64,000 bases of DNA from a virus. Shown one piece after another: positions 1-64,000 of this stretch. The notes beneath the pieces were generated by a model that worked only from the letters and a program-made list of their open reading frames with translations, ran no database searches and had not been told where the DNA came from. Location: the UHGV virus genome UHGV-0060643; one strand, written 5' to 3'. The position numbers and the translations under genes were made by a program. Numbering within the stretch: the first letter of the stretch is position 1; the number at the start of each line of letters is the position of its first letter.

Positions 1-139
1 TACCGAAAGAAGCGAAGGACTATATTCGTAAACATCCGAAGGCTTTCTATTCCGTAGGTCAATGGCGTAACCTCCCACTCTTTTAACTTTTTTACAAAAC
101 CCTTAGTTGATTTGAACAAACCTAAAGAGGACTATTAAA

Positions 140-1072
140 ATGACTTTTCCATCTGAAGTAATTTACGAACTGGCTAACACTCTACGTCGTCGTTATAACT
201 ACCATATGCTGCAAACCAGCGTAGGTGCAACCGCTGCCTTTCTGCGCAACCATTTCCTAGGCAGTAATCAGTCTTCAATTACGCAAGAAGTGATTTTCTC
301 TATCGATCGTACCACCAAAATTCTTCCAATCGACAATGCAATTGCGGTTCAAAATGGGGATATGTTCAACTTCTCCATGGGAATGCGGCATACATCCGTT
401 ACTGTTGACCCAAGCGTAGGGATCGAACATTCTCTCATGCCCAACCCATATCCTCTCCCGGATAACTGGTTCGTTGTTGTAGAACAAGGGGTGAATCAGT
501 ACGAAGTTGTTGCGGCACGCGACGAGTCTTTCTTTGACTTGGGGCAGATTTCGCGCCGCCTGGAAATTGCTCTCGAGCTTCGCCAAGGCAATATCGGATT
601 AAATGGGGGCGTCGTCTACTTCATCCTGAGCAACTGGGCGCATGTGAGCTACGTCCTGAGAAAAGCTGACGCAACGTTCCACGCAACAGAAGTAAATTAC
701 CTCTCCGCTGAGAATGAAGATCAAGACGAAGAAGAAACCGTCCCTGGTACAGAAGTCGCCGTTTGCGAAGACTACGATGATCTGAAATCTGTGCTCGTTA
801 AACGTGATGTTTTCGAATCGTTAAACCTGGATTTCCCTGGTGACGAAAAAGAAATATCCGTAGCTGACCTGGTAGAAGCGCTGTGTCAGAAAGACCAAGC
901 TAATGAGATCAGTGACGAAGAAGCGGAACTCTTCCAAGTTCAACAACTCGTCAGCAAGGTTATCGGCGGTCAGGAAATTGTTGACACCCTTATGGCTTTA
1001 CCGCCGAAGAAACGTACTCAAAAGTACATTCGTGAACTGGTTCTTGAAAACCTGGGTCAAGCCAAAAAGTAA
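140..1072 (+). CDS. hypothetical protein (paralog of 1135..1683), acidic C-terminal region
   Basis: ATG with RBS aaagagg upstream; 310-aa ORF; shares blocks with next ORF (NGGVVYFILSNWAHV vs NGDTVYFIFRTWNDV); followed by intrinsic terminator. Confidence 0.7.
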   Translation: MTFPSEVIYELANTLRRRYNYHMLQTSVGATAAFLRNHFLGSNQSSITQEVIFSIDRTTKILPIDNAIAVQNGDMFNFSMGMRHTSVTVDPSVGIEHSLMPNPYPLPDNWFVVVEQGVNQYEVVAARDESFFDLGQISRRLEIALELRQGNIGLNGGVVYFILSNWAHVSYVLRKADATFHATEVNYLSAENEDQDEEETVPGTEVAVCEDYDDLKSVLVKRDVFESLNLDFPGDEKEISVADLVEALCQKDQANEISDEEAELFQVQQLVSKVIGGQEIVDTLMALPPKKRTQKYIRELVLENLGQAKK

Positions 1073-1080
1073 TTTAAGTC

Positions 1081-1116
1081 CCCTACTCCTCCGGGAGTAG
1101 GGTTAATTCTTTTTTC
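1081..1116 (+). terminator. intrinsic terminator, stem CCCTACTCC/GGAGTAGGG plus T-tract
   Basis: perfect 9-bp inverted repeat with 4-nt loop followed by ttaattctttttt. Confidence 0.65.
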
Positions 1117-1134
1117 CATCTTAGGAGTATTAAA

Positions 1135-1683
1135 ATGTTTCCATCATCTGAATATTTAACCCACCTGGCTTATGGTATTCGCCGTGGTTCTGTTTTCCGT
1201 ACACGTTTAAAGGATATAAATTTCCTGGCTAATTTCTTATTTGACCGTTTGGGAGACGGCAATAGCGTTTACAAAAAGATCACCACAACACAACTTTATT
1301 CCCTTATAGCAGCGTCTGAAATTGTACCCACAGATATTTGGCGATTCAAACGGTATTGCGAGGGAATCACGATCAGTTTTCTTGACCATTCTCCGATTAC
1401 TGTTGAAATCGTCGATCGTGTTGATGTTAATAGTGAAGTATCAGGTTGGAAGATTCTGTTCGACTGTGGCAATCGTTATGCGGTACTTGGTTCCTCTGAT
1501 GAGCGTGACTTCCCATTCGACAAACCCTACTACTACCTCAGCGAAAATGATTTCCCGGATAAAGAATCCAATATCTTTTTAAACGGGGATACCGTTTACT
1601 TCATTTTTCGTACTTGGAACGATGTTGCTGCTATGATTGCTCAAGGCGTCATTGATTACCGTAAACTAGAAGTCGACATTTAA
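1135..1683 (+). CDS. hypothetical protein (paralog of 140..1072)
   Basis: ATG with RBS aggag; 182-aa ORF; similarity to C-terminal half of preceding protein. Confidence 0.7.
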   Translation: MFPSSEYLTHLAYGIRRGSVFRTRLKDINFLANFLFDRLGDGNSVYKKITTTQLYSLIAASEIVPTDIWRFKRYCEGITISFLDHSPITVEIVDRVDVNSEVSGWKILFDCGNRYAVLGSSDERDFPFDKPYYYLSENDFPDKESNIFLNGDTVYFIFRTWNDVAAMIAQGVIDYRKLEVDI

Positions 1684-1692
1684 AATAAAAGC

Positions 1693-1729
1693 TACCCTAC
1701 TCCCGAAAAGGAGTAGGGTAATTTCTTTT
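1693..1729. terminator. bidirectional intrinsic terminator between convergent genes (same CCCTACTCC stem family)
   Basis: stem taccctactcc/ggagtagggta, loop cgaaaa, A-rich upstream and T-rich downstream. Confidence 0.6.
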
Positions 1730-2351
1730 AGTTAACTAACCCGTTAGCTTTAAGAATCTCTAACATCTGGTTGTTTAACTCTTTTAATTTTTTGTTTTCG
1801 TTTGTCAACGAAGTAACCTGTTCTGACAACGGAATAGCCTCTCGAATTTTCCTTTTCCGAGCCGCTTCCATTTGCAGGTGTTGCTCCTCCGTCACTTTCC
1901 CTTCATACTCCATGGTCGTGATTTCGACTTTCGGGTCGATACCCAACGTACGGGTAAGAATATCCGAAACGTCTTTAGTCATCACCGACACATCTACATA
2001 ATCCGGTACAAACGATAAGTCCACCACCATCACATTACGCTGGTACGCGATTCCCGATAAACCGGGGCACGATTCTACGTAAGTGTCGGGGATATAAACG
2101 ACTTGACCATCGCGTGATTTAAACGTAAGAATAGACGCGTTAACGGTAGCATCAGCAAGATATTCTTCTCGCTCCAACCCAACGGGCTTGTAATACTCGT
2201 TGTAAACATCAATATTCTGACGTACTAAATCTGGGAAGGTACGTGATGCCTCCACCGTGAAGATAACCGTTTCGGCTAACGTAAACGGTGTTTTTACCTT
2301 AAATAAACCCGTTGTGTTAACGGGAACCAAAAGAGGTAAACGCGTAGCCAT
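1728..2351 (-). CDS. hypothetical protein
   Basis: 207-aa ORF, ATG preceded by gaggag RBS lying in the end of the upstream gene (translational coupling). Confidence 0.65.
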   Translation of the reverse strand: MATRLPLLVPVNTTGLFKVKTPFTLAETVIFTVEASRTFPDLVRQNIDVYNEYYKPVGLEREEYLADATVNASILTFKSRDGQVVYIPDTYVESCPGLSGIAYQRNVMVVDLSFVPDYVDVSVMTKDVSDILTRTLGIDPKVEITTMEYEGKVTEEQHLQMEAARKRKIREAIPLSEQVTSLTNENKKLKELNNQMLEILKANGLVN

Positions 2352-2354
2352 TCA

Positions 2355-3728
2355 TTACTCCTCGTCGATTTCAGTGTACCATTTCGATTTACGAGACAGT
2401 ATGCGATATTCGACGTTATCGTATTCGAACACCCAGAAATAGTTATCTGGATCGGCTTCATCAACGAGTTTCACGACATCCAGACTGGTCTGATACGGAT
2501 GGTATTCTTCCGCTGCTATTAACGCCTGGAAGAACAACGCTAACCATTCTGTGGTGGATTTCGACATTCGTGCAATGTCTGGGTTTGTTGTTGCAATCAG
2601 TGCGTAGTCTGGTAACGTTTCGTGTAAGGTATTCTTACGAGTGTCGTTTTCAGGACCACTGATAACCACCATGTTCAGTGATTTGTACACGGTCGGTAAA
2701 TCGGTAACATCCGTCGTCGGTTTGCTTACCGTTTTACTATTTCTTTCCGCAACAGACTGATCAGACCATTCCCCAAACTTTGTAATGGCTTTGACCCAGA
2801 AATCATATGGAAGGATGGGGGAATAGAGAGCCGCCACGTCTTCCTCATTCGGTATACCACGGATTTTCCACCCCGGAACCATTGTGAATTTCGTAGTGGT
2901 AAAGATCTCAGGGAATACCTTCACCCCGATCGGAACCGTAAAGCTGGAGTTTGCAAGAATATGTTCACGCAACGCTTGCTTTATTTTCGTTGGGTTTTTT
3001 CCTGCACGTCCGTAAATGATAACCGACATTGGAATAACCAGTGTTGACTCGTAGTTTTCTTGGTCATGCCAGGTGTAGTAGTTAGTTTGGATGGCAGTAT
3101 ACGGGAACCCTGCCATTAACTCGTTGATTTTCTTATGGTGTTCGGTAAGGTTAAACCCTTCCATCGCTTTTTCAACGACTGACTTTGTGGCCAAGAATGT
3201 GTCGATTGGCTCAATCGGCATCTGTACTTCGATTTCAAAACCCGTGTAGTCCTGGTCGAAGTCTTCATCCGAGAACCAAACTATGATTTGGTTATCTACA
3301 TCAGTGTCATCTTGTACTTGATCTGCAGTTGCTTCATATTTCCAGCTCACCCAACGTGGGAACCAATTACTGTTCGTCTGGATCATCGCACCGGACTGGA
3401 CACCGGAAATGGTTGTTTGGAATTGACCTAATAATAGGCGCTGGAATTCAAGTTCGTCATTTCTCAGATTCCCCAAGATGGCTTGCTGGTAAATCCATTG
3501 AGAAACGGTTAGAATATGATCAGAAAACTCGGCTGGAACAACAACCGTCTGTTTTTCTCGTTTAGACGTAAATGTCACCAACTGCACTTGCAGATTGGAT
3601 TTAGTAAACGTCTGTTTACTCTTCGCGTACGAGAGGGTCAGATCAGACAGCTCACCTACCGGAGCGGTGACGCCGTCCTGATTGTCAAACAGAGCCGGTA
3701 TCTGAATAAAACCTTGTAAGTCTAACAT
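2355..3728 (-). CDS. hypothetical protein
   Basis: long minus-strand ORF; start placed at internal ATG 3728 (ggag RBS) rather than ATG 3788, which would overlap the divergent gene start; start uncertain. Confidence 0.55.
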   Translation of the reverse strand: MLDLQGFIQIPALFDNQDGVTAPVGELSDLTLSYAKSKQTFTKSNLQVQLVTFTSKREKQTVVVPAEFSDHILTVSQWIYQQAILGNLRNDELEFQRLLLGQFQTTISGVQSGAMIQTNSNWFPRWVSWKYEATADQVQDDTDVDNQIIVWFSDEDFDQDYTGFEIEVQMPIEPIDTFLATKSVVEKAMEGFNLTEHHKKINELMAGFPYTAIQTNYYTWHDQENYESTLVIPMSVIIYGRAGKNPTKIKQALREHILANSSFTVPIGVKVFPEIFTTTKFTMVPGWKIRGIPNEEDVAALYSPILPYDFWVKAITKFGEWSDQSVAERNSKTVSKPTTDVTDLPTVYKSLNMVVISGPENDTRKNTLHETLPDYALIATTNPDIARMSKSTTEWLALFFQALIAAEEYHPYQTSLDVVKLVDEADPDNYFWVFEYDNVEYRILSRKSKWYTEIDEE

Positions 3729-3753
3729 AATTAAAAATACTCCGAGGTGAGCA

Positions 3754-4257
3754 ATGGGTTCATTTCTTAAAGTGCTTCCGTTCTTCATTCAGATGTTGAT
3801 GGAAGCATTTAAACCAGGAGAAGGAGAAAACGTATCAAGAGCAAACAAGATAATGACTTTAATCATCACGGTCTTGTTATCCTACTCGGCTTTCGTCTCC
3901 TATGCGTACGTAGTGCAGTTTCACAAGCTCGTTACCGTACAATCTCATGATCAATACATGTCGCAATCTTACCAAGAGATGAAGCAAGATCGTGACAAAC
4001 TGAAAGATGATAATGGTAGATTATACGACAAGCTCTTTATTTGCCTCGGCCAGAAACCGCCATATGAAAGTGGGTACAGCACGGTAAAAGAAGACAACTC
4101 TACCAAAGATTTAACACCTAAGAAACCAGAAACTCCTGTTAGCCCAGCTTCAACACCAGAACAACGCAAAGAAGCTTCGGCGCGACCTGTTGGTAGTCAA
4201 AACGCTAACAGTTTCCGTCAGGAGATCATAAAGACGTTATCCTCACCTAAGGAGTAA
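3754..4257 (+). CDS. membrane-anchored protein (N-terminal TM helix, coiled-coil, Pro/Ser/Thr-rich tail); possible i-spanin-like or holin-like
   Basis: RBS gaggtga; hydrophobic segment IMTLIITVLLSYSAFVSYAYVV; function inferred only from architecture. Confidence 0.5.
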   Translation: MGSFLKVLPFFIQMLMEAFKPGEGENVSRANKIMTLIITVLLSYSAFVSYAYVVQFHKLVTVQSHDQYMSQSYQEMKQDRDKLKDDNGRLYDKLFICLGQKPPYESGYSTVKEDNSTKDLTPKKPETPVSPASTPEQRKEASARPVGSQNANSFRQEIIKTLSSPKE

Positions 4258-4260
4258 CTG

Positions 4261-4716
4261 ATGAAATCGCTGTTATTCATCATGATTTTGTGCGTGGGTT
4301 TGGTGAGTAATGGCTATGGAGAACCCGGTAAACGGCCATCCTATACTGCGTTACAACCTCCGCCAGCGCCGCCTATCATGCTAAATTGGAAAATTGATAA
4401 AGACGCGATGCGGGAATATGTTGCGGATGTGAATACATACGCTTATTACGTTTATCTTTACACACGAAACTTAAATCAACAAGCAGTCAAACGCGGGTGG
4501 AATCCACCGATGTTAGCACCTATCTGCGAACGATTTGAAATTCCTAAATTACATTCCGTTCCAGAAAAGATGTTATTAGACGACAAAGCGTTAACGCCAC
4601 AAGAAATCAGTCGGGATTTATCACGTAAACTGAATTCGTTGTTGTGGAATTATCGCTCTGACCGGCAAGCTTTATTAGACGCCTACGATCAGTATCTGAC
4701 AATGTGTTTGAACTGA
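4261..4716 (+). CDS. secreted or lipoprotein-like protein (N-terminal signal peptide)
   Basis: RBS aaggag; N-terminus MKSLLFIMILCVGLVSNG looks like a signal peptide with a Cys near the cleavage region; Pro-rich mature part. Confidence 0.5.
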   Translation: MKSLLFIMILCVGLVSNGYGEPGKRPSYTALQPPPAPPIMLNWKIDKDAMREYVADVNTYAYYVYLYTRNLNQQAVKRGWNPPMLAPICERFEIPKLHSVPEKMLLDDKALTPQEISRDLSRKLNSLLWNYRSDRQALLDAYDQYLTMCLN

Positions 4717-4721
4717 CAACG

Positions 4722-4761
4722 CCTCCTGTATCCTTCGGGGTACAGGAGGTATTTTCTTTTT
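4722..4761 (+). terminator. intrinsic terminator
   Basis: cctcctgta...tacaggagg hairpin followed by tattttcttttt. Confidence 0.6.
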
Positions 4762-4803
4762 AACGTTTAACCCCCTTCTAATGTATAGAGAAAGGAGCTT
4801 AAC

Positions 4804-5538
4804 ATGACATACCCGAAAACGATTCAACCCACCTTACCGACGTTGGTAATCGGTGCCGACGCAGAAACTAAATCACTGCGTCCTGATGCGTATCTGTTAA
4901 CCACGGGCTTAGTTGCCTTTGACGTACCGACTTTAAAAATGGTGGGGTCGTCGTATATGCGTATTGATCCTAACGACCCTAAAGCAAAAGCTGTGTTCCA
5001 CGAAGACCCACAGACCGTAGGATGGTGGGAAGGTAAAGGGGAACCTGAATACGCACCGTCTCGTGAAGCCTACACGGAAGCATGGGGCGGTACAACTCCT
5101 ATGCCGGAAGCGCTGTGGGCGATGCGTAAGTGGTTAGACGAAATCACCGGTAAACACAATTTTGTTATCACCATGCGTGGTCCGGATTTCGATTCGCCGA
5201 TTTTCATGAACGCGTTCGCACAATGTGACGTCCCTCCAGGTAAATTCCGTAAGTTCAGCGCGTTAGACAGTGACCGCACCGCAGAACGTTTAGCGCTGGC
5301 GTTTGGTTTTGAGCCTGACTTGACCGTTGAGCAAGTTTACTGGACGCGGGGTAAACCGGCATTTGAACACCATGCTTTGTGGGATGCCGCGAAAGAAGCT
5401 TATACCACCGCACGTATTTATCACCTTGCACTGATTACTCGCGAGTATGGGTACGAACGTGCTAAAGCCTGTCACGAAGAACTGAAAACCGGTGAGTATA
5501 TTCCACCACAGATTCGTGATCAGTTAACCAGGGATTAA
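4804..5538 (+). CDS. DnaQ-like DEDDh 3'-5' exonuclease
   Basis: Exo I motif LVIGADAETKS (D-x-E) near N-terminus and Exo III-like H-x4-D (HHALWDAAKEAY) near C-terminus; RBS aaaggag. Confidence 0.65.
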   Translation: MTYPKTIQPTLPTLVIGADAETKSLRPDAYLLTTGLVAFDVPTLKMVGSSYMRIDPNDPKAKAVFHEDPQTVGWWEGKGEPEYAPSREAYTEAWGGTTPMPEALWAMRKWLDEITGKHNFVITMRGPDFDSPIFMNAFAQCDVPPGKFRKFSALDSDRTAERLALAFGFEPDLTVEQVYWTRGKPAFEHHALWDAAKEAYTTARIYHLALITREYGYERAKACHEELKTGEYIPPQIRDQLTRD

Positions 5539-5540
5539 GA

Positions 5541-7052
5541 ATGAAGAACGTTGATGTTGCTGTACTTTATACCGACGGTAGCCATTTAACCTCACCGATG
5601 GGAACAGGCGGTGGGATTCACGGCTACCTGTTTAACAAGGAAGAGATTGTTGACGGTGGCGTTTATCGCCACCCTACCATTCCCGAAGGGATTACGACCT
5701 CTGGTTATCGCCAGATTAACAAAGAGGAAAAACTTCCTGCGCTACCGGACTCTGTTGAGTTCGTAGACTGTGTTATTCCGGTACCGAAACACCACCACTC
5801 CGATGTTGCAGAGATTGTTGCTTTTTTAACCGTTTTCGAAAAAGCACCGTTCGTTGCAAAAAACTACGTTATCTATATCGACGCGTCTTACGTTGTGAAT
5901 ACGTTTAACGATTGGATTGACGGTTGGGCTAAGCGGGACTGGCGACGGGCTGATGGAACCCCTATCGCGAACCTTGAGCTGGTTCAACGGATGTGGGAAA
6001 TTAAGAAACGTCTGAAGAAAGAAGGAAAAGGGATTCGTGTTCTTAAAATCAAAGGACACTCTGGTCACTACGGTAACGAACGAGCTGACGGGCTGGCACG
6101 AAAAGGATCATCCATCTCTGCGCACGGAGAAGGTTTAGATTATCAGGCGTACTGGTCAGCAGACGAAATCCCGGAAGAACAGCAGGAAGAAATCGTCAGT
6201 GAAGGCGTTAACGTTGCCGCGTTTCCTGATATTTGCGTAACCAAGTTCTGCTACCCGATGGTAAATGAGCAACACCCTACAGTTAAAGTAAACGGTGAAA
6301 ATCTCTATTACATGTTCGGGGGTAACCACGCAAAACAGAAGGACGATATTGTCTTCGTCGGAAAATACATCCCTGATGCGCAGTTTTGTGTGATGTTTAC
6401 ACGTGAGCCGTGGACGAACGTTTATGATTTGGTTAACGCCCACGCTGCTAAAGCCTGGGAGGGCGTACCACGTTTGCGTCAGTTTGACCCTATCGCTGTT
6501 GTGTTCAACCTGTTCGTAAAACGTAAGAAGTTTGCGGAAGCTGCGGCTAACGGTATCCCGGTTGACAAAATGCACTTTAGCGAAGACAAAAACCTGTGGA
6601 TGTACGAAGACTTGTCTATCAGTCGTATTCTGCGTCCCGCGTTATTGTCATACCGCTGCGTAACCATTCGTGATGAACTGGCAGAGTGGCTGCGTGACTG
6701 TTTGGAAGGCAAATCGAACGTTGTCTTAAATGATATTACCGATTTGCTTTATGACGAAAAAGGTAAACCCACCAAAGACTTTTACCGAAACGTGGATAAA
6801 GGGTTTGACGTTTCCATTAAAATCCCTAACGGGAAGGTTGACGTTAAAACTATTCTTACGCGTGCTATCGACATACCGACGCGTACGGAAATCAACCGTA
6901 TCAAAGAACCAAACGGGCGATTCTACATTGCCGTACGTCGTCCAGAACGTCAGTATATTGAATACGCGTTAGTGTATATCGGTGAGAAGTATCATGGTCT
7001 ATGGTGTGGTTATTATTCAAACAAACGAATATTGACCGATAAGGAACTTTGA
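5541..7052 (+). CDS. ribonuclease H domain protein with ~310-aa C-terminal extension
   Basis: RNase HI signature residues in order: YTDGS, AEIVAF, IYIDAS, HSGHYGNERADGLARKG (compare E. coli GHAGHPENERCDELAR). Confidence 0.75.
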   Translation: MKNVDVAVLYTDGSHLTSPMGTGGGIHGYLFNKEEIVDGGVYRHPTIPEGITTSGYRQINKEEKLPALPDSVEFVDCVIPVPKHHHSDVAEIVAFLTVFEKAPFVAKNYVIYIDASYVVNTFNDWIDGWAKRDWRRADGTPIANLELVQRMWEIKKRLKKEGKGIRVLKIKGHSGHYGNERADGLARKGSSISAHGEGLDYQAYWSADEIPEEQQEEIVSEGVNVAAFPDICVTKFCYPMVNEQHPTVKVNGENLYYMFGGNHAKQKDDIVFVGKYIPDAQFCVMFTREPWTNVYDLVNAHAAKAWEGVPRLRQFDPIAVVFNLFVKRKKFAEAAANGIPVDKMHFSEDKNLWMYEDLSISRILRPALLSYRCVTIRDELAEWLRDCLEGKSNVVLNDITDLLYDEKGKPTKDFYRNVDKGFDVSIKIPNGKVDVKTILTRAIDIPTRTEINRIKEPNGRFYIAVRRPERQYIEYALVYIGEKYHGLWCGYYSNKRILTDKEL

Positions 7053-7720
7053 TGCTGATTGTTTTTAGTCAAGCGTTATCGATGGCACCGAGTTATATCC
7101 AGATACGCTTTTCAGCAATTGCGCGTCAGCAGTGGGGCTTTAAAGCCCCCTATTCTGACGACCACTATACACTCGGGGAAGTGTCACTTGAACTTGCCTT
7201 ACGCTCATTGTGGGAAATCATTGCATTGTACAATGCAGGTTGTGATATACCGAAAGATTGTTTCCCACAACGTGTGATTGCACAGGTTATTACTAACACT
7301 TACGGTAATCCAGCTTTGGTAGAAGAGTGCTTAGGTTACGCTAACCAATCCGGGGAACTGCAACAGAACTTTAATCTGGTGATTAACAAGGTCTGGAGTG
7401 AGCTGGAAAGCTACCCTGAAAAGATTATCTGGTTTGATCGTAACCAATTCGTTAAGGAGGTGGCCAGTAAACGACCCGTTCGTTTAGTTACCTTAAAACC
7501 CACCGACCTCGATTTGAAGCAAACGTATCCCTTCCCGGAAGAAATTCGATTTTCTCCAGAAACTGTAGGTCACACTATTTTCAAACAAGGTGACGCCTGG
7601 ATATTGCCTCACGATCTAGACCGTTTCCTGCTCAACTCCGATCAGATTCACTCCGGCTATGATTCTCTCGTGAAAGCGTTTCACATCGATCCCTATTTCG
7701 CTAAAAACTTTCTTAGATAG
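7052..7720 (+). CDS. hypothetical protein
   Basis: ORF with ATG at 7052 overlapping previous stop (TGATG), RBS aagga. Confidence 0.6.
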   Translation: MLIVFSQALSMAPSYIQIRFSAIARQQWGFKAPYSDDHYTLGEVSLELALRSLWEIIALYNAGCDIPKDCFPQRVIAQVITNTYGNPALVEECLGYANQSGELQQNFNLVINKVWSELESYPEKIIWFDRNQFVKEVASKRPVRLVTLKPTDLDLKQTYPFPEEIRFSPETVGHTIFKQGDAWILPHDLDRFLLNSDQIHSGYDSLVKAFHIDPYFAKNFLR

Positions 7721-7757
7721 ATATTATTCAGGTGTAGAACCCTCGGAGTTAGTCACC

Positions 7758-8495
7758 ATGTTGAAAGTTTATGTCCCTCAATTACAACGTATTAATCCCT
7801 CGTTGTTCGAGGGACTCTTTTATAAAATTTGGCCACAATACTTCAATGAACGCCTGAAAGACCCAAAATGGTCAACTGTCCAAGGAGAATTCTTTTACAC
7901 CGCACAATCAGCCTGTACAAATGTCTTTACCCACCTCGTCTCTGAGGTTATTGACGCTGTCAACACCAACCGAAACTTTGACCTTCGTGACGTCATAATA
8001 GATCTCTCAGCGATCTTCGATAACTACGATTGTGATGACGCCGTATTCGAACATTTCTCCTCTGAAGATGTCTGGGAGGCCGTTTATCAATGGCTAGAAT
8101 ACTACGTGAATTTTCTACTTTCCTCGAACATGTTAGAAAATTACAATAAAGCGCTCTTTCCCATTTATAACGACTTAATGAACGTCAAACGAACAAAGAA
8201 TCTCGTTGGTTTCTGGTATTCGACTTATGACGCTGAATGTAAGTTGTGGGAAAAAGAAATGATTGCTTACGGTATCGAGCGCGATGATTTTGATGAATTA
8301 CATCGTGGTTATTGGCCGTTCAATCATTACGAAAATGGGTGTCATGGCGATCCGTATTTGTGGTCTTTTTATTTCTGTAATCAGACTGGTGTTATCTATC
8401 TTGAAGACACCGGTGTGCGAATCCCTAACGGTGCGGATGTGACATACTGCCAGTTACGTAAAGACCGGGCTGACGTCATTTATCAGGATTATTAA
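7758..8495 (+). CDS. hypothetical protein
   Basis: 245-aa ORF, RBS ggag. Confidence 0.6.
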   Translation: MLKVYVPQLQRINPSLFEGLFYKIWPQYFNERLKDPKWSTVQGEFFYTAQSACTNVFTHLVSEVIDAVNTNRNFDLRDVIIDLSAIFDNYDCDDAVFEHFSSEDVWEAVYQWLEYYVNFLLSSNMLENYNKALFPIYNDLMNVKRTKNLVGFWYSTYDAECKLWEKEMIAYGIERDDFDELHRGYWPFNHYENGCHGDPYLWSFYFCNQTGVIYLEDTGVRIPNGADVTYCQLRKDRADVIYQDY

Positions 8496-8496
8496 C

Positions 8497-9045
8497 ATGA
8501 AATTACTTATTGATTTCTCTCTGAGCTCGTCACGAGACAGGCTAAATAAAATACTTACCGAAATGCGAAATAAAGTGACGTTAGAACTGCACGACGCGAT
8601 AGCGGTGTACGAGAGAAAGCTAACAAAAGAGAACAACGGGGAAACCGTGGTAATCTTAGATGCTAAAGCGATGGTGGATTTTCTGGTAGACGTGTTAGAA
8701 AGGCGGATTCACGCAGTGATAGAGCGACCCTACCTGGTTCGTGTAACCGACCCAGACACTACGGTAGAATCAATACTGGAAAAGGCGTTCGTCGACGCAG
8801 CACACTATTTACAAAACCATTCCCCAGACGATTTCGAAACGATTTACGTTGGTGTTATACAGCAACAGAATGCTGAAACCAACATAGTCGATACTGTATG
8901 CTGGAGCGATATTCTTACTAATGAAACCACGTCTCGCATTCGAGATATCTTTATTGAAAATTTGGCATTAGTAAAAAGGGTGTGTAGTTCCGAGATTATT
9001 TATTTATCATCAAAACTTCAACCCGCTAAGACAAGCACCGTTTAA
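8497..9045 (+). CDS. hypothetical protein
   Basis: 182-aa ORF immediately following previous stop. Confidence 0.6.
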   Translation: MKLLIDFSLSSSRDRLNKILTEMRNKVTLELHDAIAVYERKLTKENNGETVVILDAKAMVDFLVDVLERRIHAVIERPYLVRVTDPDTTVESILEKAFVDAAHYLQNHSPDDFETIYVGVIQQQNAETNIVDTVCWSDILTNETTSRIRDIFIENLALVKRVCSSEIIYLSSKLQPAKTSTV

Positions 9046-9062
9046 CTTAAGGAGATTAAAAC

Positions 9063-9551
9063 ATGAATTTAAATCAAATTATCGCTTTGAAAAATTCCGA
9101 CATTATTCATGAATTCCTCAACCATACCGACCGTGTACATGCCACGATCAGAAATAAACTCGCGCCAATGGTCGTCGATACTCCGTGGATGGCTGGCGTT
9201 GCCGCCGACTACATCGAAAATAATTACAGAGCCCGACTTATAACGAGTCTGGATGATTTCTTTGTTGGTTTCTTTGGTGGGATCACAAAATCGTTCATCG
9301 ATAGACGGTTATACGGAATCCGTATTGAAACTTTACAATCACTAATTAACGAATACCATAACGGTTTTATCCCAGCAATTGTACCACCATATGCAGAAGG
9401 TGAGTGGCGTCGTTTCTATAGTCAAATTTGGGGTAATGAAGCACACTCACACGGTATTGTGGATATTATTAGCTACGACCAAGGTATGCTCGCATTACAC
9501 CTGTGGGAGTGGTTGAAAGCTAATTACCCAAATTACGTCAAGATCGACTAA
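9063..9551 (+). CDS. hypothetical protein
   Basis: 162-aa ORF, RBS aaggag. Confidence 0.6.
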   Translation: MNLNQIIALKNSDIIHEFLNHTDRVHATIRNKLAPMVVDTPWMAGVAADYIENNYRARLITSLDDFFVGFFGGITKSFIDRRLYGIRIETLQSLINEYHNGFIPAIVPPYAEGEWRRFYSQIWGNEAHSHGIVDIISYDQGMLALHLWEWLKANYPNYVKID

Positions 9552-9555
9552 CATA

Positions 9556-9587
9556 CACCCTAGCTTCGGCTAGGGTTGCTTTATTTT
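9556..9587 (+). terminator. intrinsic terminator
   Basis: ccctagc ttcg gctaggg hairpin followed by T-rich tract. Confidence 0.6.
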
Positions 9588-9609
9588 AACCATTTTAGGA
9601 GCATATACC

Positions 9610-10542
9610 ATGTATTTGTACAAAAGTAAAAAAGTAAAAGGTATTAAAGACTGTCTTAGACAAATGGGGAGTCAGCATCTAGAAAATGTCATGGAAGAAA
9701 ACCAAACAAAAGAAAATCCTGTCTCGAAATGGATAAAAAAGAATCGTAACCATTTAACCAATTCCTTTATACCCTACGACACTGAGTTAGGTCTCAAAGA
9801 TCCACGTTCCCTTCACGCACAAACGTTGGCAATCGGGTGGCTATATGGCGGGGTTTCCTTAATATCCAACCAAGCACTTAGAGAACTTGTTTTCGAGACT
9901 GAGATGCCCAGTAAATTCCCTGAAGAATGGTTGGACTTTATACCCGCATGGACTGTGGCAATCGACGTAGGTAAAGAGGATGAGACTTTCTTTCTCGGCT
10001 ATCGAAAAAATGGGAAGAAAAGGTTTATTATAATCGCTACAAATACTGATTACGGGTTAACAGAAGGAGTTACCACAATTGCCACTTGTTCGTTAGAGCT
10101 TCGTAGTGTAGGAAACGGGCTTGTTGAAATTGATTATACAACTGGCGTACAGACCGAAGAAGAGAAGATGTTATGGTTATCTCTGGCCAAAGCCGCCACT
10201 TCGATGATATTTCTGTGCACGCTAATCCCGCCTAATTACAGGGAGTCTTTTAATGATATTAAGTTCAGGGAAATCAAAAAGAACGGTAGTATTAGTTACG
10301 ACGTTAAACCGCGAGAACGTGATGTTAAGGTTGATATCACACCAGGACAAGTAAAATATCTAAAAGGATTTAACACCGACTTGAAAGCCATGCAGGGTAT
10401 CAAACACGCCAAAGCTGCACATATACGTCGTGCACACTGGCGTAGATACTGGGTTGGCCCAAGAAACGGTGAAAGAAAAAGAAAACTTTGCTGGATTCCA
10501 CCGACATTTGTCCGAGGCTACGTACCCCACACGCAAGACTAG
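9610..10542 (+). CDS. hypothetical protein, paralog family B (C-terminal HIRRAHW...W.PTF motif)
   Basis: RBS aggag; 310 aa; C-terminus AAHIRRAHWRRYWVGP...WIPPTF shared with next gene. Confidence 0.7.
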   Translation: MYLYKSKKVKGIKDCLRQMGSQHLENVMEENQTKENPVSKWIKKNRNHLTNSFIPYDTELGLKDPRSLHAQTLAIGWLYGGVSLISNQALRELVFETEMPSKFPEEWLDFIPAWTVAIDVGKEDETFFLGYRKNGKKRFIIIATNTDYGLTEGVTTIATCSLELRSVGNGLVEIDYTTGVQTEEEKMLWLSLAKAATSMIFLCTLIPPNYRESFNDIKFREIKKNGSISYDVKPRERDVKVDITPGQVKYLKGFNTDLKAMQGIKHAKAAHIRRAHWRRYWVGPRNGERKRKLCWIPPTFVRGYVPHTQD

Positions 10543-10552
10543 GAGAATTATA

Positions 10553-11437
10553 ATGTTAAGACGCAGAATTTATGGAGACACGCTTCGACGTATTAGTGAA
10601 GCTATAGAGACTGCACACAAAGACTTGTTTGGTCTGAAAGAAGATCGTTTTCTAACGTTTGTCAGGGAACACAAGAGACAACTTCCCGTAACCTTTCTGC
10701 CCGTTAACGACCCAACGTACCGTGAGTTCGGCACCACCAAACAGGTGCCGTATTCTATTCGTCAGTCGTTAGGTTTGGGTTGGCAATACGCAGGTATTGA
10801 AATTATCTCTGATAAAGAGCTGATGGGATTACTTGCAGACACAGAACGTTTAACGGATATTCCGTACGCGTGGATTGAAGCCATCCCTTCATTCACCTTT
10901 TCCGTGACTGTCAAGATTAACGAACTTCCTGCTACGCTCTTTATCGGTCGTCGTAAATTCGAAGGTGAAGAAGTATTGTTCGTTTTACGATGGGTGGAGA
11001 TAAATCAGCGGCACTGTTGGACAACCAAGATTTATCGGTTCAACAGAAAGGCAGATGACTTTGTTAGTTTAGAGCCTTACTTTGCTAACGAGTCAAAGGA
11101 CGAGGAACTTCTGGATGAGGTACATATCGGTTTATATCTTTCCTCGCGGGTGAAGAAATCGGAACGCGAGAGACGGGAATACCGTGGTAGAACGACACGT
11201 TACGTACCTGATACAGAAATCCTCCCACGGAGAGAACCTGTCGTTGTTGACGTAAGTCCAGTACAACGCGAAGACTTAGAAAAACAACGCAGGGAAGGCA
11301 GGAGAATCTGTTTAACGCCTCATCGCGCAGCGCACATACGCAGGGCACATTGGAAACGGGTCTGGTGTGGGCCAATGACAGGACCACGCTGGCAGGAGTG
11401 GCGATGGATTGCGCCCACCTTTATATCTGGTTTTTAG
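10553..11437 (+). CDS. hypothetical protein, paralog family B
   Basis: ATG 10553 with RBS aggaga (track ORF starts earlier in overlap); C-terminus AAHIRRAHWKRVWCGP...WIAPTF; internal block LGLGWQYAGIEIIS matches LAIGWLYGGVSLIS of previous gene. Confidence 0.7.
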   Translation: MLRRRIYGDTLRRISEAIETAHKDLFGLKEDRFLTFVREHKRQLPVTFLPVNDPTYREFGTTKQVPYSIRQSLGLGWQYAGIEIISDKELMGLLADTERLTDIPYAWIEAIPSFTFSVTVKINELPATLFIGRRKFEGEEVLFVLRWVEINQRHCWTTKIYRFNRKADDFVSLEPYFANESKDEELLDEVHIGLYLSSRVKKSERERREYRGRTTRYVPDTEILPRREPVVVDVSPVQREDLEKQRREGRRICLTPHRAAHIRRAHWKRVWCGPMTGPRWQEWRWIAPTFISGF

Positions 11438-11452
11438 CGTGAAAATAAAGAT

Positions 11453-11500
11453 TACCCCTAGACCTTGTGGTCTAGGGGTAGCTTTTACTTTTTATTTTTT
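11453..11500. terminator. bidirectional intrinsic terminator between convergent genes
   Basis: tacccctagacc ttgt ggtctaggggta hairpin with T-tract on plus strand and A-tract upstream. Confidence 0.6.
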
Positions 11501-12247
11501 GTTTGCCTTCAGCGCTTTCAGGCGTTCAGCCGTCACGTTCAGACATTCAATCAATTCGTTCACCTGTTTCATGAACAAACCAAACAGTTCAACCCAATCG
11601 GATGCAAAGTCTAACATCGCTGTCAGTTCTTTTGCCACGTTAGGATGAATGTTTTGTTCAGACAGAATCGTTGCAGAGGCTTTGATGGACTCGATGGATT
11701 TATCGATGTTCGTACGAAGTTTCTTCGTGATTTCAACGTTCAGTGCTTTTGCACGGTTAAACGCAATATCGATCTCCGTAGCACTGTGATACGTTTTCTC
11801 AATCGGACGCTGGTCAATAACGTTGTTGGTGTAAGACTTAGCCAACTGGTTAACCAGGTCTTTCGGATTCACGTTACGTAACGGAATGTTAACGTTTTTA
11901 TAACGGAAACCGATAGGTAATGACAGTACGCCCACATCATGTGTAAGGGCGGAAAGTTGCAACTCAACAGGTAAAAGGACACCGTCGTAGATCTTCTGTA
12001 ATGAACTCCACACCGATTCTAAGCGGTTAATGTGATCCATTACGTAGGTATTGAAGCCTGGCGGTACAATAACCAACATGCCTGCAAAGTGTAAGAATTT
12101 TTCCTGTTGCATCCACTTGGAAACGTCTGACATGTCGTCGTAAGTGGTTAATGCAATCTCTTGTTGAGGGCCACTGAACCCTTTGGGTAAGATTGCAGAC
12201 GCTTTAGCGGCAAAGCTAGTTAACGCTGCAAGTGGATTTACGTTCAT
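11492..12247 (-). CDS. hypothetical protein
   Basis: 251-aa minus-strand ORF, ATG with gagg RBS. Confidence 0.65.
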   Translation of the reverse strand: MNVNPLAALTSFAAKASAILPKGFSGPQQEIALTTYDDMSDVSKWMQQEKFLHFAGMLVIVPPGFNTYVMDHINRLESVWSSLQKIYDGVLLPVELQLSALTHDVGVLSLPIGFRYKNVNIPLRNVNPKDLVNQLAKSYTNNVIDQRPIEKTYHSATEIDIAFNRAKALNVEITKKLRTNIDKSIESIKASATILSEQNIHPNVAKELTAMLDFASDWVELFGLFMKQVNELIECLNVTAERLKALKANKK

Positions 12248-12344
12248 TTAAAACCTCGGATTATAAGTCAGGGTTACATAGTAAAGTCTTTTTACAGTTC
12301 ATCCTGAACTTATGACCGAGATTATCTCATAAAGGTAAAGCTCG

Positions 12345-12644
12345 ATGAAAATCAAATTACTGACTCGAAACACCACGCCTCGTCTGGAACCGGAAATCTA
12401 TCTTACCCCGGTGAAAAAAGACAAAGAAGGTAAGCCTATTCAAGTAGGTAAGATTCTTAGCGTGACCTCTTTACCTAACGGTAAGCGCGTGATGGAATTA
12501 GAAATCGACGAGCGCAACAAACGTCGTTTCGAGTCTATTGAGAACCCCTATCCTGAAAAATCGGAAGAAGTCACCGAGTGGGTAGAGACCTACTTTGAAT
12601 TCTGGCACAAACGCCGTCTTCTTCTTCCGACCAAGAATCGTTAA
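12345..12644 (+). CDS. hypothetical protein
   Basis: 99-aa ORF downstream of divergent intergenic region. Confidence 0.5.
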   Translation: MKIKLLTRNTTPRLEPEIYLTPVKKDKEGKPIQVGKILSVTSLPNGKRVMELEIDERNKRRFESIENPYPEKSEEVTEWVETYFEFWHKRRLLLPTKNR

Positions 12645-12659
12645 TTATTGGAGCGCTAA

Positions 12660-14156
12660 ATGGCAGGCCCAACTAAGCAAGTTATCGGTGAAGTAATTCG
12701 TCCTCGTTTTAACGTTTATACCATCATGGACCACGCCTTAGGCAACTACGAAAGAGGCGAAGATGGTTTATACTACCTTAACGGTGGTTTTGCCCACATC
12801 ATGGGTTTCGCGGGTCGTGGTAACACCTTCAAATCCACACTGTTGGATTTCTGTATCTTCCAAATCCTGCAACGCTATAAAGCGGAGTGGGGTTCGAAAT
12901 ACGATACCGAAGTGTCTGCTGCCCTCGATCGCTTAGAGACCGGTTATATTTCTGCCATGCACGCCAACGGTATTGACGATGGAACTTCGGTACTGGAACT
13001 TATTCACGAAGGTCGTTATAACCTCGTTGGTTCTGACGTGATGCCAGGGGAACAATATTACAGTGACTATATTCGTGATGAAGTGGAAAAACGCTTCAAG
13101 CAGTATATGTCTGGTAAAACGCGTGTAACGCCGTTCCTTGACCCGGTTCGTCGTAAGCAAAAAGAAATCCTTGACCCGTGGCTGTATTCTATCGACTCCC
13201 TGTCGGAGTGGCACTCGTCTTCTCTGGAAGACAAGCACGCTAAAACGGATATCGGTGATTCCGATCAGAACATCCTCAACGCCCACGACGCCTTACAGAA
13301 ATCGAACATGATGAGCCGTTGGCCGTCTGCGTTTGCCCGTGGTGGTTTCTACATGGGCTTTGTTGCACAGATGGCCGATGACTCCGGTAAGGCGATGGCG
13401 GGCGGTCGTCAAGGACAGAAAGCAAACGCGAAACTGCTGGACGATGCGAACGACGATCTCAAATTCGCAGGGATTCCTCGTCGTCAATTAAGTTTCTTGA
13501 CTAACTCGTTTATTGTTGCGACAAAATCAGGCGAGCTGAAAAAAGACCAGAGTTATAACGCCCAGACCGGTGTTAACGAAGAACTTTACCCAACCGCACG
13601 TTCAAAAGCCATGAACGCGTCGGTTAACGACCTGAAAGTTATCACCTTTACGCAGTACCGTGCTAAAGGCGGTCACACGGGCGTGAAGTTCCAGATGATC
13701 TTCTCGCAAGAGATGGGTCTACTGTATCACCTGAGCCTGTGGCATTACCTGAGTGACACTCTGAAAAAATCCGAATTTGGATTTACATCCAGCGGTAGCG
13801 GTGGTTCCATTAAAGAACTCCAGATTCTGCCTGGTGTTAAATTCCAGCGTACGACGATTCGCGACATGATCGACGATAACCCGAAACTGCGTCGGGCATT
13901 AGAAATCACGGCCGCGATTGCGTACATGCAGAACAACTACCATCGTTTAGAGGTTAAATACCACCTCACGATGGAAGAAATCTACAAACTCATTGATGAG
14001 AAATGGGATTGGAATGAGATTCTGGAGAACACCGTAGAATACTGGATGTTTAAAGACCAAGAAACGAAAGGTGGTAAACGCACGTTAACTGCCCGTACGA
14101 TTCTGGGTATGGCCGTGGACGGCCTGGAACCGAAGTTCCTCACCAAAAAGAAATAA
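12660..14156 (+). CDS. RecA-superfamily ATPase, UvsX-like recombinase candidate
   Basis: deviant Walker A GFAGRGNTFKST resembling the T4 UvsX P-loop (AGPSKSFKS) and a downstream Walker-B-like YSIDSL; recalled by eye, not aligned. Confidence 0.45.
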   Translation: MAGPTKQVIGEVIRPRFNVYTIMDHALGNYERGEDGLYYLNGGFAHIMGFAGRGNTFKSTLLDFCIFQILQRYKAEWGSKYDTEVSAALDRLETGYISAMHANGIDDGTSVLELIHEGRYNLVGSDVMPGEQYYSDYIRDEVEKRFKQYMSGKTRVTPFLDPVRRKQKEILDPWLYSIDSLSEWHSSSLEDKHAKTDIGDSDQNILNAHDALQKSNMMSRWPSAFARGGFYMGFVAQMADDSGKAMAGGRQGQKANAKLLDDANDDLKFAGIPRRQLSFLTNSFIVATKSGELKKDQSYNAQTGVNEELYPTARSKAMNASVNDLKVITFTQYRAKGGHTGVKFQMIFSQEMGLLYHLSLWHYLSDTLKKSEFGFTSSGSGGSIKELQILPGVKFQRTTIRDMIDDNPKLRRALEITAAIAYMQNNYHRLEVKYHLTMEEIYKLIDEKWDWNEILENTVEYWMFKDQETKGGKRTLTARTILGMAVDGLEPKFLTKKK

Positions 14157-14162
14157 AAGCGT

Positions 14163-14187
14163 TAGGGTAGGGTAATCCCCTACCCTA
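14163..14187 (+). other. GC-rich hairpin without U-tract immediately 5' of an RBS
   Basis: tagggtaggg taatc ccctacccta perfect inverted repeat followed by aaggag and ATG 14202. Confidence 0.5.
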
Positions 14188-14201
14188 GCTAAGGAGTCGT
14201 T

Positions 14202-14501
14202 ATGCGTTATCAAACGGAGATTGTGGAGCGCTTAAGCGAAGGTTTAGCCAGCGTCAGTCTGGAAACAGCAGCGGCATTTCGTGAGACTTTCGCTACTTTC
14301 TTTCCCGATCGTGAATCTTTTTGTTTAAAGGTCGGTGAATATTATTCCAAGTTACTCGAACACTACGGTTACCCGCCGGTGAAATTCGACGTACCTGAAA
14401 ACACCGACGACATCAGTTATTGGATTGAAACCCTCGAAGCAGGGACACTTTCCAACTTGCGTAAGGCGGTAGAAAATGAAACTCGATCCAGCGCGGCGTA
14501 A
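14202..14501 (+). CDS. hypothetical protein
   Basis: 99-aa ORF, RBS aaggag. Confidence 0.55.
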   Translation: MRYQTEIVERLSEGLASVSLETAAAFRETFATFFPDRESFCLKVGEYYSKLLEHYGYPPVKFDVPENTDDISYWIETLEAGTLSNLRKAVENETRSSAA

Positions 14502-15144
14502 AAAAGCAGAAGCTTACGCCTTACAAATCTTAAGCCTGGTTGACCCCTCTGGGATTAACGCAGAGGCAGCAAAGAAAGCCTTTGCTCGAATGACGGACGA
14601 ACAGTTTAATCGTCTTCGTGAAGGCTTACCGATTTACAACCCGGTCGGCAGTAAAGTTAAAATCGACCACATGCGAAACGTTAAGCTATGTCGTGTTTTA
14701 GGTTTGAACCTGGAACAGCGATTGTGGTTAACTGAGCCGAAAACGGGTGTTTTCCATCGTACCCGCTACCCACATCTGGTATTGCGCTTGCCTGCGCGTC
14801 GTCAAACGCAGATGCAAGAAAAGAAAATGGCAGTAGCGAAGAACGACAAAGTTCGTGATAAACTCTCCGGTCAAGTTGTTGGTCCTTCTAAAGCATCTGG
14901 TGTATCTTTCCCAGAAGCGTACATCATGTACTCCGATGGTCACGACTGGACACTGAAAGAGTTTCTGTGGGCGCGTGGGGGTAACGAAGCTTTACAACGT
15001 GCGTTCTATCAATCGTTACGTCAAACCGGTAAGGGACGTATTGACCTGCCGGGAGCAGAACGTACCAGTTCGAAAGCAACACGTACCTGGTCTGCGTATC
15101 TGAAAGCGATGCACATTGGTAACAACATAGGCCATCCGTCATGA
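14476..15144 (+). CDS. hypothetical protein
   Basis: 222-aa ORF overlapping previous gene end. Confidence 0.55.
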   Translation: MKLDPARRKKAEAYALQILSLVDPSGINAEAAKKAFARMTDEQFNRLREGLPIYNPVGSKVKIDHMRNVKLCRVLGLNLEQRLWLTEPKTGVFHRTRYPHLVLRLPARRQTQMQEKKMAVAKNDKVRDKLSGQVVGPSKASGVSFPEAYIMYSDGHDWTLKEFLWARGGNEALQRAFYQSLRQTGKGRIDLPGAERTSSKATRTWSAYLKAMHIGNNIGHPS

Positions 15145-15863
15145 GATTTTCTCGACGTTTTTTGATTGATATCGATGCGTTGTTTGACACCCGAATCGGT
15201 TGGGTCAAAGCCATCAAACCTGAAAGATTGGAAATTATGGATTACGACGTTTATCGTCGTCGTTTTACGGAGGAATGGGCGACTGTCTTGGGGTTTGAGA
15301 ATTGGAAAGAGGAATATCAGAAACGCGATAAACGCGCGTTGATGAATGCAGAACCCACCGAACTGTTGTTGACGATGAAGAACGAGTTCGAATGTATGTT
15401 ACTCGAAATCGAGATGCATTCGCCTATCGAAAAACCGACGCTGACAATTAACACCTGGCCGTATACTGATCTTACTGACCAAGAAATGCAAACGTTCTTG
15501 CAGATGTTCCGTATCTATTACGATATGGTGCAGGTTGAGTTAGTGTCGTGGCCGCATTCGGAACTTACGCCGGGTCGTTTAGCGACAGCTTGGGATTGTT
15601 GGATAATGTACGATTGGTTCGCTTGGATTGAACTCAATGCGAAACATCTGAAAAAGCCTATCCCTAGCTTTACCATTACGCACCCTGCCCTGCTAACGCC
15701 GGAACTTACAAAAGAGACGGTAGAGCAGCTTAAACGCGATGGTGTGAATCCGTTCAAGGAACACATCCGGTTTATGGCAGAGTGGGTCGGTGTCGACCCA
15801 CGTGATTCTGCGCTATTTAGTCTGGCTCGTCCGAAGAAGGACGCGCAAACGCCGCAGTCATAA
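15141..15863 (+). CDS. hypothetical protein
   Basis: 240-aa ORF, ATGA overlap with upstream gene. Confidence 0.55.
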   Translation: MRFSRRFLIDIDALFDTRIGWVKAIKPERLEIMDYDVYRRRFTEEWATVLGFENWKEEYQKRDKRALMNAEPTELLLTMKNEFECMLLEIEMHSPIEKPTLTINTWPYTDLTDQEMQTFLQMFRIYYDMVQVELVSWPHSELTPGRLATAWDCWIMYDWFAWIELNAKHLKKPIPSFTITHPALLTPELTKETVEQLKRDGVNPFKEHIRFMAEWVGVDPRDSALFSLARPKKDAQTPQS

Positions 15864-16281
15864 TGGACTTCACGTCAATTTGTTCGCCAACCGGAGCCAA
15901 CTCCCCTTCCGAGATTTCTACGTTAGGAATGTCTGGAAGGGTGGGTTGGTAACCATTATTTTCATCAGGTTCTTCATCGTGACGTTTTATTTTCACGTTA
16001 CCGCGTTGCATCAGAATTGTATTCAGTGCGTTAGCCAAGTCTTGGTTCGCTTCACTGTTTTTCTGGGCAGCGGCAACACGACGTTTAGAAATGATCTGCT
16101 TATCTAGGTCGTTTAATAACGTCCCGATACGATCCACGGTCTTTAAGTCTTTGTGAGCATTAGGATCGTCTAAGATTAGATTGACAATTCTGACACGGGC
16201 TTGTTGCGTTTGGCGGAGAAGCGATTCTTCGTCGTCTACTTCACCATCTAACGCCTGGTATTTCACTTCTTCTTCAGCCAT
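15817..16281 (-). CDS. hypothetical acidic protein
   Basis: 154-aa minus ORF with gaggtgg RBS; 3' end overlaps convergent gene by ~47 nt. Confidence 0.55.
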   Translation of the reverse strand: MAEEEVKYQALDGEVDDEESLLRQTQQARVRIVNLILDDPNAHKDLKTVDRIGTLLNDLDKQIISKRRVAAAQKNSEANQDLANALNTILMQRGNVKIKRHDEEPDENNGYQPTLPDIPNVEISEGELAPVGEQIDVKSIMTAAFARPSSDEPD

Positions 16282-16353
16282 TTAAAACCACCTCATTTTC
16301 AAAAAGAAGTCAGACAGATATTATTTACGTGAGACATTCTTTCGGAGTGAATT

Positions 16354-16902
16354 ATGTTTACAGGATTAATAACACGTTTTAAGAAACGTCTACAGCAAAA
16401 GCGTTTACAGGCTCTCAGAGAGTCTCTAAGGCAGGAGTTTCATAAGAACATCCATAACCCCTACGTGAGAACGTTTAGCGGCTTACGGTTGCTTACGTTG
16501 CCTATAAACGTAGATACCGAACCCTACCACCCCAGCTTACGTGGTAATCTCGAGTTACGTATCGCTAATCTCGATATTCTTTACCAACGTCTTGCTTTTT
16601 ATATCAACGAATACCAACGCACGATTAATGGAACCTCTATCGAGTGGTTATCATTGCCAGAGTCGTTAAGTAAACAAAAAGACTCATCAGAAAACCGCTG
16701 GTTAGACACTTATTTTGGGACGTCCAATCCGGCGGTTGCCTATTATAAGCTAACGCAGTTACTCGAGCTTATCGAACCTTACGAAGATATTTTCTTAAAG
16801 CCCAAGACCGATGAAGATCGGGCATTGGTAAATCACTGTGCACATTTGTTTCGTGAAATGGAGGTACTCATCGAACACTACCTTTTAAACCGACCTGTTT
16901 AA
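16354..16902 (+). CDS. hypothetical protein
   Basis: 182-aa ORF, RBS ggag. Confidence 0.6.
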   Translation: MFTGLITRFKKRLQQKRLQALRESLRQEFHKNIHNPYVRTFSGLRLLTLPINVDTEPYHPSLRGNLELRIANLDILYQRLAFYINEYQRTINGTSIEWLSLPESLSKQKDSSENRWLDTYFGTSNPAVAYYKLTQLLELIEPYEDIFLKPKTDEDRALVNHCAHLFREMEVLIEHYLLNRPV

Positions 16903-16935
16903 TAATCAGTTAACCCCTTGTAACAAGGTGAAGTG

Positions 16936-17748
16936 ATGGATAACGAAGCAAAAGCAAAACTGCAACGAGACGAAGAAGAACGTGCGGGTAAACCGTTGCA
17001 AAAACTTTACTGGGAATATAAAACTCAGATTGGGTGGGAACCTAAAGATTATAAGCTTGCAGTTGCAAGACACATCCTGTCCCCTGATTTCCGCACACGT
17101 TCGAAGGCCGTTCTCGAAGATCGAGTACAACGCATCTCAACGAAACTTACCTCAGGTAACAACCGTGACTTACCAGTTGACCTTACGTGGCGAGGTTTCA
17201 CGGAAGGGTTAGTGATTACCGGAGTAGAATCGTTAAGAATCTGTATAACGACTTACCGTGGACGTTTCCAGACAAAAACCATTTCTGAAGTCACCACACG
17301 AGTGCGTGACGATCTTATCCGCTACGATTTTGAAGACTGTAACGAGAAACCGACGGCCAGTGCCAGTACGGAATTAAATCGTTTCTTCCGAGATTGTGCG
17401 GGGACAGCAAAGACGATGGAACACCCCCTTTCGAGACTCCTGTGGACAATCTTTGCGAATATCAAAATGACTTCGGATTGGTGGCATCGACTTTCAACGA
17501 ACTATGTTAATAATCCAGAGAACTGTCTTCCTATCGCTTCTAAACGCAACGACATGCGGCACAATATGCAGCACAACATGCGACTGAAAAAGAAGCTGTC
17601 TTGGAAATGGTTTATGAGGATACTCAAGGCGATTGATGTGAAGAAATTCGACATTCTGTTGACGTTAAAACGCAAAAACGACAACAAGATTTACGAAGTC
17701 GTTCACACGGTTGACCTCGAGGCTTATCAATTTCGGAGTACAGAATGA
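16936..17748 (+). CDS. hypothetical protein
   Basis: ATG at 16936 preceded by aaggtgaag. Confidence 0.6.
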   Translation: MDNEAKAKLQRDEEERAGKPLQKLYWEYKTQIGWEPKDYKLAVARHILSPDFRTRSKAVLEDRVQRISTKLTSGNNRDLPVDLTWRGFTEGLVITGVESLRICITTYRGRFQTKTISEVTTRVRDDLIRYDFEDCNEKPTASASTELNRFFRDCAGTAKTMEHPLSRLLWTIFANIKMTSDWWHRLSTNYVNNPENCLPIASKRNDMRHNMQHNMRLKKKLSWKWFMRILKAIDVKKFDILLTLKRKNDNKIYEVVHTVDLEAYQFRSTE

Positions 17749-19019
17749 AACTCGATCAGATAACCGGCCAGATTAACAAAGGTCAATCGGCTATCGACAA
17801 CTCGGTTAATACCGCGAAGAATGCGGTTAACCGAGTACAATCTACGGTAGAGAACGCCGAACGTGGCATTCAGAATACCGTAGATAAAGTCAGTCAGCTT
17901 TCCGATCGTGCTGGTGAAACCTTTAACAAACTCATCAGCGGTGGAAGTGAACTGACCTCAAAAATCGGTAACCTGTTCGGTGGTAGTGACATTGCCAGCG
18001 TAGGGGGTACCAAAACAGCAGGCAGCTCCACCTCCGGTGTTTCCCCAGGACAAAAAGTTCCTGGGTTTGCTTCTAACACTAAAGAGACACTACCTGTTCT
18101 CGATCCGCAGAAGCGTGATGTTTCAGAACCTTTCAAAAAGGTTAATGAGGAAGGGCTTAAAGCACTAGGGTATCTGTCACCCGGTGACTCAGGAAGTTTA
18201 CTGGGCAAAGGTTGGGACAGCCTTTCGTCGCTGAGTGATTCTTTTCTGTCAGGAATCGGTACTGACTTCTCCTCCGTGAAGAAGCGTCTCGAAGGAACGC
18301 TGAATATCGCAGGTCAACTGGCTAAGCTTCCTTCAGAAATCAGTCATGAAGTCAACAACTTTATGTCTGAAGTCAACAGTATGCGTTACCAGATAACCTC
18401 AGTTATTGATGACGTACAACACACGTTTGACAGCTATAAAGACCTTGACGATTTCTTAGCCATCGACAACTTGATTAACAGTTTCAAAGGCAGTGACAGT
18501 TTTTCAGCGTTAGACATTAACACGTCGTCTGCGTTGATCTACGGTCTGTCTACGAAACTTAACAGTTACGGATTGCCTGCAAAAATCGACCCGATGATTC
18601 AGGCTATCAGTGACGATCAAGCAAAAGAGGCGCTTTACGGGGAGTTGATGATTCAAGCTGCTGCTACCGGCAACTTGGACTCAACAGAGTATTACCTGGG
18701 CAAACTTCAGGAAGGTCAGGGCAAACAGATTGCGGAAACCGTGATTCAAAACATCATGGCTAACTTGCGTGTGGAAACCGGCACGAGCTTTAGTACGTAC
18801 GGGACACGAATGTTAGCGTTGTTTAAAGCACTGGATGCCAAATGGGATAAAACGAAAAACGTTACTCCCGAAACCACTGAACTGAAACTTTATACTTACG
18901 CAGGCGCTAACGCGATACAAGCGCTGATGACCACCGAAAAACGTAACTACGTTTTAGCGGCAGGTAGTGTAAGTTATCAGTCTACCGATGAAATCGTGGA
19001 AGACTACTTTGCAATCTAA
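17745..19019 (+). CDS. hypothetical protein (coiled-coil N-terminus, Ser/Gly-rich region)
   Basis: 424-aa ORF, ATGA overlap with upstream gene. Confidence 0.65.
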   Translation: MKLDQITGQINKGQSAIDNSVNTAKNAVNRVQSTVENAERGIQNTVDKVSQLSDRAGETFNKLISGGSELTSKIGNLFGGSDIASVGGTKTAGSSTSGVSPGQKVPGFASNTKETLPVLDPQKRDVSEPFKKVNEEGLKALGYLSPGDSGSLLGKGWDSLSSLSDSFLSGIGTDFSSVKKRLEGTLNIAGQLAKLPSEISHEVNNFMSEVNSMRYQITSVIDDVQHTFDSYKDLDDFLAIDNLINSFKGSDSFSALDINTSSALIYGLSTKLNSYGLPAKIDPMIQAISDDQAKEALYGELMIQAAATGNLDSTEYYLGKLQEGQGKQIAETVIQNIMANLRVETGTSFSTYGTRMLALFKALDAKWDKTKNVTPETTELKLYTYAGANAIQALMTTEKRNYVLAAGSVSYQSTDEIVEDYFAI

Positions 19020-19029
19020 GAGGCCGGAT

Positions 19030-19851
19030 ATGTCCGAACCACAATTACTGCGCTCCGTATTAAAGAAAATCAAAAGTCAAAGTGAAGACATTCAATCATT
19101 GGCTTTAACGCTCGGTTATGCGCCGGGCGATTTACGTTCTAAATCCTACGTGAACGCGTCAAGCATTGTACTCACGCCTGATGAGCGCCTTGCTTATGTC
19201 CTATACCTGAGACGGTTAGGCTATGTTTGTGCTTTACCTGAACAACTCCCGTTTACCGATGGGGTGAACCACATCAACTTTTACTCCAACGGTCGTACTA
19301 CCGTGGGTAAGATGATCAGTAACTTCTACGCGAAACCCGACGGGTCAAAATTTGACACGATACACGGTCAGTTCCTGACGTTGGAAGGTTACTATCACTA
19401 CTTGCGTATCGTTGACTACATGTTACACATGGGTTACTCGATTAAAACGATGGGACGTCTGGAGACTGAATTTCCTGATATTCTTCGTTTACGTACGTTA
19501 ACGGGTACGGAATGTATTCAGTTAGGTCGTCGATTAAAAGCGGCAATTTACGGGAAAACGGATTACCGTCCCGGTGAGTTTAGTAGCTACGCGACTGGTG
19601 CATTTAAGAATGCACTGCTGCGTAAGTTGCACCTATTGCAATACGACGGGTCTTGTTTAGGTAATACCCTGTCTTACTGCCATTCGATGAATCTTCCGTT
19701 CTTGCATTATTACGTCATGAACGGTCGGGTGATTACACCACTACATTCTGAATGGCTTCCTAATCTGGTGATTTCTATTGTAGAAAACATCGACTATAAC
19801 GACTCGACGTTCGATATTACGGACGTCAGTGAACGTATGGGATTAATCTAA
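19030..19851 (+). CDS. hypothetical protein
   Basis: ATG 19030 with RBS aagagg. Confidence 0.6.
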   Translation: MSEPQLLRSVLKKIKSQSEDIQSLALTLGYAPGDLRSKSYVNASSIVLTPDERLAYVLYLRRLGYVCALPEQLPFTDGVNHINFYSNGRTTVGKMISNFYAKPDGSKFDTIHGQFLTLEGYYHYLRIVDYMLHMGYSIKTMGRLETEFPDILRLRTLTGTECIQLGRRLKAAIYGKTDYRPGEFSSYATGAFKNALLRKLHLLQYDGSCLGNTLSYCHSMNLPFLHYYVMNGRVITPLHSEWLPNLVISIVENIDYNDSTFDITDVSERMGLI

Positions 19852-20510
19852 TGGGATTGTTCGATACCCTAGCGCGGCTGGATAAAGCGCAGGAAGAAGA
19901 AATCATTCGTGTTGCTGGTGAGTCCATTAAACACGAAGTCGAAAAGGAATACTGCGTTTGGGTAAAACCGACGCAAGCGGGATGGGATTGGCTCCACGCA
20001 CAAGAAGCCAAGATGTTCATGGACATTCTCATGCCGATAGAAGGTGGGCGTCGTCGTATCCGTATTAAAGAAGACGGAACGGCACAGCTAACGCTTAAGC
20101 GTAAATTCCTGGACGGAAAGGTTGAAGAGAATTCGGATATCGGGATTAGTTCCGCACTCTCTTTTTACAAAGACGGTTATTTGGCACACCTGGTGAAACG
20201 TATTCACTTAGAGCCGGGTGAATTAGCCGATAAAGGGGCTAAGCATTGGGATATTGATATTTTCACAATCACCACCGGACACCCTGCCATTGAAGTTTCA
20301 GGTGACTTTAACGATCTTATCACCGAGATGCGTAGTAGCACCAGCGTTGGTGACTGGGTGAAAGTTGAACTGGAAGTCGAGCGTTACGAGATTGCGGATG
20401 TGTTGTCCGTGATTCCGTTTGAGTTTGACGGCCATATTCCGGCTACGCCAAAAGATCCTGAAGACCAAGAATATCTTCGTGATTACTGGGATTCAGTTAC
20501 CCGTATGTAA
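19851..20510 (+). CDS. hypothetical protein
   Basis: 219-aa ORF, TAATG overlap. Confidence 0.6.
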   Translation: MGLFDTLARLDKAQEEEIIRVAGESIKHEVEKEYCVWVKPTQAGWDWLHAQEAKMFMDILMPIEGGRRRIRIKEDGTAQLTLKRKFLDGKVEENSDIGISSALSFYKDGYLAHLVKRIHLEPGELADKGAKHWDIDIFTITTGHPAIEVSGDFNDLITEMRSSTSVGDWVKVELEVERYEIADVLSVIPFEFDGHIPATPKDPEDQEYLRDYWDSVTRM

Positions 20511-20514
20511 CACC

Positions 20515-20556
20515 TACCCTACTCCTGTCTGGGAGTAGGGTATTTTTATTTTTTAC
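20515..20556 (+). terminator. intrinsic terminator (CCCTACTCC stem family)
   Basis: taccctactcc tgtctg ggagtagggta followed by tttttatttttt. Confidence 0.65.
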
Positions 20557-20573
20557 CCTAAAGGAGAATTACC

Positions 20574-20942
20574 ATGCAAGCTCAATTTTTTAATACCCCC
20601 AACGGTTTCGGTTTTAAATTCCCTGAATTTGTTTTACCAAAACAAGTTATTGAAGTACCCTTCCCCCGTTATGTGCTATTAGGACTGCGCACTGTACTTG
20701 CCAACTTCTCAGGAAAGACTGTGGACATTCGCGTGTGGTCAGGTTCGGGAAGTCCTGGTGGTGTTTTGTTTGTCGATTACAATTGGATTAAAAGAACAGG
20801 TTTTCCGCTTGTACGAAAAGTTGAAGCTGTACACGGATTATCCTTCCACAGTCTACTAGGGGATTTATCGTTTCCTGAAACCGGCGACTATTCTTCTCCT
20901 GCGGATGACGAATACCAAATTCATCTTGTTTTGTTGAAATGA
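20574..20942 (+). CDS. hypothetical protein
   Basis: 122-aa ORF, RBS aaaggag. Confidence 0.55.
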   Translation: MQAQFFNTPNGFGFKFPEFVLPKQVIEVPFPRYVLLGLRTVLANFSGKTVDIRVWSGSGSPGGVLFVDYNWIKRTGFPLVRKVEAVHGLSFHSLLGDLSFPETGDYSSPADDEYQIHLVLLK

Positions 20943-21002
20943 TTTTTACAGTTGGGAACAAACTTATGTCTCCCAAGACTGCGTTTAAGCGGAGAAACAA
21001 TT

Positions 21003-21467
21003 ATGCGTGGATATATTCTCGATCTTGCAATTTCTGTAGAAGAACTTGTGGAAAAACTCGGCGGTACTGGTCGTGGACTTCATGAGAAGACCAAAAGCAT
21101 AGCCTATCTTCTCGAACCAAAATACGAACGGAAACTCCACATGATTGCTTCCGTTCGCAACAAAGCCTCTCACAGGAGAATTCTTCCCGATCGCATAGAC
21201 GTCTATGAGCAAGCTGTGGAAGAAACGAGACTCTATTTAGAAGAACTGATTGGGGAAGAAGAACGGAAACGTCGTTGTGAAGAGGAAATAAATCCCAGCT
21301 GTCTGGAACGCGAAGCGATGTGGAGAGAACGGGCAGACGAGGCCAAACGACGTAACGAAGAGAAAAGATGGGACGATATGAGTGTAATAGAAAGGATAGG
21401 TTGGGGTGCCGGTATTGCAATCATGGGAGCTGCGGTTGCGTACCTTAAAATAAAGTCTCGTGACTAA
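21003..21467 (+). CDS. hypothetical protein with C-terminal hydrophobic helix
   Basis: ATG 21003 with RBS ggagaaa; C-terminal IGWGAGIAIMGAAVAYL. Confidence 0.55.
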   Translation: MRGYILDLAISVEELVEKLGGTGRGLHEKTKSIAYLLEPKYERKLHMIASVRNKASHRRILPDRIDVYEQAVEETRLYLEELIGEEERKRRCEEEINPSCLEREAMWRERADEAKRRNEEKRWDDMSVIERIGWGAGIAIMGAAVAYLKIKSRD

Positions 21468-21481
21468 ATCGGGTATCGGAA

Positions 21482-22027
21482 ATGAAACAAATACAGTTAA
21501 CTGATCATGTTAATGCGTTTAAACACTTTCTGGATAACGCGGGTATAAAACCTGGCGAACAGACAGACGCATGGACTGCACGTGTTTACGGAAGTATTGG
21601 CAAAGTCTGTGAGTCCACGACAACACAGGACGGGTTGTTTGTTGCTAAAGCAGTAGGTATTGCCTTGTGGGATATTGCTGCTTTGGTTTACGTGATGAAT
21701 AACGGGGATTTACGTCCCCTTGAAAAATCTTTACACCGACTACTAGCCATTAAGAAATGGAAAAATGAACATCCTGAGTCAATCGCGCTTACGTTGATGC
21801 CAGAAGCGGTACTTGCTATCAAAGCGGTGCGCAGTTGTACCGCCCGTGCACAAATGGAGCGTCGGTTACACCTCACGACGCTCTTTTATCAATTGGCCAG
21901 AATTGTAAAGATGTACGGCCTAATCTTCGACCGGGTTCTACAGAACGGACGTATAAGTTGGACAGAAGAACTAAGCGGTTCTCCGTTCTATACAAAACTA
22001 AAGCTTAAAGACATTTTGAAGGATTAA
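21482..22027 (+). CDS. hypothetical protein
   Basis: 181-aa ORF. Confidence 0.55.
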   Translation: MKQIQLTDHVNAFKHFLDNAGIKPGEQTDAWTARVYGSIGKVCESTTTQDGLFVAKAVGIALWDIAALVYVMNNGDLRPLEKSLHRLLAIKKWKNEHPESIALTLMPEAVLAIKAVRSCTARAQMERRLHLTTLFYQLARIVKMYGLIFDRVLQNGRISWTEELSGSPFYTKLKLKDILKD

Positions 22028-22028
22028 C

Positions 22029-22337
22029 ATGGAAAACTATTCGGGTTGGGCAATTTCGCAATGCATTGGCTATTCTTTACGTTCTTTAGTGCGTACGCTT
22101 TATAACAAAAACTCAGGCGAAGCTATTACACCACAGTTACTGGGCAAATTGGAAGTCGAAGTTAACCACAAATTAAAGCAGTTACTCGACAGCCACGTAA
22201 GAACAATGCGTTGGGAGTTCTTGCTACGTGGTAAGAAGCCTTCAATTACCGTTGTAGCAGAAGGCAGTGAAGTCGTACTGCAATCCAACGCAGACCTATT
22301 TGAAATTTTAACTGAACTCGAAAAGGACAAAATCTAA
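22029..22337 (+). CDS. hypothetical protein
   Basis: 102-aa ORF, RBS aagga. Confidence 0.5.
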
Positions 22338-23377
22338 TGAAACAGTATTTAGCGTTAATGCAAGACATTCTGGATAACGGCGTTGTTAAGAAAGACCGTA
22401 CAGGTGTAGGGACACTTTCTGTATTTGGTCGCCAACTACGTTTTGACCTGAAAGAAGGTTTCCCATTAGTTACTACGAAAAAGGTTCACCTGAAAAGTAT
22501 CATTCATGAACTGTTATGGTTCTTGAACGGTGACACTAACGTGAAGTACCTGCAAGAGAATGGGGTAAGAATCTGGAACGAGTGGGCGAATGCGGAAGGG
22601 GAATTAGGACCTGTCTACGGACACCAGTGGCGGGAATGGATGGATACCAAACTGGTTTATCTTTGGGACGAGCGTAGTAAAGACGTATTGAGAGAACGAG
22701 GCTATCGCTACGTTGGTACTATTGCAAAGGACAACCCTGAAGAAAGTATCGTTATTTATCGCAAATCTCACGACCAGATCAGCAAAGTTATCCAACAACT
22801 TCTCGAAGACCCTGACTCCCGCCGTATTATTGTTAGTGCCTGGAACGTAAGTGACTTGGACGATATGGCACTTAACCCGTGTCACAACTACTTCCAATTC
22901 TACACAACGGAAATGTCACTGCTTGAGAGACTGGAATGGTACGAAGTAAACGAACCGGAAAAATTTGCGAGCGCACCGCTTATTAAACACGAAGATATTG
23001 ATGATGAAGAACGACTTCATGAAACTTTAGATCGTGAAGGTATTCCGCGTCGTAAGCTTTCGTGTTTCTTCCTGATGCGATCAAACGACGTATTCTTAGG
23101 TTTACCGTTCAACATCGCTTCGTACGCGTTGTTAACATACATCGTTGCTCAACAACTGAACATGGTTCCAGACGAGTTGGTTTATAGTGGTGTAGACGTT
23201 CATCTGTATTCTAACCATCTGGAACAAGCAAAACTTCAACTTACACGTGAGCCTTACCCGTTACCTAAACTGGTTATCAAACGTAAACCGGATTCTATCT
23301 TCGATTACAAATACGAAGACTTCGAATTAGTTGGTTATCAAGCTCATCCACATATTGCGGCCCCCGTCGCAGTATAA
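22337..23377 (+). CDS. thyA: thymidylate synthase (ThyA-type) with two insertions
   Basis: motifs [25 protein letters not shown], active-site [25 protein letters not shown] closely match canonical ThyA; 346 aa vs ~264 aa typical. Confidence 0.95.
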
Positions 23378-23407
23378 ATTACCACCTAATTAAAAAGGTA
23401 TGATAAA

Positions 23408-23854
23408 ATGTCTAAAACTCATGTTAACTATAACATCGTAGTAGAAGAATTATCAAAAGGTTTAACCGATCTGGATTCTAAAGATAATCCGTTTACCGAT
23501 CGTTATGGTCCCAATGCCTTATCTGAATTTCGTACTATCCGCTACGGTACAGGTAGGCAGATGGGGCTTACAGACTTTGGTGTCGAGTTAGCTAAGAACC
23601 ATAAAGGGAAAGTGTTGTTCGTTAGCCCAAAAGGGTTCTTAGAGGACGATGTGCTATTCCGTTTGGGTCTCGAAGACTTACCGGAAAACATCACACAAAT
23701 CAGCGGTTACCAAATGGGTACAGAAAAGGAAAAATACAGCCTTGTCATTGTAGATGACGCTGGGGTTTTCTTTAGCATGTTCCGTTACATGAAGTTCTTC
23801 CGCTTACTTGCAAACTCAGTAACTAAAGACGTTGTAATCCATTTAATGGGTTAA
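23408..23854 (+). CDS. hypothetical protein
   Basis: 148-aa ORF, RBS aaaagg. Confidence 0.55.
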   Translation: MSKTHVNYNIVVEELSKGLTDLDSKDNPFTDRYGPNALSEFRTIRYGTGRQMGLTDFGVELAKNHKGKVLFVSPKGFLEDDVLFRLGLEDLPENITQISGYQMGTEKEKYSLVIVDDAGVFFSMFRYMKFFRLLANSVTKDVVIHLMG

Positions 23855-23875
23855 TTAATGATGAGGGAATTCTTT

Positions 23876-24025
23876 ATGACGAATGATGTCATTAAAGTTA
23901 CTATAAAGTATATCAATCTGAATAAGAGAATCCGTTGCAAAGTAAATCGTAAAACTATCGCTAGTCGCTGGCGTAAAGGACCACACAAGGGTCGTAAACG
24001 CTTTCTGGCTTTTGGGGATGTCTGA
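23876..24025 (+). CDS. small basic protein (49 aa), below track length cutoff
   Basis: ATG 23876, stop overlaps next start (TGATG); translation MTNDVIKVTIKYINLNKRIRCKVNRKTIASRWRKGPHKGRKRFLAFGDV. Confidence 0.3.
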   Translation: MTNDVIKVTIKYINLNKRIRCKVNRKTIASRWRKGPHKGRKRFLAFGDV

Positions 24026-24249
24026 TGAAAAAACCACGATTTCACAGCCTGAGATTCTTTACAGGTGCTCTATATTTTATTGGCTACAACCGTGTACGTA
24101 AGGGTCCTGGTAAATCGAAAGTGCGCATCGTGCGATATAAAGAGACGCCGCCAGGTCTAGCACCGATGGTGAAACTTCTGTCGCCGTTCGCTAACCTTAA
24201 AATCAAAACTATTAACCCCTTTGTAAGAAATTTGGAAACTAAAAAATGA
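24025..24249 (+). CDS. small basic hypothetical protein
   Basis: 74-aa ORF translationally coupled on both sides. Confidence 0.4.
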   Translation: MKKPRFHSLRFFTGALYFIGYNRVRKGPGKSKVRIVRYKETPPGLAPMVKLLSPFANLKIKTINPFVRNLETKK

Positions 24250-24389
24250 CTGAAGAAGTTAAAGTAGAAACCGTTAAAGAAACTGACGAATTTGCAATCC
24301 CTGGCTTAGACCCGGAAGCTACCGTAGAGAAGGGTGCTGACCCAACTACGGAAGACGATAACTGCTCAGGCGGGGCTTGCAAAATTTAA
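24246..24389 (+). CDS. small acidic protein (47 aa), below track length cutoff
   Basis: ATG 24246 overlapping upstream stop; translation MTEEVKVETVKETDEFAIPGLDPEATVEKGADPTTEDDNCSGGACKI; followed by terminator. Confidence 0.3.
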   Translation: MTEEVKVETVKETDEFAIPGLDPEATVEKGADPTTEDDNCSGGACKI

Positions 24390-24397
24390 CAGTTCAC

Positions 24398-24437
24398 GGG
24401 GTGCTTATGTAGCACCCCTAATCTTTATTCTTTTTTT
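24398..24437 (+). terminator. intrinsic terminator
   Basis: ggggtgct tatgt agcacccc hairpin followed by T-rich tract. Confidence 0.65.
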
Positions 24438-24460
24438 GTTTAATCTAATGGAGTTTTAAA

Positions 24461-25291
24461 ATGGGCGAACGTTTTAACATCAACGCTATCTACAACATCG
24501 TTCTTAACCCAGGTAACTTCCTGGACGAAGTTAACACACAACTACGCGCTATGGACGAGAAAGCGATTCAGTTTGATGCTATCTACACCATCGGGGTAAA
24601 TCCTGGTACTAACCGTGTTCGCGTAGAAGGTAAACGCCACACCGGTAATCAGGAACTGGACATCGAAACGATTGAAGCGCCGCTTAAACTTACAGGTGCC
24701 GAATATAACGGTACAGTAATGCACACCGTATCGGTTCCGGTCTATTCTATTGCGAACTGTGCAGAACATGTTAAAGGCTGGTCTAAAGAACGCGGCATCC
24801 TCGATAACGGTAAACTGGAAACCCAAATCACGAAATTCTTTGAAGAGTTTGGTGAAATCGCAACAGGTATCAGTAAAAACAAACCTGAACTGATCATGGA
24901 TGGTATCGGTGATGCGTTAGTGGTTCTGGTAAACATCCTGGAACTGGGTAAAGACAAACTGTCTGGAGAAATGTCAACCACCGAGATCATCGAGCACGGT
25001 TTACAGCTACAGGTGGATGATGTCGCTGACGTTGAAGAACATTTTGATGACAACGGGTATCCGCACCATCTGTATCTCCACGCTACCGAAATCTTCGCTA
25101 CCGCATTTATTCGCTCCGATGCTGGTTTCGATCAGCTTAACTGGGCTTTGTACCGTCTTGCAAAACTGGCTCTCTACTATCGTCTTGACATTCGCCATTG
25201 CTTCTCTTTAGCCTGGCACGAAATCAAAGACCGTAAAGGCTATCTGAACGCTGACGGTATTTTTGTAAAAGAAGCAGATTTGGCGAAATAA
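24461..25291 (+). CDS. protein with C-terminal MazG-like NTP pyrophosphohydrolase domain
   Basis: EEFGEIATG and GDALVVLVNILELG resemble MazG EExGE and GDxLxxLxxL signatures; ~110-aa N-terminal extra domain. Confidence 0.5.
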   Translation: MGERFNINAIYNIVLNPGNFLDEVNTQLRAMDEKAIQFDAIYTIGVNPGTNRVRVEGKRHTGNQELDIETIEAPLKLTGAEYNGTVMHTVSVPVYSIANCAEHVKGWSKERGILDNGKLETQITKFFEEFGEIATGISKNKPELIMDGIGDALVVLVNILELGKDKLSGEMSTTEIIEHGLQLQVDDVADVEEHFDDNGYPHHLYLHATEIFATAFIRSDAGFDQLNWALYRLAKLALYYRLDIRHCFSLAWHEIKDRKGYLNADGIFVKEADLAK

Positions 25292-25298
25292 ATAAAAG

Positions 25299-25348
25299 TA
25301 CCTACCTCCGAAAGGAGGTAGGTTAACTTTCTTATTTTTTTTCTTTTT
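25299..25348. terminator. bidirectional intrinsic terminator (ACCTACCTCC stem family)
   Basis: tacctacctcc gaaa ggaggtaggt with T-tracts; near-identical copy at 48998..49043. Confidence 0.65.
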
Positions 25349-25912
25349 TTAAGCGCCAGGAACAATTCCAGAAGAGATATACGTCAAACCGTCAAGTTCG
25401 GTAACTTTAATCAGCTTCGAAATATCCTTACCGTCAGATGGCAGTTCAGTTAAGTACACTTCCAACTGACCTGTCCAAGCCAAAGATCTCCCGTTCATGA
25501 TAATGATGGTTTTATCTCTGCTGTCTGGTGCAGCTGTTGGGTTCTCAACTTCGTCATCCGTAATCTGCAAATTGTACTTAGTGCGAAAAAGCTGTAGTAC
25601 CTCAGATACCGTAGCCGCATTAACACCCGCAACAGAAACTACAAAGTCACCTAACAGGTGCTCTAAATCCAACCGACGATAAATAACGTCAATTTTACCA
25701 AATGTTTTCTGCTCGATGATACCCTGGACGCTAAGTTGAGTATTTAATCGCGTAAATTGAGTTTCTGGTGTTTCTACCGCAGGAATATGTGACGGCGTGC
25801 CGAAATTCAATTTATCGATTGTAATACCTTTCTCTACCAAACCTGGATTCTTTTTTACTAATAACTCATAAACCAGTTGTTTTCCTGATTTACCTAATAG
25901 CGTATTAGCCAT
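25349..25912 (-). CDS. hypothetical protein (virion module candidate)
   Basis: 187-aa ORF, RBS gagagga. Confidence 0.65.
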   Translation of the reverse strand: MANTLLGKSGKQLVYELLVKKNPGLVEKGITIDKLNFGTPSHIPAVETPETQFTRLNTQLSVQGIIEQKTFGKIDVIYRRLDLEHLLGDFVVSVAGVNAATVSEVLQLFRTKYNLQITDDEVENPTAAPDSRDKTIIIMNGRSLAWTGQLEVYLTELPSDGKDISKLIKVTELDGLTYISSGIVPGA

Positions 25913-25928
25913 TATTTCCTCTCAAACA

Positions 25929-28130
25929 TTAACGTGCTTGCGGCAGGAAGATGTTCGCGATCTGGCGTGCTGGGATAACATCCAGTGCCGAGTTAATAAA
26001 ACTACCCTGTGACCATGCAGATGCCCAGTTTTGTGCCCAGATGCTCGCATTAATCTTGGCACGCGCAATACCGTTAGTACGTTCGTACAACGTAGCACCA
26101 CCTAAACACGCCATAAATTCACTGAATTTGTTATCATCATCCCACACACCTGTGTCAGTAACAATGGGCATGTACATAACGCGAGTCAAATCACGAATAG
26201 TAACAGAGATGTCGCAAGACAGTGGGACGGAATCACCTGGCCGCCAACCTAAACCACCCACACCGAACTGTAACGACATCGACGTCACCATCGCGTTACG
26301 GAAAGAAAAACGTCCTTGTGAATAACACTCTAAATAGAACGGGTGAGTAAAAGATTGTTTACCTGTAGCCAGAGGACACACTGCTGCAATCCAAAACGAA
26401 AGCGGAACTAACAAATCCTGGAAAATATCCAGGTCGTTACCCGACCAACAACGTAAAGGAATGGTTAAAGTAATGTCGTCTCCTGATGCGTCAGAACTAT
26501 CCCAGACTTCTGGGAAGTCTATCACCGAGGAGTTGTACAACGACATTATCCCTGTCAAATGTAGGGTGTCTGCAACGCCTCGCATCGCTGACTTAATACC
26601 GGAAACTAAAGCATCGACCGCACTAAAACCGGTTTGTCCACCCGACAGGTTAACCTCCAACGAACGCGCTTTTGCTGTTGCGGAGTTTACCATCCCGGAA
26701 ATCTCAGGTTCTTTCGTGGAGTTAGAGAACGAACGCGAAACGGTGTCTTTACCGTCAATACGCCAAGTAACCCATTGTGAACCGTTCTTAATCTCTGACA
26801 GGACGTTATCGCCAACATCCGCAACCATATCGGTAAACTCTTTAAAGAACGTTCCTACTTTGGATTCATCTTTACCTTTGTTCATCCAATCTTGAACTTC
26901 GACAATATCGCCCTCAGTAAGATCCTCCGGGTTCTTTTCATCCAACGTAGAGTTCAACTGCTTAGCAGCTGCCGCACGTTTCTCCATAGCCTGACGGGTT
27001 TTTTCCTGCTCTGACTGGATTTGTGCAGCTTGCTCTTGCAGTTCATTAGCGGTACCACCCACCACCAGGCTATTACTCATCTGTCCGATGAGTTCGTCTT
27101 CCTGGCTGTCAATATCCTGTATCGGAGAAGCGTAACCCCCCTTTTCACTTCTGGCAACTTTTTCCAAGTTGTATAGTGAGACTTCGAACTGTTCTGCTTT
27201 TAGACGTACGTTATCGCTGTAAGTAGCATTATAGTAAAACGCACGTAAGCGACTGGCAAACAATTCTTCATCGTCACCGGATTCTACACGAATCGCGTCG
27301 ATAGTTTTAGCCTGGTAGTTCGCCAAGGTCTGGTAACGGTTAATCATTCGGTAAATGTCAAACTCACCGTTCGCTTTCCAGACTTCGGGCAAAGATTCAT
27401 ACCACTCTTTACGATCTTTATGGTAACTATTTTCTTTACTTTCGGTATCGTAACCCAACGCAAAAGTCCCTAACACACCCGTTGGTACTAAACGACGATA
27501 AATTAGCTGGGTGTTCAGGATGTTTTGCACTGCACGTAAGTACAGATGCATTGTGGGCTTAACGTAATAGTATCTTGACGTTTCTTTATTCAGCGCTGCC
27601 GAAAGAATCCTCGGTGTAATCAGAATCACCGCGAATGCCACAGTACCCACCGTCGCCCAAATAGCAGCCGCACCGATATACGATGCCGCTGTTCGAATAA
27701 TTCCTGGATAGTCACCTGTACGTGCAAGATACGCCAGGTTAGAGTCGTACATGTTCGCAAAGAACGAAGCCATACCCAGATACTTCGGTTTACCGAAACG
27801 GCAATGAACGTAAAATGAGTTCTGGCTGATACTTTCGTAGTAATACGTCCCTAAGCGATAAGACCCTGCGGCTGAGGAATTATAAAGGGACTCGGTACCG
27901 CTCTTAGTCGCGTCGGGTTGTGCAAACGCGCCTGTTGAGGAAGGGTCTGCAAAAAGTGTAAACTGGGGCGGTGTGTTAATCGCTTTACTACCACCAACTG
28001 TGGTGTCTTCAAACGACATCATACCACCGGAATAGCGGCGCAAGGCCAGGAAACGTTCATCTCGGCCATCGACTGCGCCATTAAATAGGTTTTTGACCCA
28101 GCTTGAGTCGTTAACTGTTCTAGCGTCCAC
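25929..28130 (-). CDS. large hypothetical protein with internal hydrophobic helix; candidate virion/ejection protein
   Basis: 733-aa ORF; start is GTG (rc of cac at 28128-28130) preceded by gaggtag RBS; TM-like IGAAAIWATVGTVAFAVILI; immediately downstream of giant SLT gene. Confidence 0.7.
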   Translation of the reverse strand: MDARTVNDSSWVKNLFNGAVDGRDERFLALRRYSGGMMSFEDTTVGGSKAINTPPQFTLFADPSSTGAFAQPDATKSGTESLYNSSAAGSYRLGTYYYESISQNSFYVHCRFGKPKYLGMASFFANMYDSNLAYLARTGDYPGIIRTAASYIGAAAIWATVGTVAFAVILITPRILSAALNKETSRYYYVKPTMHLYLRAVQNILNTQLIYRRLVPTGVLGTFALGYDTESKENSYHKDRKEWYESLPEVWKANGEFDIYRMINRYQTLANYQAKTIDAIRVESGDDEELFASRLRAFYYNATYSDNVRLKAEQFEVSLYNLEKVARSEKGGYASPIQDIDSQEDELIGQMSNSLVVGGTANELQEQAAQIQSEQEKTRQAMEKRAAAAKQLNSTLDEKNPEDLTEGDIVEVQDWMNKGKDESKVGTFFKEFTDMVADVGDNVLSEIKNGSQWVTWRIDGKDTVSRSFSNSTKEPEISGMVNSATAKARSLEVNLSGGQTGFSAVDALVSGIKSAMRGVADTLHLTGIMSLYNSSVIDFPEVWDSSDASGDDITLTIPLRCWSGNDLDIFQDLLVPLSFWIAAVCPLATGKQSFTHPFYLECYSQGRFSFRNAMVTSMSLQFGVGGLGWRPGDSVPLSCDISVTIRDLTRVMYMPIVTDTGVWDDDNKFSEFMACLGGATLYERTNGIARAKINASIWAQNWASAWSQGSFINSALDVIPARQIANIFLPQAR

Positions 28131-28175
28131 TTTCTACCTCTTTAAGATGGGGGTGGTTTCCCACCCCCGTATGTA

Positions 28176-31100
28176 TTAACCTGCACGTCTAACGTTAAGC
28201 TGTCGTGCTGGCTGTTCAACGGACATTTGTCGTGATGCTGAACCTGCTGGTGCCGTAGGTTTAGACGATACAGTGTTTTGAACCGGCTGCGGGCGTTGTT
28301 TAAGGATCGTGACAATCTCTTTGAGATAGCCCGCCGATTCTTTCGCAACAGCCAACTGCTGAACACTAATCGGATCACCATTACTGAGTGTAGGCCCGTT
28401 TTGTGCATCAGAAGTAACCGCAGGTGCCGGTTTACTCGTCGCTGCTACGCGCTGCATAGCACCTTCTTTCACCTTCTCGACATCTTCTTCAGGCAACCCT
28501 TCGTTTCTGGCTCCGGCTGCAACGGTCTCCCCAATCATAGAGGCGTCGCCGCCTGCACTACTACCGCCAGGTGACGGTACTGCCGGACCACCACTGGTTG
28601 CGGCTTTGACGTTGTCTGCACTCATTGCACCTTTCTCTGCTAACGCATCGTCACGACGCGCCGCATTGGACGCAGGCAAGTTATCCGTCGCTCCAGAAAT
28701 TGATGGATCGTTAGCTGCCCCTGCTGCTACCGCCGGAGAGGAGGCAACCGCAGGCGTTAGCCCTTTCACCATGTCTTTCGTTGAAGCTGGGTTAGCCGCA
28801 ATTTCGTTTGTCGCCACAGCACCCATACGGCGGTTCAGTTCATTAATAACTTCGCCAACAGTACGAATACGAACAATCTGTTTGCCACGCATTTCGTAGA
28901 AGACCCCCTTATTACCTCTAAGGATTTGAGGAGTAATGCCTTCTGCTTTGTCGGCTGGCATGTTCGGATTCTGACGCCACGCATTAAGGAACTTCTTACC
29001 ACCGCCTGGACCCAAGAAGTGATACAGATACGCAACAGCCGGAGGCGGTTCTACACCACCCAAGTCTTTCTGCGCCTGCATGATATTGTCACGAATAAAC
29101 TGTACCCCGAGGATGGTATTTGCCCACGGGTCATACTGGTTTACTTGCGGTATACCGTACCGACGAGAATACCCTTTCATCATTCCAGACCACGTTTTGT
29201 CAATGAACTGGAACAACCCTGCTGCTGACGCACCTGGGTTCTTGACACCGTATTTGAAATCAGATTCGGCTTTCGCCATCGCAATCGCGACCGCAGGCGG
29301 AACACCTAAGGTATTTGCGACATCCGCAATCATCGCTTTAACGCCTTCTACGTTAGGTGATTTACCATCACCCAGTTTGCTGATTGGATACTTCTCAGCC
29401 AAGGTTTTGTAATCACCTTCTTTGACGTCCCCGAGTTTAATCCCGGATTGGCCCGTAGAGAACTTCGCGTAATTGCTGATGCCCATCTCACCCACAACTT
29501 GAGTCAGATCGCCCGGTGTACCGTAAGACGACCCACCGTTTGGCAAGTACCCATCGTTAGACGCTGTACCCCAATCAACGACACCTTTGAAACGATCTTT
29601 GGTATCTTCGTCGGTTTGATACATTCTCGTCGCACGATCGGCTTTCTGCCACTTCGCACGTTTTCCTGCTGCGGGTGTAGAGCGCAGGGTGTTACGAACA
29701 GCCAGGTCAGGTTCTTTTGACAGTTCTTTCAGGTTGGCAAGTTCAGTAGCAACAGAACCTGCGTCAGTGTTTGCTTCCTCACCCAGCGGGTTGAATGGAA
29801 TCTCCCACACGGACTGACGAATACCGCCCTTCATGTTGTAAGCGCCACGAATCATCAACGCTAATTCGTACATGAACCCACCGGATACTTTCAATTCGGT
29901 AGGGTCTGCTTGCGGAATGTAACGTTTCAGACCAACGACGTAGGTCATATACGCCGGTAAGAAACGGTTGTAGAACCAGTTCTTACAACGCTCCTCTTTA
30001 GGACCACCTATCAGGTCAGGCGAGATAACCGCAATGGCTTCTTTCCAGTTGCCTTTATAGGTACAGTTCTTCACATCAATGTCTTTCAACACGTTCTTCT
30101 CTAACAGCGTGAAAAGATTACGCGTTGTTTGGTTGATAGTAACCGCACCGTAGGTTTTCCACCTGACCGATTCCAGGTCTTCCAAATCGCTTTTCTTCGG
30201 TAACGAATGCCAGTCAACTTGGATTTGAACCTGTTCAGTTCCGTCTTCCCAACCTTCAACCTTCGCAACTTTCTCGTTACGTTCAGCATCCGCATTCGCC
30301 AGTACCTGACTGGTTTCAGCAACGGACGCAACTTTGTGGCCTTCGACGGCATCACGCATACCCGAACGTTGTTTCCGTTTGTCGTCGGTACGCATGTTGA
30401 TTGACCGCCACACACGTTCCTGTGCTTCGACAACCTCTTCCCCTGACAAGAACTCTGCCGGTGTAAAGGTAACGAAATCCCACGCTTTAGAGAACCAACC
30501 CTGGTTAACTTTACGCGGGTCAGTCAACGAACGGAATTCCACAGAATCTTTACCCATCTTCATTTTGTTGTAGAGGGTAATCATATCCGCTTTCGACACT
30601 TTCTTCGGATCACCGACATCTGCCAAAGCGATATCGTTATCCATAGACTTCAGTGCTGAAATCCAACGGAGGTAAATCGGTGCGAAACGTTGTAGCATAA
30701 ACGCAGTAAATGCTAACATCTCACCACGTTCTTCTAAGTTTACACCGAACCCTTCTGCGAGTTTCTTCACGTCCTCGGAAGACAAGCCACGTAATTGTGC
30801 TTCACCCCCTTCGGTATACGAGACGTAAGGTTTCAAAGCGTCTTCTAAATAACGGGCTTTCATACCGTCTTCAGAAGACCACTGGTCGTAGTCACGGAAA
30901 CCGTATTGTGCCAGACGCATATAGTCGAGGTACTGTGCTTTCACACGGGTAGCGCATTTATACGCCCAATAACCCAGACCGGCGGCAGTCGCACCGATCA
31001 CAATTGCGGGCCATCCCACCGCTGCTACCACCGTAGACGCAGCCGAGGCTACCGCAGTCACCGCCGGAACCGCTAAACGCTGGACGGCAAACTTACCAAC

Positions 31101-34100
31101 GTTCCACACTGCTTTACCAAGGAACCCGGTAGGTTTAAAAATACCCCACTTCGCAACTTTACCCAGTATGGAACCCACCGTACCTAAGATACTCACGATT
31201 GGTCCTACTAACGGTAGCCCTTTGAGGAAGTCCATCACCCCGCCTTTACGTCCTTTCTGTTCGGCGGATTTCTTGGCTTTCTCTTCTTCCTTAGAACGTC
31301 TACGACGACGGAAGAATTGGAAGTAGTCGCGTTTTTCATCATTGGCTGCCGGTTTGTTACGTTGTCCGAATTTACTGAACATCGTACGAATCAAGCCATC
31401 TGGCGCACCAGCACGTTCCGCAGAGTCACGCATGGTGTTAAACCAGGACATTTCCTGGAGGTTAACCATCCGGTTTAAACGTTCCAGTAATGCTGAACCA
31501 ACACTCTTCGCTTTCTGCTTACCTTTGTTGATAACGCGTCCTGCGCTATCCGTTGCGGTTTCGAAATCCTCCTTCGCTGCGTTAATCACGCGTGTTGGAG
31601 AAACCTTACCACGGGCGTATAAGTGTTGACGGTAAAACTCAGCAACGTCATCGTCACGACCTGCTAAACGAGACTCCGTCCGATAACGTGTGGCAATGTC
31701 GTAGCGTGGATCGCGGAAGCTATCTACCGTTTCGCCAAAGCGTCCACGGAAACGGTCAAACCACCCTTTACCCGCAGCACCCCAACGTGACAGTCTATCG
31801 CCAACACCATGACGGAAACGCGAGAACCGGTCACGTTGTCTGCCTCGCCAATCCCGGAAATTCTGGAAATAGTCTTTAAACCCATCGCGGAAATCCTTAA
31901 CACGGTTAAGCATCCCTTTGATAGATTTCGAGCCAACGTTTTTCTCCAGTTGCTCCGTCCAGGATTCATCTTCAGGCTCACCGTCTAAACGACGGTTAAG
32001 GAGTTTATAGATACGAATCAGGATATGGTTGGTCTTACGGCCATTCGACCAGGAGAACATGCTGAAACCGCCGCCAGAACCACCGTCCTTACGATTCTGC
32101 CACCACCGGGTAAGTGGGTTGTCAGTCGCTAACTCTTTGAATTTCTCAAAGCCGCGTTTTGCATTGTTCCACAAACGAGCAGGCATTCCGGTTACGCGAG
32201 AAATCATGCTTTGTAAACGCGTTTTCTCACTACCCTCGGGAATCTCGTTAAGCCACTCACGTGCTTTCTCGAAGATAGACGCTGCTCTTGGTGAGATTAG
32301 ACCAATCAGTTTCTTCGGTAAGTTAACAGCTTTGTTTACCGCTGTACCTGCTTTACCAGAGATATACTGGAACAGGGCCTGGAGCTTACCACCTTTATAG
32401 AAGCGCAGTTTACCCGCAGCCGCTAAGTCCGCCGCTGCGAGAATCAAGTTCCCGGCTTCGTCAACAATATCACGACCCAGCTTAATGTCGTCTAACGAGC
32501 GGAGTTGTACCAACTTGTTGGTTTTAGGGTCAGCCTGATAATACTCACCTGCCTCTAAACGGCTACCTTGTAAAACAACATTGCCTTTCTCGTCGTAGAT
32601 GTCTCGAACACCAAGAACGCCTTTCCCGAACGCTACTGCTGAATTCCAGCCTGTGGACAGCGTACCAGTAACTAAACCTTTCAGTCGTTCAAAAACACCT
32701 GGACCGTCAGAAGACCCACCGGAGAACTTCCCACGGATAAAACTGCCCAGTGACTGTAAACGCCCTTTTCCTCTCAGGAACATGTTCTTCGCAAAACGAC
32801 CAGCACCCGTACCGGTGTCCCAAAGTACGCCCGCCCAACGACGGAACAGCCCACTTTCACCAAGCACAATGCGCTTACGTTTGCGTTTGTTACCGGTACT
32901 ACCCGCGTCTTCAGATGCGTCACCCTCACCGTCACGACCACCACCTAAGCTGGCCAGCAGGATGCCTTCCTCATCCATGTTCTTAACATGTTTCAGAATT
33001 TCCTGCACGGTGTTGGATTCGGATTTGTTACGGATAGCATCAACGATTCTATCAAACTGTTGCTCTAAACCCGCATTAGTGTCAGGCCGTTCGCTTAACA
33101 GTTCAACAAAGTTGGTGGATTTTTCACCGTAGAGGACAGCAGCAAGTTGTCGTGCCGACAGCCCACGACCACCACGTCCACCTTTACCTTTAACGGTGTC
33201 AATAGTCGACTCGTCACCGGTTACGGAAGCGTCTACCCCTAAACGACGTAAGTAGTCACCTAGCGCAGAACCGTTTTTCAGTTTGCGCTGGATTTCTTGT
33301 TCACGCGTTAACGAACGACCGGAACGGGTTTTCCCCATGGCCAGGTCGTTGTATAGCGTATACGGATCGTTAATGTCTTTATCTACATCAAACCGATCGT
33401 TCTTCGCATCGTACTTAAAGATACCTGCGTCACGTAACGCATTCTCACCGTAGATAATTGAAGCTTCGTCTACCGTGTTTTGACGTGCACGTATCGTTGA
33501 CTGAATGGCTGAAATCTTACTAGCAATCTCATTGCTAAGTTCGTGATGACCGCCTGTCAGTTCTGAAGACCGTGCTTCTAAGACCGCCTGAATCGCTTCT
33601 ACCGCGTTTGCATTCATGTAACGATACATGTGCATCGGGTCTTTCAGCAGACTGCCTACGTCGAATGCCTTACCTTCAGACGCACGGGATTCGATATAGT
33701 CCGCCAGCGCCTGGCGAGTTTTCGAATCCAGGGTTTTGTCTTTGTCGATAAAGTCAACGGTTTCGTTAATGTACTGCTGTAAACGCTTCCGCTGTTCATC
33801 GTTCGCAACCGCTTTACGGACACGGTTACCGATGACTTTACGGTCAATCATCCCACGCGTGGTTAAATCGTACACCTGGTCGTGGTGTTCGCCGTACCCG
33901 CGACGAATAGATTTGTTAATCTCCGTCAGCAAAGTCGGGATGACTTCCGTGATGCTAAGATACGCTTTACGGTCGAACTTCGCGGCAGCGGATAACGCTT
34001 CTGCTGAACGTTCTTCTAAAGCTAATCCCTCACGACGCAGCGGTGTCACTAACCCCAACTCGTGCATTAAACGGAAGACGGTGGCCAGTGGGCCGTCTAT

Positions 34101-35309
34101 CTCACCAGCAATCGCCGAGTTAGAGATAGAAGATAAGTTACCGAACCCGTAGCGTGCCAACTGAAGCCGTTTCATGACTTCAGGGTTCTTTTCTAACTCA
34201 CTGCGTGTCCAGTTCTGTAAACGTTCTACTTGCGGTTGTAAGAATCGTTTTGCTAACCAACCACCGGCAAACCCTGCGACTTTACCTCGGCTATTCGTAC
34301 GACGACGTTCTGGCGACAGTGTAGAACTGTCATCCATGCCAAAGTCGTCTTCCTGACCCATTGACAGAACTTGTTCTAATATCCCGCGTCCGTCGCTGAA
34401 GATATTCGAAATCTTTTTCTTCGCGTTCTCACGAATCTGATCAATAAAGTTATCCGCGTAACGCAAGGGGTTCATCCATTCGGCAGCTTTACGTTTTACG
34501 TTAGCCCAACGAACTTCAGAGAATTCCTCTTTTGCGTAGTCCGGCAACGCGGTGTTTTTAACAATCGCTTCAAGTGCCGGGGTGTTACGGCTAAACTCAT
34601 CCTGTTTAAGTTTAGCAATATCTTGCAACGCGAATAACGTACGGTATTGCAGTTCTAACTGTTTACGCTGAACGTTAAGCATCACCCCACGACTTAAACT
34701 GGTCGTCAGGTTAACGTCTTTCGCAATACCGATAACCGTCTGGAACAGCGCATCAGACTTCATGTCCTTGATGGTGTCACGAAGACGGTCTTCTACCATT
34801 CCTTCCTGAACTTCACGTTGTTGTTCAGGTGTTTGTGGGGTACCTGCAAAAACAGTGTCTAACTCACGATCCATTAATGCTTGTTTAGGATCGTAATTCC
34901 CGTAATCGTACTGGTCGCTTTTCGCCCATTTATCGATCTTACGGGTTACGCTGTCAGGCAAATACCGTTTTAGGGTTGGGCCTAATTGACGAGCTTGTGC
35001 CTTCACCACGCGGGAGGTCTTTTCAATCTCGTCTTTCGTATGGGCCAGAATGTCTTGACCTGCGGCTTTGACGTTCTTATAACCTTCATAAGCGTCAGAC
35101 GCCGGTTTTGGCATTCCTTTTAAAATGACCTGATCACGTTTATTTTCGGGCCAGATAGTCGACAATGCCGACTTACGGGCAGCACGAAATGTGTCCATGA
35201 CCGGGTTACGCGATTGGTCTTGTTGACGAGGGGGCTCATCAAAATCGTCCCAGTCGTCCATGTTATCAAGATCGATTTCATCGAAATCGTCTTTACCTTT
35301 TTTAGCCAT
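28176..35309 (-). CDS. giant virion protein (2377 aa) with lytic transglycosylase (SLT) domain near C-terminus and cluster of TM helices; phiKZ gp181-like
   Basis: SLT signature AIAMAKAESDFKYGVKNPGASAAGLFQFIDKTWSGM encoded at ~28950-29420; hydrophobic cluster encoded ~30950-31250; phiKZ gp181 recalled as a similar-sized protein with C-terminal transglycosylase. Confidence 0.85.
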   Translation of the reverse strand: MAKKGKDDFDEIDLDNMDDWDDFDEPPRQQDQSRNPVMDTFRAARKSALSTIWPENKRDQVILKGMPKPASDAYEGYKNVKAAGQDILAHTKDEIEKTSRVVKAQARQLGPTLKRYLPDSVTRKIDKWAKSDQYDYGNYDPKQALMDRELDTVFAGTPQTPEQQREVQEGMVEDRLRDTIKDMKSDALFQTVIGIAKDVNLTTSLSRGVMLNVQRKQLELQYRTLFALQDIAKLKQDEFSRNTPALEAIVKNTALPDYAKEEFSEVRWANVKRKAAEWMNPLRYADNFIDQIRENAKKKISNIFSDGRGILEQVLSMGQEDDFGMDDSSTLSPERRRTNSRGKVAGFAGGWLAKRFLQPQVERLQNWTRSELEKNPEVMKRLQLARYGFGNLSSISNSAIAGEIDGPLATVFRLMHELGLVTPLRREGLALEERSAEALSAAAKFDRKAYLSITEVIPTLLTEINKSIRRGYGEHHDQVYDLTTRGMIDRKVIGNRVRKAVANDEQRKRLQQYINETVDFIDKDKTLDSKTRQALADYIESRASEGKAFDVGSLLKDPMHMYRYMNANAVEAIQAVLEARSSELTGGHHELSNEIASKISAIQSTIRARQNTVDEASIIYGENALRDAGIFKYDAKNDRFDVDKDINDPYTLYNDLAMGKTRSGRSLTREQEIQRKLKNGSALGDYLRRLGVDASVTGDESTIDTVKGKGGRGGRGLSARQLAAVLYGEKSTNFVELLSERPDTNAGLEQQFDRIVDAIRNKSESNTVQEILKHVKNMDEEGILLASLGGGRDGEGDASEDAGSTGNKRKRKRIVLGESGLFRRWAGVLWDTGTGAGRFAKNMFLRGKGRLQSLGSFIRGKFSGGSSDGPGVFERLKGLVTGTLSTGWNSAVAFGKGVLGVRDIYDEKGNVVLQGSRLEAGEYYQADPKTNKLVQLRSLDDIKLGRDIVDEAGNLILAAADLAAAGKLRFYKGGKLQALFQYISGKAGTAVNKAVNLPKKLIGLISPRAASIFEKAREWLNEIPEGSEKTRLQSMISRVTGMPARLWNNAKRGFEKFKELATDNPLTRWWQNRKDGGSGGGFSMFSWSNGRKTNHILIRIYKLLNRRLDGEPEDESWTEQLEKNVGSKSIKGMLNRVKDFRDGFKDYFQNFRDWRGRQRDRFSRFRHGVGDRLSRWGAAGKGWFDRFRGRFGETVDSFRDPRYDIATRYRTESRLAGRDDDVAEFYRQHLYARGKVSPTRVINAAKEDFETATDSAGRVINKGKQKAKSVGSALLERLNRMVNLQEMSWFNTMRDSAERAGAPDGLIRTMFSKFGQRNKPAANDEKRDYFQFFRRRRRSKEEEKAKKSAEQKGRKGGVMDFLKGLPLVGPIVSILGTVGSILGKVAKWGIFKPTGFLGKAVWNVGKFAVQRLAVPAVTAVASAASTVVAAVGWPAIVIGATAAGLGYWAYKCATRVKAQYLDYMRLAQYGFRDYDQWSSEDGMKARYLEDALKPYVSYTEGGEAQLRGLSSEDVKKLAEGFGVNLEERGEMLAFTAFMLQRFAPIYLRWISALKSMDNDIALADVGDPKKVSKADMITLYNKMKMGKDSVEFRSLTDPRKVNQGWFSKAWDFVTFTPAEFLSGEEVVEAQERVWRSINMRTDDKRKQRSGMRDAVEGHKVASVAETSQVLANADAERNEKVAKVEGWEDGTEQVQIQVDWHSLPKKSDLEDLESVRWKTYGAVTINQTTRNLFTLLEKNVLKDIDVKNCTYKGNWKEAIAVISPDLIGGPKEERCKNWFYNRFLPAYMTYVVGLKRYIPQADPTELKVSGGFMYELALMIRGAYNMKGGIRQSVWEIPFNPLGEEANTDAGSVATELANLKELSKEPDLAVRNTLRSTPAAGKRAKWQKADRATRMYQTDEDTKDRFKGVVDWGTASNDGYLPNGGSSYGTPGDLTQVVGEMGISNYAKFSTGQSGIKLGDVKEGDYKTLAEKYPISKLGDGKSPNVEGVKAMIADVANTLGVPPAVAIAMAKAESDFKYGVKNPGASAAGLFQFIDKTWSGMMKGYSRRYGIPQVNQYDPWANTILGVQFIRDNIMQAQKDLGGVEPPPAVAYLYHFLGPGGGKKFLNAWRQNPNMPADKAEGITPQILRGNKGVFYEMRGKQIVRIRTVGEVINELNRRMGAVATNEIAANPASTKDMVKGLTPAVASSPAVAAGAANDPSISGATDNLPASNAARRDDALAEKGAMSADNVKAATSGGPAVPSPGGSSAGGDASMIGETVAAGARNEGLPEEDVEKVKEGAMQRVAATSKPAPAVTSDAQNGPTLSNGDPISVQQLAVAKESAGYLKEIVTILKQRPQPVQNTVSSKPTAPAGSASRQMSVEQPARQLNVRRAG

Positions 35310-35338
35310 AACGTTTAATCCGTATCAGGAGATTTAGC

Positions 35339-36964
35339 GTGAATAAACTTAATTGGGTTGACTTTTATCTGCTCAATGTAAACAAGTCTCTTGTGTCGCG
35401 ATTACGACCCGTCACGACCACAGATACTTTTCAAGGGTTGACAAAAAACTTTCACCCTGAAGGGTTGTACTCCACGGAGATATTCGGTCTTACGGGAAGT
35501 GAAGCCCGAGACTCAACGTTTTCTTACATTGATATTAAATTAGATATCATTTCGCCGACGGTGTGTTTGGCGTTATTCCAACTAAAACAACTCTACGAAG
35601 AAATTTGTTCTGGAAAACGCTACGCAACCTGGAGCGAAAAAGAAAAAGATTTTGAACCGGCTTTGCCTGGCGACGCTGGCGCAGATACCGGTTTTAACTT
35701 TTTCCTTAGTCACTACAACGACTTAAAACCCGGACGTAACGAATCGTTACAACGTGACGAAACGGTGGATTTCTTCGAGAAGTTCCGTCCCGTGAGTCTT
35801 AGCCGCTATGTTCTCGTATTACCCGCGGGTTTACGTGATTTGGTGGTTAGACAAGACGGTAGGGAACAGGAAGAGGAAATCGGTGGGTTATATCGTCGTT
35901 TGATTTCTTTGGCCAGGGCGATTCCTGACCGTGCTACACGGGTTGAATTAACGAACCCTGTACGATGGAAACTCCAACAAACCTTTAACGAAATCTGGAT
36001 GTACTTCTTTAACATCCAGGACGGTAAAGGAGGTTTCCAACGTCGTAAAGTGACGTCGCGTAAACTGATGAACGGGACACGTAACGTGTTGTCCTCATTC
36101 TCCACAGGCTCTAAATGCATGGGACGTGAGGATGCGATTCGACCGACCGACACCAAAATTGGTTTGTATCAGGGTCTGAAAGCGTTGCTACCTGTTGCGC
36201 AATACCAGATACGTGAACGTTACCTCGGTAACATTCGTGCTGGCGATGGCAACCTTTATGGCGTGAACACCAAAACGCTTAAACGTGAGTTCTTGGAGGT
36301 TGGGGGTCGTGTTTACGACACCTTTACCACGGACGATGGCATCGAAACATTAATTAACCGGATGGAAGCTCGCGAGCTTCGTCATCAACCGTTAATGATT
36401 AACGATACCCATTATGTCGCACTGGTCTACCAAGACAACAAACATTTTAAGGTGTTCTACGATATCGACGAACTGCCTAAAACGTTTGACCGTAAAAACG
36501 TCCACGGAATGACCCTGGTAGAATTACTCTATTTATCGGGTTACGAACTGTGGAACAATTATTTCGGTTTCGTTACACGTTATCCCGTCACCGGTCGAGG
36601 CTCGACGTACTCATCGACCATAAGATTGGAGACCACCACGTCATCTTTATACCTAAAAGAACTGGAAGATGACTGGGAGACTGAAAAGCCACACGGAGCT
36701 ATCAGTTATCCTGACAGGTCGGTTCCAACCTTTGTCGAGTCGATGGCACCGCACCCGTCACGATTGGGTGGCTTAGGGGGTGACTACGATGGTGACACCG
36801 GTTCACTTAACGCGCCTATGTCGCAAGAAGCACTCGAGGAAAACCGTAACTGGATACACTCGAAGAACTACTGGTTCGATTCAGACGGGAATTTCAAAAT
36901 CAATCCTGTCAACAACGTGATTAAACGTGCGACGCAAGCGTTATTAAAGAATCCAAAAGGCTAA
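35339..36964 (+). CDS. multisubunit RNA polymerase beta-prime-like subunit, N-terminal half (virion RNAP candidate)
   Basis: GTG start with RBS caggaga; HPEGLYSTEIFGL and IISPTV resemble beta-prime N-terminal blocks; C-terminal DYDGDTGSLNAPMSQEALEE matches catalytic [23 protein letters not shown]; no Zn-finger cysteines. Confidence 0.6.
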   Translation: MNKLNWVDFYLLNVNKSLVSRLRPVTTTDTFQGLTKNFHPEGLYSTEIFGLTGSEARDSTFSYIDIKLDIISPTVCLALFQLKQLYEEICSGKRYATWSEKEKDFEPALPGDAGADTGFNFFLSHYNDLKPGRNESLQRDETVDFFEKFRPVSLSRYVLVLPAGLRDLVVRQDGREQEEEIGGLYRRLISLARAIPDRATRVELTNPVRWKLQQTFNEIWMYFFNIQDGKGGFQRRKVTSRKLMNGTRNVLSSFSTGSKCMGREDAIRPTDTKIGLYQGLKALLPVAQYQIRERYLGNIRAGDGNLYGVNTKTLKREFLEVGGRVYDTFTTDDGIETLINRMEARELRHQPLMINDTHYVALVYQDNKHFKVFYDIDELPKTFDRKNVHGMTLVELLYLSGYELWNNYFGFVTRYPVTGRGSTYSSTIRLETTTSSLYLKELEDDWETEKPHGAISYPDRSVPTFVESMAPHPSRLGGLGGDYDGDTGSLNAPMSQEALEENRNWIHSKNYWFDSDGNFKINPVNNVIKRATQALLKNPKG

Positions 36965-36967
36965 TCA

Positions 36968-39900
36968 ATGCTGCTCATTAAACAGTTTAACCAACGCTTC
37001 TCTGTGCGTAAAACAGACGAGTTTGGTAATCCGAGGATTATCCCGCTCGAGAAGCTCCAGATACCACGAGGCTCCATACTGCACGTCGTGGATCTCGATC
37101 AGGTGGTCTTAGCGCCACCTGCTACGCTGGAAATCATCCAGCCGTTGGAAAAACCTGCACAAATTCGCCACCACTTTAAACTTCCCGAAGAAGGGATCAG
37201 TGGGCATCCACGTAACAAACCTGTGCAGGGGCAAGAACGTGCTATCTTTGCGTATCATCGCGCTAACCGTCCAATTCGTCGTCTGACTTCAGATGACCTG
37301 ATTCGTAAAGACTTAAAAGTTCTCCTTATTGAGAACTATACACCGATGTTATCGCACTACTATTATCCAGACACTCAACTAGCCTGGTACGACAGACTGC
37401 GTAACATCCAGCTGTTAATGACTAACCAGTTCAAATACGACACGCAAGAATACATGCGTCAGAACTACTTCGTGATTGAGCTGGGGTCAACGTTACCGTC
37501 TTTCCAGAAGTTCCAAACGACGTATAACGATCGTGTTAAAAGCAAGATTGAAAAGTTCCAGGATTTTAACCTGCTGTGGTTATTGGAACTGTTCGCTTGG
37601 GCGTACGGTAAACAGTCCGATTCTCTGTTTGCGGGAATGGACTTAACGCAACTGTCTCGAATGAACTTCATCTTCACCCACAACGGCGGCTTTACGTCGA
37701 TGAACATGGGTGTCGTGGAGAAGATGCGTAAATCGTCCGGTGGCCGTTTAAGTGACGACCAGATGGCCAGGATGTTCTATCGTACGTTAGTGCGTGTAAT
37801 GACTCAAGCACCGTCTAATGCTTACGAAGCTGAATTCCTGACACCGGAAGGTGATGAACGTATCTTTGTTAAGGACATCGAAGAGGATACCGTTGACGTC
37901 GTTGACGATACAGACGTTGTTAACGACGCTGTGGTTGAATCGGATAACGCTTTCGATGAAAAAGAAGACCTCGTTATTGAGGAGCCGAAAGAAGACGTTA
38001 AGCCGACGACTATCGTTATCGAAAAAACGATTGCTCACGATGACATTATCAAACAGGAAGCGCAGAAACTGGCTGAGGCGGGCCGCTTAAGCTCCAAAGC
38101 GTATCAATTCCTGTCTGATTCGACCAAACGTTTCGTTCAGTTACCAAACCCGTACAACCCGAAAGAGACTTACGGTGAAGCATTAACCATTCACGAAAAA
38201 GACATTGCCGTGAAAGCGGAACCGAAGAAAGTCCAGCGACTGGTTACGGATGAAGGTTGGGCAGAAAACGTCACCGACCAAATGGTGAAACAATACAACC
38301 AGACCATGATGAGTAAAGACGTGCTGGCAGCAGTCGCCAGCTCGCAGCGTCTTGGTTTAGCTATTCACAACCACACGATCGAGAAAGAGGTTTCCGTTAC
38401 GGGAACTATCGAACACCACACCCTGCGTGTTCAACCGATTGGTGGTGAACCGACGACAGTGCGTTTCTCTATCCCTGGTTTAACCGAAGACGGTACCTGG
38501 GTAGCAAACGGTGTTGAATACACCATGCGTCGTCAGCGTGTAGACGTTCCGATTCGTAAGGTCGCCCCAGACACCGTAGCGTTAACTACCGCTTACGGTA
38601 AAAACTTCGTACGTCGTAGTGACAAAGTCGCAAACGACTACGGCCGTTGGTTAACGAACGCGATTATCACGCGTGCCGTAGACCCGACCAACACGGAGAT
38701 CACCGACGCACGTCTCGCGAACGTTTTCGATCCTACAGAGAAACTTCCTCGTCAGTACACGGAGATTGCACGCCGTATCGCCAGCTTCAATGCAGGCGGG
38801 TATATGTGGAACTTCGATTATAAAGAAGCGGTTAACTTCTTTAATGACGAACAGCTTACTGACGCAAACAACGTTGAGATGTTGCCGGTTGCGAAACGTC
38901 CGCGCAGTGAAGTTATTGTGGTGATGGATACCAAGTCCATGCTCTATACCGTTAAGGGTAAAGAGTGTACACCACTGGGTACCATCTCGGAAGTGCTTGG
39001 CTTCAGTAGCCAGAAAGCGCCAAGAGAAATGACCGAGCTTTCACTGATGGGCAAATCGCTCTCACTGGGCTTCATCTTCTCGTTCTATTTAGGTCTGCAA
39101 GGGATGCTTAAACATTTCGGTATTCAGTACGAAATCGTCCCTGTTGGCCAACGTGTAGATAAGAGCACGTACGATTCTATTATTCGTCTCCAGGACAGTA
39201 AGTTCCTGGTAACGTGTGATAACGATCAGCAACGAATGATTCTACACGGTCTGGATAAGTACCTGAAACACCTGGTAGCTTATACCGAGTCCGAAGTCGA
39301 CCGCGAAGACATTTACCTGAACTTAATACGTGATGCAGATGGGCTAACTCCACGCTACATCAACGAGCTGAAACAAATGCGGGCCGCGTTTGTTGATGAC
39401 ATGCACGCACGTATCCTCAGGAAAATGGGTGAACCGGAAACCTTTATCGGGCTATTGGAACGTTCTAACGAACTGTTACAAACCGACCACTCTTTACCGG
39501 AGATTAACGGTGATGAAATGATGTTCTTAGGGAACCAACGTATTTCCTACCACATCTACACTGCGATGGTCAGGGCGATGCGTAACTACAACAACGCACC
39601 GAACAGTAACCGTAAGTTCGAGCTTACTCAGGACATGATTTGGGGCGCAATTAACTCCGACCCGTCTGTTCTGTTAGCGCCGGGTGCTAACCCTATCCAG
39701 TCGATTAAAGAGAAAGACGTTATCACCATGGGTGGTACGGGTGGCCGTAACCGTAAAACAATGGTTTATCACACGCGTGAGTTCCAACCGAGTGACCTGG
39801 GTATTGTATCCGGTAACACGGTGGATAACGGTGACGTAGGTATTACTGCTTTCGCCACCAACAACCCGCGTTTTGATACCGTTGACGGCACAACCTATAA

Positions 39901-41134
39901 ACGGGATGAAAAGAAACTGAAGCCGAGCGACACTCTGTCATTTATTGACGGTCTCGTGCCGGATACCCTGATGGACGACGCTAAACGTCAAAACTTCGTT
40001 GGGATTCAGTTAGGTTCTGCCACCAGTTGCAACGGCGCTACCACTACCCCTTATCGTACCGAACAGGAGAAATTTGTCGCTCACCGTACATCGGTGAAAC
40101 ACGCACGCGTTATTGATAAAGCAGGTAAAATCACCGGTCTGTCTAAAGACCATATCGAAATTACGTACGAAGATGGAAGTAAAGAAGCCTTTCCTCTAGG
40201 GCGCTGGTTCGGCCCCCACGAAGGTACCTTCTATCCGCACACCCTGGTGACTCGCTGGAAAGCCGGTGACAAACTCCCGGCCGGGGCAGTCATCACCTAT
40301 AACGAGCAACACTTTGAACCCGATATCTACGACCCTACTCAGGTTTCCTGGAAAAACGGGGTGCTGGCTACCGTCGCTCTAATCGAAGCTGAAGAAGTAA
40401 TCGAAGACTCCAATGCTATTTCTGAACGGTTCGCGAAGAAAATGGTTGGGCAGGTTACTAAGCTGAAAGAAGTGGTGATTAACAGCAACCAGATGCTCCT
40501 GGAAATCGTTAACGAAGGGGAACACGTTGACGTCGACACAATCCTATGCACATTTACTGACGACCTTACGGGGGATATGAGTACCTTTAGTAAGGAAGCA
40601 GCACAAACGTTGCAAAGTTTAAGTTCGTACGCGCCTCGTGCTGGGGTTCGTGGTATCGTGGATAAAATCGAAGTCGTATATCACGGTGAAACCGAAGACA
40701 TGACGCCTTCACTGGCAGAACTGGTACGTAAATACGATCGCATTCGTCGTAAAGCAGCATTGGCTGTTAATCGTGGCGATCCGGTATCAGGGAGTGTTAA
40801 TGGGGATTACCGTGTAGAGGGTGTACCGTTAGCCTTTAACTCGCTTTGTGTTCGATTCTTTATTACGCACGAAGTGGAAATGGCCGCAGCGGATAAGATG
40901 GTTATTGCTAACCAGCTGAAAACCACTGTACAAGAAGTGATGTACGGGGAAAACAAAACAGAAGATGGCGATGACATTGACATTTTGTTCGGTCGTGATT
41001 CTGTCGACGCACGTATCGTAGGTTCTATCCAACGAATCGGTACCGCAAATGCTGTGGGTGAACAAGCAGGGATTCTTATCGGTCGTATCCTCGACGGCGA
41101 GTCCGTGCCTGAGTTACCAGCGACACTTAAATAA
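36968..41134 (+). CDS. multisubunit RNA polymerase beta-like subunit (divergent, with large insertions)
   Basis: N-terminus RFSVRKTDEFGN resembles beta RIRKDFGK; LTEDGTWVANGVEYTM resembles beta DNGTFVINGTERV; catalytic C-terminal beta motifs not recognised, so possibly only part of beta. Confidence 0.5.
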   Translation: MLLIKQFNQRFSVRKTDEFGNPRIIPLEKLQIPRGSILHVVDLDQVVLAPPATLEIIQPLEKPAQIRHHFKLPEEGISGHPRNKPVQGQERAIFAYHRANRPIRRLTSDDLIRKDLKVLLIENYTPMLSHYYYPDTQLAWYDRLRNIQLLMTNQFKYDTQEYMRQNYFVIELGSTLPSFQKFQTTYNDRVKSKIEKFQDFNLLWLLELFAWAYGKQSDSLFAGMDLTQLSRMNFIFTHNGGFTSMNMGVVEKMRKSSGGRLSDDQMARMFYRTLVRVMTQAPSNAYEAEFLTPEGDERIFVKDIEEDTVDVVDDTDVVNDAVVESDNAFDEKEDLVIEEPKEDVKPTTIVIEKTIAHDDIIKQEAQKLAEAGRLSSKAYQFLSDSTKRFVQLPNPYNPKETYGEALTIHEKDIAVKAEPKKVQRLVTDEGWAENVTDQMVKQYNQTMMSKDVLAAVASSQRLGLAIHNHTIEKEVSVTGTIEHHTLRVQPIGGEPTTVRFSIPGLTEDGTWVANGVEYTMRRQRVDVPIRKVAPDTVALTTAYGKNFVRRSDKVANDYGRWLTNAIITRAVDPTNTEITDARLANVFDPTEKLPRQYTEIARRIASFNAGGYMWNFDYKEAVNFFNDEQLTDANNVEMLPVAKRPRSEVIVVMDTKSMLYTVKGKECTPLGTISEVLGFSSQKAPREMTELSLMGKSLSLGFIFSFYLGLQGMLKHFGIQYEIVPVGQRVDKSTYDSIIRLQDSKFLVTCDNDQQRMILHGLDKYLKHLVAYTESEVDREDIYLNLIRDADGLTPRYINELKQMRAAFVDDMHARILRKMGEPETFIGLLERSNELLQTDHSLPEINGDEMMFLGNQRISYHIYTAMVRAMRNYNNAPNSNRKFELTQDMIWGAINSDPSVLLAPGANPIQSIKEKDVITMGGTGGRNRKTMVYHTREFQPSDLGIVSGNTVDNGDVGITAFATNNPRFDTVDGTTYKRDEKKLKPSDTLSFIDGLVPDTLMDDAKRQNFVGIQLGSATSCNGATTTPYRTEQEKFVAHRTSVKHARVIDKAGKITGLSKDHIEITYEDGSKEAFPLGRWFGPHEGTFYPHTLVTRWKAGDKLPAGAVITYNEQHFEPDIYDPTQVSWKNGVLATVALIEAEEVIEDSNAISERFAKKMVGQVTKLKEVVINSNQMLLEIVNEGEHVDVDTILCTFTDDLTGDMSTFSKEAAQTLQSLSSYAPRAGVRGIVDKIEVVYHGETEDMTPSLAELVRKYDRIRRKAALAVNRGDPVSGSVNGDYRVEGVPLAFNSLCVRFFITHEVEMAAADKMVIANQLKTTVQEVMYGENKTEDGDDIDILFGRDSVDARIVGSIQRIGTANAVGEQAGILIGRILDGESVPELPATLK

Positions 41135-41141
41135 TCTCAAG

Positions 41142-41160
41142 GGGTGGGTCGCTCCCACCC
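41142..41160 (+). other. GC-rich hairpin without U-tract upstream of RBS
   Basis: gggtggg tcgctc ccaccc inverted repeat directly after RNAP beta-like stop, followed by ggag RBS of 41182 gene. Confidence 0.45.
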
Positions 41161-41181
41161 TGATAAACTCCGGAGTAGAGA

Positions 41182-41475
41182 ATGTCTATTTTAGATAAAA
41201 TCAAACAGCGACACGGTATTCCGACTGGGAAAAATATTACCCAGCAAAGCGTGGAAGGCTATAGCCCTATCCAACGTACTAACTACGTGTCTTTGGGCAA
41301 CACGGTTGAACTGACGACCGAAATCGTGCACGGATTGATTCGTGGCAATTCTGGAATGTCTGACCGTATCGGCGATCAGAAACTGCTGAAACGCGATATC
41401 GCTGACCTGGTGGGAGCTCGTTTGTACACGAAGCTTCAGGACGCCATCACCACCAATAATGAGGTTAAACAATGA
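41182..41475 (+). CDS. hypothetical protein
   Basis: 97-aa ORF, RBS ggag. Confidence 0.55.
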   Translation: MSILDKIKQRHGIPTGKNITQQSVEGYSPIQRTNYVSLGNTVELTTEIVHGLIRGNSGMSDRIGDQKLLKRDIADLVGARLYTKLQDAITTNNEVKQ

Positions 41476-42932
41476 TCAGTTTATACTCGCTGAACGCAGT
41501 TACCAACGCCATGAAGCTGTGCAAACAGCACAACATTCAACTCGGCACCGACGTTGACTCTCCGGTTGACCTGCTGAACCGTGCGGTAGATCCATCTCGT
41601 GTTTTTGATACCACCATTACTGACGAACAGTTCTTCCAGGAACTGCCAGCAATCACTCAGCTGAAACGTCCGACGGAGGCAACGTCAGAAGCGTCCGTTA
41701 TCCGTGACGGTGCCATTGAGCCAGAAGCGCTGCGTGTTGACGATCATGAAACTACGCTGTTCGAACTGAAGAACATGGCAATTCAACGCTGCAACGGGAT
41801 GCTTGATTTCGCCCGTAACGTGGTGCAACCGTTCGTTCAGTTGGTTATTCAGAACAACGTTATCGACGAAGTTAAACCGTTGGTAGAAGACTGGAACCTG
41901 ATTCCGGTGGGTATCGACAGCTGTGTTGATTCTCCAGTTGTCCAGGCACTGATTCAGGAAATCGCTAACCCGATGGGCAACGGGACGACTTACGACCCGA
42001 TTAATTTCGACGTTCCAACCAACATCGAAATCCCAGAAACCGGTGTTAAGGCGTACGACGAGTTAGTACGTAGCCTGCTTAACGATTTAGGCATTAGCAT
42101 TTACGATGCGGCTAAACTGATCCTGGCCGGTAACAACACCGTACCGGTTGCAAGCAACGCACCGATGATTCTGAAAGAGCGTGTGCTGGTTCTGCTGCTG
42201 TCTTCCTACTACATCGAACGTCCTTGGCCTGACTCTGGCGTTGACGCGTTGAAGTGGAAAGCAGAGATGGGTCGTGCTTACTACACCTCTATCGGTTGGG
42301 TTTACGGTTTCGAAAAAGAAATCCTGAACCGTGTCGCGACAGGTAACATTATTTACAGCTACGACACCGATAAGAAAGACGTGTACATCTGTCAGGAAAC
42401 GATGGATGACTATCTGTCTAAAGGTGGTATCGTTGAAGGTCTTCTGGGCGCTATCTATCTGATGGACGAAGGCGACTATAACGTTTCTGCACGTGTTCCT
42501 GCACTGCTGGAAAACCAGAATGCGTACGTCGACGCTTATAACCGTCGTGCGATTATCACGCAGAAGAAAAACGAACAGGACTGGGTAACACGTAACCGTC
42601 AGTCACTGAAAACGGCGTTCTCACTGGCTATTGACCAACTCGATCAGGGCTACTTCGATAACGGAGAAGACCAGCGTACGCGTGAAGACGTGAAACGTTG
42701 GGTCATGGCAAGCTGTGACGCCTTCTTTAGCAGTGCTGATGATGACATCACGCTCTTTATTATCCAGACCGCGTGTAATGACGTGTTCCGCGTATGGGAA
42801 ATTGCCCCACTGATGCGGACGATTCACCAGGCGATGGTGGATAATCAAGACCCGTCACAAGCAGCAACCAGTTGGATGATTGACTACGTTCTGGACTGGA
42901 TTTCAGGTTCTGTGTTTGTTGACAAACTCTAA
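41472..42932 (+). CDS. hypothetical protein
   Basis: 486-aa ORF, ATGA overlap, RBS gaggt. Confidence 0.7.
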   Translation: MISLYSLNAVTNAMKLCKQHNIQLGTDVDSPVDLLNRAVDPSRVFDTTITDEQFFQELPAITQLKRPTEATSEASVIRDGAIEPEALRVDDHETTLFELKNMAIQRCNGMLDFARNVVQPFVQLVIQNNVIDEVKPLVEDWNLIPVGIDSCVDSPVVQALIQEIANPMGNGTTYDPINFDVPTNIEIPETGVKAYDELVRSLLNDLGISIYDAAKLILAGNNTVPVASNAPMILKERVLVLLLSSYYIERPWPDSGVDALKWKAEMGRAYYTSIGWVYGFEKEILNRVATGNIIYSYDTDKKDVYICQETMDDYLSKGGIVEGLLGAIYLMDEGDYNVSARVPALLENQNAYVDAYNRRAIITQKKNEQDWVTRNRQSLKTAFSLAIDQLDQGYFDNGEDQRTREDVKRWVMASCDAFFSSADDDITLFIIQTACNDVFRVWEIAPLMRTIHQAMVDNQDPSQAATSWMIDYVLDWISGSVFVDKL

Positions 42933-42949
42933 TGCAATAGGAGGTGATC

Positions 42950-43678
42950 GTGAGTGCGATTGAAACAGCCCGTCGTGATCCCACTAAGATTCATGCGGAC
43001 TTGGTAAATAACGGCACGGTCACCACTACCAAAGGGGGATGTTACATTTACATCCCCGTTGGGTTTGTGGCGAAAGAGTTGGCGGTTATTTCTTCTACGG
43101 TAACGATTGTAGGTATTTTTGCTATCTCAACGGACCGTAAAACTTACGGGGTTTCCAGTGTCACAACACTGATTGAGATTACCCCAACGGCGTTTGAAGA
43201 GATTGACGTCTTTGGCGTCCCTTATTACGAATTTCGTTTTGACCCCGGCACAGTGGTTTTCCCCAACCGCAATTTACAGGTGTTGTCCGCACCGATATAC
43301 AACATTGCGTCGTATATTTACGACTTTGGTAACCGTCCTTTCTGGTTTACCGCTTACGACGATGCTGAACTATTAGCACCGGATAAGGTAAAGCGATGGA
43401 ACGGTTTTACTGTATTTGCCGACCAGATTACCGCTGACGTTTATGCTGCACACACGCAGCGTAAAGTGGGTGATCCAAAAACGTTTTTCCGTTATACACT
43501 GAAAAAAGACAGTGACTTAAACAACCCTGTCCAATTCATCCCACTACGTAGTGGGTCTCTTAACAAAACGTCGAGACTGGCGAAGCTTGCTGACGTAGAA
43601 CTGAAACGTGGTATTCGTTCTGCGCTACAAGTTGACCCGGTACGTGCCGAACCGCTCGAAGATTTGTTTATGAGGTAA
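42950..43678 (+). CDS. hypothetical protein
   Basis: GTG 42950 with aggagg RBS 5 nt upstream (track start 42944 is an earlier GTG). Confidence 0.6.
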   Translation: MSAIETARRDPTKIHADLVNNGTVTTTKGGCYIYIPVGFVAKELAVISSTVTIVGIFAISTDRKTYGVSSVTTLIEITPTAFEEIDVFGVPYYEFRFDPGTVVFPNRNLQVLSAPIYNIASYIYDFGNRPFWFTAYDDAELLAPDKVKRWNGFTVFADQITADVYAAHTQRKVGDPKTFFRYTLKKDSDLNNPVQFIPLRSGSLNKTSRLAKLADVELKRGIRSALQVDPVRAEPLEDLFMR

Positions 43679-43709
43679 TTTACCTTTTTACTTTCACTCG
43701 GGGAAAACA

Positions 43710-44513
43710 ATGGACAACTTGACCCTACGTTACAATTGCGTAGCGTTAGCCGGTGTTAATGCTCCAGCTACTCTGGAGAAAGACGCGGATGGTTATTACC
43801 GCGTATTATTGGGTGCTCTGAATATTTTTAACTCGGAAGGGATTTTCTACGCCTATAACGAGTCTAAGCACGTATTCGAACGCTCTAACATTTTCATGCG
43901 TAAAGTAAAAGCCGGTAACCTGTTCGGGGAAGAAGACCACCCTGCACCAGAACCGGGAATGACCGAAGCGCAGTGGATTGACCGTAACGAATGGATTGAG
44001 ACGAAAAACGTCTGTATGCACATTCGTGAAGTTGAAGTTATTCCGACCGACCAGACCTGTAATGGTTTGCCGGTAATGGAAATCTGGGGCTGGATTAAAC
44101 CGAACCGTGAACGTGGTCCGTATCTGGCAGAAGCGTTAGAGAATCCACATCAAAACGTTTGCTTCTCTCTGCGTGCTATCGTACGTGAAGGGTATGTTGG
44201 TGGGGTGAAAACGCGTCGTCTGGATCGTCTGGTCACCTTCGACTGGGTTATCGAAGATGGGCTTCAGATTTGCAACAAATACTCCGCGATTCAGCGTGGT
44301 AGCAAAGTGGCTCAGGAATCTACCCGTGTCCTGCTGGACCGCCGTGTGTCGCTTCAGGCGCTGGAAGACATCCTGCGTAATCCAAACACCACTTCAACTA
44401 TCGCAACGGAATCCCGTCGTGGTGAAGTCCGTGCTTTAGCTCAGGAGTATCTGGCAATTGCCAACAAACGCACCAACCTGCGTGTTATGGGCTTAGGGAA
44501 CGGGAAGTGGTAA
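43710..44513 (+). CDS. hypothetical protein
   Basis: 267-aa ORF, RBS gggga. Confidence 0.65.
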   Translation: MDNLTLRYNCVALAGVNAPATLEKDADGYYRVLLGALNIFNSEGIFYAYNESKHVFERSNIFMRKVKAGNLFGEEDHPAPEPGMTEAQWIDRNEWIETKNVCMHIREVEVIPTDQTCNGLPVMEIWGWIKPNRERGPYLAEALENPHQNVCFSLRAIVREGYVGGVKTRRLDRLVTFDWVIEDGLQICNKYSAIQRGSKVAQESTRVLLDRRVSLQALEDILRNPNTTSTIATESRRGEVRALAQEYLAIANKRTNLRVMGLGNGKW

Positions 44514-45152
44514 ATGGCTGATAATGTCGAACCTTCGCTGGTAAAGTGGTTGGAGCAACAGTTGCCACGTACCGCGAAAAAAGTTTCGTTGAAAAAACTG
44601 GATACCGCTCCACTCCACATCAGCGATAAAAAAATCCCGGTCTTTACGCCCAGGATTCCTCATAGCGTTTACAGCGACGAAGACAAAACGGTTCCTCGTA
44701 TTTGTTGTTCTGTCGATTTAGAAAAATGTTTGCGCGGCGTTCGACGTTACTTCGTACCGAGTCCTTATGAGGACCTGAGACACCGTTACTATCTTCATGC
44801 ATTTGATGAGCGTGACGTTGTTCAACCATCGGTAGAACTCTCAAGTGAACCTTTCCGTGCGAACGAGGTTTGGATTGTTCCACATCGTTTATCGAACTGG
44901 GAAATCAAACCCACCGTTATCGGTGAGTTGCGCCTAGTTCGATTAGCAGATAACGGATATAAACACACACTCGCTGTTGCGTTACACGAAGACGTTCGTT
45001 TAAACAATAACCAGCTGTTAAAGGCAGGTAAGTTTTACGAAATCACGGTGACTATCTCTGAACGGGAACCGCTGATTGCTGTTAGTGATGCGACAGAAAT
45101 CTCGCGTGGTATTTTTGACGCTGCGTTAAACGAATACACTGTAACTCCATAA
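44514..45152 (+). CDS. hypothetical protein
   Basis: 212-aa ORF directly after previous stop. Confidence 0.6.
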   Translation: MADNVEPSLVKWLEQQLPRTAKKVSLKKLDTAPLHISDKKIPVFTPRIPHSVYSDEDKTVPRICCSVDLEKCLRGVRRYFVPSPYEDLRHRYYLHAFDERDVVQPSVELSSEPFRANEVWIVPHRLSNWEIKPTVIGELRLVRLADNGYKHTLAVALHEDVRLNNNQLLKAGKFYEITVTISEREPLIAVSDATEISRGIFDAALNEYTVTP

Positions 45153-45201
45153 TCGCCCAGTTCATGGTCTGCAACCCGAATTTGTCGATTGTGAGGGAAG
45201 C

Positions 45202-45501
45202 ATGAAAGTGGTTAACATTGCCATACCTCCGACTTTGCAAACTTTAACGCCTGAGGAATTGAAAGCACTAACAATCTTTGCCGTCCAAGGACGTGCAGGA
45301 AAGGAGGTGCTTTCCGAAATACTCGCTGAACGTTTCGACACCAAACGTAAAGTAAACAACATTGTCGCAGGTATTTCACAACAAGATATCGCAAAATTTT
45401 ATTGCGACGTCCGTAAAGCTGGAACCGAAATCGACTTTGCGCGTACGTATCTCTTGTTAACTGAACCTTGTCGGTTCATTCTTTCGATTAAGCAGTCTTA
45501 A
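45202..45501 (+). CDS. hypothetical protein
   Basis: 99-aa ORF, RBS gaggga. Confidence 0.5.
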   Translation: MKVVNIAIPPTLQTLTPEELKALTIFAVQGRAGKEVLSEILAERFDTKRKVNNIVAGISQQDIAKFYCDVRKAGTEIDFARTYLLLTEPCRFILSIKQS

Positions 45502-45558
45502 TTTTTACAATTTCTACCGTTTACTGTGTCGGAGGAAAATTACAAAGGATAACCAAAT

Positions 45559-46110
45559 ATGTTTAATTTAGACAGCGACGGCGTTTTCGCAAACTGGCGT
45601 GGTTACGTTTTGGAACACCACCTTAAAGGAATGAGTATAGAAGAATTTCACGGAATGCCAGAGTTGCATCGTCGTGCTTTGATGCGGGAAATCTATTTAA
45701 ACGACCCGGATCTTTTTTATAAACTAGACCCGATACCCGAGGCCGTTAAAATCCTCGAAACAGTAGAAAGTCTGGGAGAATGTTGGGCGATTTTAACGTC
45801 AGGTTCAGAAGATCATTTCGACCACGACCGTGTTGTAGAAAGCAAAAAATTATTCTTCGAAAAACACTTCGGTATCCCTGGCCATAAAGTCATCGTGACA
45901 ACTTCCTCTGCGGAGAAAGCGACCTACGCGGAGAAGGGAAGATTGTTGGTTGACGATTATGGTCGTAATTGCCGTGAGTGGGTGTTAAAGGGCGGGACCG
46001 CAATTTATACGCGGACGAACGAACCTGAAGTCGATGTGATTTGCCGACAAATCAGGACGTTTGCAGAAAGTCCCTTAGAATACTCAGGTCAAATTTTGTG
46101 CGTGCAGTAA
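45559..46110 (+). CDS. HAD-superfamily 5'(3')-deoxyribonucleotidase-like protein
   Basis: N-terminal MFNLDSDGVFANW matches the DxDGV nucleophile motif of the NT5C family. Confidence 0.5.
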   Translation: MFNLDSDGVFANWRGYVLEHHLKGMSIEEFHGMPELHRRALMREIYLNDPDLFYKLDPIPEAVKILETVESLGECWAILTSGSEDHFDHDRVVESKKLFFEKHFGIPGHKVIVTTSSAEKATYAEKGRLLVDDYGRNCREWVLKGGTAIYTRTNEPEVDVICRQIRTFAESPLEYSGQILCVQ

Positions 46111-46118
46111 AACCTCTC

Positions 46119-46158
46119 GGGTAGTCTATCCATTGGATAGACTACCCTACTTATTTTT
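46119..46158 (+). terminator. intrinsic terminator
   Basis: gggtagtctatcc att ggatagactaccc 13-bp stem followed by tacttattttt. Confidence 0.65.
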
Positions 46159-46252
46159 AGCCCTATTGAAAAATATCTTAGATATATATTACTTAGGTGA
46201 GCGTTGTAGAATTACACGCTATTCGACTTGTTAACCTAAAGGAGTATTAAAG

Positions 46253-46642
46253 ATGAAAAACGAATTATTCAAAGACCCGTTTGTTGTACTAATGATTTCT
46301 ACTCGTGCAATCATGCGTCCAGATGACCTGGAACGATTAATTACAGATGAGGCTTATCTGTGCGAGCAACGTGACAAACTACTGAACAAAGAATGTCCTT
46401 GCGAAAGCATCGGACGTCTGGTGACTATCTTCCGTAATCCCGAGTGGCGTAGAAACAATGAATTGTCTGATATCTTGAGTGTTTCGCTTGCAAAACTGGC
46501 GATGCTGTTCTCTCTCGATAAAGATCTTAAACAGTGTCTTTCCACATCGGAACGCATCGAACTATTTGAAGGTATTCGGGAATCCGTTAAACAAATTAAC
46601 GCCATCAGAAACAATTGGATGCTTTCTAGCGTAGGTAGCTAA
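46253..46642 (+). CDS. hypothetical protein
   Basis: 129-aa ORF, RBS aaaggag. Confidence 0.6.
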   Translation: MKNELFKDPFVVLMISTRAIMRPDDLERLITDEAYLCEQRDKLLNKECPCESIGRLVTIFRNPEWRRNNELSDILSVSLAKLAMLFSLDKDLKQCLSTSERIELFEGIRESVKQINAIRNNWMLSSVGS

Positions 46643-46643
46643 G

Positions 46644-47033
46644 ATGAAATGGTCAAAAGAACTTATCGAGGTCTGTCGTGACCCGTTCACACTGTGGTTG
46701 CTGTGCAGCCTACGGCGAGACGACAGATTCTATACTTTCGTCAAAGACCCACAAGCGTTGAGCAATCACGTAAAACGTGAGGAGACGCGTTTAGAGACGC
46801 TTAAAGAGGAAAGTAATACCCTAGAACCAGCTGATGCGTTTTATGTCCGTATGATGTCTCCTACGTGGCGTAAAACACATCGGTTAAAGGCACCGACGTT
46901 AGCAGACATGGTACAAGAACTTGCCCGAGCGGTGAGTTCTGACCATCTGCTCTATCGGAATATCATTCAACAACCTGACAGTTGGCACGACTTACGTCTG
47001 ATGTTAATCCGCTGCCAGTTCACATTCTCCTAA
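46644..47033 (+). CDS. hypothetical protein
   Basis: 129-aa ORF. Confidence 0.55.
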   Translation: MKWSKELIEVCRDPFTLWLLCSLRRDDRFYTFVKDPQALSNHVKREETRLETLKEESNTLEPADAFYVRMMSPTWRKTHRLKAPTLADMVQELARAVSSDHLLYRNIIQQPDSWHDLRLMLIRCQFTFS

Positions 47034-47054
47034 TCGACATGTAAGGTTTTATAA

Positions 47055-47726
47055 ATGGAAGCTATCGAAATTAACAAATTCTGGGAACAAGTCATTGCTC
47101 AATTCCGCGATTTCTATCGCTACACAGACAGCGCCCACCGTATCGACCACATCCAGTCAGTGAAGTCTAATGCCATTCGCATTGCTTATCTGCTGGGTGA
47201 GTCTAAGCACCTTAAAAATATCCTGGTCGCTGTGGCAGCACATGACATTTTCTCAACTAAAGCCGATCGTGCTTCCCATCACATCAAAGCCTTCAACTAC
47301 GTTCTGGATTCTGCACCGATTCTAAAACGTCGCTTTAAGCTTACCTGTGATGACGTTACCGAGATAGCTTACGCGGTACTAGAACATCGCAGTTCACACA
47401 AAGGCGGGTACAACTCTATCGTATCCGAAATTGTCGCGGCTGCGGATCGTGGTATCCCTTCTATCGATGAAGTGAAAAATTACATGTACCGCTCTTACTT
47501 ATACGCACGTGACCATGGAAAATCCGTTACCGATTCGAAGTTCCATGCGATTCGTCACGTACAAGAAAAGTTCGGTCGTAATGGCAAATCTCGCGTTCCA
47601 GAGTGGTACGAGAAACTCTTCGCGAAAGAGATTCTGGAACGTCAAGAGTACGTAGAGATGCTCAGCCTCGAGCACTTTACTTTTGAAATCACCAACGACT
47701 TAGAAAGTCGTATCCAAAACCAGTAA
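47055..47726 (+). CDS. HD-domain phosphohydrolase-like protein
   Basis: spaced His/Asp pattern HRIDHIQ ... AVAAHDIFS ... SHHIKAF consistent with an HD metal-binding motif. Confidence 0.45.
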   Translation: MEAIEINKFWEQVIAQFRDFYRYTDSAHRIDHIQSVKSNAIRIAYLLGESKHLKNILVAVAAHDIFSTKADRASHHIKAFNYVLDSAPILKRRFKLTCDDVTEIAYAVLEHRSSHKGGYNSIVSEIVAAADRGIPSIDEVKNYMYRSYLYARDHGKSVTDSKFHAIRHVQEKFGRNGKSRVPEWYEKLFAKEILERQEYVEMLSLEHFTFEITNDLESRIQNQ

Positions 47727-47747
47727 TAACCTGAAGGAATAAAACTA

Positions 47748-48230
47748 ATGGCTAAAGTAACTTCTATCAAAGACCTGGCTGCAATGATCGATGCACTGGA
47801 AACTCCGGCAATGACCATGAACGACGACCTGGTGGTCAACGCTGACCCGATGGTAAAAATTTATGAAGAAACGCTGCCGGTTATCAAAGTTAACGATACT
47901 GACTATCGCTTAACGCTGAAAGACGCCGACGCGGTTCGTCAACACGATGCTAACTTCCTGGAAGTGTACGGGAAAGTCGCTTCTGGTCTGATTGTGGAAA
48001 AAGCGAAAGCCGATGCTGAGTTGGCCGCGATGAACATCACCACCGAAATCGGCAACGCATCGTTCTCCACGGTGTTCTCTCGCCCGACCGGGGACACCAT
48101 CAGCCAGAAAGAATGGGCTGCATCCATCGGTTTCGGTTACGGTGTGCCGAAGTCTAAAGCACTGGAAGGCAAACTTCGTAAGCAATTCGCTGCGGACATG
48201 ATGGCTTCCGATGACGAAGACGACGAATAA
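47748..48230 (+). CDS. hypothetical protein (acidic C-terminus)
   Basis: 160-aa ORF, RBS gaagga. Confidence 0.6.
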   Translation: MAKVTSIKDLAAMIDALETPAMTMNDDLVVNADPMVKIYEETLPVIKVNDTDYRLTLKDADAVRQHDANFLEVYGKVASGLIVEKAKADAELAAMNITTEIGNASFSTVFSRPTGDTISQKEWAASIGFGYGVPKSKALEGKLRKQFAADMMASDDEDDE

Positions 48231-48386
48231 GGTTGCGATACTCGGAGGGAAGGTAAAACGTACCTATATCCCTCCTACACCGATTAACCCTACGGCCTGG
48301 CAGAACCCACTCTCCAGAACGTTAGGGTTACCTAAACCGATTGACGGTTTGGTGTATCTGTCGCATCGACGGAGAAAATAAAAGTT

Positions 48387-48417
48387 AAGGCGGTTTTATG
48401 ACCGCCTTATTTTTTTG
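48387..48417 (+). terminator. intrinsic terminator
   Basis: aaggcggt tttatg accgcctt hairpin followed by atttttttt. Confidence 0.65.
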
Positions 48418-48434
48418 ATCTCAGGAGATATAAA

Positions 48435-48995
48435 ATGTCAAATCCTAACCTTTTTGGTGGGCCTGTTACACCAGGACATCAGATTGTCGATGATGTAAAA
48501 CCGTTACCTAACGTCATGACGCGCACTGAGGTTATTAATCGCCTAAACCAAATCGGTGAAGTCTTTACGCTGTCAATGAAATCTGTGTTGGAAGATGCGT
48601 TCCCACACATTGCAGGCTGGCCTGCTGAAACCATCCCCCACACCATCAACGGATATCAACGTTTCCTAACTGAAATCAGATCAACGGCTTCAGGTAACGT
48701 TATCGCCGGTTTTGTTATTCGTTTCAAACAGTTACTGTTAATCGAATTCGGTAAAGATGTTATCGATTCCCTTGAACGTGAACTGGTTTCGTTACACGAC
48801 AACGAAATCGTACGTAACGAAAAAGGTGAGGGTTCCAACGAATTAACGCTGTGGAAACTCGCTTATCCTGACGATATCACCAACACCCCACCGACCACTT
48901 ACGATTTAATTTCAACCTTCCTGTTGTTGATGCAAATGAAAAACTTAATCATCCGTGCATCCGCATCGAAAGTCCTGGGAACGGAAGAAAAATAA
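48435..48995 (+). CDS. hypothetical protein
   Basis: 186-aa ORF, RBS caggaga. Confidence 0.6.
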   Translation: MSNPNLFGGPVTPGHQIVDDVKPLPNVMTRTEVINRLNQIGEVFTLSMKSVLEDAFPHIAGWPAETIPHTINGYQRFLTEIRSTASGNVIAGFVIRFKQLLLIEFGKDVIDSLERELVSLHDNEIVRNEKGEGSNELTLWKLAYPDDITNTPPTTYDLISTFLLLMQMKNLIIRASASKVLGTEEK

Positions 48996-48997
48996 AA

Positions 48998-49043
48998 AAG
49001 TACCTACCTCCTTTACGGAGGTAGGTAAACTTATTTTTTTTTC
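48998..49043. terminator. bidirectional intrinsic terminator (ACCTACCTCC stem family)
   Basis: tacctacctcc tttac ggaggtaggta with T-tracts both sides; near-identical to 25299..25348. Confidence 0.65.
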
Positions 49044-49919
49044 TTAACGAAGCTGATTGGCCATCTGCTCGTCGGACACAGAACGATAACCGCCAGCCGT
49101 AGCATCGACGTCTGGGTTGATACCGTCGGTCTGTTGAGACGGAGTGAGCCACAGTTTGCGCTCGTAAGGACGCAGACCGTACAGTTTCATACGTTCCAGT
49201 TCCTTCTGCGCTGCCTGCATCGGGCCCCAACCTGTCCATTGCTGGGAGGTAAAGGTGATGGACAGTTCGTTAGTTTGCGGACCAGTGTTCGGGTCACGTT
49301 CACCGATATCCTGACCGTTAGACTCAGGAGCCATGTTGGTCAGCCACCATGCGTTCTGCGGTTTACGCTGATACGCATCCGGTTCGAAGTACAGCACAGT
49401 CATGCTATACATATCCGGCAGGTGGTCAGGAACGTTCGGGTTGATTGCCGCCAGACCAGGGTGGCCTGTGTGCGGGTCACAAACACCGTATACCAGCCAC
49501 GCCCAGAGCATGTTCTGATACACTTTACCCAGTTTATCCGGGGTAGTGTGCGTAACAGAAGACAGAGCTTCCGTTACCAGACCAGCTTCATACTGGACGC
49601 GGTTGTTACGACCCTGTTGGGTCTGCACGTACTCAGCACTCAGGGATTTATCCAAACCGGTAATCGTGGTGTGAACCTCGATAAACGATTTGATTGCCTG
49701 ACGCCACAATTGTGGGTTCGGCATGTAATCAACCCAGCGAGGGAATTCCATCACACGGGCGATTACGTTACGACGCAGACGGTGGGCGTTGGTAACAAAC
49801 TTACCAACCTGTCCGACCGGACCGTTTTGACCCGAGCTGAACGGGTTGACCATGTCGTACTGACCACCGTCAACATGCAAGCCCTGGTCAGGTAAAATCA
49901 TGCGTTCTTTGATGGACAT
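49044..49919 (-). CDS. virion structural protein, tail tube-like by position (downstream of sheath-like gene)
   Basis: 291-aa ORF, ggagag RBS inside end of upstream gene; assignment by synteny and size only. Confidence 0.3.
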   Translation of the reverse strand: MSIKERMILPDQGLHVDGGQYDMVNPFSSGQNGPVGQVGKFVTNAHRLRRNVIARVMEFPRWVDYMPNPQLWRQAIKSFIEVHTTITGLDKSLSAEYVQTQQGRNNRVQYEAGLVTEALSSVTHTTPDKLGKVYQNMLWAWLVYGVCDPHTGHPGLAAINPNVPDHLPDMYSMTVLYFEPDAYQRKPQNAWWLTNMAPESNGQDIGERDPNTGPQTNELSITFTSQQWTGWGPMQAAQKELERMKLYGLRPYERKLWLTPSQQTDGINPDVDATAGGYRSVSDEQMANQLR

Positions 49920-49922
49920 CTA

Positions 49923-51980
49923 TTAGCTCTCCGTACTGTCGCGACGATAAACTTTGATCGTCGTGTTGAACTGCGTCAACAGTACACCGCCTTCAGCTTT
50001 AATGTCCAGCGTGATGGAATAGCCGTTAGCTTTGTCATCCGCTGTCATGTACGCACTCGGAGTAATGTTGGCAATACTATCCAGGCGACCTTCCAAACGC
50101 TCGGTGATTTTGTTCTCAATCATTTTCGCGCGTTCGTCGTCCGTCATACGGCTCTCACCGGACATATCTGCCCAAACTTGATCACTGACACGATAAACGT
50201 AGGTCATGATGAAGTTAAACAGTGCGTTATTCAGCACTGAACGTTCTTCGCTATAGATGGACTGAAGTGCTGGGATGAACAAACGATAGTAGTCGCGGGA
50301 ACGTGCAGTAACCAGTGACACATCCCAGTCGGATGCGTAAATCTCGTTACCTTTCCACGGCATACTCAGATCGTACAGATCTTCGATAATCGTCTCTTCA
50401 CCACGGCTGAAGCGATAAGCAGGTTTAGCGCGACCTTCACCGGAACCCAGATACTTCGAGAAGAAGTTCGCGATGCTGTAACACATCGGAACCGGTTTCT
50501 TGTAAGAGGAGTTACGGATGTAGGCGTCCTGACCACAAATCATCCCACGGCACGCTGGGGTACCGTAATAAGACGATTCAGGTACAGACGTGATCATTTC
50601 GATCAGCGCTGTCTTCACGTTCTCTTCCGTTTGCAGATCGTTACGACCTTGGTTGTAAACGTGAGTGCAAAGAGTCAGGAACGTGTTACGAGAACGACCG
50701 ATGAAGTTCGTCAGGGCTTTCTTGGTATCCATGCTGAAGCCGGAGTCCCAGAAGCAACCCAGAGAGTATTTCAGTTCGTTATCGTAGCGGACTTTACCAC
50801 CGTCCGGGAACAGAGACATTTCACGGCGAACCAGTTCGTCGTAAACATCGTTGTTCATGGTCCCGTTACTACCGCCTTGCAGGTAGTGGATATTCGAAGC
50901 AGAGAAAACAATTTTACCTACTTCTTCAGACGGGTTAACTTGTAAACCGTCGTAGAGCTGACCGGTTAAGTCAACGCCACCGAAAATATCGACCATATAC
51001 GGATCGGTAATTGCCGGTTTTGCGTTTTGAATCTTAGATTGGGCCAGTTTCAGCACCGTTTCCAGGTTTTCGCGGTAGATGTAAAACTCTTCGAACGGGC
51101 CGTAATCCGGCAGACCACCGATATCCGGCATCGTCTGACGATACGCATCTGGAACGACGACTTCGAAGTCCAGCTGGGTGCTCATCGGCTGATAGTATGC
51201 ATCGGGCTTGAAGCTAACATTGATGCTGCTAAGACCTTTGAGGGTCTTCCAAATCACCGGTGATGTTACCCCTGCTAAGGTCTCAAACCATTGCAGTGCG
51301 TACATACGTCCGCCTACATTCGTCTGATAAGCAGACGCAATAGACGGGCTGGATTTTTCGTTCAGCGGAACCAGTTTGAAACCAAATCCGTTGACATCAG
51401 CACCCGCGTACGGACCTTTGATATCAAAAATCGGATAGAGTTTTGATTTCGCCTGAGTCTCGGTATCAGTCATCGTACCTTCGGTGACGGTGCCCGCTTT
51501 TACGTTGCTGACATCTTCGATGACGGACAGTCGGAAGACGATTTTCAGACCGTCTACCTGTTCTCTGACTTTCGGCTTACCGCTTACGTCGTACTGAATC
51601 ACGCCGTTCACACGCTCATAAGCGGGAACTTTCGTTTCCAGTACGTCAGCAACCAGACGGATAGCTGCGGTTTTCGCATCATCCGGTACCAGGCGCTGAT
51701 ACATGCAATCGTTACCGTTAGCGTTGAACATCGCCTGGAAAGGTGTGTTAAACGTCGCGTAATCGCCACGCAGGTCGAACAGATCGCGACCAAGCAGAGA
51801 CAATGCATTATCCCCGGATAACGGGAACGCCTCGTCGTCTACCCCGCGTGAAGCAAAGGTGAAGATCAGCGGCTTATGAATCGGATCACCCGTGGGGGTC
51901 CGAACAAGCTCAGGGACAGAATTGTCCTGCCACCCCTGCTTGTTATTCAACGGCGCGCCGTTTCGTGGAATAAAACTCAT
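49923..51980 (-). CDS. major virion structural protein, tail sheath-like (major capsid not excluded)
   Basis: 685-aa ORF with RBS ggagacg, followed by coupled 291-aa gene as in myovirus sheath-tube pairs; size similar to phiKZ sheath; no motif confirmation. Confidence 0.35.
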   Translation of the reverse strand: MSFIPRNGAPLNNKQGWQDNSVPELVRTPTGDPIHKPLIFTFASRGVDDEAFPLSGDNALSLLGRDLFDLRGDYATFNTPFQAMFNANGNDCMYQRLVPDDAKTAAIRLVADVLETKVPAYERVNGVIQYDVSGKPKVREQVDGLKIVFRLSVIEDVSNVKAGTVTEGTMTDTETQAKSKLYPIFDIKGPYAGADVNGFGFKLVPLNEKSSPSIASAYQTNVGGRMYALQWFETLAGVTSPVIWKTLKGLSSINVSFKPDAYYQPMSTQLDFEVVVPDAYRQTMPDIGGLPDYGPFEEFYIYRENLETVLKLAQSKIQNAKPAITDPYMVDIFGGVDLTGQLYDGLQVNPSEEVGKIVFSASNIHYLQGGSNGTMNNDVYDELVRREMSLFPDGGKVRYDNELKYSLGCFWDSGFSMDTKKALTNFIGRSRNTFLTLCTHVYNQGRNDLQTEENVKTALIEMITSVPESSYYGTPACRGMICGQDAYIRNSSYKKPVPMCYSIANFFSKYLGSGEGRAKPAYRFSRGEETIIEDLYDLSMPWKGNEIYASDWDVSLVTARSRDYYRLFIPALQSIYSEERSVLNNALFNFIMTYVYRVSDQVWADMSGESRMTDDERAKMIENKITERLEGRLDSIANITPSAYMTADDKANGYSITLDIKAEGGVLLTQFNTTIKVYRRDSTES

Positions 51981-52042
51981 GGAACGTCTCCATATTCAGT
52001 CTTTAAGACCTTGAAAAAGGGTCATACTAAGGTATCATACTC

Positions 52043-52948
52043 ATGGCACTCAAAAACGCTTACAACGGCACTCCCTTTAATACCATAGACCTTACCCGCT
52101 TACACGCGGACTTGGAATTGGCTCGTAAGGTTAACCAAACTGTTGCTCAGTCTGAAGAAGTCCATTACGTTATCGAAACAGCCGATGTAAAACCGTTCCC
52201 GTTACCTATCGTCATTGGTGATGACGTGTACGTTGACGCACGAACTTTTACGACGCTCGATAAAAACGGCGAGTTAAAAATTCGTAACCCCATTGAGCAC
52301 CAATTACGTCTAGACGAAGCACGTTGGGAATTAGTGTGGAAACGGAACAATGATAAGCTCGGTGCGTTGATGGCCCGAATGTCTTATCACCATGAGATCT
52401 TCAGCAGGTGGATTAGCGATGCGATTGAACACACCTATGCACTTGCTCCATATCAAAGCGGTCAAGTCAAGGCACTCGCAGCGCTGTTTTCCGTAGGACA
52501 GTTCTATAACAACTTCGAAGATGAAGTAAAAATGCTGCGTATGCAGCAGCAGTTGGAACGTGAACTGCGACTTTCGCCACAGTTTTTCGAAACCGTCACC
52601 GGTAATACCGAGTTTCTGTTCCCGCGTAATATCGGTGAATTCGTTGAGATGGTTAAAGCAGCAGGCATCCCACGTCTTAATGAACTGAGCGTGGTTAGCT
52701 TGCAGTCAATGCTGGCGACCAGCTTAGGCAGCTACATCAGCTACGACCGCCAGTTGGTAACGAGCGCCATCGAATATCCGCCATCGCTGTTTGTGATTGT
52801 CCGCACCTGTTTAGAAAACTCGGTGTTCAACCGTTCACGTTTGGGTGGGCTGATTAAGAAATGTGACGTAGCAAAACGTAAAGATGCGTTTACCATCGCT
52901 TACGATACATTACTGAACCAGAATACCAAACCCTTAAATATCCAGTAA
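52043..52948 (+). CDS. hypothetical protein
   Basis: 301-aa ORF. Confidence 0.6.
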   Translation: MALKNAYNGTPFNTIDLTRLHADLELARKVNQTVAQSEEVHYVIETADVKPFPLPIVIGDDVYVDARTFTTLDKNGELKIRNPIEHQLRLDEARWELVWKRNNDKLGALMARMSYHHEIFSRWISDAIEHTYALAPYQSGQVKALAALFSVGQFYNNFEDEVKMLRMQQQLERELRLSPQFFETVTGNTEFLFPRNIGEFVEMVKAAGIPRLNELSVVSLQSMLATSLGSYISYDRQLVTSAIEYPPSLFVIVRTCLENSVFNRSRLGGLIKKCDVAKRKDAFTIAYDTLLNQNTKPLNIQ

Positions 52949-52958
52949 GAGGTCCACT

Positions 52959-55475
52959 ATGGAGAACTGGCTGGTCGCCCACGCCATCCAAAAAGCGTGG
53001 CAGCGTCCATATCTCGACGGGGTGTTGAACATTGCACCCTTCCGTCTTTCACCCAAGACCGGGGCGATCGGCTTTTTCAAACACGGTCGGACACCGGTAG
53101 CGCTACCGAAAGAAAATACCTGGTGGCACGCATTCGCTATTGATAAACTTCACGTAAACTGGGGGAACTTAGCCATCCCCCTAAACCGTTGGAAGAAGCT
53201 TTCAACGTGTGTGAACGGCTTCAGTACCTGGATGCTGGTCTACAACGAGAGCGGAGTTTCGATCCCCTCTGAGTACGTCTACTTTTACCGCACCAGCTCT
53301 GGGATGGTTTACATGGCTATCCCACAATCCGATCGCTATAGCTGGTTAGAAGAAGACATCTGCTACCTGCGAATTTATCCGGGTTACAGTGGGGGTGAAA
53401 ACGCACCGTATATTAACCCAACCACCGTTGAGTATTTCTCACCGCCTAACCGCGAACAGGTTCAGAGAGTCGTCGATCGGTATAACCTACTTAAGCAACA
53501 GAATAAAGGTTACGTTGAGTTCTGGTTAAACGGTGAATTAATCGACTCACCGAAAACGCAAGACATTAAAGTCTGGGACGACATCGACATTCGTGTTGAC
53601 GGTCGTGTACGCCGCATCGTTGAATTCCGTTGTGGCGACTTACCGACGTTTATGTCTACGCTCGACAGCAAGCGTAAGTATTTGCTCCACATTCCGAAAA
53701 AAGACGGGATTTGGATTTTCAACAACGACGCCGAAATTCAGCTGTTCTGGAAAGGTCGCGGTCGTTATTACCACCGTCATCGTCACCAGGCGATGCGTCA
53801 GCTAACGTGGAACGATTTGGCAATCCCGACTGAACGCATTGCGAAATACCGTAATGTCTTTAACGAGTCTATCACCGACTTAGATGAACTGGTCATTCGT
53901 CTTATTATCCGTGACGACTATCTGGACATTACGCCGCTGTATAACTCGTCCCACGTCCACGATTTGTATCGTCTCACTGACGAGCTGATTATCGACGCGA
54001 TGATTGGCGCTAACGCCAACGTAACGGAGTGGCAAGCGGCTAACTTAGAACAGGCTGCGTTTAACCGTTTGGCTGCGGCTAAGCTGGAAAACATTAACCG
54101 TGACCTGTGCACTGACGCTTACGGTTATAATGCCGTTACGCGTTACGCAGCTGACACACCGCAGCGCCTGACCTTAACCGAAGGTGGTTATCGTGCAACG
54201 CTCCCTGCGTTACTGGCGGTTAACTCCACCGTATACGAATACGACGGTGATGGTTTACTGTTAGAGGCGCATCAAAACACAGGTTATGACGTTTACCAAG
54301 CTCGTAATCCCAACGCACGCATTATCGAAGCGATTGCGGGGGCAAAAGACGACGCGGTGACCATTGTCGATAACGCCGATGACTTCGTGATTAACGAAGG
54401 TGAAAACGTTAACCTCTGGTTACGTAAAGTCATTGACGATATTCCTCGTGACGAGTATATCGAAGCGGTAGAAGGGACGGACTACGAACGGGACGGGAAC
54501 AAGATTACCTGGTCGGTAGACAGAACGCGACGTCATCCAACGGTGATTTACGACGACCGTCATCTGTTCTTCGAGACCACCTTTGCAGTACGGGAAGGGG
54601 AAATCCGTATTCCGATTATGGCACGTAACCAGGAAGGGAACCAGCGTACGCTGTGGATTCCGATGGAAACCGTTGAAGTGTGGTTAAACGGCCACCCGCT
54701 GGTACACGGTATCGACTATCACGTTATTTGGCCTGAAATCGTCGTGGTGTGTAAGTCCTGGGTAAGTGACGACGAAGACAACCATATCGCCGTACGCTGC
54801 CGTGGAGTAACGGGTATGCTGCGTATACCGAAACACGGGTTTGTCTCCAGTGGCTTACTGTCTAACAACAGCCAATTCGATTGTCGTGATGACAAAGTCA
54901 TTCGTGTTGTGGCTGGCGGTTCTTTACTGCTGCGTGATGAAGTGGTGTTCCGTGAAGACAACACCGTTGGGGTCAATATCGTTGACGACGGTTATCCGTA
55001 CTCGGTTGACGACCCGACTATCCCGTTACTGACGATGGTCACCGGGGACACGTACGAATTGCGTGACGTTGCCCGAGACCTGGACACGCGTGTTGAGAAT
55101 TACATGACACACTGGTTCCCAACACCACCGCCTGAAAACCCGGTACCGCTACCGCACTTATACCACCTGTATTCGCCGACACTGAACAAAATCATGTGGG
55201 ATTACCTAAACGGTATTTTAATCCTGCGAGAAGACGATCCTGACTACCGTATCTCAACGACTCAGTTGGATGAGATCATGGAACGTTACAAAGATCTGCT
55301 TCCCTTCGACCCGGCGTATATCGGCTACGATAAAGCGTTCGTCAAACTCCACCCACACGTCAAATACGAGACGGTGGAAATCAACGAACTCGGTTTTGCG
55401 TTCTTAGACCGCGTAAACGAACGGTACCTGAACGGTGAAGTTCAGCTGAACCAGTATCTGAAAATCAAGGGTTAA
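52959..55475 (+). CDS. large hypothetical protein (structural candidate)
   Basis: 838-aa ORF, RBS aagagg. Confidence 0.7.
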   Translation: MENWLVAHAIQKAWQRPYLDGVLNIAPFRLSPKTGAIGFFKHGRTPVALPKENTWWHAFAIDKLHVNWGNLAIPLNRWKKLSTCVNGFSTWMLVYNESGVSIPSEYVYFYRTSSGMVYMAIPQSDRYSWLEEDICYLRIYPGYSGGENAPYINPTTVEYFSPPNREQVQRVVDRYNLLKQQNKGYVEFWLNGELIDSPKTQDIKVWDDIDIRVDGRVRRIVEFRCGDLPTFMSTLDSKRKYLLHIPKKDGIWIFNNDAEIQLFWKGRGRYYHRHRHQAMRQLTWNDLAIPTERIAKYRNVFNESITDLDELVIRLIIRDDYLDITPLYNSSHVHDLYRLTDELIIDAMIGANANVTEWQAANLEQAAFNRLAAAKLENINRDLCTDAYGYNAVTRYAADTPQRLTLTEGGYRATLPALLAVNSTVYEYDGDGLLLEAHQNTGYDVYQARNPNARIIEAIAGAKDDAVTIVDNADDFVINEGENVNLWLRKVIDDIPRDEYIEAVEGTDYERDGNKITWSVDRTRRHPTVIYDDRHLFFETTFAVREGEIRIPIMARNQEGNQRTLWIPMETVEVWLNGHPLVHGIDYHVIWPEIVVVCKSWVSDDEDNHIAVRCRGVTGMLRIPKHGFVSSGLLSNNSQFDCRDDKVIRVVAGGSLLLRDEVVFREDNTVGVNIVDDGYPYSVDDPTIPLLTMVTGDTYELRDVARDLDTRVENYMTHWFPTPPPENPVPLPHLYHLYSPTLNKIMWDYLNGILILREDDPDYRISTTQLDEIMERYKDLLPFDPAYIGYDKAFVKLHPHVKYETVEINELGFAFLDRVNERYLNGEVQLNQYLKIKG

Positions 55476-55477
55476 TC

Positions 55478-57118
55478 ATGGCCTTAACAACTGACATTAT
55501 CAACAAGGATCGCGGTTTCCGTGTATGGCGTCCTGAGGAGCTTTACGCGGCGGAACGACCTACCGGTTACGTACCGAACCCGAAAGATCTGATCGTTAAC
55601 GATATCACCTCTGGTTTTGATATCGTCGTAAGCGTTAACTACGCGAAACCCTCGTGGGAAACTGAACCGTGGGGTGGGGTGGGTGTTGCCAACCAGGACG
55701 GACGTCTGAATGGCCACTACCCATTACGAAGTGACAAATACCGTGTCTACGTGGACAGTTCAAAACTGCCTGCAACGATGGTCTTGGATAACGCGTTGAC
55801 GTTTGAAGGACCTGACGTAGACGGTGTACGTGTCTTCCGTGGGAGCACCGTAGATGACCACGCAGAAATCCTGTCGGGGTATTACAAAGACGGTAAACTC
55901 AAATACACGTACCTGCCCGTACAGACCATCTCGGTGGAAGGCGCTGAACGTGTTGTTAAACAAACGCTACCTGGCGCGTGCTTAGCCGACGTTGAGAACG
56001 GTGAAGCGTGTATGTTTGCCGTGTACTCGGACGTAGGTAACGTGGTACAAATCGGCCATGCCCACATCATCAAAACCAACCTGGTGATGGCACAGGAAAC
56101 ACCGGCTCGTACAGTATTGGGCATTAAGCTGGTTTCTCCGTTCTTGGTGGACAACGACGGTACCACGCTGACACTGCCTATCAACATGCCTATCGACTCT
56201 ATTCCGTTGTGGTGTGATGTGATTTACAGTGACGGTACCAAACGTTTACCGATAGACCAGGCGCGTGTGAAATTCAACGGTTTACGTAACGCCGGTTCTC
56301 ATGACACCTTCTACATCGCGTCTAACGCCGGTAACAGTCTCCCTTGCGTACTGAGTTACAAACTCTCGAAAGGGGAAACTTACGGTGGTACGGATATCGT
56401 TGGTGACACCATCGTGAAGAACTACACCGCTGTCACCGAACAGGTTGATGGGGCTTACTCCATGAAACTGTTTGTGGTACCGAGATGGTTGGATGCTACC
56501 CGTGGTTATCGTCTGGACTTCCTGTTGTATAACCTGACGCGTGGTAAGGTTTACGATGCAACAGCACACGTCAACTACACAACGGGCACCACGTTTGACC
56601 CGCTATTGATGGGTGTGAAACAGCGTCTAAACGTCCAGGTTGACATCAGCAAGGTAGACAGTAAGTTCCGTGCGTTTATCCAGTCGCAGTCCTTTGCGAT
56701 TACACTGGTAAATCCAGGTAACGAACTGAACACCAACTTCATTCTGGAGTATCTGCCTGACGGTGAGAAATACGGTGAAAACGTATGGGCGGAATTCAAA
56801 TACTCCAACGTTAACTACTCGGAAATCGACGTCAGTAACAAAGTCAGCTCGAAAGCAGAGTGGCTTAAACTGCTGTACGAACCGATTTATCCGTTGTACG
56901 ATCGCCGTAACGAATCGGAACCGCCTGAACCTACCCATTTCGAAATTCACGTTGGGGGTAAAGTTTACACCTACAGCGTGGACGAGTGGTTAGATAAGAA
57001 AGTTATCGATTACCGCGTCCCGTTAGACGCACCGTTGGTGATCCGTTGGATTCGTCGTACTCCAACCGATACGCTTAACCTTGCAGCGTCACCGATGCTT
57101 GCGCATCACATCGAATAA
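55478..57118 (+). CDS. hypothetical protein (structural candidate)
   Basis: 546-aa ORF, RBS aagg. Confidence 0.7.
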   Translation: MALTTDIINKDRGFRVWRPEELYAAERPTGYVPNPKDLIVNDITSGFDIVVSVNYAKPSWETEPWGGVGVANQDGRLNGHYPLRSDKYRVYVDSSKLPATMVLDNALTFEGPDVDGVRVFRGSTVDDHAEILSGYYKDGKLKYTYLPVQTISVEGAERVVKQTLPGACLADVENGEACMFAVYSDVGNVVQIGHAHIIKTNLVMAQETPARTVLGIKLVSPFLVDNDGTTLTLPINMPIDSIPLWCDVIYSDGTKRLPIDQARVKFNGLRNAGSHDTFYIASNAGNSLPCVLSYKLSKGETYGGTDIVGDTIVKNYTAVTEQVDGAYSMKLFVVPRWLDATRGYRLDFLLYNLTRGKVYDATAHVNYTTGTTFDPLLMGVKQRLNVQVDISKVDSKFRAFIQSQSFAITLVNPGNELNTNFILEYLPDGEKYGENVWAEFKYSNVNYSEIDVSNKVSSKAEWLKLLYEPIYPLYDRRNESEPPEPTHFEIHVGGKVYTYSVDEWLDKKVIDYRVPLDAPLVIRWIRRTPTDTLNLAASPMLAHHIE

Positions 57119-57128
57119 AAAATAAAAG

Positions 57129-57154
57129 ACCTCCTACCCGCAAGGGTAGGAGGT
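57129..57154 (+). other. GC-rich hairpin without U-tract upstream of terminase RBS
   Basis: acctcctaccc gcaa gggtaggaggt perfect inverted repeat followed by aggag and ATG 57166. Confidence 0.5.
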
Positions 57155-57165
57155 TAGGAGTCTGT

Positions 57166-59274
57166 ATGATACTACGTGAATCGGACTGGCGTTATTATCC
57201 AGGCGCTATTGTTGACGATAAAACAACAAACAAATCCTTTATCAAGTTTGCTAACTTACTGAAAAAACTGGGTGTCAAACACTGGTATATTCACCTGGCG
57301 TTGCATAACCCACTGTTGCAGGGCGTAGACCCGTTCGATGAAAACCTTTCAGAACAGATGAAGGCATACATCGCCATCGAATGTGCTGAGAACCCGTGGT
57401 ACTGGTTCAGGGAATGTGTCAGGGTGCCTGCGGACGGTATGAAGTACGGTTCCCCGTTCCGTATCGACCGTGGTAACTTCTCGATGTACTGGATTTTCTT
57501 TAACAACATCGACGTTGCTGTCGAGTTCTTGCGTCAGCACGGTAAAACCGTCGGGATGAGTGGTTTACTGCTGTGGTTGATTCGTTTCTTAGAAAACTCC
57601 CGAACAATTCTTATCACAAAAGGCCCGGCACTGCGTGAAGAAACTATCAACAAACTGAAACAACTTCGTAACGGTTTACCGAGTTACCTCTGGCCAGCGC
57701 ATCCTGATGACCCAGATAACCGAGAAACCTTTGCGTGTTTAGCTCAGGGTAATAAACTGATTACAGGTATCGGCCAAAACGACCCAGAGTCCGCTAACGG
57801 TATCGGTCGTGGACTTACTGCTGGTCGTCTGTTCTCGGACGAAGGCCCCTTTACCAAAAACGTACACCACATTCTACCGGCAGCGCTGGCATCCGGTACA
57901 GCGGCACGTCGTATTAACGAAGCGGAAGGTGTTCCTTACGGTAACGTATTCGCAACAACCCCTGGTGACTTAGCGACGGAAGAAGGCAAGTACATGTACG
58001 AGCTGATGACGTCAGGGATTATGTGGGATGAGCGCTATATCGACATTCCAACCCGTAAACAGCTCATTGACATCATCCGTTCTAACTCCACGGCAGAAGT
58101 CCCACGTATCATGTTCTACGTGAAGTACAACCACCGTCAGCTCGGGACCACAGATGAACAGTTAGCGGCAATGATTGCGAACGCCAAAGGTACCCCTGAC
58201 CAGATCCGTCGTGACTTCGGTGGCGAATGGACGACCGGTGGTCTGAACAAGCCGTTCTCAGCGGAAGATGCAGATCGTATGAATGCTTCACGAATGCGTG
58301 CAGTGTTCAAAGATATCTCGCCACAAAACTACGTTACCGACTGGTACTACACCGAAGAAGAAATGATGATGAAACTCAAAGATCGTCATGTCATCGGTTT
58401 GGATACCTCCGAAGCCGTAGGTCGAGATGCGATCGCCATGTCCATCGTCAACTCAGTCACGGCCGAGTACGCCGGTAAGCTTACCGTTAATGAATCCAAC
58501 GTTATTTCGTTCGCGATCCATTTAGCGGATTTTATGGTGCGATATCCGAACACGGTACTGATTCTGGAACGACGCTCAACAGGCTCATCCGTTGCAGATG
58601 CGGTTATCCTGCAATTGCAATCACGGGTACCCGATTTACACCGTCGTTTGTTTGTGCGAATCACCCAGGACTACTCGCGTACGGACGATCTCTACAAAGA
58701 GTATCACCGTGGCCCAGTGGGGAGCGCAGAGAAATTCTGGAATAAATTCCGCAAATACATCGGGTTCTCAACCGACCAGGAGAAACGTCGTAAACTGTAC
58801 GGTGAGGTATTCACCACCGCGTTGCGCTTGTCTGCCGATAAACTCCGTTGTGGAGAGCTCATCGACCAAATTCTTAACCTCGTGGAGAAAAATGGTCGTA
58901 TCGACCACAAAGCATCCGGTCACGATGACCTTGTGATTTCTTGGTTACTTGCGATGTGGTTATTGCTACTTGGGAATAACTTAGGACATTACGAGATCAA
59001 CAACAGCCGATTGATGATGCGTAATCGTAACTTGGCAGAAAACCGGGAAGGGGTGGACGAAGAGTTACAGCTCGAAGAGGAAGCGCGACAGCAAAAACTG
59101 ATGGGGGAAATTGAGCAGTTAGTGAGAACGACTCACGGGTTACTCGACCCGGTTCAAGCAATGGCCGCTCGTAACCGACTTCAGGCCCTCATCTCTCAAC
59201 TTAACACTGATACACAAAACGTGGCGTCAATGGAAAGCTTGAGAGAGCTTCTCCAACGCCAGAGGATGAAGTGA
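57166..59274 (+). CDS. terminase large subunit (T4 gp17-like)
   Basis: deviant Walker A LRQHGKT (T4 gp17 SRQLGKT) and C-terminal nuclease motif GHDDLVISWLLAMWLL (T4 YHDDLVMSLVIFGWL). Confidence 0.8.
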   Translation: MILRESDWRYYPGAIVDDKTTNKSFIKFANLLKKLGVKHWYIHLALHNPLLQGVDPFDENLSEQMKAYIAIECAENPWYWFRECVRVPADGMKYGSPFRIDRGNFSMYWIFFNNIDVAVEFLRQHGKTVGMSGLLLWLIRFLENSRTILITKGPALREETINKLKQLRNGLPSYLWPAHPDDPDNRETFACLAQGNKLITGIGQNDPESANGIGRGLTAGRLFSDEGPFTKNVHHILPAALASGTAARRINEAEGVPYGNVFATTPGDLATEEGKYMYELMTSGIMWDERYIDIPTRKQLIDIIRSNSTAEVPRIMFYVKYNHRQLGTTDEQLAAMIANAKGTPDQIRRDFGGEWTTGGLNKPFSAEDADRMNASRMRAVFKDISPQNYVTDWYYTEEEMMMKLKDRHVIGLDTSEAVGRDAIAMSIVNSVTAEYAGKLTVNESNVISFAIHLADFMVRYPNTVLILERRSTGSSVADAVILQLQSRVPDLHRRLFVRITQDYSRTDDLYKEYHRGPVGSAEKFWNKFRKYIGFSTDQEKRRKLYGEVFTTALRLSADKLRCGELIDQILNLVEKNGRIDHKASGHDDLVISWLLAMWLLLLGNNLGHYEINNSRLMMRNRNLAENREGVDEELQLEEEARQQKLMGEIEQLVRTTHGLLDPVQAMAARNRLQALISQLNTDTQNVASMESLRELLQRQRMK

Positions 59275-59510
59275 TGGCTCCAATTTACTATTTGCTCGTG
59301 TTCTTTTCGTGGATCGCGACGTACAAAATGATTAGACACAGTTACCAATCGATAGAACGATACGGTGCATCGCACGGTGTGTGTCATCGTACGACGCGGT
59401 ATGCGCAGGCGGTAGCAGTATTCGGATTAATGGTGGCAGGGACATCAACGACTTACGCTCTAAACTTGGTGTACACCATCCACCTATTAGCGGTATCCGG
59501 GGCCCATTGA
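59271..59510 (+). CDS. small membrane protein (two predicted TM helices)
   Basis: 79-aa ORF with ATGA overlap to terminase stop; hydrophobic segments YYLLVFFSWIA and AVFGLMVAG. Confidence 0.4.
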   Translation: MMAPIYYLLVFFSWIATYKMIRHSYQSIERYGASHGVCHRTTRYAQAVAVFGLMVAGTSTTYALNLVYTIHLLAVSGAH

Positions 59511-59527
59511 AGCCTTTTAAAATAAAC

Positions 59528-59570
59528 TAGCCTGAGACCCACCGGGGTCTCAGGCTAACTCTTTTTTTAT
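59528..59570. terminator. bidirectional intrinsic terminator
   Basis: agcctgagaccc ... gggtctcaggct 12-bp stem followed by ctcttttttt. Confidence 0.65.
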
Positions 59571-60943
59571 TTCTGTAACGAACGAATCAGGAAGTAAAGC
59601 AGTAGCGCGTTACGCAGTGCAGCTAACGCAGACTCGTGGCGAATGTGTGTCTCTTTCGCTGCCAGTTTCTCAATGCGAGAACGCAACGACAACACATACG
59701 GGTTAGGCGATTTCGACGCCTGGTACAACGCACGCATACGCTGTAATACCGTGACCGCATCATTGAAGTTAATTCGGTTGGTAACGATTTCGTCAAAAGC
59801 GTGAGACAACGTGTCTTCCATGATGCTGTTAACTTCATCACGTTTCTTCCCGATGGGGAGTCCTGCGATATACGTCAGCAACGTTTTCAGTGCCGCAGGT
59901 GACGCTTTCGGTACCATCTCCAGCACCACACGCGCCAACTCTTCTTTGTACAAATTGTTGATATCGTAAGACGCATCAAACAGGTTCTGTTTTGCGATTT
60001 CCAACGCACCGACTTTGTCACGAATCACCGACTGTCCGTCTAATTCCACACGTGCCGACTGGCTGACCACACGAGCGTTCTCACGACGTACACGGTCGAG
60101 CACCGCGTAGTAGTCTTTCACGGTTTGCTTCGTACGGGTATTCAGGTCGGTGATATAACGCAACACCATATCCGGCGCATCGAAACGTTTTACCGCATCG
60201 TAGTTAGGGTATTCCGGAGAACAGAAATACGTTGCACGTTCTGCCATGTGCAACCCCCAGTTCCCTAAACGACGAATATCGAATTTCATCGACAACATCG
60301 AGTACGCGGCTTCGGCAGCAGGTAAGTCTACCGGCTTCGGGAAGAAGTGGTAGTAAATACTCGAGTAAAATTTGAACTGAAGAATCGTCACCAGGTCGAT
60401 AGCCGCAGCGAGAATCTCTTTGTCACCGAACTTCGGAATCATCAGGTGCAACAGATACACGATGGTCAGGTTATACGTGTCACCCGCCACCTGCCAATCG
60501 GTATTGATGGAATGCGACTCTTTAATCAACTCTGACAGATAGTCTTCGTCGATGTTAATCACCTCATCGAACAGACGGTTACGGTCAGAATCGAAAAAAC
60601 GAATGCTGTGGACACCGAGGAGGTTCGACCCTAACCACTCCACGTTGCCTTCACGAGAGAGTATCCCGCTTACGTAGTGACGCAGCTTAGACGCCAGCTT
60701 GCGATCAATCACGAGTTTGTTAAACACGCTGTCAAACGCTTTACGTAAACGGTCGTCGTGACGGGCTTCGTGAGCGACGGAGAATCCCATCGGTACGTAG
60801 CCACCAAAACCGTAGTCGTAGTACAAACCCGGTGAGGTTTCCGCGTCGTCGAAGTACGGGTCGTGACCGAACGATTCCTGAGCAACGCGGGTTCCGGTGG
60901 TTTGATAACAACCGGAGGTAAAATCATAAACCAGTTCAGCCAT
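59567..60943 (-). CDS. hypothetical protein
   Basis: 458-aa ORF, RBS gaggt. Confidence 0.7.
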   Translation of the reverse strand: MAELVYDFTSGCYQTTGTRVAQESFGHDPYFDDAETSPGLYYDYGFGGYVPMGFSVAHEARHDDRLRKAFDSVFNKLVIDRKLASKLRHYVSGILSREGNVEWLGSNLLGVHSIRFFDSDRNRLFDEVINIDEDYLSELIKESHSINTDWQVAGDTYNLTIVYLLHLMIPKFGDKEILAAAIDLVTILQFKFYSSIYYHFFPKPVDLPAAEAAYSMLSMKFDIRRLGNWGLHMAERATYFCSPEYPNYDAVKRFDAPDMVLRYITDLNTRTKQTVKDYYAVLDRVRRENARVVSQSARVELDGQSVIRDKVGALEIAKQNLFDASYDINNLYKEELARVVLEMVPKASPAALKTLLTYIAGLPIGKKRDEVNSIMEDTLSHAFDEIVTNRINFNDAVTVLQRMRALYQASKSPNPYVLSLRSRIEKLAAKETHIRHESALAALRNALLLYFLIRSLQK

Positions 60944-61015
60944 CAGTGAACCTCGAAATTATTACGGATAGATATTATCCTAGTGAGAGTCTTATTACCT
61001 AAAGGAGTTTTTACC

Positions 61016-62140
61016 ATGAGAAATTATCTGCGCAAACCTGCTTGGCACAAGATGTTGCGTGAAGGTACCATCGACCGCGAACAACAAGTCAAGATGTGGG
61101 TGCTTCCTCACGGCGTGATTTGTGACCTGGACAGAGTCGGTGGGATGGACATCCTGCGTAACGGTACTTACGACGCCGTCAACTCGTTCTTAGCACGAGA
61201 ACTGGCGGAAGCAGGGTTACAAGGCGAGGTGTTATTTTACACCACCCGTGTTATCCCACAAACGCTGTCTAAGTGGTTAACGTACTGGCTGTCTAGTGAC
61301 CCTGACGCATCAGACCCCGAACTCAGTTCGGTAACGATTACCACACTAGGCCAGTATCCCACGAAACCCTTGCCTTTCCAGGTGAACGTTGTTGAGCCAT
61401 TAATCGTAAAAGCCGGTGACGTATTTGACATGATTAAAGTCAAATCCCGTAACCAAGCCGTTTCCCAGTTTATCATCGAAACGGGTGAACACACATTCCG
61501 ATTAGAACCTGTCCGTAAAACCGATGCGACGCTTTTGGCCGTAACGGATTACGGAATCGTTTGTCGTTCTTCCGAAGGACACACCTTCCTGTGCACGATA
61601 CTCTCACGACGTATTCAGGCACAGTTAGAACACTACAAACTTTCCCTGGAAGACATCGTCGGTACGACGTTACGTATCGAATACACGATGTACACGGAAG
61701 GGAATCGGCTGTGTAATTACAAGTCCCCTATCGCATACCGAGCGTTAGCGCTGGACAACATGGGAGACTGGGTCTCAACGACATACGAAGGGCCTTCCCC
61801 GTTCAAAACCATTCCAACACAACGACCGGCGTTATTGACCGTTACCCGCTGTAACCGTGCCGAGATTTTCGAGGAAGGGGGTGTGATTTCCGGTTACGAA
61901 CGTGAAACAGGGTTAACGCTTTTCCGCTTCCGACGGGGTGCGGAGTACGGTCGCTATGCAGCGGTATTCGAACGAGACGGTAAGCAAGAAACCTGGCTTT
62001 TCGAATCGGATTTCTCCGTTGAGGTGATTGACCCTGAAGGCTTTGTGGCTTCAGTGGGGAGTCAGATTTTCTACGCCACGGGCTACAGCCTGTTGGAGGT
62101 AAAACTGCACTACCCTCAGAAAGAACAGGTCTGTCCGTAA
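61016..62140 (+). CDS. hypothetical protein
   Basis: ATG 61016 with RBS aaaggag (track start 60983 is an upstream GTG). Confidence 0.65.
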   Translation: MRNYLRKPAWHKMLREGTIDREQQVKMWVLPHGVICDLDRVGGMDILRNGTYDAVNSFLARELAEAGLQGEVLFYTTRVIPQTLSKWLTYWLSSDPDASDPELSSVTITTLGQYPTKPLPFQVNVVEPLIVKAGDVFDMIKVKSRNQAVSQFIIETGEHTFRLEPVRKTDATLLAVTDYGIVCRSSEGHTFLCTILSRRIQAQLEHYKLSLEDIVGTTLRIEYTMYTEGNRLCNYKSPIAYRALALDNMGDWVSTTYEGPSPFKTIPTQRPALLTVTRCNRAEIFEEGGVISGYERETGLTLFRFRRGAEYGRYAAVFERDGKQETWLFESDFSVEVIDPEGFVASVGSQIFYATGYSLLEVKLHYPQKEQVCP

Positions 62141-62150
62141 AAAAAATATC

Positions 62151-62190
62151 GGGTGGCTTCGGCCACCTGTTTTTTTTTTATTTTTTTTTT
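62151..62190 (+). terminator. intrinsic terminator with unusually long T-tract
   Basis: gggtggc ttcg gccacc hairpin followed by tgtttttttttttatttttttttt. Confidence 0.65.
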
Positions 62191-62884
62191 GCCAAAAAAA
62201 CTTCGACCTCCTCAGAGCGATTCTAACGCATTTTTAGGTCGAGGTGGTACGTTCGTATACCCTGGGTGAGTTTTTCTCGTTAGAGAGCTTCTCAGGAAGA
62301 ATTTGACGGGGTTTTATTCCCTGTCGAAGAATTTATTTTAACCCAAACCGCAACAAACCCCAAAACCGGGTGCTGGATTGTCTCTGGAAACCCTATCCGG
62401 TTGGTGATTTTTTAACCGGATTTCGTAAAACGCTCTAGAAACGATTTTAACGCGGTTTTTACCCCTACCCAGTACACTTGGGTTACCTGACCCCGTTTAG
62501 CGCGATGTGGAGCGATTGAGAAAGCGTACGACCCCTTGCCGGGGGTGGGTGAGACCCGACCCTGCCACCCGACGGCCAGCCGCCGTGCCGATCAAAAAAA
62601 CATTCACGCTTCGCGTACTAACGGATCAAGTGATTGGATCAACGTTTTGAATCTTCACACACTGAAGATTCAAGTTGAGTAGTTATCTTGCTTGGTTTTT
62701 TAAATACTCTCGAGAGACCTCAAGTCTCTCGGATCGATCTTAAAAATTTAACTCTCTCAAAAACCTGATCTCAAGATCTCTTCCTTATACGCGTGTGCGT
62801 GCGCACACGTATAGTATAATATATTTATTTATAAACTAAAAACAGAAAATATATTCAAAACATCAAATATTTCTTTAACCCTGC

Positions 62885-63960
62885 CTATCTCTTCAGCAAC
62901 CCGATCTTCAGGTTCAGCTTGAAATAGTAAACTCCATTCTCCCGCTCCAGATAACCATATTTATCTTTCTCGGTAGAGCCTTTCTCCAGGCGGCTGTTCT
63001 GGAAAAGGAAATCGGCAAAAGTCTGACGGAAAGCACGCTGATAACACAGCACTTCTCCCTCGCCGGTCACAAACAGAAAACCGCAGATGGCCGAGTCGGT
63101 GCCGTTGTATAATTTGGCCGGACGCATACCCGTAGCCAGTGCCAGCAGCAGTTCCTTGATCTTATATTCATAAAATCCATGCTTGCTGATCAGCTCATCC
63201 TTGATCTTGAGCGGATTCAGTTTCTTCAGTTCTTCAGTCAGTTCAGACACTTTCGTAATGCCGTCGAGCCACATCAGACGCGTCATTTCAGCCAGCAGAC
63301 GTCCCATGTGCAGGTCGATCATCGAAAGGTTGCTGCGGAAAATCTTGTCGGCCACGTCATTGTATTTCAACGCTCCTCCCAGACGCTCGATCATCAGCAT
63401 ACGTCCGATGACATCGTCCTCCTCGCCATACGCATTGATCTTGCTGACAGTAGGCGTGGCAAAACGGACACCGGTCTGCTCAAACTTGAAGTTCGCAGCC
63501 CGCCCTCCGTCCATAAGAGGCAACATCATTCCCAGGCGCGAGCGTACACAAAAGCCGGTGAGCGGAGCATCCACCGAATAAAATGCCACACTGAAATCCG
63601 TGCGGTCGTCGGTCTTGGCCTCAAGGTCGAAAATAGCCACCTCATCGAGGAACTCCTCCACCCCGTCGGGCGAAGTCACCTCGTCCTCCCGGCTGTTGCG
63701 GATTGCCTCCAGCACCAGGTCGGCCACCGTTCCGAAATCTTCACGCGGGATATGCTTGTCCATATTCTCTCCGACAATATGGATTTCCTCCTTCTCAATG
63801 ATATAACGACGGGTACCGTCGTGTTCTTCGCGCTGCACCATTGCAACCGGCAGGCTGACCGCCTCGTTCGCCGTCACTTCCGGTGTTCCGGCAGCTACCT
63901 TTCCGTCTGCCAGCAGGCGAAAGAACGCATACAGTTCGCCCCATTCTCTCTTACTTGCTT
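62885..63960 (-). CDS. hypothetical protein with foreign codon usage; possible PD-(D/E)xK nuclease (restriction-endonuclease-like), unverified
   Basis: 358-aa ORF from ATG at 63958-63960 (MAFEASKREW...); GAG/AAG/GGA/CGC-rich codons unlike the rest of the window; motif EFLDEVAIFDLEAK could be D...ExK; family not identified. Confidence 0.6.
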
Positions 63961-64000
63961 CAAATGCCATATCTCTAAATTCTGTTTTCGGGGGCAAAGG

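Follow-up and report, generated by a model that had tools for sequence, protein, structure and literature searches.

A stretch of 64,000 nucleotides from the virus genome UHGV-0060643 (hereafter the window, meaning the whole stretch analysed) carries two adjacent genes whose products end in nearly the same tail, rich in histidine, arginine and tryptophan. The locus raises three questions: whether the two proteins are related beyond this tail, to which family they belong, and on what they might act.

Two adjacent genes are full-length paralogs

Gene A (310 aa) lies at 9610-10542 and gene B (294 aa) at 10553-11437, both on the plus strand. The preliminary description of the locus, made from the letters alone, had given these two adjacent open reading frames with their sizes and had quoted their C-terminal strings; when checked, both frames were present where described and the tails (AAHIRRAHWRRYWVGP...WIPPTF in A and AAHIRRAHWKRVWCGP...WIAPTF in B) were correct. 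Each gene has a ribosome-binding site, AGGAG, 7-8 nt upstream of its start, at 9597-9601 for gene A and at 10541-10545 for gene B, where it overlaps the stop codon of gene A. Immediately 5' of gene A, a pattern scan detected a terminator-like GC hairpin followed by a T-run (9557-9576, plus strand), a match to the consensus only, which may be the 5' boundary of a two-gene unit made of A and B. Just 3' of gene B, the same kind of scan found a hairpin with a 13-bp stem and T-runs on both strands (11452-11481, without strand assignment), and this resembles a terminator acting in both directions, placed between gene B and a convergent gene for a 251-aa protein (11492-12247, minus strand). Scanning upstream of gene A for sigma-70 promoters gave nothing convincing, the sites being fewer than in shuffled sequence. 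Against orthologs in related contigs, dN/dS was 0.12-0.25 for gene A and 0.04-0.10 for gene B, and both are judged from these sequence comparisons to be real genes under purifying selection.

BLASTP aligned the two proteins over about 300 columns with 26% identity (E=3e-23), which is far beyond chance. The paralogy proposed in the preliminary description therefore holds, and the similarity runs along the full length of the proteins instead of being confined to a few residues of the tail. The same description had called the duplication recent, and here the results point the other way, since the identity between the copies is this low and orthologs of each copy are conserved: the pair is kept in diverged relatives, including contigs in which the A allele is only 72% identical and a B ortholog, P0011, at 63% identity. 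In a neighbour-joining tree, A and B formed sister clades inside a Seoulvirus/Erskinevirus-like group, which suggests a lineage-specific duplication, tentatively because the tree is without bootstrap. No third paralog was found in the window, either by tblastn or by running family HMMs against all 448 six-frame ORFs.

Both proteins are assigned to the AcrVA2-like family

In PHROGs, both proteins fell into phrog_6160, a group whose function is listed as unknown, and local hmmscan of A, B and their relatives against Pfam, NCBIfam and PADLOC returned no meaningful match. Neither the local Pfam library nor that of NCBIfam includes a model for the AcrVA2-like family; indeed, the local Pfam-A recognised neither A nor B nor any other member of the family, even among proteins pre-annotated with PF26125, and the PF26125 model seems to be absent from that copy. 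A PADLOC match to mREase_IV (E=0.013) was dismissed as chance.

The family relationship emerged from profiles. When a profile of the clade (A, B and nine relatives) was compared with PDB sequences, the sole meaningful match was AcrVA2 (7CI1/7CI2, E=1.5e-5), with 97-303 of the profile aligned onto 99-317 of 7ci1, including PHIRRGHWHGYWQG...RVRWQPAVFV. Gene A alone matched 7ci1 at E=8.9e-5, and gene B alone gave no AcrVA2 match among the PDB sequences. By hhalign, the clade profile matched a profile of the broad family at 99.8% (E=1e-28, columns 74-307), and the broad-family profile in turn matched 7ci1 over its full length (E=1.3e-38). A broad-family HMM built without any window-related sequence still recognised A at 1.2e-15 and B at 6e-11.

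The family is large. When 1.84 billion cluster representatives were searched exhaustively with an HMM, 2,986 clusters matched at E<=1e-3, 1,218 of them at E<=1e-10, mostly of 300-350 aa and with the match spanning from about position 75 to the C-terminus. With gene A as the sole query, a word-indexed search brought up no more than three close relatives, and seeding with a diverse alignment was needed: with 104 diverse members as seeds it returned 191 proteins, and a precomputed PF26125 hit was present on all 120 that were listed, two of which are named 'AcrVA2 family anti-CRISPR protein' by their source. In four related contigs (L004 and L007-L009), 'PF26125: AcrVA2-like' was recorded on both genes of the pair, so that PF26125 membership comes from precomputed hits to orthologs of A and B and not from the window proteins themselves. 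A literature search for 'PF26125' found nothing. Taking the profile comparisons together, we regard as secure, at the level of sequence, the assignment of A and B, as two diverged proteins, to the AcrVA2-like family (PF26125), to which the anti-CRISPR protein AcrVA2 and the plasmid fertility inhibitor FinQ also belong.

The predicted structures agree with this assignment. The AlphaFold2 model of A, built from a 127-sequence alignment, had a pLDDT of 80.2 and a pTM of 0.77, and that of B a pLDDT of 71.8 and a pTM of 0.66. Both models securely predict the AcrVA2 fold, in which an N-terminal helical part is followed by a middle alpha/beta domain and a small C-terminal beta domain. A Foldseek search against the PDB did not recover 7ci1. 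Structure-based alignment of A and B to AcrVA2 has only ~10-12% identity, and a mechanism or a target proposed for the pair from AcrVA2 is an extrapolation across this distance, which counts against it.

The shared tail carries the functional signature of the family

The motif in the tail, described at first as of unknown function, is the conserved HxRxxH(W) signature of the AcrVA2-like family. Family alignments and a residue map placed H271-I-R273-R-A-H276 of gene A (10420-10437, plus strand) and H261-I-R263-R-A-H266 of gene B (11333-11350, plus strand) on H286, R288 and H291 of AcrVA2, in this order. In the same map, W79 of AcrVA2 corresponds to W77 in both A and B, and D89 corresponds to N87 in A and D87 in B, in a column where most members have D, E or N. 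Among 104 diverse sequences, five columns were invariant (P104, P112, H271, R273 and H276 in gene A numbering); G283 and W295 were invariant as well in the 127-sequence alignment, and W77 was nearly invariant in both alignments.

The histidines and the arginine are experimentally required in AcrVA2, where H286A, R288A and H291A each abolished down-regulation of mRNA and protein while target binding was kept and even stabilised (Marino et al., bioRxiv 10.1101/2022.11.29.518452, a preprint). In the same work, W79A and D89A caused a partial or moderate loss of function (bioRxiv 10.1101/2022.11.29.518452). Gene A has asparagine at the position of D89, a point against extending the AcrVA2 mechanism to it; gene B keeps the aspartate.

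The motif lies in a domain that differs in charge from the middle domain. In gene A, this C-terminal domain (aa 228-310, 10291-10539, plus strand) is constant, with 99% identity between alleles, and basic, and is putatively of the effector type. The calculated pI of the C-terminal domain is 10.5 in A and 11.0 in B, as against the acidic middle domains, with a pI of 4.9 in A and 5.8 in B. Because the C-terminal domains are so strongly basic, contact with RNA or the ribosome is plausible.

The pair occupies an accessory slot in SPN3US-like giant phages

No phage record matched the locus by megablast. At the protein level, however, the neighbourhood was collinear with those of Erwinia phage Asesino, Escherichia phage EC001 (species Seoulvirus SPN3US) and Alexandravirus phages, in the order of an RNase H-like gene (5541-7052 in the window), several small genes, the A/B homolog, the convergent gene for the 251-aa protein, a gene for a 99-aa protein, and a UvsX-like gene (12660-14156) whose product is 81% identical to that of SPN3US. 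Because of this collinearity and of the identity of the UvsX-like protein, the window is identified by its gene content as part of an uncultured SPN3US-like giant phage, related to SPN3US and Asesino of the Chimalliviridae, in which Seoulvirus and Erskinevirus are classified. Near-identical metagenomic contigs reach up to 224 kb, and the isolated phages most closely related have hosts in the Enterobacterales (Salmonella, Escherichia and Erwinia).

The slot is accessory and fast-evolving, holding zero, one or two copies of the AcrVA2-like gene. SPN3US has none, with a 62-bp gap at the place where EC001, Lh1B and JN03, of the same species group, carry the gene. EC001, Asesino, ChrisDB, SaP7 and the Alexandravirus phages have one copy each, and the lineage of the window has two. 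Gene A is only ~28-30% identical to its homologs in EC001 and Asesino, as compared with 81% for the UvsX-like protein, and the SaP7 allele is only 40% identical to that of EC001. Like A and B, these single-copy homologs (Asesino gp235, EC001 MGA_211 and those of ChrisDB, SaP7 and the Alexandravirus phages) sit in the same slot, and they are homologous to the pair over the full length at 22-31% identity. All of them, and phrog_6160 as well, are annotated as 'hypothetical protein', so that assignment to the AcrVA2-like family gives a new annotation to many such proteins.

Gene A combines a variable front with a constant back

Allelic variation in gene A was followed by comparison with contig L004, in which the flanking genes are 96-100% identical to those of the window (dS ~0.1). 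Between the two, aa 1-227 of gene A (9610-10290, plus strand), which cover the N-terminal helices and the middle domain, were 62% identical with a dS of 1.19, while aa 228-310 were 99% identical with a dS of 0.21, and gene B was 99% identical with a dS of 0.06. From this comparison, gene A is a mosaic, its N-terminal and middle part having been replaced by recombination with the junction just before the motif domain. The replaced part, variable and recombining, is the putative target-recognition region.

Within it lies a hypervariable patch at aa 146-190 (10045-10179, plus strand), predicted to form a beta-hairpin and a loop in the middle domain. Between A alleles, the patch was 31-36% identical, compared with 61-78% in the neighbouring segments, and even in an A allele of 97% overall identity the patch was only 84% identical, every other segment being 99-100% identical. 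The corresponding patch in B is its least conserved part when compared with P0011 (26%). dN/dS was 0.52 in the patch, 0.13-0.22 in the neighbouring variable segments and 0.02 in the C-terminal domain. The high dS of the swapped segment reflects recombination and not necessarily positive selection, dN/dS being below 1 everywhere. The patch takes in the column that aligns, with low confidence, to D195 of AcrVA2, which is among the residues reported to contact a Cas12a peptide in 7CI2 (bioRxiv 10.1101/2022.11.29.518452). That A and B vary in their front part and are constant in the part that carries the motif is secure as a feature of their sequences. The preliminary description had guessed at a host-interaction or anti-defence locus, and this guess pointed in the right direction, as the genes belong to the AcrVA2-like family, known from anti-CRISPR activity and from conflict between genetic elements, and vary by presence or absence and by allele swaps.

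What the pair may do

AcrVA2 recognises an N-terminal, LSKT-containing polypeptide of Cas12a (Marino et al., bioRxiv 10.1101/2022.11.29.518452) and lowers cas12a mRNA and protein more than 10-fold, whatever the promoter or codon usage (Marino et al., bioRxiv 10.1101/2022.11.29.518452). Family membership, the fold, the conservation of the motif, the exchange of modules between alleles and the accessory nature of the slot are shown by the present analysis; the mechanism, the roles of the domains and the class of target of A and B are inferred. With a probability of about 0.6, we consider them to be two AcrVA2-like effectors, in an accessory slot between the RNase H-like and UvsX-like genes, that combine variable recognition with a constant effector part and act on different targets. 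By analogy with AcrVA2, the variable N-terminal and middle domains would bind one particular polypeptide, the target, probably while it is leaving the ribosome, and the constant basic C-terminal domain with its H-x-R-x-x-H would then trigger loss of the mRNA for that target. The two paralogs would in this way silence two different proteins of the host or of a rival element; that their targets differ is probable because A and B differ strongly in the recognition part. Cas12a is unlikely to be among them, because the relatives of this phage infect Enterobacterales and belong to the nucleus-forming phages.

A narrower form of this proposal is that the pair are polypeptide-directed mRNA silencers of two host proteins other than Cas12a, with aa 1-227, and especially aa 146-190, setting the specificity and the 83-aa HxRxxH domain serving as a universal effector. 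We put it forward only tentatively. Examples of such host proteins would be defences that act on RNA, on translation or at the stage before the nucleus forms, and that would still threaten a nucleus-forming phage. If it is true, the natural alleles found in near-identical phages amount to a ready-made map of how the AcrVA2-like family is retargeted.

The two proteins might instead be directed against rival mobile elements or co-infecting phages, in a FinQ-like competition or exclusion, and not against host defence. FinQ inhibits the transfer of the F plasmid, and FinQ of an IncI1 plasmid matches the profile of the jumbo-phage clade by hhalign (98.8%, E=1.3e-16, columns 74-303), and allele swapping and presence or absence fit any conflict gene. 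The molecular mechanism would, however, be the same as in the favoured proposal and only the class of target would differ, making this a sub-case and not a true alternative; as an account that replaces host defence, we think it unlikely.

A role inside the phage is less probable still. A and B could be regulators that, at a fixed point of the infection cycle, shut off selected mRNAs of the phage or the host as part of the replication/recombination module, as would suit a slot that keeps its place between the RNase H-like and UvsX-like genes in Seoulvirus, Erskinevirus and Alexandravirus-like genomes alike, and a two-gene unit bracketed by terminator-like hairpins. Against this, SPN3US is viable without the gene, the neighbours change much more slowly (81% identity for UvsX, as compared with ~28-44% for the gene), and recognition modules are exchanged between near-identical phages; such absence, fast evolution and module exchange suit accessory conflict genes and not core regulators.

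We regard as similarly improbable a reading close to the preliminary description, which had suggested nucleic-acid or metal binding by the tail. Here the tail would be a generic module of this kind, and A and B would act directly on DNA or RNA without recognising a polypeptide. The basic, His/Arg/Trp-rich character of the C-terminal domains speaks for it, and an RNase or RNA-binding role of this domain is compatible with the phenotype of the family.

That A and B are bona fide inhibitors of Cas12a (type V-A) like AcrVA2 is very improbable, in spite of the shared motif and fold, the naming of the family after a validated Cas12a inhibitor and reports of huge-phage AcrVA2-like proteins as possible Acrs. 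Members of the family live as a rule in bacteria that lack Cas12a (Marino et al.), and the isolated phages closest to this one have Salmonella, Escherichia and Erwinia as hosts. In Chimalliviridae, according to the literature, a protein shell encloses the DNA and protects it against DNA-targeting CRISPR. The recognition domains share only ~10-12% identity with AcrVA2, and such dissimilar paralogs would be unexpected if both had a single target.

In SPN3US-like chimalliviruses, which should not need a Cas12a inhibitor, the AcrVA2-like family thus takes the form of an accessory gene that is exchanged rapidly. The separation of the variable part from the constant motif domain, together with the presence of two paralogs side by side, offers experimental handles, and SPN3US provides a natural comparison that lacks the gene.

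Comparison with AcrVA2 and FinQ

According to its authors, no prokaryotic protein before AcrVA2 had been shown to recognise a nascent polypeptide and to destroy the particular mRNA that encodes it (bioRxiv 10.1101/2022.11.29.518452). AcrVA2 is an anti-CRISPR of a Moraxella bovoculi prophage; A and B, in contrast, are carried by a lytic SPN3US-like giant phage and come as a tandem pair. They differ from AcrVA2 also in the asparagine of gene A at the D89 position and in the N-terminal ~70 residues, for which sequence gives no alignment. Among the annotated neighbours of the pair, nothing resembling acrVA1 was seen.

Homologs of AcrVA2, including FinQ and proteins of megaphages, are found mostly where Cas12a is absent, and other targets have been proposed for them (bioRxiv 10.1101/2022.11.29.518452). 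These homologs, FinQ among them, share a conserved C-terminal domain and diverge at the N-terminus (bioRxiv 10.1101/2022.11.29.518452). A and B have in common with FinQ the motif PHIRRGHWHxYWTG...W.PP, and in a pairwise comparison of FinQ with gene A the similarity was limited to this C-terminal motif. FinQ differs from them in being borne by IncI1 and other conjugative plasmids, in its longer ORF of 363 aa and in its N-terminal region. finQ, which was found starting from AcrVA2, is present on more than 500 mostly conjugative enterobacterial plasmids; the context of A and B is not a conjugative plasmid but a giant-phage genome with phage synteny. FinQ inhibits F-plasmid transfer by lowering tra mRNA (bioRxiv 10.1101/2022.11.29.518452), and the AcrVA2-like family thus acts on targets beyond Cas12a and lowers the mRNA of the target.

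Huge phages have been reported with AcrVA2-like proteins 'that may function as Acrs', and homologs of AcrVA2 in megaphages and huge phages are already in the literature. What is new here is a conserved tandem pair in a chimallivirus lineage, in a fixed slot that holds zero, one or two copies, with alleles swapped at the level of domains and a hypervariable patch inside the variable part.

Regions flanking the tandem paralogs

Immediately 5' of gene A (9610-10542, + strand), the first of the tandem AcrVA2-like paralogs, a region occupying 9016-9400 of the window (together with ORF 9063-9551) corresponds to ~870-985 bp at the same place in the near-identical metagenomic contigs L004, L007 and L008; their stretch includes an additional gene of 174 aa, absent from the window. 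The 162-aa gene of the window and the 161-aa gene of these contigs are only 56-60% identical, while the genes flanking them are 96-100% identical. The region is a second recombination/indel hotspot. On the 3' side, gene B (10553-11437, + strand) and a convergent 251-aa gene on the minus strand are separated by a hairpin at 11452-11481, which has a perfect 13-bp stem with T-runs on both strands, is kept in L008 and is likely to be a bidirectional terminator.

The AcrVA2-like family in other genomes

In SPN3US (JN641803, 186719-186782), when compared with EC001, the AcrVA2-like gene is absent, and a 62-bp gap separates gp213 and gp214 where it would sit. The gene is present in EC001, Lh1B and JN03, which belong to the same species as SPN3US, and the SaP7 allele is 40% identical to that of EC001.

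In tblastn searches, the matches in RisingSun (MF459646, 128869-129135; a gene annotated as 'putative mycothiosynthase') and Yoloswag (KY448244) were limited to the C-terminal ~85-aa HxRxxH module, suggesting that the module may also be joined to unrelated N-terminal parts. The short match in Alexandravirus-like Erwinia phages reflects the sensitivity of tblastn with the EC001 query, because their homolog aligns over ~74% of gene A. Some members of the family are longer, at 404-540 aa, and are extended at the N-terminus.

On the E. coli IncI1 plasmid NZ_CP010142, the RefSeq finQ CDS starts at 1630, encodes 259 aa and appears to be truncated at its N-terminus. The finQ ORF from 1318 (1318-2409) encodes 363 aa, and family homology, including the conserved Trp, begins 5' of the annotated start.

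Follow-up and report, generated by a model that had tools for sequence, protein, structure and literature searches.

The question raised by this locus is what a giant protein with a cell wall-cutting domain near its C-terminus does for a phage. The gene lies in a 64,000-nucleotide stretch of the virus genome UHGV-0060643 (hereafter the window), and the original prediction, made from the DNA letters alone, viewed its product as a membrane-spanning ejection or tape-measure-like protein that delivers a peptidoglycan-cleaving domain. The open reading frame and every motif listed for it were found in their places (Table 1). Our analysis supports this reading in general, with membrane spanning and ruler function being the parts that are suggested rather than observed. 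We consider it likely that the gene encodes the giant protein inside the tail of a jumbo myophage related to phiKZ (SPN3US type), acting by the mechanism described below.

A profile search yielded a full-length match between the giant protein and PHROG 3201 (E=0), and in tblastn the protein was 61% identical over 100% of its length to those of phages Asesino and SPN3US. Homology to phiKZ gp181 was detected by BLASTP in two regions, an N-terminal one (aa 12-550, E 4e-16) and one covering the middle and SLT domains (aa 1450-2210, E 5e-37), at only 21-24% identity. Judged by sequence, the product is an ortholog of SPN3US gp239 and a homolog of phiKZ gp181, and the comparison to gp181 that had been suggested therefore proved to be one between true homologs over the N-terminal and C-terminal regions. 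SPN3US gp239, which has near-identical counterparts in Erwinia phages Asesino, Stratton and phiEaH2 and in Salmonella phage SPAsTU, is similar in length (2372 versus 2377 aa; computed mass 259.1 kDa) and shares the layout (hydrophobic cluster at aa 1346-1439, SLT domain and C-terminal motif) and the neighboring genes, whereas it differs at about 39% of residues, gives no match at the nucleotide level and has a less rich Arg/Phe block than the giant protein. Proteins of this type are already recognised as lysin-bearing, putative tape measures, presumably located inside the tail. The new element is a diverged member (61% identity) from an undescribed phage of the SPN3US type. A nucleotide search of the giant gene against phage records returned a single match of 191 bp, which indicates that there is no close cultured relative, and the nearest sequence was a 98%-identical protein from a public sequencing run.

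Among 227 full-length relatives, the middle half were 2254-2453 aa long despite identities of 20-30%. Most of them have an acidic N-terminus and a hydrophobic cluster about 60% of the way along the chain, whereas the Arg/Phe block, like the Gly/Arg run and the Lys/Arg run, is confined to closer relatives and was missing from the phiKZ-type members examined.

Analysis of the window ORFs revealed that the genomic position is conserved as well. The order of vRNAP genes, giant gene and gp182-like gene is common to SPN3US, phiKZ and Goslar, and in the window the RNAP beta-like gene is divergent from the giant gene and located 29 bp upstream. Frameshifted chaperone genes before the tape measure gene, as in lambda (G/GT) and many myophages, are common but not universal, T4 being without them. 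Directly upstream of the giant gene such a tail-assembly chaperone pair was absent, and the divergent RNA-polymerase gene was found there instead. Scans of the window for tRNAs and Rfam families were empty. On the other side, the 733-aa gene is by synteny the positional counterpart of SPN3US gp238, which is essential and tail-associated (SPN3US mutant/virion paper), and its phiKZ homolog gp182 forms a hexameric spacer ring between the tube initiator and the hub (phiKZ atlas, PMC13250141).

Table 1. Location of the giant gene, the features of its product and the neighboring genes in the window
Feature	Residues (aa)	Position	Strand	Remarks
Upstream ORFs		35339-36964 and 36968-41134		Match RNAP beta PHROGs
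Giant gene	2377 in all	28176..35309	minus	263 kDa, ATG start
Acidic/hydrophobic N-terminal motif DDFDEIDLDNMDDWDDFDE	7-25	35235..35291	minus	Exact location
Long alpha-helix region	36-420	34050..35204	minus	AlphaFold2, low to moderate confidence
Mixed alpha/beta domain	447-690	33240..33971	minus	pLDDT about 80-90 over aa 480-660
Low-complexity stretch with Gly/Arg run and KRKRKR patch		32871..33188	minus	pLDDT below 50
GKGGRGGRG	708-716	33162-33188	minus	Exact location
KRKRKR	808-813	32871-32888	minus	Exact location; Gly-rich basic stretch after it
Beta-rich module, 'DIYDxxGNVVL...GxYY' repeat units	900-970	32400..32612	minus	AlphaFold2 strands, pLDDT about 74
Arg/Phe/Gly/Asp-rich block	1131-1200	31710..31919	minus	Composition R15 G10 F10 D9 of 70
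DRFSRFRHG / DRLSRWG / DRFRGRFG	1160-1192	31734-31832	minus	Three short DR-Phi-x-R-Phi units
Polybasic stretch RRRRRSKEEEKAKKSAEQKGRKGG	1334-1357	31239..31310	minus	Conserved EKRDYFQFFRR motif before it
Ala/Val/Gly-rich hydrophobic cluster	1357-1449	30963..31241	minus	Two to three segments
Conserved alpha-rich middle domain	1449-1869	29703..30965	minus	48 kDa
Lytic transglycosylase (SLT, goose-lysozyme-like) domain	1939-2189	28743..29495	minus	
Ala/Ser/Pro/Gly-rich low-complexity linker	2190-2313	28371..28742	minus	From composition
C-terminal helix and terminal motif	2314-2377	28179..28370	minus	QQLAVAKES..LKEI.. then ..QPxxxLNVxR
Downstream gene	733 in all	25929..28130	minus	phiKZ gp182 homolog, BLASTP 8e-38

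The enzyme domain is the best defined part of the protein. A catalytic signature near residue ~2000 had been predicted, and Pfam SLT (PF01464) indeed matched aa 1997-2082 with 32.7 bits (cut-off, 21.3 bits); it was the sole family returned in a scan of the whole protein at E up to 0.1. The active-site residues are the catalytic E2015-S2016 (within AESDF, aa 2014-2018), GLFQFI at 2031-2036 and Y2094, and the domain has a goose-lysozyme-like fold. E2015-S2016 align with positions E115-S116 of phiKZ gp144, the first of which we take to be its catalytic Glu115. The original prediction was to fall if the catalytic Glu was not conserved or if the protein was absent from virions. In an alignment of 81 relatives, E2015 and S2016 were conserved in 77, as were Q2034 and F2035, G2031 was invariant and Y2094 occurred in all but one (80/81). 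The four relatives without the catalytic Glu carry a GH19 domain in place of SLT, and phiKZ gp181 has an SLT domain that includes this Glu. A C-terminal lytic transglycosylase with an intact active site is carried by the gp239/gp181 family. Muralytic activity was measured for fragments of phiKZ gp181 (Briers 2008, as given in the review PMC5380687), and, as in gp181, the SLT module is a candidate lysin. In relatives, the enzyme module is swapped at the same position for GH19, PF00959 or VanY plus SLT, which suggests that the enzyme is a cargo.

As to virion presence, the 61%-identical ortholog SPN3US gp239 was detected in virions by mass spectrometry, is called a tape measure, and tailless particles either lack it or are strongly depleted of it (PMC5105663, PMC10052503). 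phiKZ gp181 is an essential structural peptidoglycan hydrolase; no transposon insertions were recovered in orf181, which was called a likely tape measure (phiKZ transposon study). The family is an essential virion tail component and, by analogy, the giant protein probably is one too.

These data bear on the idea that the protein is kept in the capsid until ejection and then forms a channel across the envelope, as does T7 gp16, with which a comparison had been proposed. T7 gp16 is a podophage head-core protein rather than a tail protein, with its SLT domain at the N-terminus, whereas SLT is C-terminal in the giant protein, and no similarity was detected outside this domain. The giant protein does not match the gp16 type of core protein. 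Moreover, head particles without tails lack SPN3US gp239, which is classed among the tail proteins, and the gene adjoins a baseplate gene. We regard packaging in the head as extremely unlikely.

Database labels point in another direction, since PHROG 3201 and most GenBank phage records name the protein 'tail fiber protein'. These are labels only, and a role as tail fiber or receptor-binding protein is hardly credible. No fiber or receptor-binding Pfam family was found, alpha-helices dominate the predicted structure, which contains a lysozyme-like domain but no fold of the fiber type, the specialist papers on SPN3US and phiKZ call gp239/gp181 a tape measure, and the phiKZ atlas assigns the fibers to gp131-like proteins with no mention of gp181 (PMC13250141). 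The models are helical with globular domains, as opposed to a fibrous, beta-rich trimeric shaft with a receptor-binding domain. A gene that is mostly mislabelled in databases can thus be given a correct functional name.

An older proposal for phiKZ gp181 places it below the baseplate as a cell-puncturing needle, i.e., a spike with lysozyme like T4 gp5; with reference to Briers 2008 and Fokine 2008, it appears in the table of one review as a 'needle-like cell-puncturing device, putative trimer' (PMC5380687), and the muralytic domain is real. However, in the 2026 phiKZ atlas the spike complex consists of gp164, gp163.1 and gp101 and is surrounded by gp182 and gp174 (PMC13250141), the hub and spike density of the Goslar virion structure is all given to other proteins (the Goslar spike being gp13), and neither an OB-fold nor a beta-helix was predicted in the giant protein by AlphaFold2. 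A needle is very unlikely on these grounds.

A location compatible with these structures is the lumen of the tail tube. Of the 40 proteins modelled in the atlas, among them spike gp164/gp163.1, hub gp101, spacer gp182 and fibers, none is gp181; the tube lumen is 68 Å wide (PMC13250141). From this width we estimated by volume that the phiKZ lumen would be filled to only 15-30% by 3 to 6 whole copies, and the 48-kDa and 27-kDa domains, calculated as spheres of 48 Å and 40 Å, would fit in it. Searching PDB sequences with the family profile gave SLT proteins alone, with no chain matched outside the SLT domain. Because gp181 was not modelled in the atlas, no PDB match was found outside SLT and the lumen volume suffices, we favor an internal over an external position, which would be compatible with absence from the phiKZ and Goslar maps.

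The remaining parts of the protein were examined in the same way. The acidic N-terminus, one of the predicted features, recurs in most of the family: it aligns in most members shown, down to about 25% identity, and in 226 relatives the first 40 aa carry a median net charge of -7, although phiKZ gp181 begins differently. The best conserved block by conservation profile and invariant columns is aa 200-300, which contains NTALPDYAKEEF. It lies in the aa 36-420 region, homologous by BLASTP to residues 26-576 of phiKZ gp181, and long helices are predicted over this region and over much of aa 720-1200 (AlphaFold2, low to moderate confidence). The aa 447-690 domain is the sole confidently predicted part of the N-terminal 1200 aa; it had no structural relative in a Foldseek search of PDB (all E above 2), and the whole N-terminal 1200-aa model gave nothing better than E 2.4. 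The Gly-rich run and the KRKRKR patch were both located, and their composition is kept in closer relatives only. The 'DIYDxxGNVVL...GxYY' module is conserved as far as the phiKZ-type members shown, whereas SPN3US-type members, including the giant protein, lack one further unit of about 75 aa in it. Long internal repeats were not found by self-BLAST of the protein, and the acidic N-terminus, Gly/Arg run, Lys/Arg patch, Arg/Phe block and middle domain are without a curated Pfam family.

The predicted Arg/Phe repeats also exist: three DR[FLMW]x[RG][FWR] units were found versus 0.036 expected from shuffling of the local 115 residues, with a pattern that was defined post hoc. The block sits in the least conserved and most gap-rich part of the protein and is predicted as one long low-confidence helix (AlphaFold2), whose hydrophobic moment was above average and not significant against shuffles (P=0.076). 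Arg, Phe and Trp account for 27 residues in 60 aa here versus 19-23 in 60%-identical relatives.

The hydrophobic cluster required more caution. A group of hydrophobic helices had been predicted at ~30950-31250, and its position was borne out. It recurs in most relatives but is only marginally hydrophobic. The Kyte-Doolittle 19-mer maxima are 1.8 and 1.89, a simple Hessa-scale sum gave +2.9 kcal/mol or more, and AlphaFold2 yielded pLDDT below 50 with little regular secondary structure. The cluster is thus not a confident transmembrane segment. Its placement is constant nevertheless, with the most hydrophobic 19-mer at 0.58-0.62 of the length in the middle half of 226 relatives and exceeding 1.6 in 90% of them, and in the alignment it ends in a conserved AVGWP...GY.AYK.ATR. 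In phiKZ gp181 no segment was above 1.25 and the cluster-equivalent place reached 1.17. We infer membrane insertion or spanning only tentatively, because the cluster is marginally hydrophobic and weak in gp181. The stretch before the cluster gave matches to apolipoprotein A-I with E about 0.1, below significance, and these should be viewed as a hint only. The middle domain that follows had no structural or sequence relative detected outside the family.

Beyond the SLT domain, the linker has low pLDDT over most of its length and poor conservation, and the C-terminal motif aligns down to phiKZ-type members, with a helix predicted at aa 2314-2338 (AlphaFold2, moderate to low confidence). This end is a candidate docking site.

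Whether the protein measures the tube is a separate question. Its long, mainly alpha-helical stretch (low to moderate confidence) resembles those of tape measures; together with the narrow length range over 227 relatives and the conserved C-terminal end, it suggests a ruler-like protein. It is also conceivable that the protein is a lysin and membrane-opening cargo in the lumen or hub, with tube length set otherwise. Such a role would account for the comparison of two structures, phiKZ (43 tube layers x 37.7 Å; protein of 2237 aa) and Goslar (46 x 39.2 Å; 2252 aa as annotated), in which tube length differs by 11% and protein length by under 1%; residues per tube layer likewise revealed no clean relation between the two. 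Classical tape measures span ~1.5 Å per residue, roughly twice the 0.73-0.80 Å or so found here. In addition, globular or hydrophobic modules take up more than 1000 residues on the C-terminal side, and no curated tape-measure family was matched in the Pfam scan (E up to 0.1) or the PDB profile search. On the other hand, lengths vary little within this highly diverse family, a long helical N-terminal part is predicted, we found no mention of another tape-measure candidate in the phiKZ or Goslar structure papers, and specialist literature assigns the role to this protein. We therefore view a cargo that does not measure as unlikely, and ruler function of the gp239/gp181 family may be proposed.

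The mechanism that we favor for the ruler-like tail protein is as follows. Several copies would lie within the unusually wide lumen of the tail tube (about 68 Å in phiKZ), with the conserved C-terminal end at the baseplate spacer/hub, beside the product of the neighboring gene, and with the long, mostly helical N-terminal 1300 residues running up the tube and setting or stabilising its length. Upon sheath contraction, the protein would be expelled ahead of the DNA, C-terminus first, and the SLT domain would cut glycan strands, thereby letting the wide tube through the cell wall; in contrast to T4 gp5, no lysozyme is described for the phiKZ spike gp164. The basic/aromatic stretch and the Ala/Val/Gly cluster may then become associated with the inner membrane or inserted in it, helping to open a path for DNA. 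Marginal hydrophobicity would keep the protein soluble during synthesis and assembly in the producer cell.

Several known systems offer partial parallels. T5 Pb2 is a functional analog, a tape measure in which a membrane-active region is combined with a C-terminal muralytic domain. According to earlier work and later T5 structures, this ruler is reportedly expelled at infection, enters the envelope and digests peptidoglycan. It differs in being a siphophage protein of about half the size, its enzyme is a peptidase and not a transglycosylase, and no sequence or fold similarity to the giant protein was detected. In T4, the ruler in the tube (gp29) and the tip lysozyme (gp5) are separate, the lysozyme belonging to the spike and not to the tape measure, whereas they appear combined in one polypeptide here. 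T4 gp29 has about 590 aa and no enzyme or hydrophobic modules; no homology of gp29 or gp5 to the giant protein was detected. The endolysin and neck wedge phiKZ gp144 (260 aa; PDB 3BKH and 9XPS chain S), which has an N-terminal peptidoglycan-binding domain, has the catalytic domain alone in common with the giant protein. It is located at the virion neck (PMC13250141), Pb2 is listed as a virion-associated muralytic tail protein (PMC5380687), and the phiKZ and Goslar hubs are otherwise T4-like (phiKZ atlas PMC13250141; Goslar structure).

The study also provides a family-wide domain map of a protein that was not modelled in the 2026 phiKZ and Goslar virion structures, consisting of an acidic N-terminus that is largely conserved, a hydrophobic cluster whose relative position is fixed, a 48-kDa orphan middle domain, an exchangeable enzyme module and a conserved C-terminal end. 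These parts offer handles on two questions, namely the passage of a very wide tail tube through the wall and inner membrane of the cell, and the formation of the EPI vesicle. It is a speculative and rather doubtful idea that the conserved module of aa ~1130-1869, in which the basic/aromatic stretch and the hydrophobic cluster precede the middle domain of orphan fold, is the virion component by which the tube tip is fastened to the inner membrane. If true, the EPI vesicle would have its first phage-encoded structural factor in the giant 'tape measure'. A review reports that attachment of the inner tube to this vesicle is seen by cryo-tomography (PMC13282480), and the Juk defense system was reported to sense gp241, not gp181; in the literature on the EPI vesicle, we found no paper that links gp181 or gp239 to it. 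Finally, antisense ORFs occur within the giant gene (e.g., 32599-33132 on the plus strand), and these were taken as by-products of the long ORF.

The giant gene (28176..35309, minus strand, ATG start) encodes a protein of 2377 residues, with a calculated mass of 263 kDa and a pI of 9.4, that belongs to an already known kind of protein. It matched PHROG 3201 over its whole length (E=0), and 242 of 50,697 phage records matched in a translated search. The best of these (~61% identity, covering 100% of the length) were from the Erwinia phages Asesino, Stratton and phiEaH2 and the Salmonella phages SPAsTU and SPN3US. A nucleotide-level search with this gene gave essentially no match, and parts of the flanking genome showed only ~74% nucleotide identity. 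This protein identity and the scant nucleotide similarity point to an undescribed jumbo phage of SPN3US type as the source of the window. On a 111-kb contig of a public sequencing run there is a protein with 98% identity. The computed mass of the SPN3US protein under the match, 259.1 kDa, is that stated for gp239, the 'tail tape measure protein' (PMC10052503). Comparison with phiKZ gp181, which the original prediction had proposed, gave alignments over residues 12-550 (4e-16) and 1450-2210 (5e-37). We find no support for 'tail fiber protein', the label used in databases.

Gene order around the giant gene is conserved among related phages. Two divergent virion RNA-polymerase beta-like genes lie upstream; the start codon of the giant gene and that of the adjacent RNA-polymerase beta-like gene are only 29 bp apart (window 35310-35338), so that two promoters would have scarcely any space. 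On the downstream side, the neighbors are a 733-aa gene, whose product is homologous (BLASTP 8e-38) to phiKZ gp182, and a 187-aa virion-protein gene. In the 2026 phiKZ structural atlas (PMC13250141), gp182 is the hexameric spacer ring located between tube initiator and hub. The 187-aa ORF (window 25349-25912, minus strand) matches virion-structural-protein PHROGs and is recorded as DUF7941 (PF25613) in a near-identical metagenomic contig. The G+C content of the giant gene was 0.50-0.51 (window 28001-34000) versus 0.41-0.47 in the left part (1-26000), and its GC skew was strongly negative, which fits minus-strand coding.

Both tail location and essentiality have been shown in orthologs of the giant protein. 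SPN3US gp239 was found in virions, as the original prediction would require, and was named tape measure; it is missing in tailless gp64-mutant particles and depleted in a tube mutant (PMC5105663, PMC10052503). A transposon screen of phiKZ recovered zero insertions in orf181 and orf182. As summarized in a review (PMC5380687, citing Briers 2008), phiKZ gp181, a virion protein of 246 kDa, is a peptidoglycan hydrolase whose activity has been measured, and it was once proposed to be the cell-puncturing needle. In the phiKZ atlas (PMC13250141), the spike, tip, hub, spacer, pin and tube initiator are other proteins and gp181 is never mentioned, and in the Goslar structure all hub and inner-baseplate density is given to other proteins; the needle idea is therefore superseded. 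A family profile searched against PDB detected SLT domains only.

All sequence motifs that had been noticed in the giant protein were present and could be located to the residue.

Sequence features of the giant protein and their positions in the window
Feature	Residues (aa)	Window coordinates (strand)
Acidic run DDFDEIDLDNMDDWDDFDE	7-25	35235-35291 (-)
GKGGRGGRG	708-716	33162-33188 (-)
KRKRKR	808-813	32871-32888 (-)
Arg/Phe units, three	1160-1192	31734-31832 (-)
Hydrophobic cluster	1357-1449	30963-31241 (-)
E-S of SLT signature	2015-2016	within 29256-29270 (-)
GLFQFI	2031-2036	29202-29219 (-)

We collected 117 homologs and aligned 81 of them; conservation was highest at residues 1-300, 450-500, 900-950, 1451-1550 and 2001-2100. 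Residues 1340-1900, searched against 1.84 billion representative proteins, gave 506 matches, and most of the 150 listed were giant proteins of ~2100-2700 aa matched at a comparable position. The 227 full-length relatives have a median length of 2364 aa (middle half, 2254-2453 aa) and their first 40 residues carry a net charge with a median of -7. In 90% of them the most hydrophobic 19-mer exceeds 1.6 on the Kyte-Doolittle scale; its relative position along the protein is 0.58-0.62 for the middle half of the relatives. At the acidic N-terminus, acidic and hydrophobic residues alternate in a motif that can be aligned, whereas the N-terminus of phiKZ gp181 (L002:9869-16582, residues 1-45) differs and is less acidic than in most family members. 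In Goslar gp204, the annotated start (L004:2418-2510, VKLRFNIINAEG...) looks ~31 codons too far upstream; the acidic motif of the family begins just past an internal Met (MVDKTRVEGDDNWD).

The only Pfam family in the giant protein was SLT (PF01464; residues 1997-2082, 32.7 bits, cut-off 21.3), in agreement with the domain originally proposed. In alignment with the phiKZ endolysin gp144, E2015 and Y2094 fall at positions 115 and 197, known as its catalytic Glu115 and Tyr197; E2015 and S2016 are kept in 77 of the 81 aligned relatives, and the four others have a GH19 domain instead of SLT. The lytic transglycosylase of the giant protein is intact. AlphaFold2 predicted two confident domains in the C-terminal 1058 residues (mean pLDDT 71). 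A low-complexity Ala/Ser/Pro linker follows, then the last 64 residues, a conserved helix and terminal motif alignable as far as phiKZ-type members. At an equal position near the C-terminus, the wall-degrading module is swapped in relatives (P0042-P0045, P0092, P0102, P0108, P0111, P0114, P0116, P0117 and L004:2418-9176) for GH19 (PF00182) in some, phage lysozyme (PF00959) in one and VanY plus SLT in several, some of the latter also bearing a chaperone domain (Peptidase_S74); in Goslar gp204 (L004:2418-9176) the only match was a weak one to GH19 (18.3 bits, under the cut-off). This exchange fits a cargo-delivery design.

For the N-terminal 1200 residues, AlphaFold2 predicted long helices (residues 36-420), a moderately confident mixed domain (~447-690) and a small beta-rich module (900-970) made of 'DIYDxxGNVVL' units, and a Foldseek search with these features found zero structural relatives. 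The SPN3US-type clade, including the window (32100-32400, past residue ~1030), does not have a ~75-aa segment common to most other members (compared with P0011, P0013, P0022, P0027, P0058 and P0066), which is a further 'DIY.xGE...FKLVD' unit of this module. The Gly/Arg run, Lys/Arg patch and Arg/Phe block fall in regions of low model confidence and many indels; closer relatives retain the composition of these features, which were absent in the phiKZ-type members examined. With three units versus 0.036 expected by local shuffling, the Arg/Phe block is a genuine short repeat; it is a clade-specific low-complexity feature, and its amphipathicity was non-significant.

The hydrophobic cluster noted originally proved real and conserved in position, ending in the conserved AVGWP...GY.AYK.ATR before the middle domain. 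It is no classical transmembrane segment, because its 93 residues include many Ala (16), Val (15) and Gly (14), its simple Hessa-scale sum is +2.9 kcal/mol at best, AlphaFold2 modeled it with pLDDT <50 and little regular secondary structure, and it is weak in phiKZ gp181. There, the equivalent stretch (residues ~1290-1355) reaches only 1.17 on the Kyte-Doolittle scale and the highest 19-mer protein-wide 1.25, i.e., no clearly hydrophobic cluster; the model phage phiKZ may be atypical in this respect. In Goslar gp204 a Gly-rich hydrophobic stretch is clearly recognizable. We infer a marginally hydrophobic, conditionally membrane-active element, which would suit a protein kept soluble during cytoplasmic synthesis and assembly. 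The variable helical stretch preceding the cluster (positions 1164-1299 of the family alignment profile) gave sub-threshold apolipoprotein A-I matches (E ~0.1), and one relative, P0100, has a precomputed apolipoprotein match (PF01442); these non-significant matches hint at lipid-binding amphipathic helices.

The evidence supports the ejection or tape-measure-like, wall-cutting role originally suggested, in which membrane spanning and a ruler function are putative. Copies of the giant protein would sit within the tail tube, a position suggested by the absence of its orthologs from the maps. The phiKZ lumen is ~68 Å wide (PMC13250141); three to six whole copies would occupy an estimated 15-30% of it, and the folded 48-kDa middle domain and 27-kDa domain, taken as spheres of 48 and 40 Å, would fit. 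Docking to the spacer and hub encoded next door would involve the conserved C-terminus, with the helical N-terminal region extending up the tube. Upon sheath contraction, the protein would exit first, its SLT domain would open the cell wall for the unusually wide tube, as the spike lysozyme does in T4, and the basic and hydrophobic module would next engage the inner membrane.

With regard to measuring, the tubes of phiKZ (43 layers x 37.73 Å) and Goslar (46 x 39.16 Å) differ in length by 11% versus <1% for their giant proteins, and tube length per residue is ~0.73-0.80 Å, about half that of classical tape measures. Pfam gave zero matches to a tape-measure sequence family, and a chaperone gene pair is absent upstream of the giant gene. 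We therefore keep, as a less likely rival to the putative ruler, a reading as tail-internal cargo, with tail length set without it. Interest lies in the structure and virion position of the gp239/gp181 family and in a possible connection with passage across the inner membrane and with formation of the EPI vesicle. The phiKZ endolysin gp144 (PDB 9xps chain S), the nearest relative of the SLT domain with a solved structure, is also structural in the virion, with six copies at the neck that wedge the whisker collar to the sheath (PMC13250141); such phages would then bear related transglycosylase domains at both tail ends.

Follow-up and report, generated by a model that had tools for sequence, protein, structure and literature searches.

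A compositional break at the tip of a gut jumbo-phage contig is most probably an assembly join between a conserved non-coding phage module and Phocaeicola restriction-endonuclease alleles

The window analyzed here, a stretch of 64,000 bp, comes from a human-gut assembly, in which it forms the final 64 kb of a contig of 225,879 bp; its position 64000 is the end of that contig. The same contig is held in ENA as ERZ1304834 NODE_11_length_225879_cov_10.159602, the last 12,985 bases of which are identical to the tail of the window; its SPAdes-style name puts the average coverage at 10.16. As far as about 62.1 kb, the DNA is 73-75% identical to that of the Erwinia phages Asesino, Stratton, and phiEaH2 and of SPN3US-like Salmonella phages, and the gene for the terminase large subunit (57166-59274) and the neighboring virion genes are arranged in the same order as in these Erwinia and Salmonella relatives. 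These similarities place the phage among the SPN3US/Asesino-like jumbo phages found in gut metagenomes, and because its DNA is about 74% identical to that of Erwinia and Salmonella phages, its host is predicted not to be a member of the Bacteroidales. A near-identity DNA search of positions 61500-64000 against GenBank phages returned no match, such that a distant search mode was needed, and a tRNA scan of the window found none. The last phage gene in the window (61016-62140, plus strand) encodes a 374-aa homolog of Asesino gp284 and SPN3US_0263, relatives of which were taken from IMG/VR and an assembly index.

This gene is followed by a bidirectional intrinsic terminator (62150-62190) that consists of a GC stem with a TTCG loop, preceded by an A-run and followed by a T-run. 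The stem-loop CGGGTGGC-TTCG-GCCACCTG occupies 62150-62169, the T-run extends to 62190, and the element scores on both strands. An earlier reading of the window, made from its letters alone (hereafter the sequence-only reading), had placed this terminator at 62151-62190 and had described the DNA beyond it as a hairpin-rich region that lacks open reading frames (ORFs) and includes a GC-rich island; this description holds with slight shifts in coordinates. No ORF of at least 60 aa is present in 62141-62884 (745 bp before the stop codon at 62885), the sole ORFs there encoding 47 and 48 aa. The GC island, previously put at about 62520-62600, corresponds to 62516-62591 (71% GC) and includes a helix in which 62540-62548 pairs with 62565-62574 (within 62540-62574). 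Two of the reported inverted repeats are perfect: hairpin 1 (62647-62673), with 11-bp arms and the loop CACAC, and hairpin 2 (62711-62731), with 8-bp arms and a 5-nt loop. The alternating purine-pyrimidine near-palindrome TATACGCGTGTGCGTGCGCACACGTATA is likewise present (62786-62813) and is about 89% identical in Salmonella phages, where it lies at the left edge of an AT core. Three perfect hairpins with a stem of at least 8 bp were seen versus 0.09 expected from 500 dinucleotide shuffles (P = 0.004). Additionally, seven GATC sites are clustered within 189 bp (62590-62778), forming the left half of a cluster that surrounds the AT core, and the densest 200-bp GATC window of the 64 kb (62581-62780) includes these seven sites versus four in the next best. 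A further block with the core AAAACGCTCTAGAAA (62426-62459) is the best conserved of this stretch among related phages. It was also observed that 32 of the 34 bases at 62426-62459 match the terminal-repeat, pre-early region of T5-like phages.

Beyond the ORF-free stretch lies a minus-strand ORF (62885-63970) that encodes 361 aa from its ATG. The strand and the coordinate 62885 had been given correctly by the sequence-only reading, which had the gene end at 63960 with 358 aa. The suggestion that the product is a nuclease was borne out by a full-length match (residues 7-358 against positions 2-359 of the 359-position profile) to Pfam PF09561, the HpaII restriction endonuclease family, with an E-value of 1.7e-132 and a score of 442.5 bits versus a curated cut-off of 25, which assigns it to the HpaII family of type II restriction endonucleases. 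R.HpaII cuts CCGG. The closest relatives are all from Bacteroidales (Phocaeicola, Bacteroides), and the nearest protein cluster (96% identity) bears the name HpaII family restriction endonuclease and is from Phocaeicola faecicola. A search of the PDB by sequence returned no relative. It should be noted that the retrieved homologs are all at least 75% identical, and residue conservation is consequently uninformative about the candidate catalytic motif D...ExK that had been suggested in the sequence-only reading. In eight long Phocaeicola contigs, the endonuclease gene has the surroundings of a regular chromosomal gene: an ion-channel gene lies upstream, an MFS transporter gene downstream shares a 4-bp overlap with its end, and infC, rpmI, and rplT are found nearby. 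No methyltransferase domain was detected among the genes called within about 6 kb of the endonuclease in these eight contigs, nor is there a partner methyltransferase, as a type II system would be expected to have, next to it in the window, which ends 30 bp upstream of the gene.

The codon usage of this gene is foreign to the phage, as had been proposed. Among 49 ORFs of at least 150 aa, it is the sole one that is nearer to Phocaeicola genes than to phage genes; it has a GC3 of 0.64 and prefers AAG over AAA, GAG over GAA, GGA over GGT, and CTG (28 codons) over TTA (1 codon), although the reported preference for CGC is not seen (11 CGT versus 8 CGC). Further, the tetranucleotide composition of 62836-64000 is the farthest from the phage mean among 205 windows (z = 4.2).

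The change from phage to bacterial DNA falls on an exact 21-mer (TATAATATATTTATTTATAAA, 62815-62835) that is present in both phage and Phocaeicola. The 22-mer extended by one base to the left occurs in phage contigs only and the 22-mer extended to the right occurs in bacterial contigs only, and the two parents overlap by exactly these 21 bp. On the phage side, two other assemblies of the same phage, Ga0495776_008976 (L012; 224,831 bp) and ENA ERZ28595873 scaffold_27 (224,801 bp), encode the identical 374-aa protein in mid-contig. The window matches Ga0495776_008976 with 0 mismatches and 1 homopolymer gap over the 11,820 bp that end at 62835, after which the two diverge: the latter continues with about 150 bp of almost pure A/T (the AT core), followed by about 880 bp of non-coding DNA and then phage genes, and both of the other assemblies read on into the AT core and the phage genes beyond. 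By this match, the ORF-free sequence at 62141-62814 is assigned as authentic non-coding phage DNA, the left arm of an intergenic module of about 1.74 kb (L012 11126-12867). It should be noted that JGI record 3300045988 pools several assemblies and that the intact phage contigs may come from another physical sample. On the bacterial side, similarity to Phocaeicola starts at 62815 and runs rightward. Positions 62836-62884 represent the 3' flank of the restriction gene (minus strand) of the Phocaeicola coprophilus type, and a 30-mer over the stop codon of the gene is found in P. coprophilus DSM 18228 and in 11 human-gut contigs. Both parents are on record unjoined, the phage in L032 and L033 (intact contigs with the identical 374-aa protein) and the Phocaeicola chromosome in contigs L004-L011 and L016-L027.

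A second junction lies within the endonuclease gene itself, where 29 bp (63261-63289) are identical in two Phocaeicola alleles and the parent switches from one to the other. Positions 62815-63289 differ from the P. coprophilus type by 2 mismatches in 475 bp, and positions 63261-64000 differ from P. faecicola-type chromosomal contigs by 2 mismatches in 740 bp; over the opposite half, each parent is only 70-87% identical to the window. The encoded protein is thus a hybrid, its C-terminal part being of the P. coprophilus-type allele and its N-terminal part of the P. faecicola-type allele, and this exact hybrid is on record on this contig only. The final 30 bp (63971-64000, minus strand) are the 5' flank of the P. 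faecicola-type gene, and the contig ends there. The second crossover could instead reflect a natural recombinant Phocaeicola allele.

The position of the first junction coincides with a recurrent difficulty in the assembly of these phages. The same AT core terminates at least four further metagenomic contigs from related phages. One of these (3300045988_113438) is bounded by it on both sides, with its last bases at the left edge of the core and its first bases immediately to the right, near GCTCTGACCCCC. Contig 3300014543_000002 ends at the equivalent of window position 62827, contig 3300045988_095954 starts inside the AT core, and contig 3300031419_000082 stops immediately beyond its right edge. 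In this phage clade, the extreme-AT core is a systematic, recurrent assembly breakpoint. Moreover, when the foreign 1,165 bp are subtracted from the 225,879 bp of the contig, the phage part amounts to 224,714 bp, approximately 100 bp shorter than the two intact assemblies, and this shortfall fits a whole genome opened at the AT core.

These observations indicate, with a probability of about 93%, that the compositional break is an artifactual join at the tip of a metagenomic contig and that the phage genome itself has no such break. The actual phage sequence would run from 62835 into the extreme-AT, low-complexity core of about 150 bp, which short-read assemblies of this clade repeatedly fail to cross, leaving a dead end. 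There, at about 10x coverage, the contig would have been extended via the chance-shared, AT-rich 21-bp word into the 3' flank of the Phocaeicola endonuclease gene and then via the 29-bp word common to the two Phocaeicola alleles, stopping 30 bp upstream of the start codon. A word length of 21 is the smallest k in the default SPAdes and metaSPAdes series. The junctions and their parents are observed directly, and from the SPAdes-style contig name we infer that the join arose in the assembly graph. Among the explanations put forward in the sequence-only reading, an assembly chimera is the one favored by the two exact-word junctions, the intact parents on both sides, and the location of the join at a contig end. 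A genome terminus, another of these explanations, is rejected because two other assemblies of the same phage and the GenBank relatives read straight through the region, and the start points of the GenBank records, including bp 1 in SPN3US-like phages, are set by convention, through alignment, and are not mapped ends (PMC6256631).

Two further accounts of the break accept the junctions as physically real. Template switching during PCR, or ligation at library preparation, could have produced a chimeric molecule in vitro that was then faithfully assembled, and template switching does make use of brief identities between templates, of the kind seen here in the 21-bp and 29-bp overlaps. A rare chimeric molecule would not normally outweigh the true paths in the graph, however, and two switches within 1.2 kb, at a dead end shared with other assemblies, fit graph walking better, making an origin in the library improbable. 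The 21-bp microhomology would also fit, in principle, illegitimate recombination. The other account is a real phage variant that acquired a Phocaeicola HpaII-type endonuclease beside its large intergenic region. Phages sometimes carry nucleases, the ORF is intact and full-length, and the join is located in non-coding DNA, where an insertion would be tolerated. Yet the sequence is 99.6-99.7% identical at the DNA level to two different Phocaeicola alleles with no drift toward phage composition, the relatives of the phage infect Enterobacterales and thus hosts of the wrong phylum, and only one side of the supposed insertion exists, the contig ending 30 bp past the gene. Further, there is no accompanying methyltransferase, the gene is missing from genomes that are otherwise identical, and the join falls on an exact 21-mer within sequence at which other assemblies also break. 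Given the wrong host phylum, the absence of compositional drift, the single junction, and the identical genomes without the gene, acquisition by the phage is very unlikely, close to negligible in probability; the gene is taken to be Phocaeicola chromosomal DNA, contrary to the earlier suggestion that it had been acquired horizontally by the phage. A misjoin at the contig tip remains the preferred reading, and it has practical consequences. The contig is public in ENA and JGI and the chimera can therefore spread as an error: at face value, an enterobacterial jumbo phage would be credited with a Bacteroidales restriction enzyme, feeding false claims of cross-phylum transfer, a false prediction of Phocaeicola as host, and a false phage restriction (defense-type) gene. 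Contig tips at the AT core of this clade should accordingly be trimmed or checked.

With the bacterial DNA set aside, the ORF-free stretch can be compared with its counterparts in related phages. The same large gene-free gap interrupts the gene order at the corresponding point in SPFM4 (about 1.75 kb), SPAsTU, pEa_SNUABM_29, phiEaH2, Asesino, Wellington, and pEa_SNUABM_11, and the architecture of the left arm is shared with the phage contig L013, SPFM4, SPAsTU, SNUABM29, phiEaH2, and Asesino. In SPN3US, the counterpart is an unannotated intergenic region that spans bp 1 of the GenBank record (JN641803: 239883-240413 joined to 1-1185). The secondary structures are retained in position and pairing despite changes in sequence. 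In the GC-island helix, five pairs are swapped on both sides in L013/L014. Hairpin 1 is located 185-224 bp to the left of the core across lineages and is formed by five different, but always perfect, stems of 10-11 bp with the loops CACAC, CTCTC, or TCTC, and hairpin 2 similarly keeps its position, 95-144 bp left of the core, while its stems in L013, SPFM4, phiEaH2, and Asesino are unrelated. The palindrome block TTCCTTATACGCGTG...CGCACAC is likewise conserved, every relative examined has an AT core, and in these relatives 6-14 GATC sites occur within 300 bp of the core versus 0.6-2.6 per kb in the flanks. Within the 240-kb genome of SPN3US, no 100-bp window other than the AT core has a GC content of 12% or less, and the module holds the densest 600-bp GATC window, with 10 sites versus 6 in the next best. 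The comparison identifies the ORF-free stretch as the left arm of a non-coding SPN3US-like module with stems, a GATC cluster, and an AT core, which is present in a single copy and is conserved in three phage genera.

The role of this module is most likely control at the level of DNA, as a putative replication origin or packaging start. The sequence-only reading had proposed a replication or packaging locus for the region as a whole, which is plausible for the ORF-free part but not for the endonuclease gene. More specifically, it is tentatively suggested that the module may serve as the replication origin and/or packaging start of SPN3US-like, nucleus-forming phages and, in addition, may include a previously undescribed structured RNA; it carries a covarying, RNA-like plus-strand motif about 800 bp to the right of the AT core. 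The literature searched includes no description of an origin, a pac site, or a non-coding region in SPN3US-like or nucleus-forming phages. For this group, the module offers a well-defined candidate for a site that controls replication or packaging. It is possible that the ORF-free region and the missing right half together form a replication origin, in which the AT core would unwind and the GATC clusters and hairpin repeats would flank it. Such an origin would be in keeping with the uniqueness of the core in SPN3US and its location in the top GATC window of that genome, with the single-copy state and conservation of the module, and with stems that are kept by compensating changes and are perfectly Watson-Crick paired in five lineages; genes for a putative adenine methylase and an RNase H are also present in SPN3US. 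However, no DnaA boxes were found (no TTWTNCACA in 21 kb), nor were clear iterons, since the direct repeats detected beyond the AT core were weak and limited to two copies. GC skew is uninformative on this point because it follows the coding strand, the cumulative skew of the whole SPN3US genome rising almost monotonically with it. A pac region, at which headful packaging would be initiated in a manner similar to P1 pac with its GATC clusters around the cut site, seems unlikely. The gene for the terminase large subunit is close by, 2.9 kb upstream of the region, GATC clusters lie on both sides of a central core, and the SPN3US-like family is held to package by a headful mechanism (PMC6256631). 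Against this, the location of bp 1 of GenBank records in the region reflects a convention and not a mapped end (PMC6256631), and the repeats are not built on the P1 hexamer TGATCA/G, the GATC sites that flank the core on both sides occurring in mixed contexts (GGATCAA, GATCTC) and not as one hexamer.

The alternative that the ORF-free region encodes a structured non-coding RNA, or carries transcription signals, is somewhat unlikely, and the evidence on folding is divided. Single-sequence folding of the left arm far exceeds that of shuffled sequences on the plus strand (z = -9.1) and less so on the minus strand (z = -3.5), a motif on the plus strand of the right arm shows G-U pairs as well as compensating changes, and the upstream operon is closed by the bidirectional terminator. 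When four relatives were folded to a consensus, on the other hand, the minus strand did at least as well (-121 versus -105 kcal/mol) and no strand preference emerged, and a covariance search returned no Rfam family at gathering score in the end of the window (61900-64000) or in the full module (L012 11100-12900), where all matches were sub-threshold (E = 0.07-0.77). The two main hairpins are without wobble pairs in any lineage, which suits DNA palindromes. Because of this lack of wobble pairs and the at least equally good consensus fold of the minus strand, the left-arm hairpins lean toward palindromes that would act at the DNA level. For the right-arm motif, which corresponds to SPN3US coordinates 1064-1145, a role as the leader of a conserved gene was considered and rejected, as the genes downstream are unrelated between lineages.

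The break, the gene, and the module can each be set beside a known system. Chimeras between genomes that arise in de Bruijn graphs are resembled by the break in its near-100% match to a different organism on each side, in the short exact-word overlaps (21 and 29 bp), and in the location of the join at a contig tip, in low-complexity sequence, and at low coverage (about 10x). It differs in being a double chimera, from phage to one Phocaeicola allele and then to a second, and in that the behavior of the assembler is deduced from the contig name. The break is accordingly a textbook inter-genome misjoin, slightly unusual in being double. The endonuclease is similar to members of the HpaII family (PF09561) in its full-length profile match and its 96% identity to the P. 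faecicola member, and differs in being a two-allele hybrid with no adjacent methyltransferase. By that match, it would be an ordinary HpaII family member, although an artificial hybrid in this contig.

The ORF-free stretch is most similar to the region in SPN3US and to its counterparts in Seoulvirus, Erskinevirus, and Wellingtonvirus, which are found at the same place, after the SPN3US_0263/0264 homolog. Their shared layout comprises a GC island, hairpins in which changes compensate one another, the TATACGCG...CGCACAC palindrome, GATC clusters, the AT core, and, at a distance of 770-890 bp rightward from the core, a conserved motif; in Wellington, where an HNH gene is inserted, this distance is 1,382 bp. 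Differences from the window include that only short blocks can be aligned (75-89% identity) and that the AT core measures about 148 bp in this phage versus 53-120 bp in the counterparts. Further, the right half of the region is cut off in the contig under study, with bacterial DNA in its place, such that only the left edge of the core is left. Beyond these phages, the closest parallels are Escherichia coli oriC and the pac site of phage P1, in which an AT-rich or cut region is flanked by clustered GATC sites. The module differs from oriC in having no DnaA boxes and from P1 pac in that its repeated unit is not the P1 hexamer. What it has in common with them is a unique AT-rich core with clustered GATC sites around it (6-14 within 300 bp on either side in these phages), in phages whose hosts methylate GATC.

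On its plus strand, the right arm of the intergenic module carries an RNA-like motif that is conserved and structured, located at positions 12743-12824 of L012, a stretch of the intact assembly of the same phage. This arm lies beyond the window, and the motif is not present in the window itself. Its core reads GGCTCG..A(N)AGACGAGAGGGGTG, and the structure includes a loop of the GNRA type along with numerous G-U pairs. Among 11 phages from three genera, 18 consensus pairs were identified, five of them with compensating changes, and about two cells of the pairing were broken. A search of Rfam returned no match to the motif. Each genome encodes a single copy, including SPN3US (L038, 1064-1145) and Erwinia phage Wellington (L044, 1801-1874), and the genes 3' of it differ from lineage to lineage and are unrelated, indicating that the motif is part of the module rather than of any gene. 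The motif is found 770-890 bp rightward of the AT core, with the exception of Wellington, where the spacing is 1,382 bp as compared to about 800 bp in relatives. Wellington's copy of the module has an inserted gene between core and motif, annotated as an HNH endonuclease (L044, 1260-1769).

Compared with the intact assembly over 11.8 kb, the window departs from it at a single point: the T-run of the terminator (window 62170-62190 versus L012 11155-11175) differs by one base in length, a homopolymer discrepancy of the kind typical of assembly or sequencing noise. JGI record 3300045988 includes two near-identical 225-kb copies of this phage (contigs Ga0495776_060651 and Ga0495776_008976) as well as a contig identical to an ENA SPAdes contig. 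The JGI "sample" is evidently a pool of contigs from several assemblies and, therefore, co-occurrence in this record does not equate to presence in the same physical sample. Assemblies break systematically at the AT core: four metagenomic contigs from related jumbo phages (3300045988_113438, 3300014543_000002, 3300045988_095954, and 3300031419_000082) start or stop there, and one of these four has both of its ends at the core. Contig tips at the AT core are worth checking for bacterial add-ons similar to the Phocaeicola DNA joined here. In Phocaeicola, the HpaII-family endonuclease gene (L004, 6001-7086) occupies the same setting across eight chromosomal contigs (L004-L011): an ion-channel gene lies upstream of it, and its end shares 4 bp with an MFS transporter gene. 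No methyltransferase domain is encoded by any gene called on these contigs up to about 6 kb away, and the endonuclease is apparently a solitary restriction gene.

Should the GATC cluster and AT core of the module serve in replication control, two annotated genes of SPN3US would be relevant, namely those for a putative DNA adenine methylase (SPN3US_0105; L039, 46875-47669) and a putative RNase H (SPN3US_0207; L041, 31783-33297).

Within the left arm, conservation is highest in a 34-nt block, TAAAACGCTCTAGAAACGATTTTAACGCGGTTTT, at window positions 62426-62459, which matches T5-like Klebsiella and Serratia phages at 32 of 34 bases. In the T5-like phages, the block lies inside the terminal repeat predicted by PhageTerm and in, or at the edge of, a non-coding gap upstream of the pre-early genes, with a short predicted ORF in Slocum reaching over the final bases of the block. 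Sequences flanking the block are unrelated between the window phage and the T5-like phages. The block could represent a common host-factor site or a promoter element.
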